Assembly (NCBI GenBank): GCA_026393755.1
Contig: JAPKZO010000018.1
Coordinates: forward strand, 3,418-35,417
Direction: 5' to 3'
DNA from: Acidobacteriota bacterium
GTDB taxonomy: Bacteria; Acidobacteriota; Vicinamibacteria; Vicinamibacterales; JAKQTR01
DNA: 32,000 nt
In this document: piece after piece, positions 1 through 32,000 of the stretch
How the letters are laid out: each line of letters starts with the position of its first letter
How positions within the stretch are numbered: position 1 is the first letter of the stretch
Program-made: the position numbers and the translations under genes
Notes under the pieces: generated by a model
The model's input: only the letters and a program-made list of their open reading frames with translations
What the model was told of the DNA's origin: nothing
The model's database searches: none

Positions 1-34
1 AGTTGGCGTTGCGGTACCAGTTCTGAGTAAGAGA

Positions 35-79
35 GACTCTGGAGGACGATCACTCCCGGAGTGATGGTCCTCCAGAGTC
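35..79. terminator. Long near-perfect palindrome/stem-loop (about 20 bp stem, one G-G mismatch, 3-nt loop). It may terminate an upstream gene ending at the window edge, or act as an operator or leader structure for the M14 gene.
   Basis: ACTCTGGAGGAC (36-47) pairs with GTCCTCCAGAGT (67-78). ATCACTC (49-55) pairs with GAGTGAT (59-65). G35 pairs with C79. Stop codons TGA 24-26 and TAA 28-30 lie just upstream. No U-tract follows on either strand. Confidence 0.45.
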
Positions 80-172
80 GCGGTGCGGAAATTCACTCCG
101 GGAGTAACGTTCCCGTTGTGGAGATCTGCCCCGCGGGTTGGCAGAGGTGTGACTGACACTGGAGGATCGAAG

Positions 173-3100
173 GTGCTCAAGCGAATTGCGGCGGCTGGTT
201 GCGTTCTCGCCCTCGTCATCACAGGTGCCGTCCAGGTCCGCGGCAGGACCGCCGTGGGGGCGCGGGCCCCGGAACTGGAACGGCTGGGGTCGTTGTTTGA
301 CCTGGCGCGGGGGGCAGTGCGCGACACGAACGCAGACGGCCTCGCCGACAGCGTCGTGGCCCGGGTGATCGTGCCCGCAACACCCGCGATTGAGGATATC
401 GAGGCCGCCACCAACATCGCGGGGCGTCTTGGTTTCGAGACGACGGCGATGACGCTGCCGCTCGTCGTGCGGGACGATCAAGTCGCCGACGCCAGCGCGA
501 TTGATCTTCCAATCTTCGTCGGGCGCGACAACGCGTTCGTGAAGAAACTGGCCGAGGCGGGCGCCATCGACCTCAAGGCGCTCAAGCCCGGACAGGGCCT
601 GGTCAGCGTGGTCCAGTCCCCAGGCGGCGGCCACGACGGCATCATCATCGTCGGTGGCGACGGCGCCGGAACGCTGGCGGCTGCCGTGGAACTGGCGGCG
701 CGGCTGCCTCGGCTGTGGACCATGTCAGGGGTGACACTGACGGGCATTGAACAGCAGGCGGCGCAGTACATGAAGGCCAGCGGCCTCGCCGTCTCGCGTG
801 CGGCCGTCGTCGCGATGGTGGTTGACAGCGACCGGCGCGGCATCGCCTCGGTCACAGTCAACCTGCACGTCAAAGGGACCGACGCGGCGCGCGCGGTCAA
901 GCTGCTCGAGGCGCTCGATCTCGCGCACCGGCGCGGGCAGCTGCCCGGCATGCTCAACTTCGCCGAAGCGGCGACCACCCTTGTCGCCGTGGTCGCCGAT
1001 GGCAAGACGGCGGGCCGGGCCTCCGTGCGCCGCTCCGGCCTCAATGGCCGCACGCTGACCCCACCGGTCGATCCTGAGGAATTCATGCCTGACCCCGCGG
1101 CCGCGTCCTCCGCAGGCGGCGGGCGCGGAGCCGGAGGTGGAGGTGCCGCGGGAGCGGCCGGAGCCGCAGCGCCCACTGGAACCTCGAGCGCGCAATCGGG
1201 AAGCGGGGCTGCCAGCGGCGCGGCGGCCGCGCCAGAGGGCGGCGGGGCAGGCGGTGGCGTCGCGGCAGTGCCGGTGACGGCCAAGTTATTCGATCTGTCA
1301 AACACGTATTCGAATGACGGCTGGTTCGGAGACGCGTTCGTCGATCTGATTCCCGACCGGACCGAAACCACGCTCGTGCTCGGCAACGCGCAGGACTCAC
1401 TGGGTGCGGCGCATATCGCGGCGCGCCTTGGCCTTGAATCAACGGGCATCAGTCTGCCAATCACCAAGACGGACGACAAGGTCAGGGATCCCGCTCGCGA
1501 GCCGAGTCCCATCCTGATCGGGCGCACGAACACATACGTGCAGCAGCTCGTGAAGATCGGCAGGGCGCGGCTCGACGACCTTCAGCCCGGCCAGGGCACG
1601 ATCCAGATCGTGCCCCGCGCCTTCGGCGTGGCAACGGCGACTGTCGTTGCCGGCGCCGATCAGGCCGGCACCGACGCCGCGAGTCTCTATCTGGCGCGAC
1701 GGGCGCCGTACTTGTGGGACATCGCTCGCGGCGCGTTTTCCTACGATGACCTGATCACCGAAGCGACTCGCTTTCTGGGCGGGAAGAGCGGCGCGGGGCA
1801 GGCTGCGCAGGCGGTCCAGGAGCTCGGGTCCCTTCTCGACGGTCTCAAGGGCAAGAAGGTCGAAACGCTGGACGCCAAGCTGTACCTGGAGAAGGGCGAC
1901 GCCGCGTTTGCGAAATACCTGGCCGGCCAGGCGACCCAGGCGCTCCCCGGAGCGAAGGTGAACGTGACCAGCCAGGGCGTCACCGATCCCGTGCCGGTCT
2001 TCGAGGACAAGCCGGAGATTCCGTGGGAGGTCGACGAGTTCTGGGCGAAGTTCAAGGCCGACGTGCTCCCCAAGGTCAAGGCCGGTTCGACCGTCGACCT
2101 CGAGGTCAGGCTCAGCGAGCCGCCCGAGATCCGCAAGTCCCTCGTGGAGCAGGCGCAAGCGGAGCTGACCAAGGCTGGGGCGGTCAAGCCTCGCGTCAAG
2201 GTGCTCTCGGCCTACAAGCAGGGCTATCTCTGGCTGACCGAACAGGTGATCCCCGAACTGAAGGGCAAGGGCGGGCGTTCGGTTCACATCAAGGTGCTGA
2301 CCCACAAGCCCGACTTCACCAAGAAGTACAAGTTTTACATGGTGCCGAGCCGCTGGCTCCAGGAACTGTTTCCCGTCGACGAGGTGTTCGAACGCGATCT
2401 CGGCATCCGGAAGGACGCGTTCACGATGGAACTGGTCGACGACCAGAAGGATATCTACGCGGTCGAGGTCGCAGATGGGGCCGGCAAGATCGTGTATCGC
2501 GGCACGTTCAACCCGAAGTTCGTCGAACGCGAGTACCTCGACAAGTTCCCGGGCTGGGCAAACGTCGAGGTGACCACCGGCTGGATCTCGGCCACGGTGA
2601 ACGGCCAGTCAGCCGTCGACGCGCGCATCGCGACTGATCCCGAACGGTTGTGGGACTACTACCAGGCGAAGGTTCTGCCGAAGGTGTACGACCACGTGAT
2701 GAAGGTGACGGCCGGCCGGCCCACCACCGACAAGCAACCCTTCTTCCGCGACCTCGACATCGAAGTGTGGATGAGCGAGCCGGACTTCCGGATTGGTGTC
2801 GACGAAGAACAGATTTCGTCGCTCGAGTCGCTCCACGAGGATCTCTACTTCGTCACGCTGGACTTCTTCAGCGCCATGGGCCGGACCATCACGCGGCAGC
2901 GGATTGGGGCGCCGGGGAAGATCCTGCCCATCATCCATCCGAGCCGTTCGGGCAAGCCCGGCTCGGCGCGAATTCTCTACGCGGCCAACGCGGCCACCGC
3001 CCCGCGGCTCGAGGTCACCTATAAGGAGAAGGACGGGGAGAAGCCGGTGTCGGTGACGCGCCCGCTCGGCCGGATCGACACGACCGCGCCCCAGGCGCTA

Positions 3101-4570
3101 CGGGCCGTCGTCCGCAACGATCGCGTGAGCGAAATCGAGCTGCAGGTCGAAGCCGGCAACGACCGGGAGGCGGCGCGCGCCGCTGACGCGCTCGACGGTC
3201 TCGCGCGTCTCCACGCCGCTGGCTTGTATCGCGAAGCGCTGTCGTTCGATCACGTGGACGGTGTCGCGATAGCGATCGGAATCAAGGAGATCCGCACTCG
3301 GCGCGTCATCAAGAACACCGGATCGACGCTGCCGTCGAACATCCGGACGGCGCAGCAGAAGCCGGCGCTGCCCGTGGTCACGTGGGACCATGTCATCAGT
3401 CCGGACGAAGCCGAGGACATCGTCAAGAAGCTCTCGGCCTACCCCGAAGTGAAGGCCTATCGGGTTGGCCAGTCGTACCGGGGCCGCGACATGTCTGTGA
3501 TGGAAGTCACGCTGCCGACGCCCAGCGAACTGGTCTCGGTGACGAAGTTGACGGCGTACAAGCCCACGATCTTCATGATGGGGCGGCAGCATGCCAACGA
3601 GGTGTCATCGACGAGCCACATCCTCCGGCTTGCTGAGCTGCTGGCGACCGATCCCAAGTACCGGGACATTCTCAAGAAGGTGAACGTCATCCTGGACCCG
3701 GTGATGAATCCGGATGGCGCGCAAATCGCGTTCGATCTGCAGAAGCTCACTCCGAATCACATGTTGCACGCCGGGCGCTACAGTGCGCTTGGCATGGACG
3801 TCACGTCGCGGCAGAACAACCTGCTGCCGGAAGCCGAGGTGGAGGGCCAGATCTGGCGCGAGTGGCTGCCCGACATCTACCTGAATCCCCACGGATACCC
3901 GTCGCACGAGTGGGTGCAGCAGTTCTCCGGCTACGTGTCGCCCCAGTTCCGCGCGTACTGGACGTCGCGGGGCTGGTACACGATGATCAGCGGCCTTCGC
4001 GACCCGCGGTACCCCGACATCCCGGAGGCGACCGCCGCGCTGCGGGAAGCGGTCGTTCGGGATGTGAGCGGCAATGCCGACGTGCGCGCCATGGATCTGC
4101 GCGCTCAGGCTCGCTACCTGCGCTGGGCGAACGGGTTCGGCACGCACGTCTACAACATTCAGGTGTACAAGGACACGACGATCTTCTTCAGCGATCCCGA
4201 ATCGGGCGAGTTGCGCGGAAGCCGCCGGGCGCCGGCCACGCCCCAGGCTGGTCAGAGCGCCCAGGGAGGAGGCCGCCGGGGAACCATGGGTTCGTTCCCG
4301 CAGGTCACGTTCAACAGCGGGATGACGGAAGCGCCGGACGAAACCGCCCAGGGCCCATGGTTGAACCTGGTGACCAAGGCCGGCTTCTCGTTCCTGATGG
4401 CGCACGTGACGTACCTGCAGGACGGACACTACAAGATCGAACGCATCGAAGAGGCCGGGCAGCGCGATGGCTCGACGCTGACCGTGCTGCGCGTCAGGCC
4501 AGTGATGCCTGGGCGGACTCCTGCCGTTGCGGGGGCCCCCAGAAAGGCCGCGCCGACCGACGCCAGGTAG
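173..4570 (+). CDS. Very large secreted M14-family zinc carboxypeptidase-like protein (about 1465 aa). The catalytic domain is at the extreme C-terminus, after a long N-terminal region of unknown function.
   Basis: The ORF track opens at GTG 83. GTG 173 has a strong GGAGGA Shine-Dalgarno (161-166) at 6-nt spacing and yields an N-terminal signal-like peptide, (M)LKRIAAAGCVLALVITGAVQ. M14 motifs: HANE zinc ligands (3590-3601), NPDG, NPHGYPSHEW (second His ligand region) and GMTEAPDE (catalytic Glu region). Confidence 0.8.
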   Translation: MLKRIAAAGCVLALVITGAVQVRGRTAVGARAPELERLGSLFDLARGAVRDTNADGLADSVVARVIVPATPAIEDIEAATNIAGRLGFETTAMTLPLVVRDDQVADASAIDLPIFVGRDNAFVKKLAEAGAIDLKALKPGQGLVSVVQSPGGGHDGIIIVGGDGAGTLAAAVELAARLPRLWTMSGVTLTGIEQQAAQYMKASGLAVSRAAVVAMVVDSDRRGIASVTVNLHVKGTDAARAVKLLEALDLAHRRGQLPGMLNFAEAATTLVAVVADGKTAGRASVRRSGLNGRTLTPPVDPEEFMPDPAAASSAGGGRGAGGGGAAGAAGAAAPTGTSSAQSGSGAASGAAAAPEGGGAGGGVAAVPVTAKLFDLSNTYSNDGWFGDAFVDLIPDRTETTLVLGNAQDSLGAAHIAARLGLESTGISLPITKTDDKVRDPAREPSPILIGRTNTYVQQLVKIGRARLDDLQPGQGTIQIVPRAFGVATATVVAGADQAGTDAASLYLARRAPYLWDIARGAFSYDDLITEATRFLGGKSGAGQAAQAVQELGSLLDGLKGKKVETLDAKLYLEKGDAAFAKYLAGQATQALPGAKVNVTSQGVTDPVPVFEDKPEIPWEVDEFWAKFKADVLPKVKAGSTVDLEVRLSEPPEIRKSLVEQAQAELTKAGAVKPRVKVLSAYKQGYLWLTEQVIPELKGKGGRSVHIKVLTHKPDFTKKYKFYMVPSRWLQELFPVDEVFERDLGIRKDAFTMELVDDQKDIYAVEVADGAGKIVYRGTFNPKFVEREYLDKFPGWANVEVTTGWISATVNGQSAVDARIATDPERLWDYYQAKVLPKVYDHVMKVTAGRPTTDKQPFFRDLDIEVWMSEPDFRIGVDEEQISSLESLHEDLYFVTLDFFSAMGRTITRQRIGAPGKILPIIHPSRSGKPGSARILYAANAATAPRLEVTYKEKDGEKPVSVTRPLGRIDTTAPQALRAVVRNDRVSEIELQVEAGNDREAARAADALDGLARLHAAGLYREALSFDHVDGVAIAIGIKEIRTRRVIKNTGSTLPSNIRTAQQKPALPVVTWDHVISPDEAEDIVKKLSAYPEVKAYRVGQSYRGRDMSVMEVTLPTPSELVSVTKLTAYKPTIFMMGRQHANEVSSTSHILRLAELLATDPKYRDILKKVNVILDPVMNPDGAQIAFDLQKLTPNHMLHAGRYSALGMDVTSRQNNLLPEAEVEGQIWREWLPDIYLNPHGYPSHEWVQQFSGYVSPQFRAYWTSRGWYTMISGLRDPRYPDIPEATAALREAVVRDVSGNADVRAMDLRAQARYLRWANGFGTHVYNIQVYKDTTIFFSDPESGELRGSRRAPATPQAGQSAQGGGRRGTMGSFPQVTFNSGMTEAPDETAQGPWLNLVTKAGFSFLMAHVTYLQDGHYKIERIEEAGQRDGSTLTVLRVRPVMPGRTPAVAGAPRKAAPTDAR
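293..1730 (+). repeat. Protein-level tandem duplication inside the M14 gene. Copy A is about 293-725 and copy B about 1286-1730. They are separated partly by a Gly/Ala/Ser-rich low-complexity linker (about 1083-1270).
   Basis: Both copies start with LFDL. Shared pattern: IAxRLGxExT..LP....DD.V.D......PI..GR.N..V..L...G...L..L.PGQG....V ... V.G.D.AGT.AA..LA.R.P.LW. Confidence 0.7.
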
Positions 4571-4630
4571 AGATCGCACGCGATCGTCGCCTTGACTTGA
4601 CCGCAGACGCACCACTAGCCTTGGACCGCC

Positions 4631-5416
4631 ATGGAACCAGCAGCCACCCGTCCGCGCATCGATTTCAACTGCGATATGGGCGAGAGCTTCGGCGCCTACA
4701 CGCTCGGGCTCGACGACCAGATCATCGCGTCGATCACTTCGGCCAACATCGCGTGCGGGTTCCACGCCGGCGATCCGGCGTGGATGCGGCGGACGGTCGA
4801 CGTGGCCGAACAGCATGGTGTCGGCGTGGGCGCACATCCCGGCTTTCCGGATCTGCGCGGGTTTGGCCGGCGGAACCTCGCCGCGTCGCCGAGTGAGGTC
4901 CGCGACGACCTGGTCTATCAGATTGGCGCGCTGACCGCGTTTACGCGCGATAAGCGCCTGCAGCACGTCAAGCCGCACGGCGCGCTCTACAACATGGCCG
5001 TCGAGAACGATGCGCTGGCGACCGCGATCTGCCAGGCGGTCGTCGAAGTCGATCCGCGCATGATTCTGGTGGTGTTGTCCGGATCGCGATGGATTGGGCT
5101 CGCCCAACGCCTGGGGCTGCGAGCCGCCCGCGAGGTCTTCGCTGATCGCGCCTTCAATGCCGATGGCACGCTGGTCCCGCGGTCGAAGCCGGGTTCGGTC
5201 CTGCACGACGCCCACGAAGTGATCGACCGCAGCCTGCGCCTGGTGACAGAAGGCAAGGTGGTCGCCATCACCGGCGAAGTCATCGAACTGCAGGCCGACA
5301 CGATCTGCCTGCACGGCGACACCCCCGGGGCCGTGCACCTGGCCGCCGCGCTCAGAGAGGCGTTCGAGCGCGCCGGGGTGGAACTCCTGCCCCTGGGCCG
5401 TCTGCTCGCCGCTTAG
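4631..5416 (+). CDS. pxpA: 5-oxoprolinase subunit A (LamB/YcsF family lactam hydrolase component)
   Basis: Strong resemblance by eye along the whole length to E. coli YbgL/PxpA: IDFNCDMGESFG, SANIACGFHAGDP, GAHPGFPD, HVKPHGALYN, EVFADRAFNADGTLVPRS, ICLHGDTPGAV. Confidence 0.9.
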   Translation: MEPAATRPRIDFNCDMGESFGAYTLGLDDQIIASITSANIACGFHAGDPAWMRRTVDVAEQHGVGVGAHPGFPDLRGFGRRNLAASPSEVRDDLVYQIGALTAFTRDKRLQHVKPHGALYNMAVENDALATAICQAVVEVDPRMILVVLSGSRWIGLAQRLGLRAAREVFADRAFNADGTLVPRSKPGSVLHDAHEVIDRSLRLVTEGKVVAITGEVIELQADTICLHGDTPGAVHLAAALREAFERAGVELLPLGRLLAA

Positions 5417-5419
5417 CTC

Positions 5420-6148
5420 ATGTACGACGGCCCCAGGTTCCTCACCGCCGGCGATCGCGCCGTGGTCATCGAGTACGGCGACTCCATCGACGAAGCCACC
5501 AGTCTCCGCGTCCGACGGCTTGCCGCCGCCCTCTCGCTGCGCCACGAGTCGGGCATCATCGAGATCGTGTCCACGTATCGATCGCTGATGGTGCACTACG
5601 ACCCGCTGCGGCTGCCACGAGCCCACGTGGACGCCATCGTGCTCGACGCGGAGCAGCACCTGGCCGACGTCACGCTGCCTCCGTCTCGTGTGTTCGACAT
5701 TCCCACCGTCTATGGCGGCCGCTACGGCCCGGATCTCGAAGATGTGGCCGCTTGGGCGGGAATTGCCGCCGACGAGGTCGTCGCGCTGCACTGCGGACGG
5801 GAGTACCTGGTCTACATGATGGGGTTCATGGCGGGCTTCCCGTATCTGGGAGGCCTGTCGCCACGGATCGCGATGCCGCGGCTTCCGAGCCCGCGTACGA
5901 AAGTGCCCACCGGATCGGTTGGGATTGCGCAGGAACAGACGGGCATCTATCCAACCGAGACACCTGGCGGGTGGCGGCTGATCGGCTGGACCCCGGTACG
6001 CATTTTCGACGCGGCCAACGATCCGCCGGTGTTGTTCGAGGCGGGAGACTACATTCGGTTCGTGCCGGCGACAAGCGAGCAGACGCAAGCCATCGCCCGG
6101 CAGATTGCGGCTGGTACATGGACGCCAACGGTGCGACACCGTGAGTGA
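5420..6148 (+). CDS. pxpB: 5-oxoprolinase subunit B (KipI / allophanate hydrolase subunit 1 family)
   Basis: Motifs matching YbgJ/KipI: PTVYGGRYGPDL, GFMAGFPYLGGL, PTGSVGIAQEQTGIYPTETPGGWRLIG. Starts 3 nt after the pxpA stop. Confidence 0.9.
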   Translation: MYDGPRFLTAGDRAVVIEYGDSIDEATSLRVRRLAAALSLRHESGIIEIVSTYRSLMVHYDPLRLPRAHVDAIVLDAEQHLADVTLPPSRVFDIPTVYGGRYGPDLEDVAAWAGIAADEVVALHCGREYLVYMMGFMAGFPYLGGLSPRIAMPRLPSPRTKVPTGSVGIAQEQTGIYPTETPGGWRLIGWTPVRIFDAANDPPVLFEAGDYIRFVPATSEQTQAIARQIAAGTWTPTVRHRE

Positions 6149-6155
6149 AGAGCGT

Positions 6156-7223
6156 ATGCGGACGATTGAGGTGCTCGAGGGGGGCTTCTTTACGACGGTC
6201 CAGGATCTCGGGCGCGACCAGTACCAGCGGTTCGGCGTGGCGGTGTCCGGCGCGATGGACAGCTTCGCGCTTCGCGCGGCTAATCGGCTCGTGGGGAACG
6301 CCGACACCGCCGCCGGCCTTGAAGTCACGATGCTCGGTCCAGAGGTGCGGTTTGCTCAAGCGGCCCGCGTGGCGGTGACGGGTGCTGATCTCGGCGCATG
6401 CGTGGATGGACGACCGATTCAGACGTGGCGCACGGTTGCCGTTCGCGCGGGATCGGTGCTGTCGTTTTCTGGCCAGCGCGACGGCATGCGGGCCTACCTC
6501 GCCGTGGACGGCGGGATCGATGTGCCAGTCGTGCTTGGCAGCCGCTCGACCTCCACCCGGACCGGGCTCGGCGGATTCGACGGGCGGCCGCTGCGTGCGG
6601 GAGACACGCTGCCGCTTGGCGAGCAACCGCCTGGGAAAGGCGCTCTCAGGCGTGCGATGCGAACTTCGGCCATTCCATCCTACGGCCACAGCCATCACGT
6701 GCGTGTCGTCCTTGGTCCGCAGGATGAGGCGTTTTCCGAGGAGGGACAGTTGACGTTCCTCACGGCCGAATACACGATGACGCCGCAGTCGGACCGCATT
6801 GGCTGCCGGTTCGACGGCCCCCGCGTCGCCCATCGCACGAACGCCGACATCGTGTCCGACGGCACAACGCTTGGCATCGTGCAGGTCAGCGGCGACGGCA
6901 TGCCGATTGTCCTGATGGCGGATCGGGGCACGACCGGCGGTTACACGAAGATTGCGACAGTCATTTCGGCGGACGTCTGGCGGCTCGCACAGGCTGCGCC
7001 CGGCGACCGCGTCCGCTTCGGCGCCGTCGATCTCGACCAGGCCTGCGCGCGGTTGCTCGAGATGGAAGCTGTGCTCGATGCGCTGGTGACGCCGGAACGG
7101 GCCAGGCCGGCAGGACCGGTTGAGGACGTGTACGACGAGGACGCTGGAAGCGAATTGGCCGCCGACGGGTTCGGCGAACTGGCCGACGCGCTCGAACAGA
7201 CGGGACTGGGGAGGGATCAATGA
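6156..7223 (+). CDS. pxpC: 5-oxoprolinase subunit C (KipA / allophanate hydrolase subunit 2 family)
   Basis: MRTIEVLEGGFFTTVQDLGR, then SGAMD, QSDRIGCRF, GIVQVSGDGMPIVLMADRGTTGGYTKIATVISAD. ATG 6156 is preferred over the track start 6105, which overlaps pxpB. 7-nt gap after the pxpB stop. Confidence 0.9.
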   Translation: MRTIEVLEGGFFTTVQDLGRDQYQRFGVAVSGAMDSFALRAANRLVGNADTAAGLEVTMLGPEVRFAQAARVAVTGADLGACVDGRPIQTWRTVAVRAGSVLSFSGQRDGMRAYLAVDGGIDVPVVLGSRSTSTRTGLGGFDGRPLRAGDTLPLGEQPPGKGALRRAMRTSAIPSYGHSHHVRVVLGPQDEAFSEEGQLTFLTAEYTMTPQSDRIGCRFDGPRVAHRTNADIVSDGTTLGIVQVSGDGMPIVLMADRGTTGGYTKIATVISADVWRLAQAAPGDRVRFGAVDLDQACARLLEMEAVLDALVTPERARPAGPVEDVYDEDAGSELAADGFGELADALEQTGLGRDQ

Positions 7224-8470
7224 CGACAGCGGTTGACGCGTCCGGCTGGTTCGGATGGTGGCGGGCCGGCACACCCGAAGGGCGGCGGGCACTGGTTGCG
7301 GGCGGCCTGGGCTGGATGCTCGACAGCTTCGACGTGATGCTCTATGCGCTTGTGCTGGCGACCCTCATCAAGGACCTCGGCATCAGCAAGGACACCGCGG
7401 GCCTGCTGGGCTCGATCACGCTGGTGGCCTCCGCAGTCGGGGGGCTGGTGTTCGGCATTGTCGCCGATCGATACGGGCGGACACGGTCCCTGATTGCCAG
7501 CATCCTCATCTATTCCGTGTTCACCGCCATGTGCGGTTTCTCGCAGACGGTGATGCAGTTGGCCGTCTTCCGCATCTGCCTCGGCCTCGGGATGGGCGGC
7601 GAATGGGCGAGCGGCGCCGCGCTGGTGTCGGAAACCTGGCCTGCCGAGTATCGAGGCAAGGCGCTCGGCTTCATGCAAAGCGCGTGGGCGATTGGCTACG
7701 CCGCCGCAGCCCTGGTGGTGGCCATCGTGATGCCCATCTGGGGATGGCGAGCCGTGTTCTTCGTCGGTGTGCTGCCCGCCCTGCTCACCATCTGGGTGCA
7801 GAAGCGGGTTGCCGAACCGGCCATGTGGAACGAGCGCCGAGGCCGCGCGGCCGCCTCGCGCGCGGGTCTCAGTGACATCTTCAAGGGCGATCTGCTGCGC
7901 CTCACGGTGCCGGTCACGCTCATGAACGCCTGCACGATGTTCGCGTGGTGGGGGTTCAATCAATGGATCCCGGCATACCTGTCGCTTCCGGTGGCGGACG
8001 GCGGCATCGGCCTCAGCACGCGCGTGATGTCCGGATTCATCATCGCGATGCAGGTCGGGATGTGGTTCGGCTACGTGTCGTTCGGGTTCATCAGCGATGC
8101 CATCGGACGCAAGCGTGCATACGTGATCTACGTGCTCATGGCTGCGGTACTGCTGCTCGGCTACTCGGTGACGCGGACGCCGGCGGTGCTCCTCGTGCTC
8201 GGCCCGGTCACGGCGTTTTTTGCGACGGGCTATTTCACCGGGTTCGGGGCCGTCACCGCCGAGATCTATCCGACCGAGATTCGCGCAACCGCCCAGGGCT
8301 TCACCTATAACATCGGGCGCCTGGGCAGCGCCGTGGCGCCGTACGCGGTCGGGTCCCTTGCTGCGGGCCGTGGATTCGGCGTCGCGTTTTCCGTCGCTGC
8401 CGTGGCCTTCGTGCTCGCGGCAGTCGCCTGGATCTGGATCCCGGAGACCAAGGGCCGCGCCCTGGCCTGA
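7220..8470 (+). CDS. MFS transporter (12-TM metabolite:cation symporter type); substrate unknown
   Basis: Hydrophobic multi-helix protein with an MFS-like N-terminus GWMLDSFDVMLYALVL and a DRYGR loop motif. Its start codon overlaps the pxpC stop (ATGA, 7220-7223). Confidence 0.85.
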   Translation: MTTAVDASGWFGWWRAGTPEGRRALVAGGLGWMLDSFDVMLYALVLATLIKDLGISKDTAGLLGSITLVASAVGGLVFGIVADRYGRTRSLIASILIYSVFTAMCGFSQTVMQLAVFRICLGLGMGGEWASGAALVSETWPAEYRGKALGFMQSAWAIGYAAAALVVAIVMPIWGWRAVFFVGVLPALLTIWVQKRVAEPAMWNERRGRAAASRAGLSDIFKGDLLRLTVPVTLMNACTMFAWWGFNQWIPAYLSLPVADGGIGLSTRVMSGFIIAMQVGMWFGYVSFGFISDAIGRKRAYVIYVLMAAVLLLGYSVTRTPAVLLVLGPVTAFFATGYFTGFGAVTAEIYPTEIRATAQGFTYNIGRLGSAVAPYAVGSLAAGRGFGVAFSVAAVAFVLAAVAWIWIPETKGRALA

Positions 8471-8487
8471 CTCCGCTTCCTCTGCCG

Positions 8488-8504
8488 CTGTGACACAATC
8501 ACAG
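8488..8504. promoter_or_regulatory. AT-rich 6-bp/5-nt-spacer inverted repeat CTGTGA-CACAA-TCACAG, ending 1 nt before the radical SAM start codon
   Basis: Perfect arms at 8488-8493 and 8499-8504. It sits in the 35-nt MFS/radical SAM spacer. No canonical Shine-Dalgarno at normal spacing (only AGG directly touching the ATG). Confidence 0.35.
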
Positions 8505-8505
8505 G

Positions 8506-9939
8506 ATGCGGGTCGTCCTGCTCTCGACGTATGAACTCGGGCGCCAGCCCTTCGGTCTCGCCTCGCCTGCGGCGTGGTTGAGGCAGGCCGGCGCAGAGGT
8601 CGTCGTGCAGGATCTGTCGCGCCAGCGACTCGACGAGGACGTCGCGCGTGGCGCGGACGTGGTTGCGTTCTACCTCCCCATGCACACGGCCACGCGACTT
8701 GCGCTGCCGGTCATCGATCGCGTCCGAGCACTCAATCCGGGAGCACGACTGTGCGCGTTTGGGCTGTACGCGCCGCCCAATGCGGGGCTGTTGCGCGCGC
8801 ATGGCATCGACGCGACGTACGGGGCGGAAGTCGAAGCGGACCTGGTCGAGTACGCGCGTGGAAACCACGGGACGGAACGCGTCGAGGGCGCGACAGACGC
8901 TACGGCAGGCCCGGCGCCTGACTGTCGCAGCCTGGCGCGACCGATCGCACGGCTCAATTTTCTCGTGCCTGATCGAGCCGGCCTCCCTGGGCCGTCCTGC
9001 TATGCGTCGTTGCAGCGCGATGATTCGTCTGTTGTCGCCGGGTACACCGAGGCCAGCCGGGGTTGCAAGTATTTCTGCCGCCACTGCCCGGTGGTGCCGG
9101 TGTACCGCGGACAGATTCGCACGGTGCCCACCGGGGTGGTGCTCGCCGACATCCGGAATCAGGTGGCTTCCGGCGCGGCGCACATCACCTTCGGGGACCC
9201 CGATTTCTTCAACGGGCCGGCGCACGCTCGGCGTACCGTCACGGCGTTGCACGATGAGTTTCCTCACCTGACCTACGACGTCACGATCAAGATTTCTCAT
9301 CTGCTGCGGCACCAGTCACTGCTCGGGCTGCTGCGAGACACGGGCTGTCTGTTTGTGACGACGGCGGTCGAGTCGATCGACGACGGGATCCTCGCCACGC
9401 TGGACAAAGGGCACACAGCTGCCGACGTCGAGCGCACGGTGTCCCTGTGCCGTCAGCACGCACTGGCACTGGCGCCGACGTTTGTGCCGTTTACGCCGTG
9501 GACGTCGCTGGACGGATACATAGAGCTGCTGTCGGCCATACGGCGTCTTGATCTGGTCGAGCACGTGGCGCCGATTCAGCTCGGTATCCGCCTGCTCGTT
9601 TCGAACGGATCACGACTCCTCGACCTGCCCGACATCCGCACGCTCGTGGGACCGTTCGATCCCGTGGCGCTCGCGTACCCGTGGGCCCACCGCGACGCCC
9701 GCGTCGACGCGCTGCAGAAAGTGATCATCGCAACCGTCGGATGCCATGCCGGGGCTGGCAGAGGCGAGGTGTTCGACCGCGTCTGGCGGCTGGCCTGCGA
9801 ATTCGCCAACGCGGATCCGGACGCCGGCCGAGCGCCAGTTACGCTGGATGGGGACTATCGACGAACCTCGGTGCCGTACCTCAACGAGCCCTGGTACTGT
9901 TGAGCGGAACCCACCGAAGGGCAGGTGGCTCTTCTTTGA
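8506..9939 (+). CDS. Radical SAM enzyme with an N-terminal B12-binding-like domain. Probable selenoprotein: the in-frame UGA at 9901-9903 is read as Sec, giving a C-terminal ...EPWYC-U-AEP-TEGQVALL tail.
   Basis: CxxxCxxC cluster motif GCKYFCRHCP (Cys codons between 9064 and 9087). Rossmann-like N-terminus MRVVLLSTYELGRQP. The track ORF stops at TGA 9901, but the next codons are GCG GAA CCC (A-E-P) and the next stop is TGA 9937-9939. From memory, the C-U-A-E-P motif matches the family named CUAEP/CCAEP-tail radical SAM (seleno)protein. A SECIS-like hairpin follows the UGA. Confidence 0.8.
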
Positions 9940-9945
9940 TGGGTT
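9908..9945 (+). other. Candidate bacterial SECIS stem-loop directly 3' of the UGA codon
   Basis: Outer stem AACCCA (9908-9913) pairs with UGGGUU (9940-9945). Inner stem GAAGGG (9916-9921) pairs with CUCUUC (9929-9934, one G-U). The 7-nt apical loop CAGGUGG (9922-9928) places a GGU about 24-26 nt after the U of UGA. An alternative smaller hairpin is CCACC (9911-9915) with GGUGG (9924-9928). Folded by eye only. Confidence 0.45.
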
Positions 9946-9949
9946 ACGG

Positions 9950-11302
9950 ATGAAACGGGTCTTGCTGCTTGCAACAACGACCGGCTATCAGACACGCTCG
10001 TTCGGCGACGCCGCGTCGGCGTTGGGTGTCGAGCTGATATTCGGGCTCGACCGATGCCGTGGGCTCGAGGACCCGTGGGGCGATCACTCGCTGGCGGTTC
10101 GGTTCTACGACGACCCCCGCTCGGTCGCGGCCATCGCGTCGGCGTCGCAGGATGGCCCCATCTCTGGCATCCTCGCTCTTGGCGACCAGCCCACGGTGCT
10201 GGCCGCCCGCGCGGCGGAACTGTTGCACCTGCCGTTCCATTCGCCTGCCGCCGCGAGAACCAGCCGAAACAAGCTCGACAGCCGCAATGCCCTGATGGCA
10301 GCAGGTCTGCGCGTGCCGTGGTTTGCGGCGGCCGACATTGATGACGACCACGATCGACTGGCGTCGCGCGTGCCGTACCCGTCGGTCATCAAGCCGCTCG
10401 CGCTCTCGGGCAGCCGGGGTGTGATTCGCGTGGACAACCCGCACGCCTTTTCCACCGCGTTCCGAAGAGTACGTCAGATTCTGCGGGCGCCAGACATCAA
10501 GACGATGAAGGATCCGGCGCTTCGGCAGGTGCTGATCGAAGGCTATATCCCTGGGGTGGAGTTCGCTGTTGAAGGCCTGATGCATCATGGGGTGTTTGAG
10601 GCGCTTGCGCTCTTCGACAAACCCGATCCGCTGGATGGCCCCTTCTTCGAAGAGACGATCTATGTAACTCCGTCCGCCCACGACGCCGCCATCCAGGAAG
10701 CCGTCCTCACGGCGGTCGCCGCGGCTACCGCTGCGATCGGACTGTCGCACGGGCCGGTGCACGCGGAATGCCGTGCGAACGCGGATGGCGTCTTCGTCCT
10801 CGAGGTGGCGGCACGCCCGATTGGCGGACTGTGCGCACGGGCGCTGCGATTCGATGTCCCTCGAGCCGGGATCGATCCCGGAACGCGCTCAGGACCCATC
10901 GGCTCGCGAGAGACTGGACTGCTTGCTCAGGGCAGGCAGACAGAGGGTCACACGATATCGCTGGAAGAGTTGCTGCTGCGTCACGCGCTTGGTGAAGATG
11001 TCCGAGGCTGCCGTCGGGAAGCCTGCGCGTCGGGCGTGATGATGATGCCCATTCCGAACGCCGGCGTGTACCGTGGCGTGAGAGGCGTCGCTGAGGCTCG
11101 TGCCGTCGCGCTTGTGGAAGACGTCATCATCACGGCCAAGCCCGGCCAGCGCCTGGTGCCGCTGCCGGAAGGCGCGAGCTACCTGGGCTTCATGTTTGCG
11201 ACGGCCGGCCTCGGCGAGGACGTCGTGGCCGCGCTGCGAGCGGCGCACGGCAGACTGCACTTTGACATCGATCGCGAGCTGCCGCTGGCGCCAAGCGGAT
11301 GA
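9950..11302 (+). CDS. ATP-grasp domain protein (about 450 aa) resembling L-amino-acid ligase / carboxylate-amine ligase enzymes
   Basis: Pre-ATP-grasp N-terminus MKRVLLLATTTGYQTRSF, SRNKLDSRNALMAAGLRVP, YPSVIKPLALSGSRGV, LIEGYIPGVEFAVEG, HGPVHAECR...VFVLEVAARPIGG. ATG 9950 is chosen because the track start 9746 lies inside the radical SAM coding region. Starts 10 nt after the extended radical SAM stop. Confidence 0.8.
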   Translation: MKRVLLLATTTGYQTRSFGDAASALGVELIFGLDRCRGLEDPWGDHSLAVRFYDDPRSVAAIASASQDGPISGILALGDQPTVLAARAAELLHLPFHSPAAARTSRNKLDSRNALMAAGLRVPWFAAADIDDDHDRLASRVPYPSVIKPLALSGSRGVIRVDNPHAFSTAFRRVRQILRAPDIKTMKDPALRQVLIEGYIPGVEFAVEGLMHHGVFEALALFDKPDPLDGPFFEETIYVTPSAHDAAIQEAVLTAVAAATAAIGLSHGPVHAECRANADGVFVLEVAARPIGGLCARALRFDVPRAGIDPGTRSGPIGSRETGLLAQGRQTEGHTISLEELLLRHALGEDVRGCRREACASGVMMMPIPNAGVYRGVRGVAEARAVALVEDVIITAKPGQRLVPLPEGASYLGFMFATAGLGEDVVAALRAAHGRLHFDIDRELPLAPSG

Positions 11303-11363
11303 TCGCGCGCGTGTCCTGAGCGAGCCGTATGTCAGTTCGCGAGTCGAAGGGCTGGTCGACGCT

Positions 11364-11639
11364 CTATTTCTGCCGCTGGGGCACGTACTCTGGCGGCAGG
11401 GCAGAGTTGTCTCCGAAGAAGAACTCCTCCATCTGCCTCGCCACCAGTTCCTGCGCTTCCTTTTGAAACGGCAGCAGCCGGTACTCGTTGAGGATCATCT
11501 TCATCCGCTCTTCCCACATCTTCCAGGCTTCGGCCGACACGTTCTCGAAGATGCGCTGGCCAAGCTCACCAGGCCACGGGGCCGCATCCAGGCCAGGCAG
11601 TGGCTTCCCCAACTTGACGCATGTGACCGTCCGGCTCAT
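11364..11639 (-). CDS. yggX: Fe(2+)-trafficking / oxidative-damage protection protein YggX family (91 aa)
   Basis: MSRTVTCVKLGKPLPGLDAAPWPGELGQRIFENVSAEAWKMWEERMKMILNEYRL aligns by eye with E. coli YggX (PGELGKRIY..SKEAW..W...QTMLINE). GAGGAGA Shine-Dalgarno upstream of ATG 11639. The track start 11774 overlaps the upstream gene. Confidence 0.85.
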   Translation of the reverse strand: MSRTVTCVKLGKPLPGLDAAPWPGELGQRIFENVSAEAWKMWEERMKMILNEYRLLPFQKEAQELVARQMEEFFFGDNSALPPEYVPQRQK

Positions 11640-11647
11640 ATCTCTCC

Positions 11648-13663
11648 TCACATTTCCCCGAGCTTCTCCACTTGCACCCGTGCATCGTTGAAGCAAGCGC
11701 CCCCGCCGATATCCGACAACGTGTCTGGCGACAGGGCGTTGGCGGTGGACCCGTTCTCCGTGCTCCGGCTCCACAGCCCCTTGGGAAGTGACACGGTGCC
11801 GGGCCGGACAATCGGCGAAACGCTGACGAGGCAGCGCACTTCGCCGAGGGCGTTGAACACGCGAATCCTGTCCCCGTCCGCGATCTCCCGGTGCCGCGCA
11901 TCTTCTGGATGGAGCGAGAGCTCGGCAGGGCGATCGTTCAGCTCACCGAGCGTCGAACTGATCGTCTTCTCGGTCGACGGCGAAATCATCGCGAGCGGAA
12001 ACGGGTCGGTCACGGGATCGTCCTGATAGGCGTAGAGCCCGAGCGGCGCTTCGCGATCCAGTCGCTCCGGAAACAGGTCGATCCTGGCGTCGGGTGTGCG
12101 CGGGAAAACGTCGACAAACTGCACCGGCGCGAAACCGCACGGTGGCACCGGCTGTCCCTGATGCTTCAGCGCGCCGCTGATCGACTCGGGAAGTTCGTCG
12201 AGAATCTTCATCATCATCTCGACGTCGGTGACCGGGTCGCCCTCCTGCGACAGACCCAGGCGTTGTTCCAGATCAGCAAAGACCTCGACGTTCGGACGGG
12301 CGTCGCCGACCGCATCGATGACAGGCTGCGTCATCTGCAGGTTGATCGGGCCATACGCCCTCGCCAGATCGTAGGCTTCGAGAAACGTGGTGGCTGGCAG
12401 CACGACATCCGCGTACATCGCCGAGTCGGTCATCACCTGGTCGAAGACGACCGTCGTCAGATCGTCGCGCAGCAGTCCGCGCCGCACGCGATTCTGGTCG
12501 GGCATGGTCGCCAGCGGGTTGCAGTTGTAGACGAACAACACCGTCACCGGCGGTTGAGGACTGTCGGTAAGGACGCGCCCGAGGTGGTTCATGTTGATGA
12601 CGCGGGTGGACGGCGCATCCGCCCCAATCCAGGTGTTGGTCAGTCCCCACGAGCCCGAATTGCTCATCGAGTAGCCGCCGCCGCGCACGCCGAACTTTCC
12701 TGCCACGGCCGGCAACGCGAGAATCGCCATCGCGGCGTTGCCGCCATTCCTGTTCCGCTCGAGGCCCCAGCCGCACCGAATCAGGGCCGGCGACGATTCG
12801 GCATACATCGCGGCGAAGCGACGCAGGTCATTGGCCGGCACGCCCGCGACCTCTGCGGCACGCTGCAACGTCCACGGCGCCGCCCGTTCCCTCAGGCGGT
12901 CGACCCCGGTGGCGTGTTCATCGAGGAACGCCGTGTCGGCAAGGCCGCCTTCAAACAGGTACCGATGCAGCGCCAGCGCGACCGCGACATCGGTGCCTGG
13001 CCGGACCGGCAGGTGCAGATCGGAGAGGCGCGCCAGTTGGGTGTTGCGGGGATCGATCACGACCAGCCCGGCGCCGTTGCGCTGTGCCTCCCGGATGTGG
13101 GGAACCAGGTGAATGGCGGACGCAGACGGGTTCGCGCCCCACACGACAATGAGGCGGGCATGAGCGTAGTCCGCGTAGGTCACCGACGGCATCTTGCCGT
13201 AGAGCGCCTGGTTGGCCGCGCCCGTGGTCGACGCGCAGACCGTGCGGTCGAGGCGCGAGGCACCAAAGCGCCGGAACAGCCGCATGTCGGTCGTATCCTG
13301 CGTCACGAGCCCGTTCGACCCTCCGTAGTAGAACGGCAGGACCGACTCGGCGCCATGCCGATCTCTGGCCTCGATCATCTTCTGCGCGACGTGCTCCAGG
13401 GCTTCGTCCCACTCGACCCACCGGAACTGACCAGCACCCTTCGGGCCCGTGCGAATCCCCGGCCGCAGCAGGCGATCCCGGCCGTAGACGCGGCTGGCAA
13501 ACTGGCGGACTTTGGCGCAGATGAAGCCGTGCGTCACCGGGTGTTCGTGACTGCCGTCGAGCTTGCTGAGCCGGCCATCCTCGATCGTCGCAGTCATGCT
13601 GCACGAGTCGGGGCAGTCGAGCGGGCACGCCGTCCTGACGCTATGAGTGTGTCTCGGGCTCAT
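11648..13663 (-). CDS. Molybdopterin (bis-MGD) oxidoreductase, MopB superfamily, with N-terminal 4Fe-4S motif; substrate unknown
   Basis: N-terminal CPLDCPDSCSM...GFICAK cysteine cluster. Typical MopB blocks: VVWGANP, IDPR.T, and a C-terminal molybdopterin dinucleotide-binding barrel (LSLHPEDA..R.I.DGD.IRVFN..G). No in-frame stop. Confidence 0.85.
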   Translation of the reverse strand: MSPRHTHSVRTACPLDCPDSCSMTATIEDGRLSKLDGSHEHPVTHGFICAKVRQFASRVYGRDRLLRPGIRTGPKGAGQFRWVEWDEALEHVAQKMIEARDRHGAESVLPFYYGGSNGLVTQDTTDMRLFRRFGASRLDRTVCASTTGAANQALYGKMPSVTYADYAHARLIVVWGANPSASAIHLVPHIREAQRNGAGLVVIDPRNTQLARLSDLHLPVRPGTDVAVALALHRYLFEGGLADTAFLDEHATGVDRLRERAAPWTLQRAAEVAGVPANDLRRFAAMYAESSPALIRCGWGLERNRNGGNAAMAILALPAVAGKFGVRGGGYSMSNSGSWGLTNTWIGADAPSTRVINMNHLGRVLTDSPQPPVTVLFVYNCNPLATMPDQNRVRRGLLRDDLTTVVFDQVMTDSAMYADVVLPATTFLEAYDLARAYGPINLQMTQPVIDAVGDARPNVEVFADLEQRLGLSQEGDPVTDVEMMMKILDELPESISGALKHQGQPVPPCGFAPVQFVDVFPRTPDARIDLFPERLDREAPLGLYAYQDDPVTDPFPLAMISPSTEKTISSTLGELNDRPAELSLHPEDARHREIADGDRIRVFNALGEVRCLVSVSPIVRPGTVSLPKGLWSRSTENGSTANALSPDTLSDIGGGACFNDARVQVEKLGEM

Positions 13664-14095
13664 CTAGAGCTGTTGCATCCGTCCGGCCTTGCGATCCCAG
13701 TACTCGACGACGGTCGGAACAACCTTGATCATCGACAGTTCGGCGTCGTCGGCACCGCCCGTGAACCACTTGGCAAACGTCGGGTTCCACATCTGCCGGG
13801 CTCTGGCCACGTCACGCACCATCACCGCGTTGCCCGATACCGTGACGAACCGATCCTCGGGCGCCGAGACGTAGGTGACGTTGACGTGACTGTTGCCGTC
13901 GATCTCCTGGGCGACCGGTGAGGTCGCGCGAGAGAAGAACCACAAAGATCCGTCGAACGCGTCGCCGATCGCCACCATCGGCCGGCTCCGCAGCCCGCCG
14001 CCGGCGGTAACAGTCGTAAACATCGCGAACGGAATCTCGTGAATCAGGTCCTTGAAGCGCTGCACGTCGTACTGACCCTGGGTCTGGTCCGGCAT
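13664..14095 (-). CDS. Pyridoxamine 5'-phosphate oxidase-like FMN-binding protein (general stress protein 26 type)
   Basis: 143 aa. FAMFTTV...LRSRPM...WFFS...V.V.Y pattern typical of the PNPOx-like split-barrel family. GGGAGGG Shine-Dalgarno upstream. Its stop TAG directly abuts the ATG of the molybdoenzyme (TAGATG). Confidence 0.7.
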   Translation of the reverse strand: MPDQTQGQYDVQRFKDLIHEIPFAMFTTVTAGGGLRSRPMVAIGDAFDGSLWFFSRATSPVAQEIDGNSHVNVTYVSAPEDRFVTVSGNAVMVRDVARARQMWNPTFAKWFTGGADDAELSMIKVVPTVVEYWDRKAGRMQQL

Positions 14096-14223
14096 CCGAT
14101 CCCTCCCGTGCTGGTAACGGCCCCGCGAGTCCTCTGGAACCGGCTCGCGTGACCGCTACCGTCAGTCTACCTCGAAGACCGAGGCCGCGACCGCCGCGAC
14201 GAGCCCGATCGTGAGGACGCGTG

Positions 14224-14772
14224 TCATGCTCGCCGGCGACGAGGAGGGGGCGTGATGAACCCGTCGGCCGTCAGCCCGACGCCTTCCAGCTGGAGCAGGG
14301 CCTGCTTGGTGGACAGTCCACCGCCGTAGCCGACCAGCTGGCCGTCACTGCCGATGACCCGATGGCATGGCACGATGATGGGCAGAGGGTTGCGTCCGTT
14401 GGCCAGCCCCACCGCGCGCACGGCGAGCGGGCGGCCGACCCGTCGCGCGATCTGCGCGTACGAGCGGGTGGCTCCGTAGGGTATCTCCGCGAGCGCTCGC
14501 CATACCTTGATCTGGAACGGCGTGCCCTTGGCGTTCAGCTTCAGGTCGAACGTGACGCGTTTGCCGCAGAAGTACTCCTTGAGCTGCCGGATGGCGTCAC
14601 GAAACGGCGCATCCGACCGCTGCCACTGCGATTCGGGCGCCTTGGCCCCCTTCCCGCGCTGGAAGCTGACGTAGCGGAGACCGTGGTCGCGACACCCGGC
14701 GAGCATCAGCGTGCCCACCGGGGTGTCGAGATAGGTGTAGTACGTGGTGTGTTCCTGCACCAGCTTGGCCAT
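14224..14772 (-). CDS. ogt: Methylated-DNA--protein-cysteine methyltransferase
   Basis: Active-site IVPCHRVIG, plus TPFQ..VW..L..IPYG.T.SY..IA. Starts 1 nt after the stop of the M28 peptidase gene. Confidence 0.9.
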   Translation of the reverse strand: MAKLVQEHTTYYTYLDTPVGTLMLAGCRDHGLRYVSFQRGKGAKAPESQWQRSDAPFRDAIRQLKEYFCGKRVTFDLKLNAKGTPFQIKVWRALAEIPYGATRSYAQIARRVGRPLAVRAVGLANGRNPLPIIVPCHRVIGSDGQLVGYGGGLSTKQALLQLEGVGLTADGFITPPPRRRRA

Positions 14773-14773
14773 G

Positions 14774-16939
14774 TCAGTGCTTCTTGACGGCCGGTGCCTT
14801 GCCCTTGGCCGGCGTTTCGGGTTGTTCCACGAGCTTGATCTGGCCCATTTTCTCGGTGGCCTTCAGGTAGTCAAACACGTCGGCGAGGGGCACGGGTTCG
14901 AATTCGCCGGAGATGAAGTCGCGAATCTCGATCACGGTCCTCTTCTGGCGAAGAATTGTACCCAGCTCAGACGTCATGTGGCCCGGGATCTTCGCGCGGG
15001 CCGCCTGGACAGCTGCGCGATCGGCGGCTGGCACGTTCTGCATCGCCGCGCCGCCTCGACCGCCCTGTGCGGCTGCTCCGGCCGGCGGCGGCACCTGCTC
15101 GACCGTCGTCCGCGCGGCGAGCTTCTCAAGGTCGGTCGCCGCCGGTTCGACGGCGGGCACCTTCAACAATTCGGCGCGCAGCTTGAAGAATGCCGTGATT
15201 TCGTTCTGGAGCGCCCCGGCGCGCTGATCGACCAGCGCGTCGAATCCCGCGAGCTTCTTTTCCGCACCCGCCGGATTGTCGAAGAGAACCGCCGCCGACC
15301 GGACCACGGCCTTTTCCACGTTGGTCTGGTGACGGACCGCCGCACGCGCTTCCTTGAGCGCGTCCGGCAGCGACAGGCCAAACGAGAGATCCGCCAGATA
15401 GCTCAACCCCTTGCGCTGCGCTTCACCCATCCGCTCACTGCCGCGCGCAAGCGCCTCGGCCGCCACCTTCATCCCCGCGTTATCGCCGGCTGAGGCCAGC
15501 AGGCTCATACAGCCGATCCCCACGACCGCCGCCCGCTTCAACTGCGTCGGATCCAGCTTGTCTGGCGTGTCCTGCGACGAGTGATAGTAGTGATCCGGCC
15601 ATGTGATGAACATCAGCGACGGGATGCCCTGGCCCAGGTAGACCACGTGGTCGCTCGCGCCGTAGTGCTTGTCGACGATCACGAAGAAGGGATCCCGCGT
15701 GCCGCTTTGCGCGACCACCGGGAGCGTAAAGCCGTAGCCGACCGAACGGTAGCGCACCCGCTCCCGGTTGAGGTTGGCGACGTACTCGAGGACACTCGCC
15801 CCGACATCGTTCAGGAACGTCGGAAAGCTGTCCGGCGTGCGGTGCATCACCCAGGCGCTGCCGCTCAGCTTGAGCGTCAGGCCTTCCATGTCGAAATTCA
15901 GATCCGCAATGAGCGTCTTTCGCACGTCGTCGTGCGCCCGGAGCCAGGCCGTGGTTCCGCTGATTTCCGGCACGAACAGGAAGTGAATCGTGCGCGTCGG
16001 TTTCGGCAGCTTGCCTTCGGCCACCAGGCGCATGTAGGCGCGCCCCATCTCGAGAATCAGCGCGCAGCCTGAGCTGTCGTCGTTGGCGCCCTGTTTGAGA
16101 ACGCCCTCGTAGAGGTGCGCGGAAAGCGCGATCGCCTGATCGGTGGAGCCGTCGCCGGGAATCGTCGCGTGGACCATTTCCATCTCGCCGGGAAACGTCT
16201 CGGCCTTGACGACGGAGCGCAGCCTGACCTTCTCGCCGCGCGCCAGGTGGGCGGCGAGATCGCGGCCGACGCGCGGTGAGATGGACCAGCCGAATCCGGG
16301 CTTCTTGCCCTGTGGAGCCGACGCCGAGACACTCTGGGACATGAGCTGATCGGGAAGATCGTCGGCGCGCAGGTCGTTGTAGCTGAGCACGCCGATCGCG
16401 CCGCGCTCGAAGACCGCCAGGCGCTGGAGTGCGCTGGTGCCCGCCGATCCCAGCACGATCCTGCCGGCTACGTCCTTGCGTGCGTAGTCCTCGGGCCGCC
16501 CGCCCGCGCCCACGTCGACCAGTTCGGCCGTCACATCGCCCGAATCGCTGCCCGCCGCCAGCGAGACCGCGGTGTCGTAGATGTCGTACAGCTTGTCCAT
16601 CTGAGGTTCGACCATCCAGAGTTCACCCTGCGACGGCTGGTAGGCCGTGCCCGGCGCGGGAAACGACTCGATCTCGACGTTGCTGAATCCGTACTCCTTG
16701 GCAAATGTCGCCACGACGTCGGACTCGCGAAAATGCCCTACGTACTCGCTCTTAGGACGCACGCGCGGGTAGGGCACCATCTCGATCACGTGGTGCAGCG
16801 CGCGCTCTCCCGAGGCTTCGTTGATGATGGCGCGCATCTCGGCTGCCGAGAGCAGCGTGCGATCTTCGCGTTCCTGGGCCACCATGCCGACGGCGGTGGC
16901 GATCAACACGAGGGCGAGAATCGTCAGCTTCGATTTCAT
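14774..16939 (-). CDS. Secreted M28-family metallo(amino)peptidase with PA domain and a C-terminal extension
   Basis: Signal peptide MKSKLTILALVLIATAVGMVAQ. M28 metal-ligand block GANDDSSGCALILEMGR. FLFVPEISG and H..QDTPDKLD motifs. AGGAG Shine-Dalgarno upstream of ATG 16939. Confidence 0.85.
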   Translation of the reverse strand: MKSKLTILALVLIATAVGMVAQEREDRTLLSAAEMRAIINEASGERALHHVIEMVPYPRVRPKSEYVGHFRESDVVATFAKEYGFSNVEIESFPAPGTAYQPSQGELWMVEPQMDKLYDIYDTAVSLAAGSDSGDVTAELVDVGAGGRPEDYARKDVAGRIVLGSAGTSALQRLAVFERGAIGVLSYNDLRADDLPDQLMSQSVSASAPQGKKPGFGWSISPRVGRDLAAHLARGEKVRLRSVVKAETFPGEMEMVHATIPGDGSTDQAIALSAHLYEGVLKQGANDDSSGCALILEMGRAYMRLVAEGKLPKPTRTIHFLFVPEISGTTAWLRAHDDVRKTLIADLNFDMEGLTLKLSGSAWVMHRTPDSFPTFLNDVGASVLEYVANLNRERVRYRSVGYGFTLPVVAQSGTRDPFFVIVDKHYGASDHVVYLGQGIPSLMFITWPDHYYHSSQDTPDKLDPTQLKRAAVVGIGCMSLLASAGDNAGMKVAAEALARGSERMGEAQRKGLSYLADLSFGLSLPDALKEARAAVRHQTNVEKAVVRSAAVLFDNPAGAEKKLAGFDALVDQRAGALQNEITAFFKLRAELLKVPAVEPAATDLEKLAARTTVEQVPPPAGAAAQGGRGGAAMQNVPAADRAAVQAARAKIPGHMTSELGTILRQKRTVIEIRDFISGEFEPVPLADVFDYLKATEKMGQIKLVEQPETPAKGKAPAVKKH

Positions 16940-17015
16940 CCGTGCTCCTGACCTCTGGGGGCGTGTGCCGTGTGCCTGAGATTATCTCCGACTCCGGAAA
17001 CCGTGTGAACCCTGA

Positions 17016-18818
17016 TCACGCCAGCTTCGGGTGCATGGTGTGCCACTTCGTGGCGCGCTCGTAGGCCAGCGCCACGCGAAGCACCGCGGCTTCGTCGTAC
17101 AGCCGGCCCGTGATCATCAGCGAGACCGGCATGCCGTCGATGAAGCCCGCCTTCATCGCAAGTGCCGGATGTCCGGTCAGATTCGTCGACGTCAGGCTCG
17201 CGCTCCGCGTGGTCGAGACGAACACGTCGTACGTGGACATCAGCGCGTCCATCTGGCGCATCAGCAGTGTGCGCGCCCGCATCGCGCGGATGTACTCGAC
17301 CGCCGGCACGAATCGGTACGTCCGGAACTGATTGGGCCAGTCGCCGGCCCCCTGGGCTGTCAGTTGATCGATGCCCTTCGACCGGGTCAAGTCGTCGAAG
17401 GCGGCGGCCGCTTCGCAGCTGAGAATGAATCGAATGGCCTGCACGGGAAAGTCTGGCAGGGCGATCGGCTCCAGCTTCGCGCCCGCTTGTCGCAGCGCAT
17501 CGAGCGCGTCGATCATCAACTGCTTCTGCTGCAGGAACGTCTTCTTGCGGTCCTCGGACATCGTGGCCGGGGGTTCGACCTCGAACTCGCTCTGGACGTA
17601 CCCGATGCGCATCGAGGAGAGCGGGCGCGCGGGCTGCCAGTCGAACGCCGCGTCGACCACGGACTCGTCGCGCCCGTCGGGACCGTGGATGGCGTTGAAC
17701 ACCAGCACGCAGTCCTCCACCGTCCGGCACATCGGACCGATCTTGTCCATCGTCCAGCTGAGCGCCATCGCGCCGTAGCGGCTGGTGCGGCCGTAGGTGG
17801 GCCGCAGGCCCGTGACGCCGCACGCCGTGGACGGCGAGATGATCGAGCCCAGGGTCTCGGTGCCGAGCGCGAAGCCGACCAGGCCCGCGGCCGTGGCCGC
17901 GGCCGGGCCGGCGGACGACCCCGAGGAACTGCGCTGGATGTTCCACGGCGTGTGCGTCGATCCGCCGAACCATTCGCCACCTTGCGCGAGCGCGCCCATC
18001 GACAGCTTGGCCACGAGCACGGCTCCCGCATCGCGCAGCCGCTCGACGACGGTGGCGTCGACGTCAATCACCTGGTTCTCGTACGGCTTGGCGCCCCACG
18101 TCGTCCGAATACCCTTGGTCGCGAACAGATCCTTCGCGCCCCACGGAATCCCGTGCAGGGGGCCCTTGTAGCGGCCGGCGCGAATGTCTCTGTCGGCCTG
18201 CGCGGCCTGCGCCAGCGCCAGATCCTCGGTGAGCGTGATCACGCACTTCAGCGTCTCGCCGTACTTTTTGAGCCGGCCCAGATACATCTTCGTGAGCGCC
18301 GTCGCGCTGACCTGTCGCGATTCGATCAGGCGCGAAAGCGACGTGACCGGCTCGAACGCGAGGTCCTCGAGGGAAGGGCTGACCACAATCTTCGCGGGCC
18401 GGGACACCATGGGCTGGGGCCGGGGCTTCGAGCCTGGCTTCGGGCGCTTGCCCGGCAGGTACGGATGAAACGTGAAGGCCGGCTCGGTGCTGAGCGGGAT
18501 GTCCATCTTCCGCAGCGTCTCGAACGCGTCGAGATTGCGGTTGATCCCGCGCAGGGCCATCTCCTCCTCGGCATCGGTGAACTTGAGGCCCGCCACCTGC
18601 TCGGCGCTGCCCAGGGCACTCTTCGGAATGCGCAGCTGCGCATCGGGCTGCGGCGGCTGCTGCGCCAGGGCCGGCGCGGCCAGGCTCGCGGCCACGGCTG
18701 CGGGCACGGTCTTCAGAAACGTCCGTCTGGTTCGACTGCGTGGTGAGTCAGATTTCGATGGTCCGGGCTGTCGCCTGTTCTGCTCCATGTCGGGTACACT
18801 CCTTGCCAGCGGCTTCAT
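17016..18818 (-). CDS. Amidase-signature family amidase with twin-arginine (Tat) signal
   Basis: Tat motif SRTRRTFLKTVPAAVAASLAAPALA. AS-family blocks GIPWGAKDLFATKGIRTTWG and SSSGSSAGPAAATAAG. ATG 18788 (MEQNRR...) is an alternative and perhaps better start, preceded by AAGGAG. Confidence 0.85.
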   Translation of the reverse strand: MKPLARSVPDMEQNRRQPGPSKSDSPRSRTRRTFLKTVPAAVAASLAAPALAQQPPQPDAQLRIPKSALGSAEQVAGLKFTDAEEEMALRGINRNLDAFETLRKMDIPLSTEPAFTFHPYLPGKRPKPGSKPRPQPMVSRPAKIVVSPSLEDLAFEPVTSLSRLIESRQVSATALTKMYLGRLKKYGETLKCVITLTEDLALAQAAQADRDIRAGRYKGPLHGIPWGAKDLFATKGIRTTWGAKPYENQVIDVDATVVERLRDAGAVLVAKLSMGALAQGGEWFGGSTHTPWNIQRSSSGSSAGPAAATAAGLVGFALGTETLGSIISPSTACGVTGLRPTYGRTSRYGAMALSWTMDKIGPMCRTVEDCVLVFNAIHGPDGRDESVVDAAFDWQPARPLSSMRIGYVQSEFEVEPPATMSEDRKKTFLQQKQLMIDALDALRQAGAKLEPIALPDFPVQAIRFILSCEAAAAFDDLTRSKGIDQLTAQGAGDWPNQFRTYRFVPAVEYIRAMRARTLLMRQMDALMSTYDVFVSTTRSASLTSTNLTGHPALAMKAGFIDGMPVSLMITGRLYDEAAVLRVALAYERATKWHTMHPKLA

Positions 18819-18853
18819 GCGTAAGGTGGAATCCTACACCGGGAACGGTGCCG

Positions 18854-18875
18854 GCGAGATACGATCTCGCAGATC
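18854..18875. promoter_or_regulatory. Overlapping palindromes in the divergent amidase/transferase spacer: GCGAGAT-ACG-ATCTCGC overlapping GATCT-CGC-AGATC
   Basis: Perfect 7-bp arms at 18854-18860 and 18864-18870. A second 5-bp inverted repeat lies at 18863-18867 and 18871-18875. The element ends 3-6 nt before the start codon of the plus-strand gene. Confidence 0.3.
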
Positions 18876-18878
18876 GGG

Positions 18879-21407
18879 TTGATGATGCTGGCGCGTCGTT
18901 CCGTCATCGTGTTTCTGCTGCTGCGACTGATCTTCGCCGCGTTCTGCGTGATCACGTCCCTGTACTGCCTGATCGCGTACATTCCCTTCGCGTATCAACA
19001 GGTCATCGAATTCCGCGTCGTCAGCTGGACGGCCGTCTTCGCCCAGCTTCATCCCTGGCTGTACTGGGTGGCCTTTGCGTGCGGGGCCTGGACGCTGCGC
19101 GGAGACTACCGCCCGGGCACACGGGTGCTGGTGGCGATCGTGCTCTTCGCCGGAGTGGCCACGGGCATCACATTGGCCGTGTCGCCGCTGCTGACGAGGG
19201 TTGGCAACGAATGGGCGTCACTCGTGTGGAGCGCCGTGTGGCTGATGCCGCTGTTCGCGGTGGCGCTGGTGGACCTGGCCGGGACCGGGCGGAGGATCGC
19301 CTGGGCTCCAGTCCCGGGCGGAGAATACGGTCGCCTGCTGCGCACGTGCCTCATCACCGCCGTCGCGCTCGCGCTGCTGTACGCGGGCCTGCAGCCGATC
19401 AGACCTCGCGGGGTCGTGCTCGATCTGGCCTCTGCCGGGGTGGTGGCCTGGAGCGTGATCCTGCACCTGGTCGTGTTCACGGCGATCTTCGTGCTGCTCG
19501 CGCTCATCCGCGGGATCGCGTCGGCGTGTCGGCGCCCGGCCCTCGTGGAGTTCGTCCTGGCCTCGGCGGCCGGCATCAGTATCCTGGCCGCGATCATCGA
19601 CAAGCTGATCCTCGCGTCGGTGTCGATGGCCGACGTGACGGGACATCTGCTCGGCCTGTGGGCTGCGATCGCCGTGGGCCTGACATTCGCTGGCTGGGCC
19701 GTGCGCCTGGCTCCTCCGGATGAACCGGTCGTGTCAGGGATTGGATTGGCCTTGCGCCCCATTAACGCGCTTGCCGGAACATCGCGCGTCGCCCGCGTGC
19801 TGATGGGTCTGATGTGGGTGGCGGCGGCCTACTGGCTGGCCGTGGCGACATCGGAGATGGACTGGAACTACCTGTTCCAGAAGCTCGGCGTCATCGCGAT
19901 CGCGACCGTCGGGTTCGCCTGGGTCTATCGAAACGTCGGGAGCGCCCCGTGTTCGCGGCGCACGACGCCGACGCTTCTGCGAGGGGTGCCGATCGCGGCG
20001 GTGGCCATCTTCGCGGTGGTCATCGTGGTGCCTGCCTCCCTGGCCATGATTCATCTGCCGGCCGGCACCCACTCGTCGACTATTGAACGCTATGCGGCGT
20101 ACGACGTGTCGTTCCGGATCGTTCACGATCTTACGGACCTCCAGCCGGCACCGTCGAACGGCGAGATGAGCGCGTTCTACGCGCTTTTGCGGCGGCACAC
20201 GAACATCCCGCGCACGGTGACCATCGTCGCGCCAGATGTGGCCATGGTGCCGGCACTTCGGGCTCCGGTCGGCCGCACGCCACACGTGTTCTTCCTGGTG
20301 ATCGACAGCCTGCGGCCAGACTATCTCTCGCCCTACAACGCCTCGGTGGCTTTCACCCCCGCCATTGGGAAGTTCGCGAGCGAGAGCACGGTCTTCCGCA
20401 ACGCGTTCACCCGGTACGGCGCGACCGGCTTGTCCGAGCCGGCGCTGTGGACGGGCACCGCCGTGCCGCACCAGCAGTATCCGAACGAGTACTGGCGGAT
20501 GAACTCGCTGCAGAAACTGCTGGAGGCCGGCCAGTACCAGGCGTTCGTCAGCAAGGACCATATTCTGCAGCGCCTCCTGGCGCCATGGCCGGGACTGACC
20601 GAACTGGACCAGGGTCTCAATGCCAGAGACTACGACGTGTGTCGGACGCTGACCGAACTGGGCGGCCGGATCACCGCGCGCAATCGCAACGACGGGCGGC
20701 CGCTGTTCGCGTACACGCAGCCGCAGAACGTCCACATCGCCGCCATCACGCGCGAAGGCGCGACCGTGCCGGCGGGGGAGCACTACCCGGGGTTCTACGC
20801 GCCGGTCGCGTCGCGCGTGCACCGTCTGGACGCCTGCTTCGGCGGGTTCCTCGACGTGCTGCGCCGCGAGAAGGTCTACGACGACAGCATCATCATCCTG
20901 ACGTCGGACCATGGAGAATCGATTGGCGAAGAGGGGCGGTGGGGGCATGCCTACACGCTCTTTCCGGAAGTCCTGAAGGTCCCGATGATCGTGCATCTGC
21001 CGGCGTGGATGCGCGGCGCCTCCGCGGACCCGAACCTCATCGCCTTCACGGTGGACCTGACGCCCACGCTCTACTATCTGCTCGGCCAGCGACCGGTTGC
21101 GAACAACCCGCTGTTCGGTCGCCCGCTCTTCACGGACCGCCCGGATGAGGTCACGCCGTACCTACGGAGTCAGTACGTCGTGGCATCGAGCTACGGGCCG
21201 GTGTACGCCGCGATCTCCGACGCGGGACGGTCGCTCTATATCGCGGATGGCGTGTCGAACCGGGACTACGCGTTCGATCTGACGACGGGGCCAGGAGGCA
21301 CGAGCCACGACGTGACCGACGCGGTCCGCACCGCGGGCGTCAAGGCCATTCGCGAGATGATCGGCAACATGGATCGATTCTCACCGCCTCTGCGCGATCG
21401 TCAGTGA
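18879..21407 (+). CDS. Polytopic membrane protein with C-terminal sulfatase-like (alkaline-phosphatase superfamily) domain. LtaS/EptA-like hydrolase or phospho-group transferase.
   Basis: The first 400 or so aa are highly hydrophobic (many predicted TM helices). They are followed by FFLVIDSLRPDYLSPYN and ILTSDHGESIGEEGRWGH, typical metal/nucleophile blocks of sulfatase-like transferases. The track start is TTG 18879; ATG 18882 is equally possible. Confidence 0.8.
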   Translation: MMMLARRSVIVFLLLRLIFAAFCVITSLYCLIAYIPFAYQQVIEFRVVSWTAVFAQLHPWLYWVAFACGAWTLRGDYRPGTRVLVAIVLFAGVATGITLAVSPLLTRVGNEWASLVWSAVWLMPLFAVALVDLAGTGRRIAWAPVPGGEYGRLLRTCLITAVALALLYAGLQPIRPRGVVLDLASAGVVAWSVILHLVVFTAIFVLLALIRGIASACRRPALVEFVLASAAGISILAAIIDKLILASVSMADVTGHLLGLWAAIAVGLTFAGWAVRLAPPDEPVVSGIGLALRPINALAGTSRVARVLMGLMWVAAAYWLAVATSEMDWNYLFQKLGVIAIATVGFAWVYRNVGSAPCSRRTTPTLLRGVPIAAVAIFAVVIVVPASLAMIHLPAGTHSSTIERYAAYDVSFRIVHDLTDLQPAPSNGEMSAFYALLRRHTNIPRTVTIVAPDVAMVPALRAPVGRTPHVFFLVIDSLRPDYLSPYNASVAFTPAIGKFASESTVFRNAFTRYGATGLSEPALWTGTAVPHQQYPNEYWRMNSLQKLLEAGQYQAFVSKDHILQRLLAPWPGLTELDQGLNARDYDVCRTLTELGGRITARNRNDGRPLFAYTQPQNVHIAAITREGATVPAGEHYPGFYAPVASRVHRLDACFGGFLDVLRREKVYDDSIIILTSDHGESIGEEGRWGHAYTLFPEVLKVPMIVHLPAWMRGASADPNLIAFTVDLTPTLYYLLGQRPVANNPLFGRPLFTDRPDEVTPYLRSQYVVASSYGPVYAAISDAGRSLYIADGVSNRDYAFDLTTGPGGTSHDVTDAVRTAGVKAIREMIGNMDRFSPPLRDRQ

Positions 21408-21428
21408 TTCAGCTGGAGAGCCGTCCAC

Positions 21429-22325
21429 GTGAAGATCGGCGTCATCATCAATCCCGCGTCGGGCCCGGCGCGATCGCGTCAGCCGGCCGAGATCCTCGTC
21501 GAATGGACCCGGGCGATGCTTCGTCGTCACGGCGTCGATGGATCGATCGCCGTGATCCACGGACCCGGTGATGGCGAGCGACTCGCCCGGGAGGCCGTCG
21601 ATCGCGGCGCTGAGCGCGTGATCGCGTGGGGCGGAGACGGGACGATCAATTCGGTCGCCACGGCCCTCGTCAAGACCCACGTGTCGCTCGGTATCATCCC
21701 GGCCGGGTCCGGCAATGGCCTCGCGCGCGAACTCGGAATTCCCTCCCGGCGAGCGTCGGCGATGGCGGTGGCGCTTGGTGACTGCAGTCGCGCGATCGAT
21801 GCCGGCACACTGAACGGACACCTGTTCTTCAATGTCGCGGGGATCGGCTTTGACGCCCATGTCGCGCACGTGTTCGCACGCGCTGCCGGCCATAGACGGG
21901 GCGTCATGGCCTACACGGCGACCACCGTCCGCGAGTTGTTCCGCTACGTGCCGTCTCGTTACGTCGTGCGCGACGCCGATGGGCGCGTGACGCGGGAGGG
22001 CGGGGCGCTCTTCATTTCGATGGCGAACACCAGGCAGTGGGGCAGCGGCGCCCAGATCGCCCCGCAGGCCACGCCTGATGATGGCCATCTCGACCTCGTG
22101 CTGGTGGAGGCGCGGCCGCCGCTGCTGATTCTGGCGCAACTCTGGCGGCTCTACACCGGATCCGTACATCGGATCGGGGGAACGATGACGGCCCTCGTGC
22201 AGGACGTCTCGGTGACCGCCAGCCCCGCAGCCCCGGTCCACGTCGACGGCGAGCCGCTCGGGATGACAAGCGACATCACCGTGCGCGTCATCCCCGGTGC
22301 GCTGCTCGTTCGCGTGCCGGGGTAG
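21429..22325 (+). CDS. Diacylglycerol kinase catalytic-domain lipid kinase (YegS/BmrU type)
   Basis: MKIGVIINPASG, WGGDGTINSV, GIIPAGSGNGLAREL, VDGEP blocks. GTG start preceded by GGAGAG. Confidence 0.85.
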   Translation: MKIGVIINPASGPARSRQPAEILVEWTRAMLRRHGVDGSIAVIHGPGDGERLAREAVDRGAERVIAWGGDGTINSVATALVKTHVSLGIIPAGSGNGLARELGIPSRRASAMAVALGDCSRAIDAGTLNGHLFFNVAGIGFDAHVAHVFARAAGHRRGVMAYTATTVRELFRYVPSRYVVRDADGRVTREGGALFISMANTRQWGSGAQIAPQATPDDGHLDLVLVEARPPLLILAQLWRLYTGSVHRIGGTMTALVQDVSVTASPAAPVHVDGEPLGMTSDITVRVIPGALLVRVPG

Positions 22326-22330
22326 AAGCG

Positions 22331-22359
22331 GGCACGGCGTCGATTCTCGACGCCGTGCC
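22331..22359 (+). terminator. Perfect 13-bp stem/3-nt loop hairpin 5 nt after the lipid kinase stop codon; probable intrinsic terminator lacking a U-tract
   Basis: GGCACGGCGTCGA (22331-22343), TTC loop, TCGACGCCGTGCC (22347-22359). Confidence 0.55.
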
Positions 22360-22393
22360 GAGAGGGTCGAAACGGGCAGGTCGGATGAGGCAA

Positions 22394-22427
22394 GCAGGTG
22401 CCGTGGAGCGAAGCACCACGGCACTGC
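22394..22427 (+). promoter_or_regulatory. Strong hairpin in the 5' leader of the ABC exporter gene
   Basis: GTGCCGTGG (22398-22406) pairs with CCACGGCAC (22416-22424). It extends by GCA (22394-22396) with TGC (22425-22427) and one bulged G. The apical GC-GAA-GC can also pair. Confidence 0.35.
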
Positions 22428-22481
22428 AGCTCCCGCCAGCTGCGTGCTGCCGTATCTGCTACTGTGCAAGCGGGAGTCCTG

Positions 22482-24341
22482 ATGTCGATAGAGGAGAAGA
22501 AGAAGGTGCGCTTCTCGAATGTGTGGGAAGAGGCGCGCGTGCTGGTCTGGGCCCATCGCTGGCGGCTCGCGCTCGGCCTGGGGCTGATGCTCATCAACCG
22601 CGTGGTGGGACTGGTGCTTCCCGCCACCTCCAAGTACCTCGTCGACGACGTCATCGGGAAGCACAACGCGGACTTGCTGCCGCTGCTCGCGCTCGCGGCG
22701 GCCGGCGCGACGGCAGTTCAGGCGGCGACCTCCTTCGCTCTGTCTCAGGTGCTCAGCGTGGCCGCGCAGCGGGCCATCACCGAGATGCGGAAGAACGTGC
22801 ACGAGCACGTCATGCGGCTGCCGGTGGGCTTCTTCGATACTACGCAGACCGGGCAGTTGATCTCACGGATCATGACCGACGCCGAGGGGATCCGGAATCT
22901 GATTGGCACTGGGCTGGTCGAGCTGACGGGAGGATTCGTCACGGCCGGCCTCGCGCTCGGCGTGCTGTTCTACCTCAACTGGCGGCTGACGTCGGTGACG
23001 CTGGTCGTGCTGCTGATGTTCGGCGCACTGATGGCCGTGGCCTTCATGCGCCTGCGGCCGCTCTTCCGGGAACGCGGCCAGATCAACGCCGAGGTGACCG
23101 GGCGGCTCAACCAGGCCCTCGGCGGCGTGCGCGTCGTCAAGGCCTACGTGGCCGAGAAGCGCGAGGAACTGGTCTTTGCAAAGGGCGCACACCGGTTGTT
23201 GCGCAACGTGGCGAAGTCGATCACCGGCGTGTCGACCGTCAGCGCAGGGGCCACGGTGATTGTTGGCGTCATCGGCGTCGTCATGCTCGTCGTCGGGGGG
23301 CGCGCCATGATCGCCAACACGATGACGCTGGGCGACTTCCTGATGTACCTGCTGTTTACCGGCCTCACGGTGGCGCCGCTGGTGCAGATCGCGTCGATCA
23401 GTACCCAATTGAGCGAAGCGTTTGCGGGCCTCGATCGCATCCGCGAGATCAGGCGCATGGCGACCGAGGATCAGCAGGACCAGACCCGGGCGCCCATGCC
23501 GGACCTGGTCGGCGACGTGCGGTTCGAGGGAGTGGACTTCGAGTACACCGCCGGCGTGCCCGTGCTTAAAGGCGTGACGTTTCACGCGCCGGCCGGCACG
23601 ACCACGGCGCTGGTGGGATCGAGCGGATCTGGCAAGAGCACACTGATCTCGCTCATCATGACGTTCGCCCGGCCGAAGGCGGGCCGTGTGCTGGTGGATG
23701 GCCACGACCTGGAGACGGTGAAGTTGCGCGACTACCGCGAACACCTCGGCATCGTGCTCCAGGACAACTTCCTGTTCGATGGCACGGTGGCGGACAACAT
23801 CGCCTACGCCAGGCCCCATGCCTCACGTGAGCAGATCGAGGCGGTGAGCCGGCTCGCGCACTGCGACGAGTTCGTGCGGGGATTTCCGGAGAAGTACGAC
23901 ACGGTAGTGGGTGAGCGGGGCGTGCGGTTGTCCGGCGGCCAGCGGCAGCGCGTCGCCATCGCCAGGGCCCTGCTGGCCGAACCCACCATCCTGATCCTCG
24001 ACGAGGCGACGTCGAGCCTCGACAGCGAGAGCGAAGCGATGATCCAGGATGGCCTTGCGCGCCTGCGCACGGGACGCACGACCTTCGTGATTGCCCATCG
24101 CCTGTCGACCATTCAGAGCGCCGACCAGATCCTGGTCCTCGAGGCGGGAGAGATCGTCGAGCGCGGCACCCACGAGAGCCTGCTGGCCATCAACGGCCGG
24201 TACCGGCAGCTGTACGACAAACAGTACAGGTTCGAACGCGACCGCTTCATCAATCCGGGCGAGGATTTCACGCCGGAGCCGCCGGCCCCGGAACCAGCCC
24301 AGCCCGTTCCCGGCGTGTCGATGCGGCCCGGCGCGCTGTAA
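22482..24341 (+). CDS. ABC transporter, fused permease/ATP-binding protein (MsbA-like type I exporter)
   Basis: Six-helix N-terminal domain. Walker A GSSGSGKST, signature LSGGQRQRVAIARAL, Walker B ILILDEATSSLD, H-loop IAHRLST. ATG 22482 is preceded by GGGAG at good spacing; the track start 22398 lies in the hairpin region. Confidence 0.9.
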   Translation: MSIEEKKKVRFSNVWEEARVLVWAHRWRLALGLGLMLINRVVGLVLPATSKYLVDDVIGKHNADLLPLLALAAAGATAVQAATSFALSQVLSVAAQRAITEMRKNVHEHVMRLPVGFFDTTQTGQLISRIMTDAEGIRNLIGTGLVELTGGFVTAGLALGVLFYLNWRLTSVTLVVLLMFGALMAVAFMRLRPLFRERGQINAEVTGRLNQALGGVRVVKAYVAEKREELVFAKGAHRLLRNVAKSITGVSTVSAGATVIVGVIGVVMLVVGGRAMIANTMTLGDFLMYLLFTGLTVAPLVQIASISTQLSEAFAGLDRIREIRRMATEDQQDQTRAPMPDLVGDVRFEGVDFEYTAGVPVLKGVTFHAPAGTTTALVGSSGSGKSTLISLIMTFARPKAGRVLVDGHDLETVKLRDYREHLGIVLQDNFLFDGTVADNIAYARPHASREQIEAVSRLAHCDEFVRGFPEKYDTVVGERGVRLSGGQRQRVAIARALLAEPTILILDEATSSLDSESEAMIQDGLARLRTGRTTFVIAHRLSTIQSADQILVLEAGEIVERGTHESLLAINGRYRQLYDKQYRFERDRFINPGEDFTPEPPAPEPAQPVPGVSMRPGAL

Positions 24342-24365
24342 ATCCGTTGGGCCCGCCCGCCCTCG

Positions 24366-26924
24366 TCAGCCCCGCAACGTGGCGCCCAGTTCGGTCTGCA
24401 GCGCCCGGACGATGCGCTCGCGGATCTTCGCGGCGTCGACATCCGTCAATGTGCGGTCGGATGCCTGATAGGTCAGGCTGAGTGCCAGGCTCTTGTTCCC
24501 CGGGCCAACCTGTCCTCCGCGGTAGACGTCGAACAGCGCCATCCCCGAGAGCATCGGTCCTCCGGCCGCACGGACCACCGCGCAGACCTTTGCCGCAGGG
24601 ATCTCGTCACTGACGATCACCGCGATATCTTCGCGCACGGGAGGGAACGTCGGCACGGCCCTCGACGCATGTCGATCGGTGACGTCGGCCGTCAGCGTCG
24701 CCAGATCCAGTTCGGCGATCAGGACGCGCTGGCCGGTGATGCCGAAGCGCCCGGCGACCGCCGGGTGCAGTTCGCCGAAATGACCCGCCGGCTCGGCGCC
24801 GATGAGCAGCTTCGCCGACCGGCCTGGAATCAGCGACGGATGCGCAGCCGGCTCGACGCTGATGGCCGGGACCTGCATCGCCTGGGCGAGGCCCTCGATG
24901 ACGCCCTTCAGATCGTAGAAATCCATCGGCTCCCGATCCGCGCCTTGCCAGCCTGGCATCGCGCGCGGGCCGGCCAGCAGCATCGCGATGCGCACCGGTT
25001 CCTCAGGCAGCACACGATCCGGGCGTGAGAGGAAGACCGGGCCGACTTCGAAGAACGCGAGCCGATCGGCGTGCCGGGCGTTGGCCGCGGCGATCTCCAG
25101 CAATCCCGACAGCAGCGTCCGTCTCATCACGACCCGATCGACGACGATCGGATTGGCGAGCCGAACATACGGAGGCTCCTCGCCCGGCTCAGAGTTGGCC
25201 GCCAGTCTGGCCTCGCGTTCGGGTGATGTCAGGCTGTACGTCACGATCTCCTGAAGCCCAAGGCTGACCAGCAGATCGCGCACGCGCTCTTCGATGATCA
25301 GTTCGCGATTGGGATGGGGCGGCGGGATTACCTCGGCGAGCATCGTGTTCGGGATCCGCTCGTACCCATAGATGCGGGCCAACTCCTCGACAATGTCCGC
25401 CTGGCCGGTGATGCCCTGACCGATGTCCAGCCGATGTTCCGGGGCGGTTGCGCGAACCGTGCCCTCGACGACCTCGCAACGGAACTCGAGCGCACCGAGG
25501 ATCCGCACGATCTGGTCAATCTCCATCCTCACGCCGAGCTGCCGCTCCACGTCGGCCGGCGTAATCGCGACGACGGGCGGGTCCACCTTGCCCGGGTACC
25601 GATCGACGAGGCCCGCAGCAACGCTCCCGCCAGCCCACTCACGCATCAGCCCCAGCGCGCGGTTCACGCCCCACTCCGCGAGCGCCGCGTGCACGCCCCG
25701 CGAAAACCGGTACGAAGCCTCAGACGGCAGGCCCTGTGCCTTGACGGTCTTCCGGATGTTGATGAAATCCCAGGCGGCGCCTTCGAGCAGGATGTTCGTG
25801 CTCGATGCCGAGATCTCCGATTCGGCGCCCCCCATCACCCCAGCCAGCGAGAGCGGGCCGGCGGCATCGCACACGAGTACGGCATCCTGGTCGAGGGTGC
25901 GCCCGACATGGTCGAGCGTCGTGAGTGTCTCACCGGGCGCCGCCCGCCGTGTGATGATGGTCGGGCGCGTGTCGCCCGCGCGCTTCCGGATCACGTCCCA
26001 GTCGAACGCGTGCAGCGGCTCGCCCAGTTCGAACATCACATAGTTGGTCGCGTCGACGATGTTGTTGATGGGGCGCGTGCCAGCCAGACGCAGCCGGCGT
26101 TGGACCCGGTACGGGCTTGGTGCGATCGCTACGCCCTCGATTAGTCCCAGCGCGAACCGAGGATTGAGCGCGGCATCCCGGATCTCGACGTCTACGCGCC
26201 CCGCCAGCGGAGCGCCCGTCGCGGCGACGGTCGTCGCCGGCGTGATGAGCGGGACATCCGTCAAGGCGGCGATCTCGCGCGCGATGCCGACGATGCAGGC
26301 GTTGCGCGCCATGTTTGGATTGATCTTCACCGTGAAGACCACGTCGCCCATGTACGCGGCCGCTGGCATCCCCACCGGGGCATCCGCGTCCAGCACGATA
26401 ATCCCGTCGTGTTCGTCCGAGATCCCCAGTTCCTTCTCGGAGCACACCATCGACTTCGATTCGACGCCCCGGATCTTGGCGCGCTTGAGCGTCATCACTT
26501 CGCGGCCGGGCTTGTGGCCGTCGTAGAGGACCGCGCCCTCACGGGCGTACACGACCTTCATCGGCGTTGCGAGCGGCCCGGTGCCCTTGAGCGGGAACAG
26601 GTTCGGCGCGCCCGTGAGTACGATCTGCTCGGTCCCGGTGCCGTCATCGACGCGCAGGAGCGTGAGCCGATCGGCGTTCGGATGCGGCATCACCTCGAGG
26701 ACCTGGGCAATGACTATCGTGGCGGGGTTCCAGGCGATCCCCACCGCCGGGGGCCCGGACCGCCCGGTGGCTGGCAGGCCCGCGATCGGCCGCTGCTCGG
26801 GCGCCAGGCCGACGTACTCGATTTCCTCCACCTCGAGCCCGGCAAAGGTCAGGCGGGAGGCCAGCTCGTCTGGCGTATCGACGATAGCGACGTAGTCTCG
26901 CAGCCAGGTCAGAGGGACTCGCAT
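24366..26924 (-). CDS. pheT: Phenylalanine--tRNA ligase beta subunit
   Basis: 852 aa. N-terminus MRVPLTWLRDYV...LTFAGLEVEE with tRNA-binding domain, B3/4, B5 and C-terminal FDX-ACB-like regions. Starts 1 nt after the pheS stop. Confidence 0.95.
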   Translation of the reverse strand: MRVPLTWLRDYVAIVDTPDELASRLTFAGLEVEEIEYVGLAPEQRPIAGLPATGRSGPPAVGIAWNPATIVIAQVLEVMPHPNADRLTLLRVDDGTGTEQIVLTGAPNLFPLKGTGPLATPMKVVYAREGAVLYDGHKPGREVMTLKRAKIRGVESKSMVCSEKELGISDEHDGIIVLDADAPVGMPAAAYMGDVVFTVKINPNMARNACIVGIAREIAALTDVPLITPATTVAATGAPLAGRVDVEIRDAALNPRFALGLIEGVAIAPSPYRVQRRLRLAGTRPINNIVDATNYVMFELGEPLHAFDWDVIRKRAGDTRPTIITRRAAPGETLTTLDHVGRTLDQDAVLVCDAAGPLSLAGVMGGAESEISASSTNILLEGAAWDFINIRKTVKAQGLPSEASYRFSRGVHAALAEWGVNRALGLMREWAGGSVAAGLVDRYPGKVDPPVVAITPADVERQLGVRMEIDQIVRILGALEFRCEVVEGTVRATAPEHRLDIGQGITGQADIVEELARIYGYERIPNTMLAEVIPPPHPNRELIIEERVRDLLVSLGLQEIVTYSLTSPEREARLAANSEPGEEPPYVRLANPIVVDRVVMRRTLLSGLLEIAAANARHADRLAFFEVGPVFLSRPDRVLPEEPVRIAMLLAGPRAMPGWQGADREPMDFYDLKGVIEGLAQAMQVPAISVEPAAHPSLIPGRSAKLLIGAEPAGHFGELHPAVAGRFGITGQRVLIAELDLATLTADVTDRHASRAVPTFPPVREDIAVIVSDEIPAAKVCAVVRAAGGPMLSGMALFDVYRGGQVGPGNKSLALSLTYQASDRTLTDVDAAKIRERIVRALQTELGATLRG

Positions 26925-26925
26925 C

Positions 26926-27957
26926 TCAGAATTGCTCCAGGAAGCGCAGGTCGTTCGCGAAGAAGTACCGGATGTCCTCGATCTTGTGCATCAGCATCGT
27001 GATGCGCTGAGGGCCCATCCCGAAGGCGAACCCCGAGAACTCGCGCGGGTCGTAGCCGCCGTTTTCCAGCACCACCGGGTGGACCATGCCGCAGCCGAGG
27101 ATCTCGAGCCACCCGCTCTGCTTGCAGACCGGGCAGCCGGCCCCGTCGCACACGAAGCACTCGACGTCCATTTCCGCAGACGGCTCGGTGAACGGAAAGT
27201 GATCGGACCGGAAACGCGTCCGGACAGCGGTGCCGAAGAGCGTGTGAGCGAAGGCCGTGAGCGTGCCCTTGAGGTCCGCCATCGTTATGTGGCGGCCGAT
27301 GGCCAGTCCCTCGATCTGATAAAACTGGATCTCGCTGCGGGCCGTGATCTGCTCGTAGCGGTAGCACATGCCCGGCAGGATCACCCGAATCGGCTCCGGG
27401 GCCCGTTCGCGCATCACGTGAATCTGGCCCGGCGACGTGTGCGTTCGCAGGATGACGTTGGGCGTCGTCGTATAGAAGGTGTCCCACATGTCGCGCGCCG
27501 GGTGGTGCGGCGGGATATTGAGCAGCGTGAAGTTGTACTCGTCCAGTTCGACGTCCCGCGACCGGTACACCTGGAACCCCATCTCGGCGAAGATCGCGTA
27601 GATTCTGCGGAGCGTCTGCACGGCCGGGTGCAGGCGGCCTCGCGCCAGGGCGCGGCCCGGCAGCGTGACGTCGATTGCGCCGGCCGTGATGGCTCGCTCC
27701 AGTTCGCTGGCGCGCACGCGCTGGGCGGCGGCCTCACACGCCTGTTCCAGAGCCTGCCTGGCCTGGTTGGCGCGTTGGCCGAACTCGCGCCGCTCCTCTT
27801 TCGGGAGCGTTCCCAGCGTGCCGAGGGCGGCCACCACCGGCGCACTCTTCCCGAGATGGGCGACGCGCCAGGCATCGAGCGACGCGGAATCCGCCACTGC
27901 GCTCAGTGCGGCGAGGGCATCCCGCACCATCTGATCGAAGTCCATCGCCATAGCCAT
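26926..27957 (-). CDS. pheS: Phenylalanine--tRNA ligase alpha subunit
   Basis: Class II aaRS motifs: HPARDMWDTFY, LRTHTSPGQ, PGMCYRYE, RFRSDHFPFTEPSAEMDV, GCGMVHP. Start among the three in-frame ATGs MAMAMD. Confidence 0.95.
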   Translation of the reverse strand: MAMAMDFDQMVRDALAALSAVADSASLDAWRVAHLGKSAPVVAALGTLGTLPKEERREFGQRANQARQALEQACEAAAQRVRASELERAITAGAIDVTLPGRALARGRLHPAVQTLRRIYAIFAEMGFQVYRSRDVELDEYNFTLLNIPPHHPARDMWDTFYTTTPNVILRTHTSPGQIHVMRERAPEPIRVILPGMCYRYEQITARSEIQFYQIEGLAIGRHITMADLKGTLTAFAHTLFGTAVRTRFRSDHFPFTEPSAEMDVECFVCDGAGCPVCKQSGWLEILGCGMVHPVVLENGGYDPREFSGFAFGMGPQRITMLMHKIEDIRYFFANDLRFLEQF

Positions 27958-28091
27958 AGCTGTACAGAGTACAACGGCCGCCCCGTTGGTGTCACAGGCC
28001 TCCCCAAGGCAGCCGTTTGATCCGGGGCGCGACCTGCACTAAGGTAGCACGCACAAGACGTTCTCGATGCCTGGGTTCACTGGAGGCGGCG

Positions 28092-29546
28092 ATGCGACTG
28101 CGTTACGGATGGATGGCTGGAGTGCTTGCGGTTCTGGTGTGCAACGCGTGCGGCGGGTCGTCGGTCACGACCACGACCGCACCAGCCGGCCAGCAGACGG
28201 CCCAGACGGCCGCGCCGGCCGATCAGGCGAAGGGAAGTTACCGGTTCGAGCGCAACGGGTGGATCTTCGTGCACCTGGAAGGCACTCCCGAACAGGTCGG
28301 CTTCCAGCACGGGTACCAGCTCGCTCCGGAGATTGCCGACCTGCTGAGGGTCGCGAAACCGTACCTGGAGAAGAGCTCGAAGCGGGACTGGGCCTTCTAC
28401 CGGGACGCCGCCGAGAAGGTGTTGTGGCCGGGCGTCGATGACGAGTACCGCGCGGAACTGGACGGCATCGTCGCCGGTCTGGCGGAGAAGGGCGTCAAGG
28501 TGGATCGCTGGGACATCGTGGCCCTCAACGGCATCGAGGAGTTGCCGGACTACTACGTACCCTGGCTGAACAAACAGCAGGGGAAGCCCCCGCAGGGCAA
28601 GGCGCCGGGCAATTGCAGCGCGTTTGTCGCCACCGGTGACTGGACAAAGGACAAGCGCATCGTGATCGCTCACAACGCCTGGACCAACTACATCGTTGGC
28701 GAGCGCTGGAACATCATCTACGACATCAAGCCCGCCAAGGGCCACCGCATCCTGATGGACGGCCTGCCGGGCGTGATTACGAGTGCGGACGACTTCGGCG
28801 TCAACGATGCGGGGATCGCGATTACGGAGACCACCATCACGGGGTTCGAGGGATTCGATCCGAAGGGCACGCCCTACTTTTACCGGTCGCGCAAAGCGCT
28901 GCAGTATGCCGAGTCGATCGACGACTACGTGCGCATCATGGTGGATCGCAACAATGGCGGCTACGCCAACGACTGGCTGCTTGGCGACAACAAGACCGGC
29001 GAGATTGCGCTGTTCGAGCTTGGGCTCAAGAACTGGACCGTGGACAAGACGAAAAATGGCTACTTCGTCGGATCCAACTTCCCGGTCAAGGCCAAGCTCA
29101 TCAAGGAAGAGACGAAGTTCGACGTGACCAACAAGGCCAGTTCACCCAATGCCCGGCGTGCGCGGTGGGAGCAGCTGATGGCGCAGCACAAGGGGGCGAT
29201 CGATATCGAGCTGGCGAAGGCGTTCGAGGGCGACAAGCACGACGTCATCACGAAGAAGGACGGGCCCAACGATCGGACGTTGTGCGGCGCGGTCGAAGAC
29301 GTGGCGCGGGGGATTCCGGAGTGGGACTGGGCGCCGTACTTCCCGGGCGGGACCGTGCAGGCGAAGGCGATGGACGCCAGCATGATCGGCAAGCTCGAGA
29401 TGTGGGCGGCGATGGGCCGCCCGTGCACGGGCGACTTCAAAGCGGACCCGTTCCTGACCGCACACGCAGAGTACGGCTGGATGAAGGGCCTGCTGCGCGA
29501 CATGAAGAGCGAACCGTGGACCCGGTTCGCCACCGGCATGAAGTAG
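28092..29546 (+). CDS. Lipoprotein of the phospholipase B-like (PLBD/LAMA) Ntn-hydrolase family
   Basis: ATG 28092 is preceded by GGAGG. Signal/lipobox-like MRLRYGWMAGVLAVLVCNACGG. Blocks matching eukaryotic PLBD1/2 by eye: GN-CSAFV...IVIAHNAWTNY (candidate nucleophile Cys codon 28614-28616), LPGVITSADDFGVNDAGIAITETTI, NNGGYANDWLLGDNK. Confidence 0.75.
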   Translation: MRLRYGWMAGVLAVLVCNACGGSSVTTTTAPAGQQTAQTAAPADQAKGSYRFERNGWIFVHLEGTPEQVGFQHGYQLAPEIADLLRVAKPYLEKSSKRDWAFYRDAAEKVLWPGVDDEYRAELDGIVAGLAEKGVKVDRWDIVALNGIEELPDYYVPWLNKQQGKPPQGKAPGNCSAFVATGDWTKDKRIVIAHNAWTNYIVGERWNIIYDIKPAKGHRILMDGLPGVITSADDFGVNDAGIAITETTITGFEGFDPKGTPYFYRSRKALQYAESIDDYVRIMVDRNNGGYANDWLLGDNKTGEIALFELGLKNWTVDKTKNGYFVGSNFPVKAKLIKEETKFDVTNKASSPNARRARWEQLMAQHKGAIDIELAKAFEGDKHDVITKKDGPNDRTLCGAVEDVARGIPEWDWAPYFPGGTVQAKAMDASMIGKLEMWAAMGRPCTGDFKADPFLTAHAEYGWMKGLLRDMKSEPWTRFATGMK

Positions 29547-29553
29547 TCGTGCG

Positions 29554-29994
29554 TCAGGCCCGCTGGTAGTCCGCCCGCCAGTTCTTGACGGCCTGCTTGA
29601 TGGCCTTTTGACTGGTCAGCGTTCCGTCGAGGACCTGCCGGGCCAGGTCGGGTAACTCAGCGTCGCCGGCGAATCTGAGCGCCACCAACTGCTTGACGGT
29701 GAACTCGTTGATCCGGGGTTTCAGGTCCGCCGGCAGCAGTTCCCGCATCCGCATCCGCTCTTCGAGGCGAATCACGCGGTCCTGCACCGTCATGGCCATG
29801 ATCCGCGCCAGGAAGAACAGCACCACGAGGGCGATCGCCAGCCCCAGCCCCATCAGGTTGGGCCAGCTGAAGTGAACCACAGCCTGGTACAGGGCGAAGA
29901 AGAAGTTGATCGCGAACAACGGGAACGCGACGTAGTGGTACGTGGGCACGACGCGGGCGTGATTCTCGAACGTCTGTGGAGTCTTCTGAGCCAT
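29554..29994 (-). CDS. Small (146 aa) membrane protein with two predicted TM helices and a charged C-terminal domain; function unknown
   Basis: ATG 29994 is preceded by AAGGAG. MAQKTPQTFENHARVVPTYHYVAFPLFAINFFFALY and LGLAIALVVLFFLARIMAM hydrophobic segments. The longer track ORF (to 30252) overlaps the divergent rluA-family gene and is Arg/Ser/Pro-rich. It resembles a DUF family I cannot verify here. Confidence 0.6.
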   Translation of the reverse strand: MAQKTPQTFENHARVVPTYHYVAFPLFAINFFFALYQAVVHFSWPNLMGLGLAIALVVLFFLARIMAMTVQDRVIRLEERMRMRELLPADLKPRINEFTVKQLVALRFAGDAELPDLARQVLDGTLTSQKAIKQAVKNWRADYQRA

Positions 29995-30005
29995 GACTGT
30001 CTCCT

Positions 30006-30035
30006 TTGGCAGGAACCCGACCGAGCGATGATACT
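30006..30035 (+). promoter_or_regulatory. Sigma-70-like promoter candidate for the pseudouridine synthase gene
   Basis: TTGGCA (30006-30011), 18-nt spacer, GATACT (30030-30035). By-eye match only. Confidence 0.25.
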
Positions 30036-30040
30036 CTGAA

Positions 30041-30068
30041 CCGAAAAAGGGGCCAGGCCCCTTTTCGG
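30041..30068. other. Terminator-like GC-rich hairpin flanked by an A-tract and a T-tract, lying between two divergent start codons
   Basis: CCG-AAAA-GGGGC (30041-30053, one bulged A) pairs with GCCCC-TTTT-CGG (30057-30068) around a CAG loop. The 3' base of the stem overlaps the GGAGGGG Shine-Dalgarno (30067-30073) of the plus-strand gene. Confidence 0.4.
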
Positions 30069-30082
30069 AGGGGCGCAGCCTG

Positions 30083-31033
30083 ATGGATGAATGGATCGTC
30101 GAGAGCGCGGATGCCGGGATGCGGCTGGACCAGTGGCTGGCCGGCCGGACCGAGGCCGGCTCTCGAAGCCGGGCGTCGCGCTGGCTTGCCGGCGGCAAAG
30201 TGTACGTCAACGGACAGCCGGTCGAGCCAGCCGCCCGCGCCGATCGAGTCATCGCCGGTCAGCGTGTCAGCGTGTGGATGGATCGTCCGGGCTCGGCGAA
30301 ACCGGCTGACCGCTCGGTGGCCGACGTGCGTCACCTGCTCACCGTGGTTCATCAGGACGAGGCCATCGTCGTTCTTGACAAGCCAGTGGGCCTGCTGGTC
30401 GAACCGCTGCCGGGCCGCGCCGGTGAGGAGAACACGCTGCTTGATTTGCTCGCGGACTACTACCACCACGAGCGGCGCTCGCGCTCGTATGTCGTGCATC
30501 GCATCGATCGCGACACCAGTGGTCTGGTTCTGTTCGCGCGGACCGCATCGGCGCGCGACGCCTTGAAGGACCAGTTCGAACGGCGCACGCCTGAGCGGGT
30601 GTACCAAGCCGTGGTGATTGGCCGGCCTGTGCCCGCCGAGGGCGTCTGGCGAGACACGCTCGCGTGGGACGCTTCGTCGTTGCGGCAGCGCCAGGCGCAC
30701 GGGCGTGACGCGCGCGGGAAGGACGCCGAGGCGCGGTACCGCGTGATCGAACAGTTCGCGGAGGCGGCCGTGGTCGAGGTGACGCTCGTCACCGGCAAGC
30801 GCAATCAGATCCGCGTGCAGGCCGCGATGCGAGGCCACGCGCTGCTTGGCGAGCGCCAGTACCGTTTTGGAGCGCCGCCCGAGACGCCCAGCCTGCCCCG
30901 CATCAATCGCCAGGCACTCCACGCCTGGAAGCTCGGCTTCGTGCATCCGACGACTGGCCGGCGCGTCCACTACACGTCACCGCTGCCCGAAGACCTCGAG
31001 ACCCTGCTCCGCGCGTTGCGCAAGAAAAAGTAG
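30083..31033 (+). CDS. RluA-family 23S rRNA pseudouridine synthase (RluD-like, with N-terminal S4 domain)
   Basis: S4-like MRLDQWLAG...SRSRASRWLAGGKVYVNG. Catalytic HRIDRDTSGLVLFART, TGKRNQIRVQ and LHAWKLGFVHPTTG blocks. Confidence 0.9.
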   Translation: MDEWIVESADAGMRLDQWLAGRTEAGSRSRASRWLAGGKVYVNGQPVEPAARADRVIAGQRVSVWMDRPGSAKPADRSVADVRHLLTVVHQDEAIVVLDKPVGLLVEPLPGRAGEENTLLDLLADYYHHERRSRSYVVHRIDRDTSGLVLFARTASARDALKDQFERRTPERVYQAVVIGRPVPAEGVWRDTLAWDASSLRQRQAHGRDARGKDAEARYRVIEQFAEAAVVEVTLVTGKRNQIRVQAAMRGHALLGERQYRFGAPPETPSLPRINRQALHAWKLGFVHPTTGRRVHYTSPLPEDLETLLRALRKKK

Positions 31034-31280
31034 GCGCCACTTGCCCTGACAGAACCGCAACACGCTCAACAGGCACCGCGTCATGTGACCGACGATCGAC
31101 CGATCGAACCTTTGTGTGGGTGCCGAGGGCGACGCCATGATCCTCCGGTGACTGGTGAATGCCTTCTATGCTACACCGCGCAATTGGTGGTTCGCGAAGC
31201 GCGCGATTCGGGCTCGCAGGATGGCGGATTCCGTTGGTCAACTGTGAGGCCGTGCGCTAGCATACTCGCGGGAGTCCACC

Positions 31281-32000
31281 ATGCCTGAAGCCGTTTGGAG
31301 TGCCATCTTCCGGGCCAGCGATCTCATGCGGGGCGCCATCGTCGGGGCCAGCGATTTCGTCTGGGGACCCTGGAGTACTCCGATCGGCCCGATTCCCGGG
31401 CCGCTGATGATCCTGCTGATCCTGACGGGCCTGTTCCTGACATTTCGGACCGGGTTCGTTCAGGTGAGACGGTTCCCTGAAGCCCTTCGCACAATCGTGC
31501 CGAAGGCCAGCGCGGGAGCGGCCGGAGCCCTCTCGCCGTTCCAGGCGTTCATGACGGCGCTCGCGGCGTCGATCGGCACCGGCAACATCGCGGGCGTGGC
31601 GACGGCGATCGTCATGGGCGGCCCAGGGGCATTGTTCTGGATCTGGGCGTACGGCTTCGTGGCGATGGCGATCAAGTTTGCCGAGGCGGTGCTCGGAATG
31701 ACCTTTCGCGTCGCGCACCAGACCGGCAGTTCGTCAGGTCCGATGTACTACCTGCGCGACGGATTGAAATCGCGCTGGCTGGCCGGGACGTTTGCGCTGG
31801 TGGCGGGCGTCGCGGCGCTCGTCACGACCCCCTTTACGCAGCCGAATTCGATGGCGGTCGTCCTCAAGAGCCAGTTCGCAATTCCGACGTGGATGTCGGG
31901 CGTCGCCATCGCCGTACTGACGTGGCTCGTGATCATCGGCGGTGTCGGCGCCATCGGACGTGCCGCCGCGAAACTGTCGCCGCTGAAGGTGACGCTCTAT
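31281..32000 (+). CDS. Alanine/glycine:cation symporter (AGCS family), 5' partial. It runs off the window end and is therefore absent from the ORF track.
   Basis: My own translation from ATG 31281 (GGGAG Shine-Dalgarno at 31270-31274) stays open for 240 codons. It contains the AGCS signature SPFQAFMTALAASIGTGNIAGVATAIVMGGPGALFWIW. Confidence 0.85.
   Translation, partial: MPEAVWSAIFRASDLMRGAIVGASDFVWGPWSTPIGPIPGPLMILLILTGLFLTFRTGFVQVRRFPEALRTIVPKASAGAAGALSPFQAFMTALAASIGTGNIAGVATAIVMGGPGALFWIWAYGFVAMAIKFAEAVLGMTFRVAHQTGSSSGPMYYLRDGLKSRWLAGTFALVAGVAALVTTPFTQPNSMAVVLKSQFAIPTWMSGVAIAVLTWLVIIGGVGAIGRAAAKLSPLKVTLY

Follow-up and report, generated by a model that had tools for sequence, protein, structure and literature searches.

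Gene organisation at the locus

The window, i.e. the whole 32-kb stretch of DNA that was analysed, holds a gene for a predicted radical SAM selenoprotein, closely followed by a gene for an ATP-grasp enzyme of probable L-amino-acid-ligase (LAL) type. A YggX-type gene lies convergent with the latter (Table 1). The reading frame of the radical SAM protein runs from an ATG at 8506 to ...EPWYC, where the last Cys codon (TGT, 9898–9900) is followed by an in-frame TGA (9901–9903). Past this triplet the same frame continues as AEPTEGQVALL and is closed by a further TGA (9937–9939); the codons TGT TGA GCG GAA CCC (9898–9912) are read here as C-U-A-E-P. Only 10 nt (9940–9949) separate the second stop from the ATG of the ATP-grasp gene at 9950. 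The ORF coordinates thereby bear out the near-contiguous two-gene cassette, with a 10-nt gap after an extended stop, that had been described in a previous sequence-only reading, the start of which (8488) lies 18 nt 5′ of the ATG. A longer ATP-grasp ORF starting at 9746 was rejected because the orthologues begin with MKRVLLL. A scan for promoters and terminators returned no signal exceeding the shuffled expectation. The host is a soil acidobacterium.

Table 1 Positions of the features in the window and the basis of their assignment
Feature	Position	Strand	Basis
Radical SAM selenoprotein, CUAEP-tail	8506..9939	+	477 codons plus stop, UGA 9901-9903 read as Sec466; NF040546 match and tail conserved in 80 loci
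CxxxCxxC codons C187, C191, C194 ([4Fe-4S] motif)	9064..9087	+	Sequence reading, Pfam Radical_SAM match
Vicinal Cys465-Sec466 codons TGT TGA	9898..9903	+	Inside conserved E-P-W-Y/F-C-U/C-A-E-P-T
SECIS-like hairpin, stem GAAGGGC / GCUCUUC, loop AGGUG	9916..9934	+	Window fold, covariation on 65 sequences
ATP-grasp enzyme, L-amino-acid-ligase type, 450 aa	9950..11302	+	Pfam domains, 3VOT match, AF2/Foldseek; start set by orthologue alignment
YggX-type Fe(2+)-trafficking / oxidative-damage protection protein	11364..11639	-	NF003817 116 bits (cutoff 74), Pfam Iron_traffic

Recoding of the in-frame UGA

Recoding of the UGA at 9901–9903 to selenocysteine (Sec) is supported by comparative sequence evidence that exceeds chance. 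Among 80 genome loci the Sec position is occupied by TGA in 66 and by TGC or TGT in 14, always with an in-frame AEP next. The metagenome loci have TGA in 29 and a Cys codon in 24 cases (n = 53), and in the distant clade Cys takes the place of Sec in about 90%. The codon after Cys465 was TGA or a Cys codon in every locus read, and the tail frame AEP[TS]xxQ downstream of it is likewise kept throughout. A 7-bp hairpin (9916–9922 with 9928–9934) begins 13 nt past the UGA. Over 65 sequences its pairing amounts to 80%, a value that none of 500 shuffles reaches; shifting the register lowers it to 44–54%. With TGA as the preceding codon the hairpin region has a median folding energy of −11.1 kcal/mol, as against −7.8 kcal/mol behind Cys codons (p = 8e-10), where the hairpin is weaker or absent. 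As an Rfam scan of the window gave no family match, the SECIS call rests on covariation and not on a curated model.

Alternatively, the UGA could be a true stop, with the protein ending at Cys465. Gene callers indeed terminate nearly all database homologues at ...WYC, and the 32-kb window, like 60 related loci, yielded neither a tRNA-Sec gene nor selA, selB or selD. However, orthologues place Cys codons at the TGA site, the downstream frame is retained in all loci, covariation supports the hairpin, which is specific to TGA loci, and NCBI curation lists the family as a selenoprotein. The probability of a true stop is thus considered negligible, and the Sec residue proposed previously is upheld by the Cys orthologues, the conserved tail and the covarying hairpin alike.

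Family and predicted fold of the radical SAM protein

By profile score, the radical SAM protein falls squarely within the curated family NF040546, “CUAEP/CCAEP-tail radical SAM (seleno)protein” (601.5 bits, cutoff 500; residues 3–475 on profile positions 1–467 of 468). The second-best model is that of ArsL, NF040542, at 246.9 bits and thus below its cutoff of 450, and all other radical SAM models remain below 35 bits. The pair itself is still uncharacterised, as had been claimed, but its first member does not lie outside known families. The family was flagged earlier by Haft as an uncharacterised CU-motif selenoprotein (bioRxiv 10.1101/2022.07.06.499078), and our literature search found no publication on its function. 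At E ≤ 1e-30, NF040546-like proteins form 556 50%-identity clusters.

Pfam PF04055 (Radical_SAM) matches above threshold, and the expected CxxxCxxC motif of the SAM cluster is present as C187-x3-C191-x2-C194. It is kept in 66 of 67 family representatives, across which universal conservation is limited to the cluster cysteines and Cys465 (100% for the latter). The motif E-x-W-[YF]-C-[UC]-A-E-P-T persists down to about 33% identity. Cys281 was discarded as a universal third ligand, since only 69% of the representatives keep it and the ArsL-like protein has Leu instead. When a natural Cys-variant orthologue was modelled with AF2 (pLDDT 86), the best PDB matches were AprD4 (TM 0.72), OxsB and TsrM, which have an N-terminal Rossmann-like domain and a radical SAM barrel in common with the radical SAM protein, albeit at 12–21% identity. 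The B12-binding-like N-terminal domain of the sequence-only reading is thus retained as a fold, but the corresponding Pfam score stays below threshold (20.2 vs 32.1 bits), and use of cobalamin is not indicated. For the C-terminal tail the model predicts disorder (pLDDT below 50). One CCAEP-tail radical SAM protein, a single metagenomic sequence, carries a fused MerB (carbon–metal lyase) domain, which points to carbon–metal(loid) chemistry. Further MerB-like genes were absent from 169 fetched loci, and no radical SAM/ATP-grasp fusion was found among 9 over-long representatives.

Comparison with ArsL and other known systems

ArsL, from arsinothricin biosynthesis, is the only close characterised relative of the radical SAM protein. 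[quoted passage not shown] Both proteins share a three-part layout: the N-domain is Rossmann-like, the radical SAM barrel carries the CxxxCxxC motif, and a variable linker then leads to a terminal tail of the vicinal Cys-Cys type. An ArsL-like protein with an RCCIKC tail shares 34% of its residues with a natural CC-variant over 407 aa. ArsL transfers the ACP group of SAM to arsenite with formation of methylthioadenosine (MTA) and an Fe–C intermediate, and in the absence of arsenite it yields 2-aminobutyrate, i.e. ACP quenched by hydrogen (10.1101/2024.02.01.577332; 10.64898/2026.04.29.721666). Its Cys-rich C-terminal tail binds As(III) and is dispensable for SAM cleavage, while the Fe and S content of the tail-less enzyme is unchanged (10.1101/2024.02.01.577332; 10.64898/2026.04.29.721666). 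The tail of ArsL, homologous to that of the radical SAM protein, therefore binds no auxiliary cluster.

The two systems differ in several respects. The RCCLKC tail of ArsL offers three soft ligands and the WYC-U-AEPT tail of the radical SAM protein two; unlike ArsL, the latter uses Sec, and its partner genes encode Fe or Fe–S carriers. The setting of ArsL includes arsM, arsQ, arsN and ars resistance genes, none of which occurs near the radical SAM protein. In contrast to loci L171–L174, arsM, arsQ and ars resistance genes were found neither in the window nor in 168 related loci, and the fetched neighbourhoods are free of genes for metalloid transport or resistance, ars and mer included, as well as of methyltransferase and self-resistance acetyltransferase genes. 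The genomic context therefore supports neither a toxic metalloid as acceptor nor an antibiotic as product.

The only other known enzyme that makes an ACP radical from SAM with a [4Fe–4S] cluster is Dph2 of diphthamide biosynthesis, which has no kinship to the radical SAM protein in sequence or fold, is devoid of CxxxCxxC motif and TIM-barrel, and acts on a protein histidine. In the diphthamide pathway the ACP carboxylate is amidated later in an ATP-dependent step. Flexible C-terminal thiol or selenol pairs are known to carry a soft metal ion (the CC of MerA) or electrons (the GCUG of thioredoxin reductase) into a buried active site. The likeness to these tails is one of functional logic only, as folds and chemistry are unrelated to the radical SAM protein, and it would not separate a substrate carrier from a redox role.

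The predicted ATP-grasp ligase

The ATP-grasp protein contains the domains ATPgrasp_N, ATP-grasp_4 and LAL_C2 (30.4, 99.3 and 53.6 bits, respectively), all above gathering thresholds, and a phmmer search identified 3VOT (BL00235) at E 5e-32. For the AF2 model (pLDDT 85.7) the top Foldseek matches were 3VOT, BacD and RizA. BL00235, BacD/YwfE and RizA have the three Pfam domains and the fold in common with the ATP-grasp protein, with TM values of 0.75–0.83 to 3VOT. Domain architecture and predicted fold hence place the protein in the LAL branch, in agreement with the earlier assignment to the amino-acid-ligase type and not the short RiPP type. Identity to 3VOT is only about 23%, and the cutoffs of the named LAL equivalogs are not reached (BacD NF053745, 40.3 vs 850 bits; DdaF NF041595, 37 vs 840). 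All orthologues retain the Lys, Glu and Asn residues that characterise ATP-grasp catalysis, and they also carry a lineage-variable disordered insert (residues 307–331). A graspetide- or RiPP-type ATP-grasp does not agree with the LAL architecture of 450 aa or with the 10-nt gap, which is too small for a peptide ORF; no conserved small ORF for a precursor peptide was found among the loci compared. Searching plasmids with the ATP-grasp protein returned distant, unrelated matches only, e.g. in Pantoea beside an EamA transporter.

Linkage of the two genes and their neighbours

The gene pair is a recurrent, conserved cassette across phyla. Of the 73 informative genome loci centred on the radical SAM gene, 64 contain the ligase, 62 immediately downstream and 2 upstream; conversely, the radical SAM gene lies directly upstream in 45 of 57 ligase-anchored metagenome loci. 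Seven of eight distant members (Nitrospiria, Solirubrobacteraceae, Blastocatellia and others) keep the ligase adjacent in a different gene order, together with an Nfu gene. The neighbourhood comparison advised in the sequence-only reading was thus positive in both directions and across phyla.

The two genes could nevertheless be mere syntenic neighbours in Acidobacteriota that serve unrelated processes. The partner is missing locally in 9/73 of the radical-SAM-anchored and 12/57 of the ligase-anchored loci, and plain synteny explains many other neighbours (LigD-like, aconitase, Mo-oxidoreductase). Still, adjacency survives changes in order and orientation over at least five phyla, the intergenic gaps are short (median about 106 nt from the Cys codon to the ligase, Sec tail included), and the sister ArsL clusters of Bacillota contain an LAL-type ATP-grasp as well, so that a fortuitous association is judged very improbable. 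Chloroflexota and Thermomicrobiota have the radical SAM gene without the ligase. The nine radical-SAM-only genome loci hold no common alternative partner (neighbours include a GFO/IDH/MocA oxidoreductase and GltB-like, sulfite-oxidase-like, GH39 and DinB genes), nor is a substitute gene shared upstream of the ligase in the twelve loci without the radical SAM gene, where only YggX persists.

A recurrent third partner, an iron or Fe–S trafficking gene, had been missed in the sequence-only reading. In 51/80 genome and 59/80 metagenome loci a YggX gene in either orientation is found no more than 600 nt away from the ATP-grasp gene, and YggX is a probable accessory member of the module. In other phyla Nfu/NifU-domain genes take its place (7/8 distant loci, also L055 and L077), and in loci L163 and L167 the module is found immediately upstream of lipB–lipA. 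The upstream pxp and MFS genes, about which the sequence-only reading had asked, are in contrast not conserved with the pair: PxpA occurs in 1/80 loci (L001) and pxp plus MFS in one other (L007).

Proposed pathway and alternative roles of the tail

We tentatively interpret the cassette as an operon for an ArsL-type pathway, with an estimated probability of roughly 0.4, in which a γ-substituted 2-aminobutyrate would be made on the mobile Cys-Sec tail and joined to a second amino acid by the ligase. The downstream hairpin would recode the UGA of the first gene to Sec. We infer the regiochemistry of SAM cleavage from homology to ArsL, i.e. SAM would give methylthioadenosine and an ACP fragment, radical or iron-bound. 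The role of the disordered tail would be to deliver the adjacent Cys and Sec residues to the active site; there, the pair might present a soft acceptor atom, as the RCCLKC tail of ArsL does As(III), or be the nucleophile itself. The resulting methionine- or glutamate-like non-proteinogenic amino acid and a second amino acid would be the substrates of the ligase, which would spend ATP on their coupling to a dipeptide. The neighbouring YggX (here) or Nfu (in other phyla) may keep an oxygen-labile or turnover-damaged cluster loaded. A small-molecule, amino-acid-derived output, as envisaged before, remains the most plausible.

This proposal draws on the placement next to ArsL and the biochemistry of the latter, the conservation of the tail, the gene linkage, the identity of the ligase and the MerB fusion. 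A further parallel is provided by ArsL (RCCLKC-tail) clusters on Bacillota plasmids, which include an LAL-type ATP-grasp; our literature search found no paper on ATP-grasp genes in arsinothricin clusters. Several observations speak against it. ACP-type cleavage is extrapolated from a 34%-identical relative, soft ligands in the tail number two instead of three, the fetched neighbourhoods are without metalloid or self-resistance genes, 9 genome and 12 ligase-anchored loci hold only one gene of the pair locally, and the MerB fusion is known from one metagenomic sequence.

The same tail might have a redox function, in line with the internal reductant or thiol–selenol relay of the sequence-only reading. 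The enzyme would then perform 5′-dA or ACP radical chemistry on an organic substrate, while the Cys-Sec pair, by giving off an H atom or relaying electrons, would quench an intermediate or reduce it again, end up as a selenenylsulfide and be regenerated by reductants of the cell; the ligase would process the amino-acid product. Precedents are found in thioredoxin reductase, with its GCUG tail, and in ribonucleotide reductase, with its pair of C-terminal Cys residues. Sec is typical of redox sites, more so than of substrate binding, and it occupies the tail position in most Acidobacteriota members (66/80 genome loci); the predicted mobility of the segment, the lack of metalloid-handling genes nearby and the hydrogen-quenched 2-aminobutyrate of arsenite-free ArsL also agree with a redox role. 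Conversely, Sec is replaced by Cys in most of the distant clade and in 14/80 and 24/53 of the close sets, no thioredoxin or reductase partner recurs near the gene pair, and metal handling fits the MerB fusion better. Because the equivalent tail of ArsL binds the substrate As(III) instead of serving as a reductant, and is not needed for SAM cleavage, a redox tail is retained as a live rival but is not the best-supported reading, and we regard it as unlikely. Less probable still is that the Cys-Sec pair helps to bind a second or labile Fe–S or Fe–Se centre, which would be sacrificed to donate S or Se to ACP, giving (seleno)homocysteine-type products, and be rebuilt by Nfu or YggX at each turnover. 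NfuA rebuilds the LipA cluster after turnover in this manner, and both the Fe/Fe–S trafficking genes as the most consistent third neighbour and the position upstream of lipB–lipA would fit. Yet the conserved extra ligands number only two, tail-less ArsL keeps equal Fe and S, and a carrier gene beside an oxygen-sensitive enzyme in aerobes is explicable without sacrificial chemistry; this option is therefore considered distinctly unlikely.

Returning to the ArsL-type pathway, a more specific and somewhat doubtful version is that a carbon–element bond other than C–As is formed, with ACP transferred to Se, S, Sb, Te or Hg on the Cys-Sec pair. The new organo-element amino acid would be converted into a dipeptide, in a route widespread in soil Acidobacteriota, Nitrospirota, Actinomycetota and Methylomirabilota that would need dedicated Fe–S resupply. 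If true, a sister family of ArsL would extend ACP chemistry to new acceptors, with Sec at the substrate-binding site of ArsL. The recurrent Fe–S carrier hints at unusual cluster turnover and, by the same logic as applied here, peptide derivatives of arsinothricin may have gone unnoticed in Bacillota. The conserved ligase provides a direct experimental handle on the predicted dipeptide product. The family has a cultured carrier in Thermomicrobium roseum DSM 5159, which together with the natural Cys variants makes it tractable.

Gene structure and selenocysteine recoding

Re-reading of the open reading frames, their spacing and the CxxxCxxC motif (C187/C191/C194, read from the sequence) bore out every statement of the sequence-only reading on the sequence of the cassette, i.e. 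a selenocysteine (Sec)-containing radical SAM gene followed by an ATP-grasp gene; the ATG of the radical SAM gene comes 18 nt after the cassette start given there, 8488. The start of the ligase gene was set by alignments of orthologues.

Features of the window and of related loci
Sequence	Feature	Position	Strand	Remark
Window	1495 aa protein with M14 zinc carboxypeptidase domain and S-layer-like domain	83-4570		
Window	pxpA, pxpB, pxpC (5-oxoprolinase subunits), then MFS transporter (aromatic-acid/sialate symporter type)	4631-8470		adjoins the cassette upstream
Window	radical SAM ORF	ATG 8506 to TGA 9901-9903	+	ends ...LNEPWYC
Window	tail AEPTEGQVALL	same frame past UGA to TGA 9937-9939	+	
Window	7-bp hairpin	9916-9922 / 9928-9934	+	loop AGGUG; begins 13 nt past UGA
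Window	ATP-grasp ORF	ATG 9950 to 11302	+	450 codons; begins ten nt past radical SAM stop
Window	ligase insert, residues 307-331	10868-10942		
Window	YggX-type Fe(2+)-trafficking protein	11364-11639	-	convergent with ligase gene
Window	cytoplasmic molybdopterin oxidoreductase	11648-13663	-	no named subfamily; best match Fdh-alpha, 250 bits, below cutoff
Window	PNPOx-like protein	13664-14095	-	
L055	DUF169	9529-10242		
L071	DUF169	9504-10256		
L080	DUF169	9508-10224		
L161	DUF169	4276-5004		
L163	DUF169	2257-2964		
L163	Nfu/ATP-grasp/radical SAM module with lip and pyruvate dehydrogenase genes	6456-11404		
L167	Nfu/ATP-grasp/radical SAM module with lip and pyruvate dehydrogenase genes	6532-11413		
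L168	divergent member, BGC-like context	5001-11440		eighth distant locus
L169	radical SAM gene annotated as CUAEP/CCAEP-tail	6935-8371		T. roseum megaplasmid NC_011961.1, 796591-798027
L171	LAL-type ATP-grasp in ArsL island	444-1667		Bacillota plasmid
L173	LAL-type ATP-grasp in ArsL island	3635-4858		Bacillota plasmid
L174	LAL-type ATP-grasp in ArsL island	3436-4668		Bacillota plasmid

The UGA at 9901-9903 encodes selenocysteine. In the databases, almost every homologue is annotated with its end at ...EPW[YF]C, and a few read ...WYCCAEP.... For the codon after the conserved Cys, the 80 genome loci retrieved by the family alignment have TGA in 66 cases and TGC or TGT in 14, and AEP[TSN]xxQ always follows in frame; across 53 metagenome loci the same codon is TGA in 29 and a Cys codon in 24. 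The helix of the hairpin past the UGA is 80% paired in 65 distinct TGA loci, compared to 44-54% in registers slid by 1-3 columns, and the pairing count is lowered by a subset in which the register is one position off and the loop is AGUU. Four of the seven pairs have changed on both sides, and the observed covariation was reached by none of 500 column shuffles. The region past the codon folds with a median of -11.1 kcal/mol after TGA (n = 93) as compared to -7.8 kcal/mol after Cys codons (n = 38; p = 8e-10), and several Cys variants have short tails that lack the hairpin (CAEPMEQF*). Natural Cys-variant pairs are present, for instance, in L012, L047 and L161. No Rfam model matched the hairpin region, and Sec-decoding genes were found neither in the 32-kb window nor close by in 60 loci, a span too small to be informative. 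That the UGA is a true stop codon, as the truncated database calls would have it, is poorly supported.

Protein families

With U written as C, the radical SAM protein scores 601.5 bits over its full length on NCBIfam NF040546, "CUAEP/CCAEP-tail radical SAM (seleno)protein" (cutoff 500), and an identical protein from an Acidobacteria MAG is present at NCBI under that name. The family has already been curated as one of selenoproteins, and the gene of the window is an ordinary member. The sole paper found to mention the family calls it uncharacterised (10.1101/2022.07.06.499078). ArsL (NF040542) provides the second-best model at 246.9 bits, under its cutoff of 450, and all remaining radical SAM models stay below 35 bits; a natural CC-variant shares 34% identity over 407 residues with an ArsL-like protein carrying an RCCIKC tail.

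An exhaustive profile-free search returned 556 clusters at 50% identity (E <= 1e-30). Of the full-length representatives, 31 stop at W[YF]C and 32 carry CCAEP, while one resembles ArsL. Conservation is universal only for the three cluster cysteines and Cys465, and the Sec/Cys codon comes after Cys465 wherever the next codon is readable; Cys281 reaches 69% conservation, and the ArsL-like protein has Leu in its place. The motif RLTE[PA]WFCCAEPT persists in a distant clade (33-40% identity), with Cys in 104 of 113 cases. An AF2 model of a CC-variant (pLDDT 86) combines a Rossmann-like N-terminal domain with a radical SAM barrel, nearest in structure to AprD4 (TM 0.72), OxsB and TsrM, and its last ~30 residues, which bear the motif, are disordered. 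The earlier description of the N-terminal domain as B12-binding-like is upheld as a fold by these three structural matches, but the Pfam score is sub-threshold.

The ATP-grasp protein exceeds the Pfam thresholds for ATPgrasp_N, ATP-grasp_4 and LAL_C2 and meets no named equivalog; its orthologues carry only the database name "ATP-grasp domain-containing protein". Its best solved relative is the L-amino-acid ligase BL00235 of Bacillus licheniformis (3VOT, E 5e-32), and 3VOT, BacD and RizA are the top-ranked matches of its AF2 model (pLDDT 85.7). Between the ATP-grasp core and LAL_C2 lies a disordered, lineage-variable insert, whose length and sequence vary widely among orthologues.

Linkage of the pair and composition of the module

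The sequence-only reading had proposed a search for the ATP-grasp gene, and for the pxp and MFS genes, beside orthologues of the radical SAM gene. Within the 73 of 80 genome loci that had enough flank to judge, the ligase gene directly follows the radical SAM gene in the same orientation in 62, stands just upstream in two (together 64 of 73) and is absent from nine. Anchored on the ligase, an independent metagenome set shows the radical SAM gene directly upstream in 45 of the 57 loci whose upstream flank measured 600 nt or more. The same three-domain ligase adjoins seven of eight distant family members (Nitrospiria, Solirubrobacteraceae, Blastocatellia and other lineages), mostly in the order ligase then radical SAM and once convergently, as judged from called genes and Pfam. 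Members from Chloroflexota and Thermomicrobiota, among them the cultured strain Thermomicrobium roseum DSM 5159, are without an adjacent ligase. That the two genes stay adjacent across phyla even where their order and orientation differ points to a functional pair, and its reading as mere synteny is poorly supported. The genes pxpABC and MFS are not kept with the cassette, and their arrangement is local synteny only.

A YggX gene, the probable third member of the module, is found no more than 600 nt from the ligase gene in 51 of the 80 genome loci and in 59 of the 80 metagenome loci, the latter divided into 44 convergent and 15 co-directional cases; in a few Methylomirabilota-type loci it is found upstream of the radical SAM gene. 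Nfu/NifU-domain Fe-S carriers stand in for YggX in other phyla (seven of eight distant loci, and the relative loci L055 and L077). DUF169 (COG2043) is an occasional fourth gene, inside or beside the module, in several phyla; according to one preprint, DUF169 together with MerR adjoins hgcA-like genes of Nitrospina. Literature searches returned no description of this conserved module (ligase plus Fe or Fe-S carrier, sometimes DUF169) or of its spread across phyla.

In the window, YggX starts 8 nt after the molybdopterin oxidoreductase gene, with which it is probably co-transcribed, and the two form an apparent operon with the PNPOx-like gene (11364-14095). As the molybdenum enzyme is kept beside the module in only about 23 of 80 loci, its presence looks like lineage synteny. 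On two long contigs (L163 and L167), lipB-like, lipA and pyruvate dehydrogenase E1/E2 genes follow the module directly and run in the same direction.

Relation to ArsL and MerB

ArsL splits SAM into methylthioadenosine and a 3-amino-3-carboxypropyl (ACP) fragment, gives rise to an organometallic species with an Fe-C(gamma) bond and transfers ACP to As(III), which is bound by the three Cys residues of the C-terminal RCCLKC tail; in its tail-less form product formation is lost and SAM cleavage kept (10.1101/2024.02.01.577332; 10.64898/2026.04.29.721666). PaArsL retained As during purification. The gene for the RCCLKC-tail protein occurs in an arsenic island on plasmids of Bacillus cereus, Priestia aryabhattai and Alicyclobacillus acidocaldarius. 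These Bacillota islands also encode a LAL-type ATP-grasp (ATP-grasp_4 plus LAL_C2; 24% identity to the window ligase, E 4e-16), which is preceded by a CMD-family gene, and a CobW GTPase after arsL. Thus, the pairing of an ArsL-type radical SAM enzyme with an amino-acid ligase recurs in the sister family, and suggests that (hydroxy)arsinothricin has a peptide derivative not yet described. The Pseudomonas arsQ-arsL-arsM cluster (L172) has no LAL-type ligase.

In a metagenomic protein, P0248 (JGI metagenome 3300047160, 8.3-kb contig), a CCAEP-tail radical SAM protein that shares 51% identity with that of the window continues in frame, across a linker rich in Pro, into a MerB domain (alkylmercury lyase) with the motif WCWCAWDAF. 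A second, stand-alone MerB gene is located 3.7 kb downstream, and no ATP-grasp gene lies close by. The fusion, a single example among 150 representatives, points to carbon-metal(loid) chemistry. In literature searches we found no mention of the ATP-grasp in Bacillota ArsL clusters, and no description of this parallel or of the MerB fusion.

Proposed mechanism

Most likely, the radical SAM enzyme would cleave SAM in the ArsL-type manner, with an acceptor that may be delivered or constituted by the mobile Cys-Sec pair. The product would then be a gamma-substituted 2-aminobutyrate, which the ligase could condense with another amino acid, and YggX or Nfu would keep the cluster of the radical SAM enzyme functional. 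No ars or mer genes, methyltransferases, exporters or self-resistance genes accompany the cassette, which speaks against an arsinothricin-like toxic-metalloid antibiotic and favours a housekeeping metabolite. A Cys-Sec tail with a redox role or as a hydrogen-atom donor, along the lines of the sequence-only reading, is less likely than this ArsL-type route, and a sacrificial Fe-S/Se donor centre, suggested by the carrier genes, is less probable again.

Two loci differ in context. The divergent member of L168, with the tail NFCCAEPTDEK, is surrounded by genes for a PhyH dioxygenase, a GNAT protein, a KAS-III-like protein, an amidohydrolase and an AMP-binding enzyme. In T. roseum (L169; protein WP_012643191.1), the radical SAM gene has no adjacent ATP-grasp and stands between genes for a PLP aminotransferase and an MFS transporter; this cultured thermophile could serve as an experimental model for the family.

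Follow-up and report, generated by a model that had tools for sequence, protein, structure and literature searches.

The in-frame TGA at positions 9901-9903 of the 32,000-nt stretch of DNA analysed here (the window), which ORF calling takes as the end of a radical SAM enzyme gene, almost certainly encodes selenocysteine (Sec). We consider it about 90% probable that positions 8506 to 9939 of the forward strand encode, in 477 codons plus a stop, a full-length CUAEP-tail radical SAM selenoprotein in which the UGA at codon 466 is recoded through a SECIS hairpin. The layout described in the original prediction was found in the sequence at every point. The ORF of 8506-9903 ends as ..EPWYC-TGA, with TGT (Cys465) at 9898-9900, so that Cys465 and Sec466 would form a C-U dyad (9898-9903, forward strand). 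The same frame runs on as AEPTEGQVALL through the codons GCG GAA CCC ACC GAA GGG CAG GTG GCT CTT CTT (9904-9936) to a second TGA at 9937-9939, which makes 9904-9939 the translated tail with its true stop. The downstream ATP-grasp gene starts with the ATG at 9950, 10 nt past this extended stop. TGA is the usual stop codon of the window, ending 12 of its 20 other genes, and codon reassignment is thus not indicated.

The window gene and its protein are already known. A family with the tail named in the original prediction exists as NF040546, "CUAEP/CCAEP-tail radical SAM (seleno)protein", an NCBI-curated, uncharacterised family mentioned by Haft (bioRxiv 10.1101/2022.07.06.499078). Within the literature searched, a single relevant paper used the term CUAEP. 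The window protein itself is deposited as the 465-aa truncation MCX6544042.1, already under the NF040546 family name. Since the family is curated and the protein deposited under its name, the observation is correct but not new, and the recoding is not a discovery because the name of the NCBI model already says "(seleno)protein". What can be added is context for an uncharacterised family, namely Sec as the majority state, a SECIS element in the last codons, an amino-acid ligase as partner and kinship with ArsL, which together make its function testable in a cultured organism.

Against NF040546, the read-through protein (U written as C) scored 601.5 bits (cutoff 500) and aligned to positions 1-467 of the 468 in the profile. 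The 465-aa truncation scored 580.5 bits with a match ending at profile position 457, so the tail contributed 21 bits. The C-terminal C-[U/C]-A-E-P signature is encoded by TGT TGA GCG GAA CCC (9898-9912), and the same column and tail were found in 78 related loci. With its CxxxCxxC motif, its EPWYC-U-AEP tail and its length all shared with the family, the window protein shows no essential difference from other members. The radical SAM cluster motif CxxxCxxC (Cys187, Cys191 and Cys194; 9064-9087, forward strand) is invariant in our alignment A1, and Pfam PF04055 matched the window protein with 34.7 bits (cutoff 29.5). A further family-invariant cysteine, Cys281, lies in the motif DTGCLFV (codon 9346-9348, forward strand); it was invariant among 30 and among 40 aligned family members, and is also present in Thermomicrobium roseum.

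Evidence for selenocysteine insertion at codon 466

Column 466 was read in 78 related species-level genomes, where it holds TGA in 66 and TGC or TGT in 12, which makes Sec the majority state among the closest relatives of the window. TGA at the same column in other genomes and Cys-containing orthologues ending in CCAEP had both been proposed as checks. The latter were also found: 47 of the best 120 database homologues run on as WYCCAEP.., with tails such as CCAEPTEGQAALL, while the other 73 stop at ..WYC. The Cys forms fall into at least three clades, each nested among Sec forms. Stem-loops 3' of stop codons can promote read-through in general, and the UGA could in principle be passed by hairpin-stimulated near-cognate decoding (as Trp, Cys or Arg) or by insertion of Cys via tRNA-Sec. 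The absence of Sec machinery genes from the window leaves some room for such decoding. However, a column that holds only UGA or Cys codons is the classic Sec/Cys signature, the geometry of the hairpin and its loop G(G/U)U are those of bacterial SECIS elements, and the family has been curated at NCBI as one of selenoproteins. We therefore regard read-through without Sec as very unlikely.

The codons that follow the TGA behave as coding sequence. AEP is kept after the stop, and its codons in the 66 TGA genomes have an entropy of 0.06 bit at positions 1 and 2 versus 1.33 bit at position 3; variation almost confined to third positions indicates that these codons are translated. The closest relative of the window differs in the tail by two synonymous changes only, and the two sequences diverge completely past the second stop. 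Ten of the 11 tail residues of the window match the CCAEPTEGQAALL tails of Cys homologues. At the UGA-type loci, among the tblastn matches listed, the ATP-grasp gene always starts at least 36 nt past the UGA, a distance equal to the length of the tail; at a Cys-type locus with an 8-codon tail (L044), it starts 24 nt after the Cys codon. These data bear directly on whether the UGA could be a genuine stop, with the protein ending at Cys465 and the downstream conservation reflecting an untranslated RNA element, e.g. a hairpin with a regulatory effect on the translation or stability of the ATP-grasp gene. The deposited annotation does terminate at Cys465, TGA is the common stop codon in the genome, the hairpin precedes the ATP-grasp start by 16 nt, and Sec machinery was not seen in the window or the related loci. 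Nevertheless, the codon periodicity past the UGA, the in-frame translation of the same tail in the Cys-codon homologues, the alignment of the curated NF040546 profile through the tail and the room left for it by the ATP-grasp starts make a genuine stop hardly tenable. An assembly or sequencing error, or a pseudogene in which TGC or TGT was mutated to or misread as TGA, might be suspected in a metagenome-assembled genome but has a negligible probability, given that 66 independent genomes share this TGA, among them that of the cultured strain T. roseum DSM 5159, on its finished megaplasmid, and that an identical protein was independently assembled from run SRR20698638.

In the recoding model, the bacterial SECIS hairpin within the last codons would direct decoding of the UGA by recruiting SelB-GTP-Sec-tRNA(Sec) to the ribosome, by analogy with fdhF of E. 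coli. Ribosomes losing to RF2 would release the 465-residue form, which is the product reported by ORF callers. For the window organism, we infer both dependence on SelB and the actual insertion of selenium. Neither selA, selB, selD nor tRNA-Sec was found within the 32-kb window, which holds no tRNA gene of any kind. A SelD search, with an E. coli query sequence 98.8% identical to the real one, gave no homologue in the window or in 80 related loci, and T. roseum was absent from the 40 listed of 168 SelD matches and from the ten most frequent organism names. The 60 related loci scanned for tRNA genes contained only tRNA-Arg and tRNA-Val, with no tRNA-Sec. With Sec at codon 466, the true gene product would be 12 residues longer than the deposited one. 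The same truncation at the UGA affects the 73 database homologues that stop at ..WYC, and is shared by the RefSeq entry WP_012643191.1 from T. roseum DSM 5159, whose TGA-type gene (TRD_RS12835) would, with read-through, encode ...SWFC-U-AEPLEDP.... Expression or structural studies based on the truncated form would thus miss the likely catalytic dyad.

The probable SECIS hairpin

The candidate SECIS element, supported by folding, covariation and a covariance model, is an apical hairpin at 9916-9934 of the forward strand, with a 7-bp stem (9916-9922/9928-9934) and the loop AGGUG (9923-9927). It is placed 19 nt after the UGA, inside the last 11 codons. ViennaRNA gave an energy of -19.2 kcal/mol for 9901-9950 (z = -2.1) and of -9.5 kcal/mol for the 26-nt hairpin segment alone. 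Published criteria for bacterial SECIS elements (PMC13188914) are a loop of 3-9 nt with a stem of 4-16 bp, a G at one or both of the first two loop positions, a spacing of 16-37 nt from the UGA to the apical loop, and a minimum free energy (MFE) of -7.5 kcal/mol or lower. The window hairpin lies within all four (5-nt loop and 7-bp stem, early loop G, 19 nt, -9.5 kcal/mol), as do those of 55 of the 66 relatives when a contiguous stem is required.

Among the 66 genomes, loop base G24 is invariant, while A23 and U26 are conserved in at least 90%. Compensatory changes were observed at pairs 17-33 (CG 28, AU 20, GC 10), 18-32 (AU 30, GC 19, GU 10) and 20-30 (AU 40, GC 8). The stem cells were paired in 84% of cases in the TGA genes versus 46-53% in slid-register controls, and none of 500 shuffles matched the covariation score. 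The Cys-type genes, at 38% paired, were at background. We also used a covariance model made from 65 other genomes, with the window left out; its sole match in the window was 9901-9940 (54.8 bits, E 2.3e-16), the next best scoring 8.5 bits, and it gave the Cys-type genes at most 15.9 bits. The hairpin covaries in TGA genes and is absent from Cys genes; it is maintained by selection and specific to the UGA-containing genes.

The original prediction had drawn a two-part 12-bp stem with a 7-nt apical loop, CAGGUGG, and attributed to it the geometry of a bacterial SECIS. The geometry agrees with the published criteria, and the upper helix (9916-9921/9929-9934) can be drawn as proposed, with one G-U pair, and covaries. 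Its loop was redrawn, as ViennaRNA adds the pair C9922-G9928 to give the 7-bp stem and the 5-nt loop AGGUG. The lower helix was not retained as a conserved feature. Its 3' half (9940-9945, forward strand) is a perfect 6-bp complement of 9908-9913, and the centroid fold of 9901-9950 forms it completely, with the MFE fold lacking the A9913-U9940 pair. Among the 66 relatives, however, at least 4 bp could form in 45%, versus 49% when 3' flanks were swapped between genomes.

Like the fdhF-type SECIS of E. coli, the window element stands directly past the UGA within the coding region and has G as its second loop base, followed by G/U and then U. It differs in being located in the last 11 codons of its gene and in having no conserved lower helix. 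This location means that the stem constrains the amino acids of the tail, which co-vary among relatives (TEGQVAL, TAEQVAL, TRDQLVP). Rfam returned nothing relevant for the whole window at the gathering threshold or for 9850-10000 at E values up to 10; that collection has no useful models of bacterial SECIS elements.

Gene neighbourhood

Directly downstream of the radical SAM gene, at 9950-11302 of the forward strand, lies its conserved partner, a gene for an ATP-grasp enzyme of the L-amino-acid-ligase type. The product scored above the cutoffs of the Pfam families ATP-grasp_4 (99.3 bits), LAL_C2 (53.6 bits) and ATPgrasp_N (30.4 bits), and by sequence its best solved structure is the L-amino acid ligase BL00235 (3vot, E 5e-32); it reached no equivalog cutoff in NCBIfam. 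In 49 of 64 loci, this ligase gene comes next after the radical SAM gene, in the same orientation. At the loci that lack it, the genes found downstream show no relationship among themselves, indicating that there is no alternative partner. Following the ligase gene in the window is a convergent gene (11364-11639, reverse strand) for a YggX-type oxidative damage protection/Fe(2+)-trafficking protein (NF003817, 117.9 bits, cutoff 74; Pfam Iron_traffic), located 8 nt after a Mo-oxidoreductase gene. A YggX-type gene lies within 3.2 kb in 47 of the 64 loci and is thus often beside the cassette, though the linkage is uncertain. The enzyme and the ligase, perhaps together with the YggX-type protein, may represent a widespread cassette of soil bacteria (Acidobacteriota, Methylomirabilota, Chloroflexota and Thermomicrobia).

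Transporters were considered as conserved partners and set aside as lineage synteny: an upstream POT-family permease was found at 12 to 22 loci and a sodium:solute symporter at eight, while the MFS gene of the window recurred at only one other locus. Of the genes upstream in the window, pxpABC are common only to one further locus (L007), with pxpA alone shared with the closest relative.

Kinship with ArsL and the possible role of the Cys-Sec tail

The second-best family for the window protein was ArsL (NF040542), with 247 bits over residues 4-404, below the cutoff of 450, and ArsL is the closest characterised relative of the CUAEP-tail enzyme. It forms a C-As bond in arsinothricin biosynthesis by cleaving SAM to MTA and a 3-amino-3-carboxypropyl species and transferring this group to As(III), the acceptor, which is bound by the RCCLKC tail at its C-terminus. 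Compared by sequence, the two families share the canonical CxxxCxxC motif, and in both the C-terminus is a short, Cys-rich tail. They differ in that the window tail is YC-U-AEPTEGQVALL instead of RCCLKC (the B. cereus protein ends in KRCCLKC), and in the additional invariant Cys281 of the CUAEP-tail family; at the corresponding motif, as read by eye from the two sequences, Val is present in the RCCLKC-tail (ArsL-family) protein of B. cereus. They also differ in their surroundings, as ars genes are absent near 80 CUAEP-tail loci and no ArsM-type methyltransferase partner was seen. The closest solved folds were radical SAM enzymes with an N-terminal Rossmann-like domain, led by AprD4 (TM 0.70) and followed by MgmA, TsrM and OxsB; a sequence search of the PDB turned up neither a close structure nor an entry for ArsL. 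An AlphaFold2 model of a Cys-type homologue (P0034) gave the tail a pLDDT of 56-70, consistent with its being flexible.

Our best guess as to function, though one more likely wrong than right, is that the CUAEP-tail enzyme works like ArsL and passes its product to the ligase. It would cleave SAM at the S-C(gamma) bond, a regiochemistry that is not readable from sequence, and transfer its 3-amino-3-carboxypropyl group to an acceptor that the flexible Cys-Sec tail holds or relays. The conserved L-amino-acid ligase encoded downstream would then take the gamma-substituted 2-aminobutyrate formed in this way as its substrate. Arsenic was considered as the substrate because of the relationship with ArsL, and was rejected because no ars genes occur near any of the 80 loci: homologues of ArsR, Acr3, ArsC, ArsD and MIP were found neither there nor in the window. 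A more specific and more doubtful proposal is that the enzyme of the cassette carries out an ArsL-type transfer onto a soft acceptor bound by Cys281, Cys465 and Sec466, where the part of Cys281 as third ligand is one that we infer. Given the lack of arsenic genes nearby, this acceptor would be a non-arsenic species, for example one of selenium, sulfur, tellurium or antimony. The ligase would then build the product, an amino acid resembling methionine or glutamate, into a dipeptide. If true, this would be a second case of non-canonical carbon-heteroatom bond formation by a radical SAM enzyme and the first to depend on selenocysteine.

Mammalian thioredoxin reductase, a flavoprotein, carries a C-terminal Gly-Cys-Sec-Gly redox tail. 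The Cys-Sec dyad of the CUAEP-tail enzyme could likewise be a redox swinging arm, forming a selenenylsulfide that would resolve an intermediate through the donation of electrons or of a hydrogen atom, in place of a substrate-binding site like the ArsL tail. This alternative concerns the role of the tail, not the recoding, and, like the ArsL-type model, we judge it unlikely while giving it serious weight. Thioredoxin reductase has the same arrangement, with Cys and Sec adjacent in a flexible C-terminal tail; the model gives the tail low confidence, and genes for arsenic or other metalloids are absent from the neighbourhood. In addition, Sec serves overwhelmingly at redox-active sites (PMC1794560). 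On the other hand, the Cys-rich tail of the only characterised relative binds As(III) and has no redox role, and the dyad stands 11 residues from the C-terminus instead of being penultimate. The likeness to thioredoxin reductase, a vicinal Cys-Sec on a C-terminal extension whose flexibility is taken from the model, is analogous at most, as the folds are unrelated and the position of the dyad differs.

The CU motifs known elsewhere also weigh against a redox arm. They are rare, occurring in MerT-family transporters, some redoxin-domain proteins, SAO-locus proteins and HgcA, and for the SAO-locus and HgcA CU proteins an interaction with heavy metals has been suggested (Haft, 10.1101/2022.07.06.499078). 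No mercury or organometal genes were found in the neighbourhood, and HgcA, the MerB-like SAO-locus proteins, the MerT variants and KCU-star are unrelated in sequence to the window protein, sharing only the rare Cys-Sec dipeptide with it. Returning to the ArsL-like reading, the RCCLKC-tail (ArsL-family) proteins of Bacillus and Priestia have about 32% identity to the window protein, and their genes on plasmids of these two genera have an ATP-grasp gene nearby as well.

Decoding of the in-frame UGA

The 465-codon ORF of the radical SAM gene (8506-9903, forward strand) ends in ...YLNEPWYC, where the Cys codon TGT (9898-9900) is followed by TGA (9901-9903). In the same frame, the codons GCG GAA CCC ACC GAA GGG CAG GTG GCT CTT CTT specify a read-through tail, AEPTEGQVALL, up to a second TGA at 9937-9939, and the ATG of the downstream gene lies at 9950. 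On re-reading the sequence, we found the ORF end, both TGA codons and the tail codons exactly as in the original prediction, which took the first UGA for selenocysteine (Sec) and assigned the protein to a family with CUAEP or CCAEP tails. This family exists as NF040546, "CUAEP/CCAEP-tail radical SAM (seleno)protein" (NCBIfam, curated cutoff of 500 bits). In a profile search using Cys in place of Sec, the protein read through to the second TGA scored 601.5 bits and aligned with positions 1 to 467 of the 468 in the profile, tail included. The 465-residue form scored 580.5 bits with an alignment ending at profile position 457, so the tail is worth 21 bits. The selenoprotein reading is not new, as the family is already curated as a (seleno)protein, and the window protein is already deposited under the CUAEP family name in truncated form. 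In the literature searched, the family is limited to a single sentence of Haft's preprint, which presents it as an uncharacterised protein bearing the rare CU motif (10.1101/2022.07.06.499078).

Five comparative lines agree in saying, at the sequence level, that UGA 9901-9903 is decoded. Among the best 120 database homologues, 73 stop at ..EPWYC and 47 go on as ..EPWYCCAEP.., the Cys orthologues that had been expected. A tail common among these 47, CCAEPTEGQAALL, matches the read-through tail of the window at 10 of 11 positions. Scanning one genome per species, we obtained 80 loci, mainly from Acidobacteriota with some from Methylomirabilota, Chloroflexota and others. The codon after EPWYC was TGA in 66 loci and TGC or TGT in 12, confirming that TGA recurs at this column in other genomes. 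The frame after TGA reads AEPxxxQxAL in most loci, with a stop 11 codons past the TGA in most of them and longer tails in about a dozen. The anticipated conservation of AEP beyond the stop was also found: over the 66 TGA sequences (window included), the mean entropy of the AEP codons was 0.06 bit at positions 1 and 2, which are near-invariant, and 1.33 bit at the free third position. Such codon periodicity points to selection on the translated peptide and not on an RNA element alone. Compared with the closest relative (locus L001), the tail of the window differs by two synonymous changes only, whereas the sequence beyond the second stop is wholly divergent. Neighbour-joining placed the Cys forms (TGC or TGT in place of TGA) in at least three clades nested among the Sec forms, so the two states have been interchanged repeatedly. 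Of the 20 remaining genes of the window, 12 have TGA as their stop, so UGA is not recoded genome-wide. One Sec-type locus, L055, nests within a Cys clade.

A conserved hairpin behind the UGA

The finding is real and the selenocysteine interpretation is supported; we put at about 90% the likelihood that TGA 9901-9903 encodes Sec with the help of a SECIS element at 9916-9934. A two-part stem had been proposed behind the UGA, and both helices can form in the window RNA. An extra pair found with ViennaRNA (C9922-G9928) extends the upper stem to 7 bp, closing the loop AGGUG. Folded as a whole, 9901-9950 has a free energy of -19.2 kcal/mol (z = -2.1 relative to dinucleotide-shuffled sequences); the hairpin segment by itself has -9.5 kcal/mol. 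The bacterial SECIS consensus comprises a loop of 3-9 nt on a stem of 4-16 bp, G at loop position 1 or 2, a spacing of 16-37 nt and an MFE of -7.5 kcal/mol or lower (PMC13188914, Fig. 2 legend). The window hairpin, with a spacing of 19 nt, agrees with all four criteria, as do 55 of 66 relatives when the stem is read strictly as contiguous.

All 66 TGA-type sequences could be aligned gap-free over the 40 nt from the UGA onward. Columns 16-22/28-34 (window 9916-9922/9928-9934) held standard pairs in 84% of cells, as opposed to 46-53% when the 3' partner was shifted by 1 to 3 columns, and the observed covariation score was reached by none of 500 column shuffles. Compensatory changes were seen at pairs 17-33 (CG 28, AU 20, GC 10), 18-32 (AU 30, GC 19, GU 10) and 20-30 (AU 40, GC 8). 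In the loop, G24 was invariant and A23 and U26 were at least 90% conserved. Since the stem sits within the last codons, the tail amino acids co-vary as well (for example TEGQVAL, TAEQVAL, TRDQLVP and TTGQLAP). Among the 12 genes with a Cys codon, only 38% of cells in these columns were paired, equal to their shuffled background, so the hairpin is tied to the UGA. Of the two proposed helices, the upper one is within the published criteria and covaries. The lower helix (9908-9913/9940-9945) is not supported, a lower helix of at least 4 bp being found in 45% of genomes versus 49% with 3' flanks exchanged between genomes.

A covariance model built from 65 other genomes, with the window left out, was searched against both strands of the window. 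It returned one significant match (9901-9940, 54.8 bits, E 2.3e-16), the runner-up scoring 8.5 bits, and reached 15.9 bits at most at the homologous site of Cys-type genes. In the Cys-type (TGC) locus L015, a 7-bp hairpin, GACCAGC-UGAC-GCUGGUC, persists close to where the SECIS would lie (3001-3040; 12.4 bits with the covariance model), possibly left over from a recent change of Sec to Cys.

Selenium insertion in the organism of the window is what we infer. Neither tRNA nor sel genes were found in the 32-kb window, SelD homologues were absent from the 80 related loci and the window, and no tRNA-Sec was detected in the 60 loci scanned. Read-through of the UGA without Sec is a formal and very improbable alternative. 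Sec insertion could be tested directly in a cultured strain, Thermomicrobium roseum DSM 5159, whose megaplasmid (NC_011961.1; locus L082, 8935-10440) encodes the family member WP_012643191.1. Its RefSeq CDS likewise terminates at an in-frame TGA, past which the sequence reads AEPLEDP.. and has a hairpin, GGACCC-GUC-GGGUCC, at +18 to +32. There, the neighbours of the radical SAM gene encode a PLP aminotransferase and an MFS transporter rather than an ATP-grasp enzyme.

The enzyme and its relation to ArsL

The protein has the canonical radical SAM motif C187-x3-C191-x2-C194, and Cys281 (motif DTGCLFV; codon 9346-9348, forward strand) is a further invariant Cys of the CUAEP family. An AlphaFold2 model of P0034, a Cys-type homologue, was confident overall (pLDDT 90) and combined a Rossmann-like domain at the N-terminus with a radical SAM barrel and a C-terminal region. 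The last ~35 residues were modelled with low confidence (pLDDT 56-70), and we read this tail as flexible. The closest solved folds were AprD4, MgmA, TsrM and OxsB; a sequence search found no close structure.

The second-best family model was that of ArsL (NF040542, RCCLKC-tail), which matched residues 4-404 with 247 bits and did not reach its cutoff of 450. ArsL produces methylthioadenosine and a 3-amino-3-carboxypropyl species, the latter joined to As(III), and its C-terminal RCCLKC cysteines bind arsenic and are needed for product formation (10.1101/2024.02.01.577332; 10.64898/2026.04.29.721666). By analogy, the Cys-Sec tail would hold or relay the acceptor, possibly with Cys281, which could be a third soft ligand beside the Cys-Sec dyad. 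The corresponding motif of the Bacillus cereus RCCLKC-tail (ArsL-family) protein has Val (two sequences compared by eye). Alternatively, the tail could be a redox arm like that of thioredoxin reductase. Under the acceptor reading, arsenic itself is unlikely, because no homologues of ArsR, Acr3, ArsC, ArsD or aquaglyceroporin were found within 10 kb in the 80 loci or the window. The plasmid clusters around the RCCLKC-tail (ArsL-family) genes of B. cereus pBFR_2 (L083, 1444-9143) and Priestia pB2.1 (L084, 3635-10137) include ArsR and an aquaporin, together with a GTP-binding protein and a PiT transporter.

The ligase partner and other neighbours

An L-amino-acid-ligase-type ATP-grasp gene (9950-11302, forward strand; Pfam ATP-grasp_4, LAL_C2, ATPgrasp_N) follows the radical SAM gene, the closest solved relative of its product being ligase BL00235 (3vot, E 5e-32). 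Of the 64 loci with enough downstream DNA, 49 have this partner immediately after the radical SAM gene in the same orientation, among them all 12 Cys-type loci. In the tblastn matches listed for UGA-type loci, its start is never less than 36 nt past the UGA, a distance equal to the tail length. Ribosomes terminating at the UGA of the window would stop 46 nt short of the ATP-grasp start codon, versus within 10 nt upon Sec insertion; conceivably, selenium supply could thereby adjust how translation of the ligase gene is coupled to that of the radical SAM gene. An ATP-grasp gene also occurs 3-4 kb upstream of the RCCLKC-tail gene in the B. cereus and Priestia clusters (24% identity between the B. 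cereus and window proteins, E 4e-16), suggesting that this partner may be common to both sister families. This tentatively suggests that the ArsL and CUAEP clusters share a logic, the ligation of an amino-acid product. The function of this widespread, Sec-dominated ArsL relative and its ligase partner is of moderate interest.

A YggX-type oxidative damage protection/Fe(2+)-trafficking gene (11364-11639, reverse strand, 91 aa) has homologues no more than 3.2 kb from the radical SAM gene in 47 of 64 loci, mostly convergent. In the window it starts 8 nt past the stop of a molybdopterin oxidoreductase gene, making its link to the radical SAM-ligase cassette uncertain. The oxidoreductase gene (11648-13663, reverse strand, 671 aa) is convergent to the cassette, contains no in-frame UGA and holds a position conserved in 21 related loci; its product reached no NCBIfam cutoff (best Fdh-alpha, 250 bits versus 666). 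Genes upstream of the radical SAM gene differ by lineage. In the window, these are three genes for 5-oxoprolinase subunits (pxpA, pxpB, pxpC) and an MFS transporter gene (4631-8470, forward strand), separated by short gaps or overlaps (ATGA at 7220-7223 between pxpC and the MFS gene), and they may be co-transcribed with the radical SAM gene. Only L007 has this arrangement in common with the window, and L001 has pxpA alone. Further upstream, 83-4570 (forward strand) encodes a 1495-residue protein with S-layer-like and M14 zinc carboxypeptidase domains, which bears no relation to the Sec finding.
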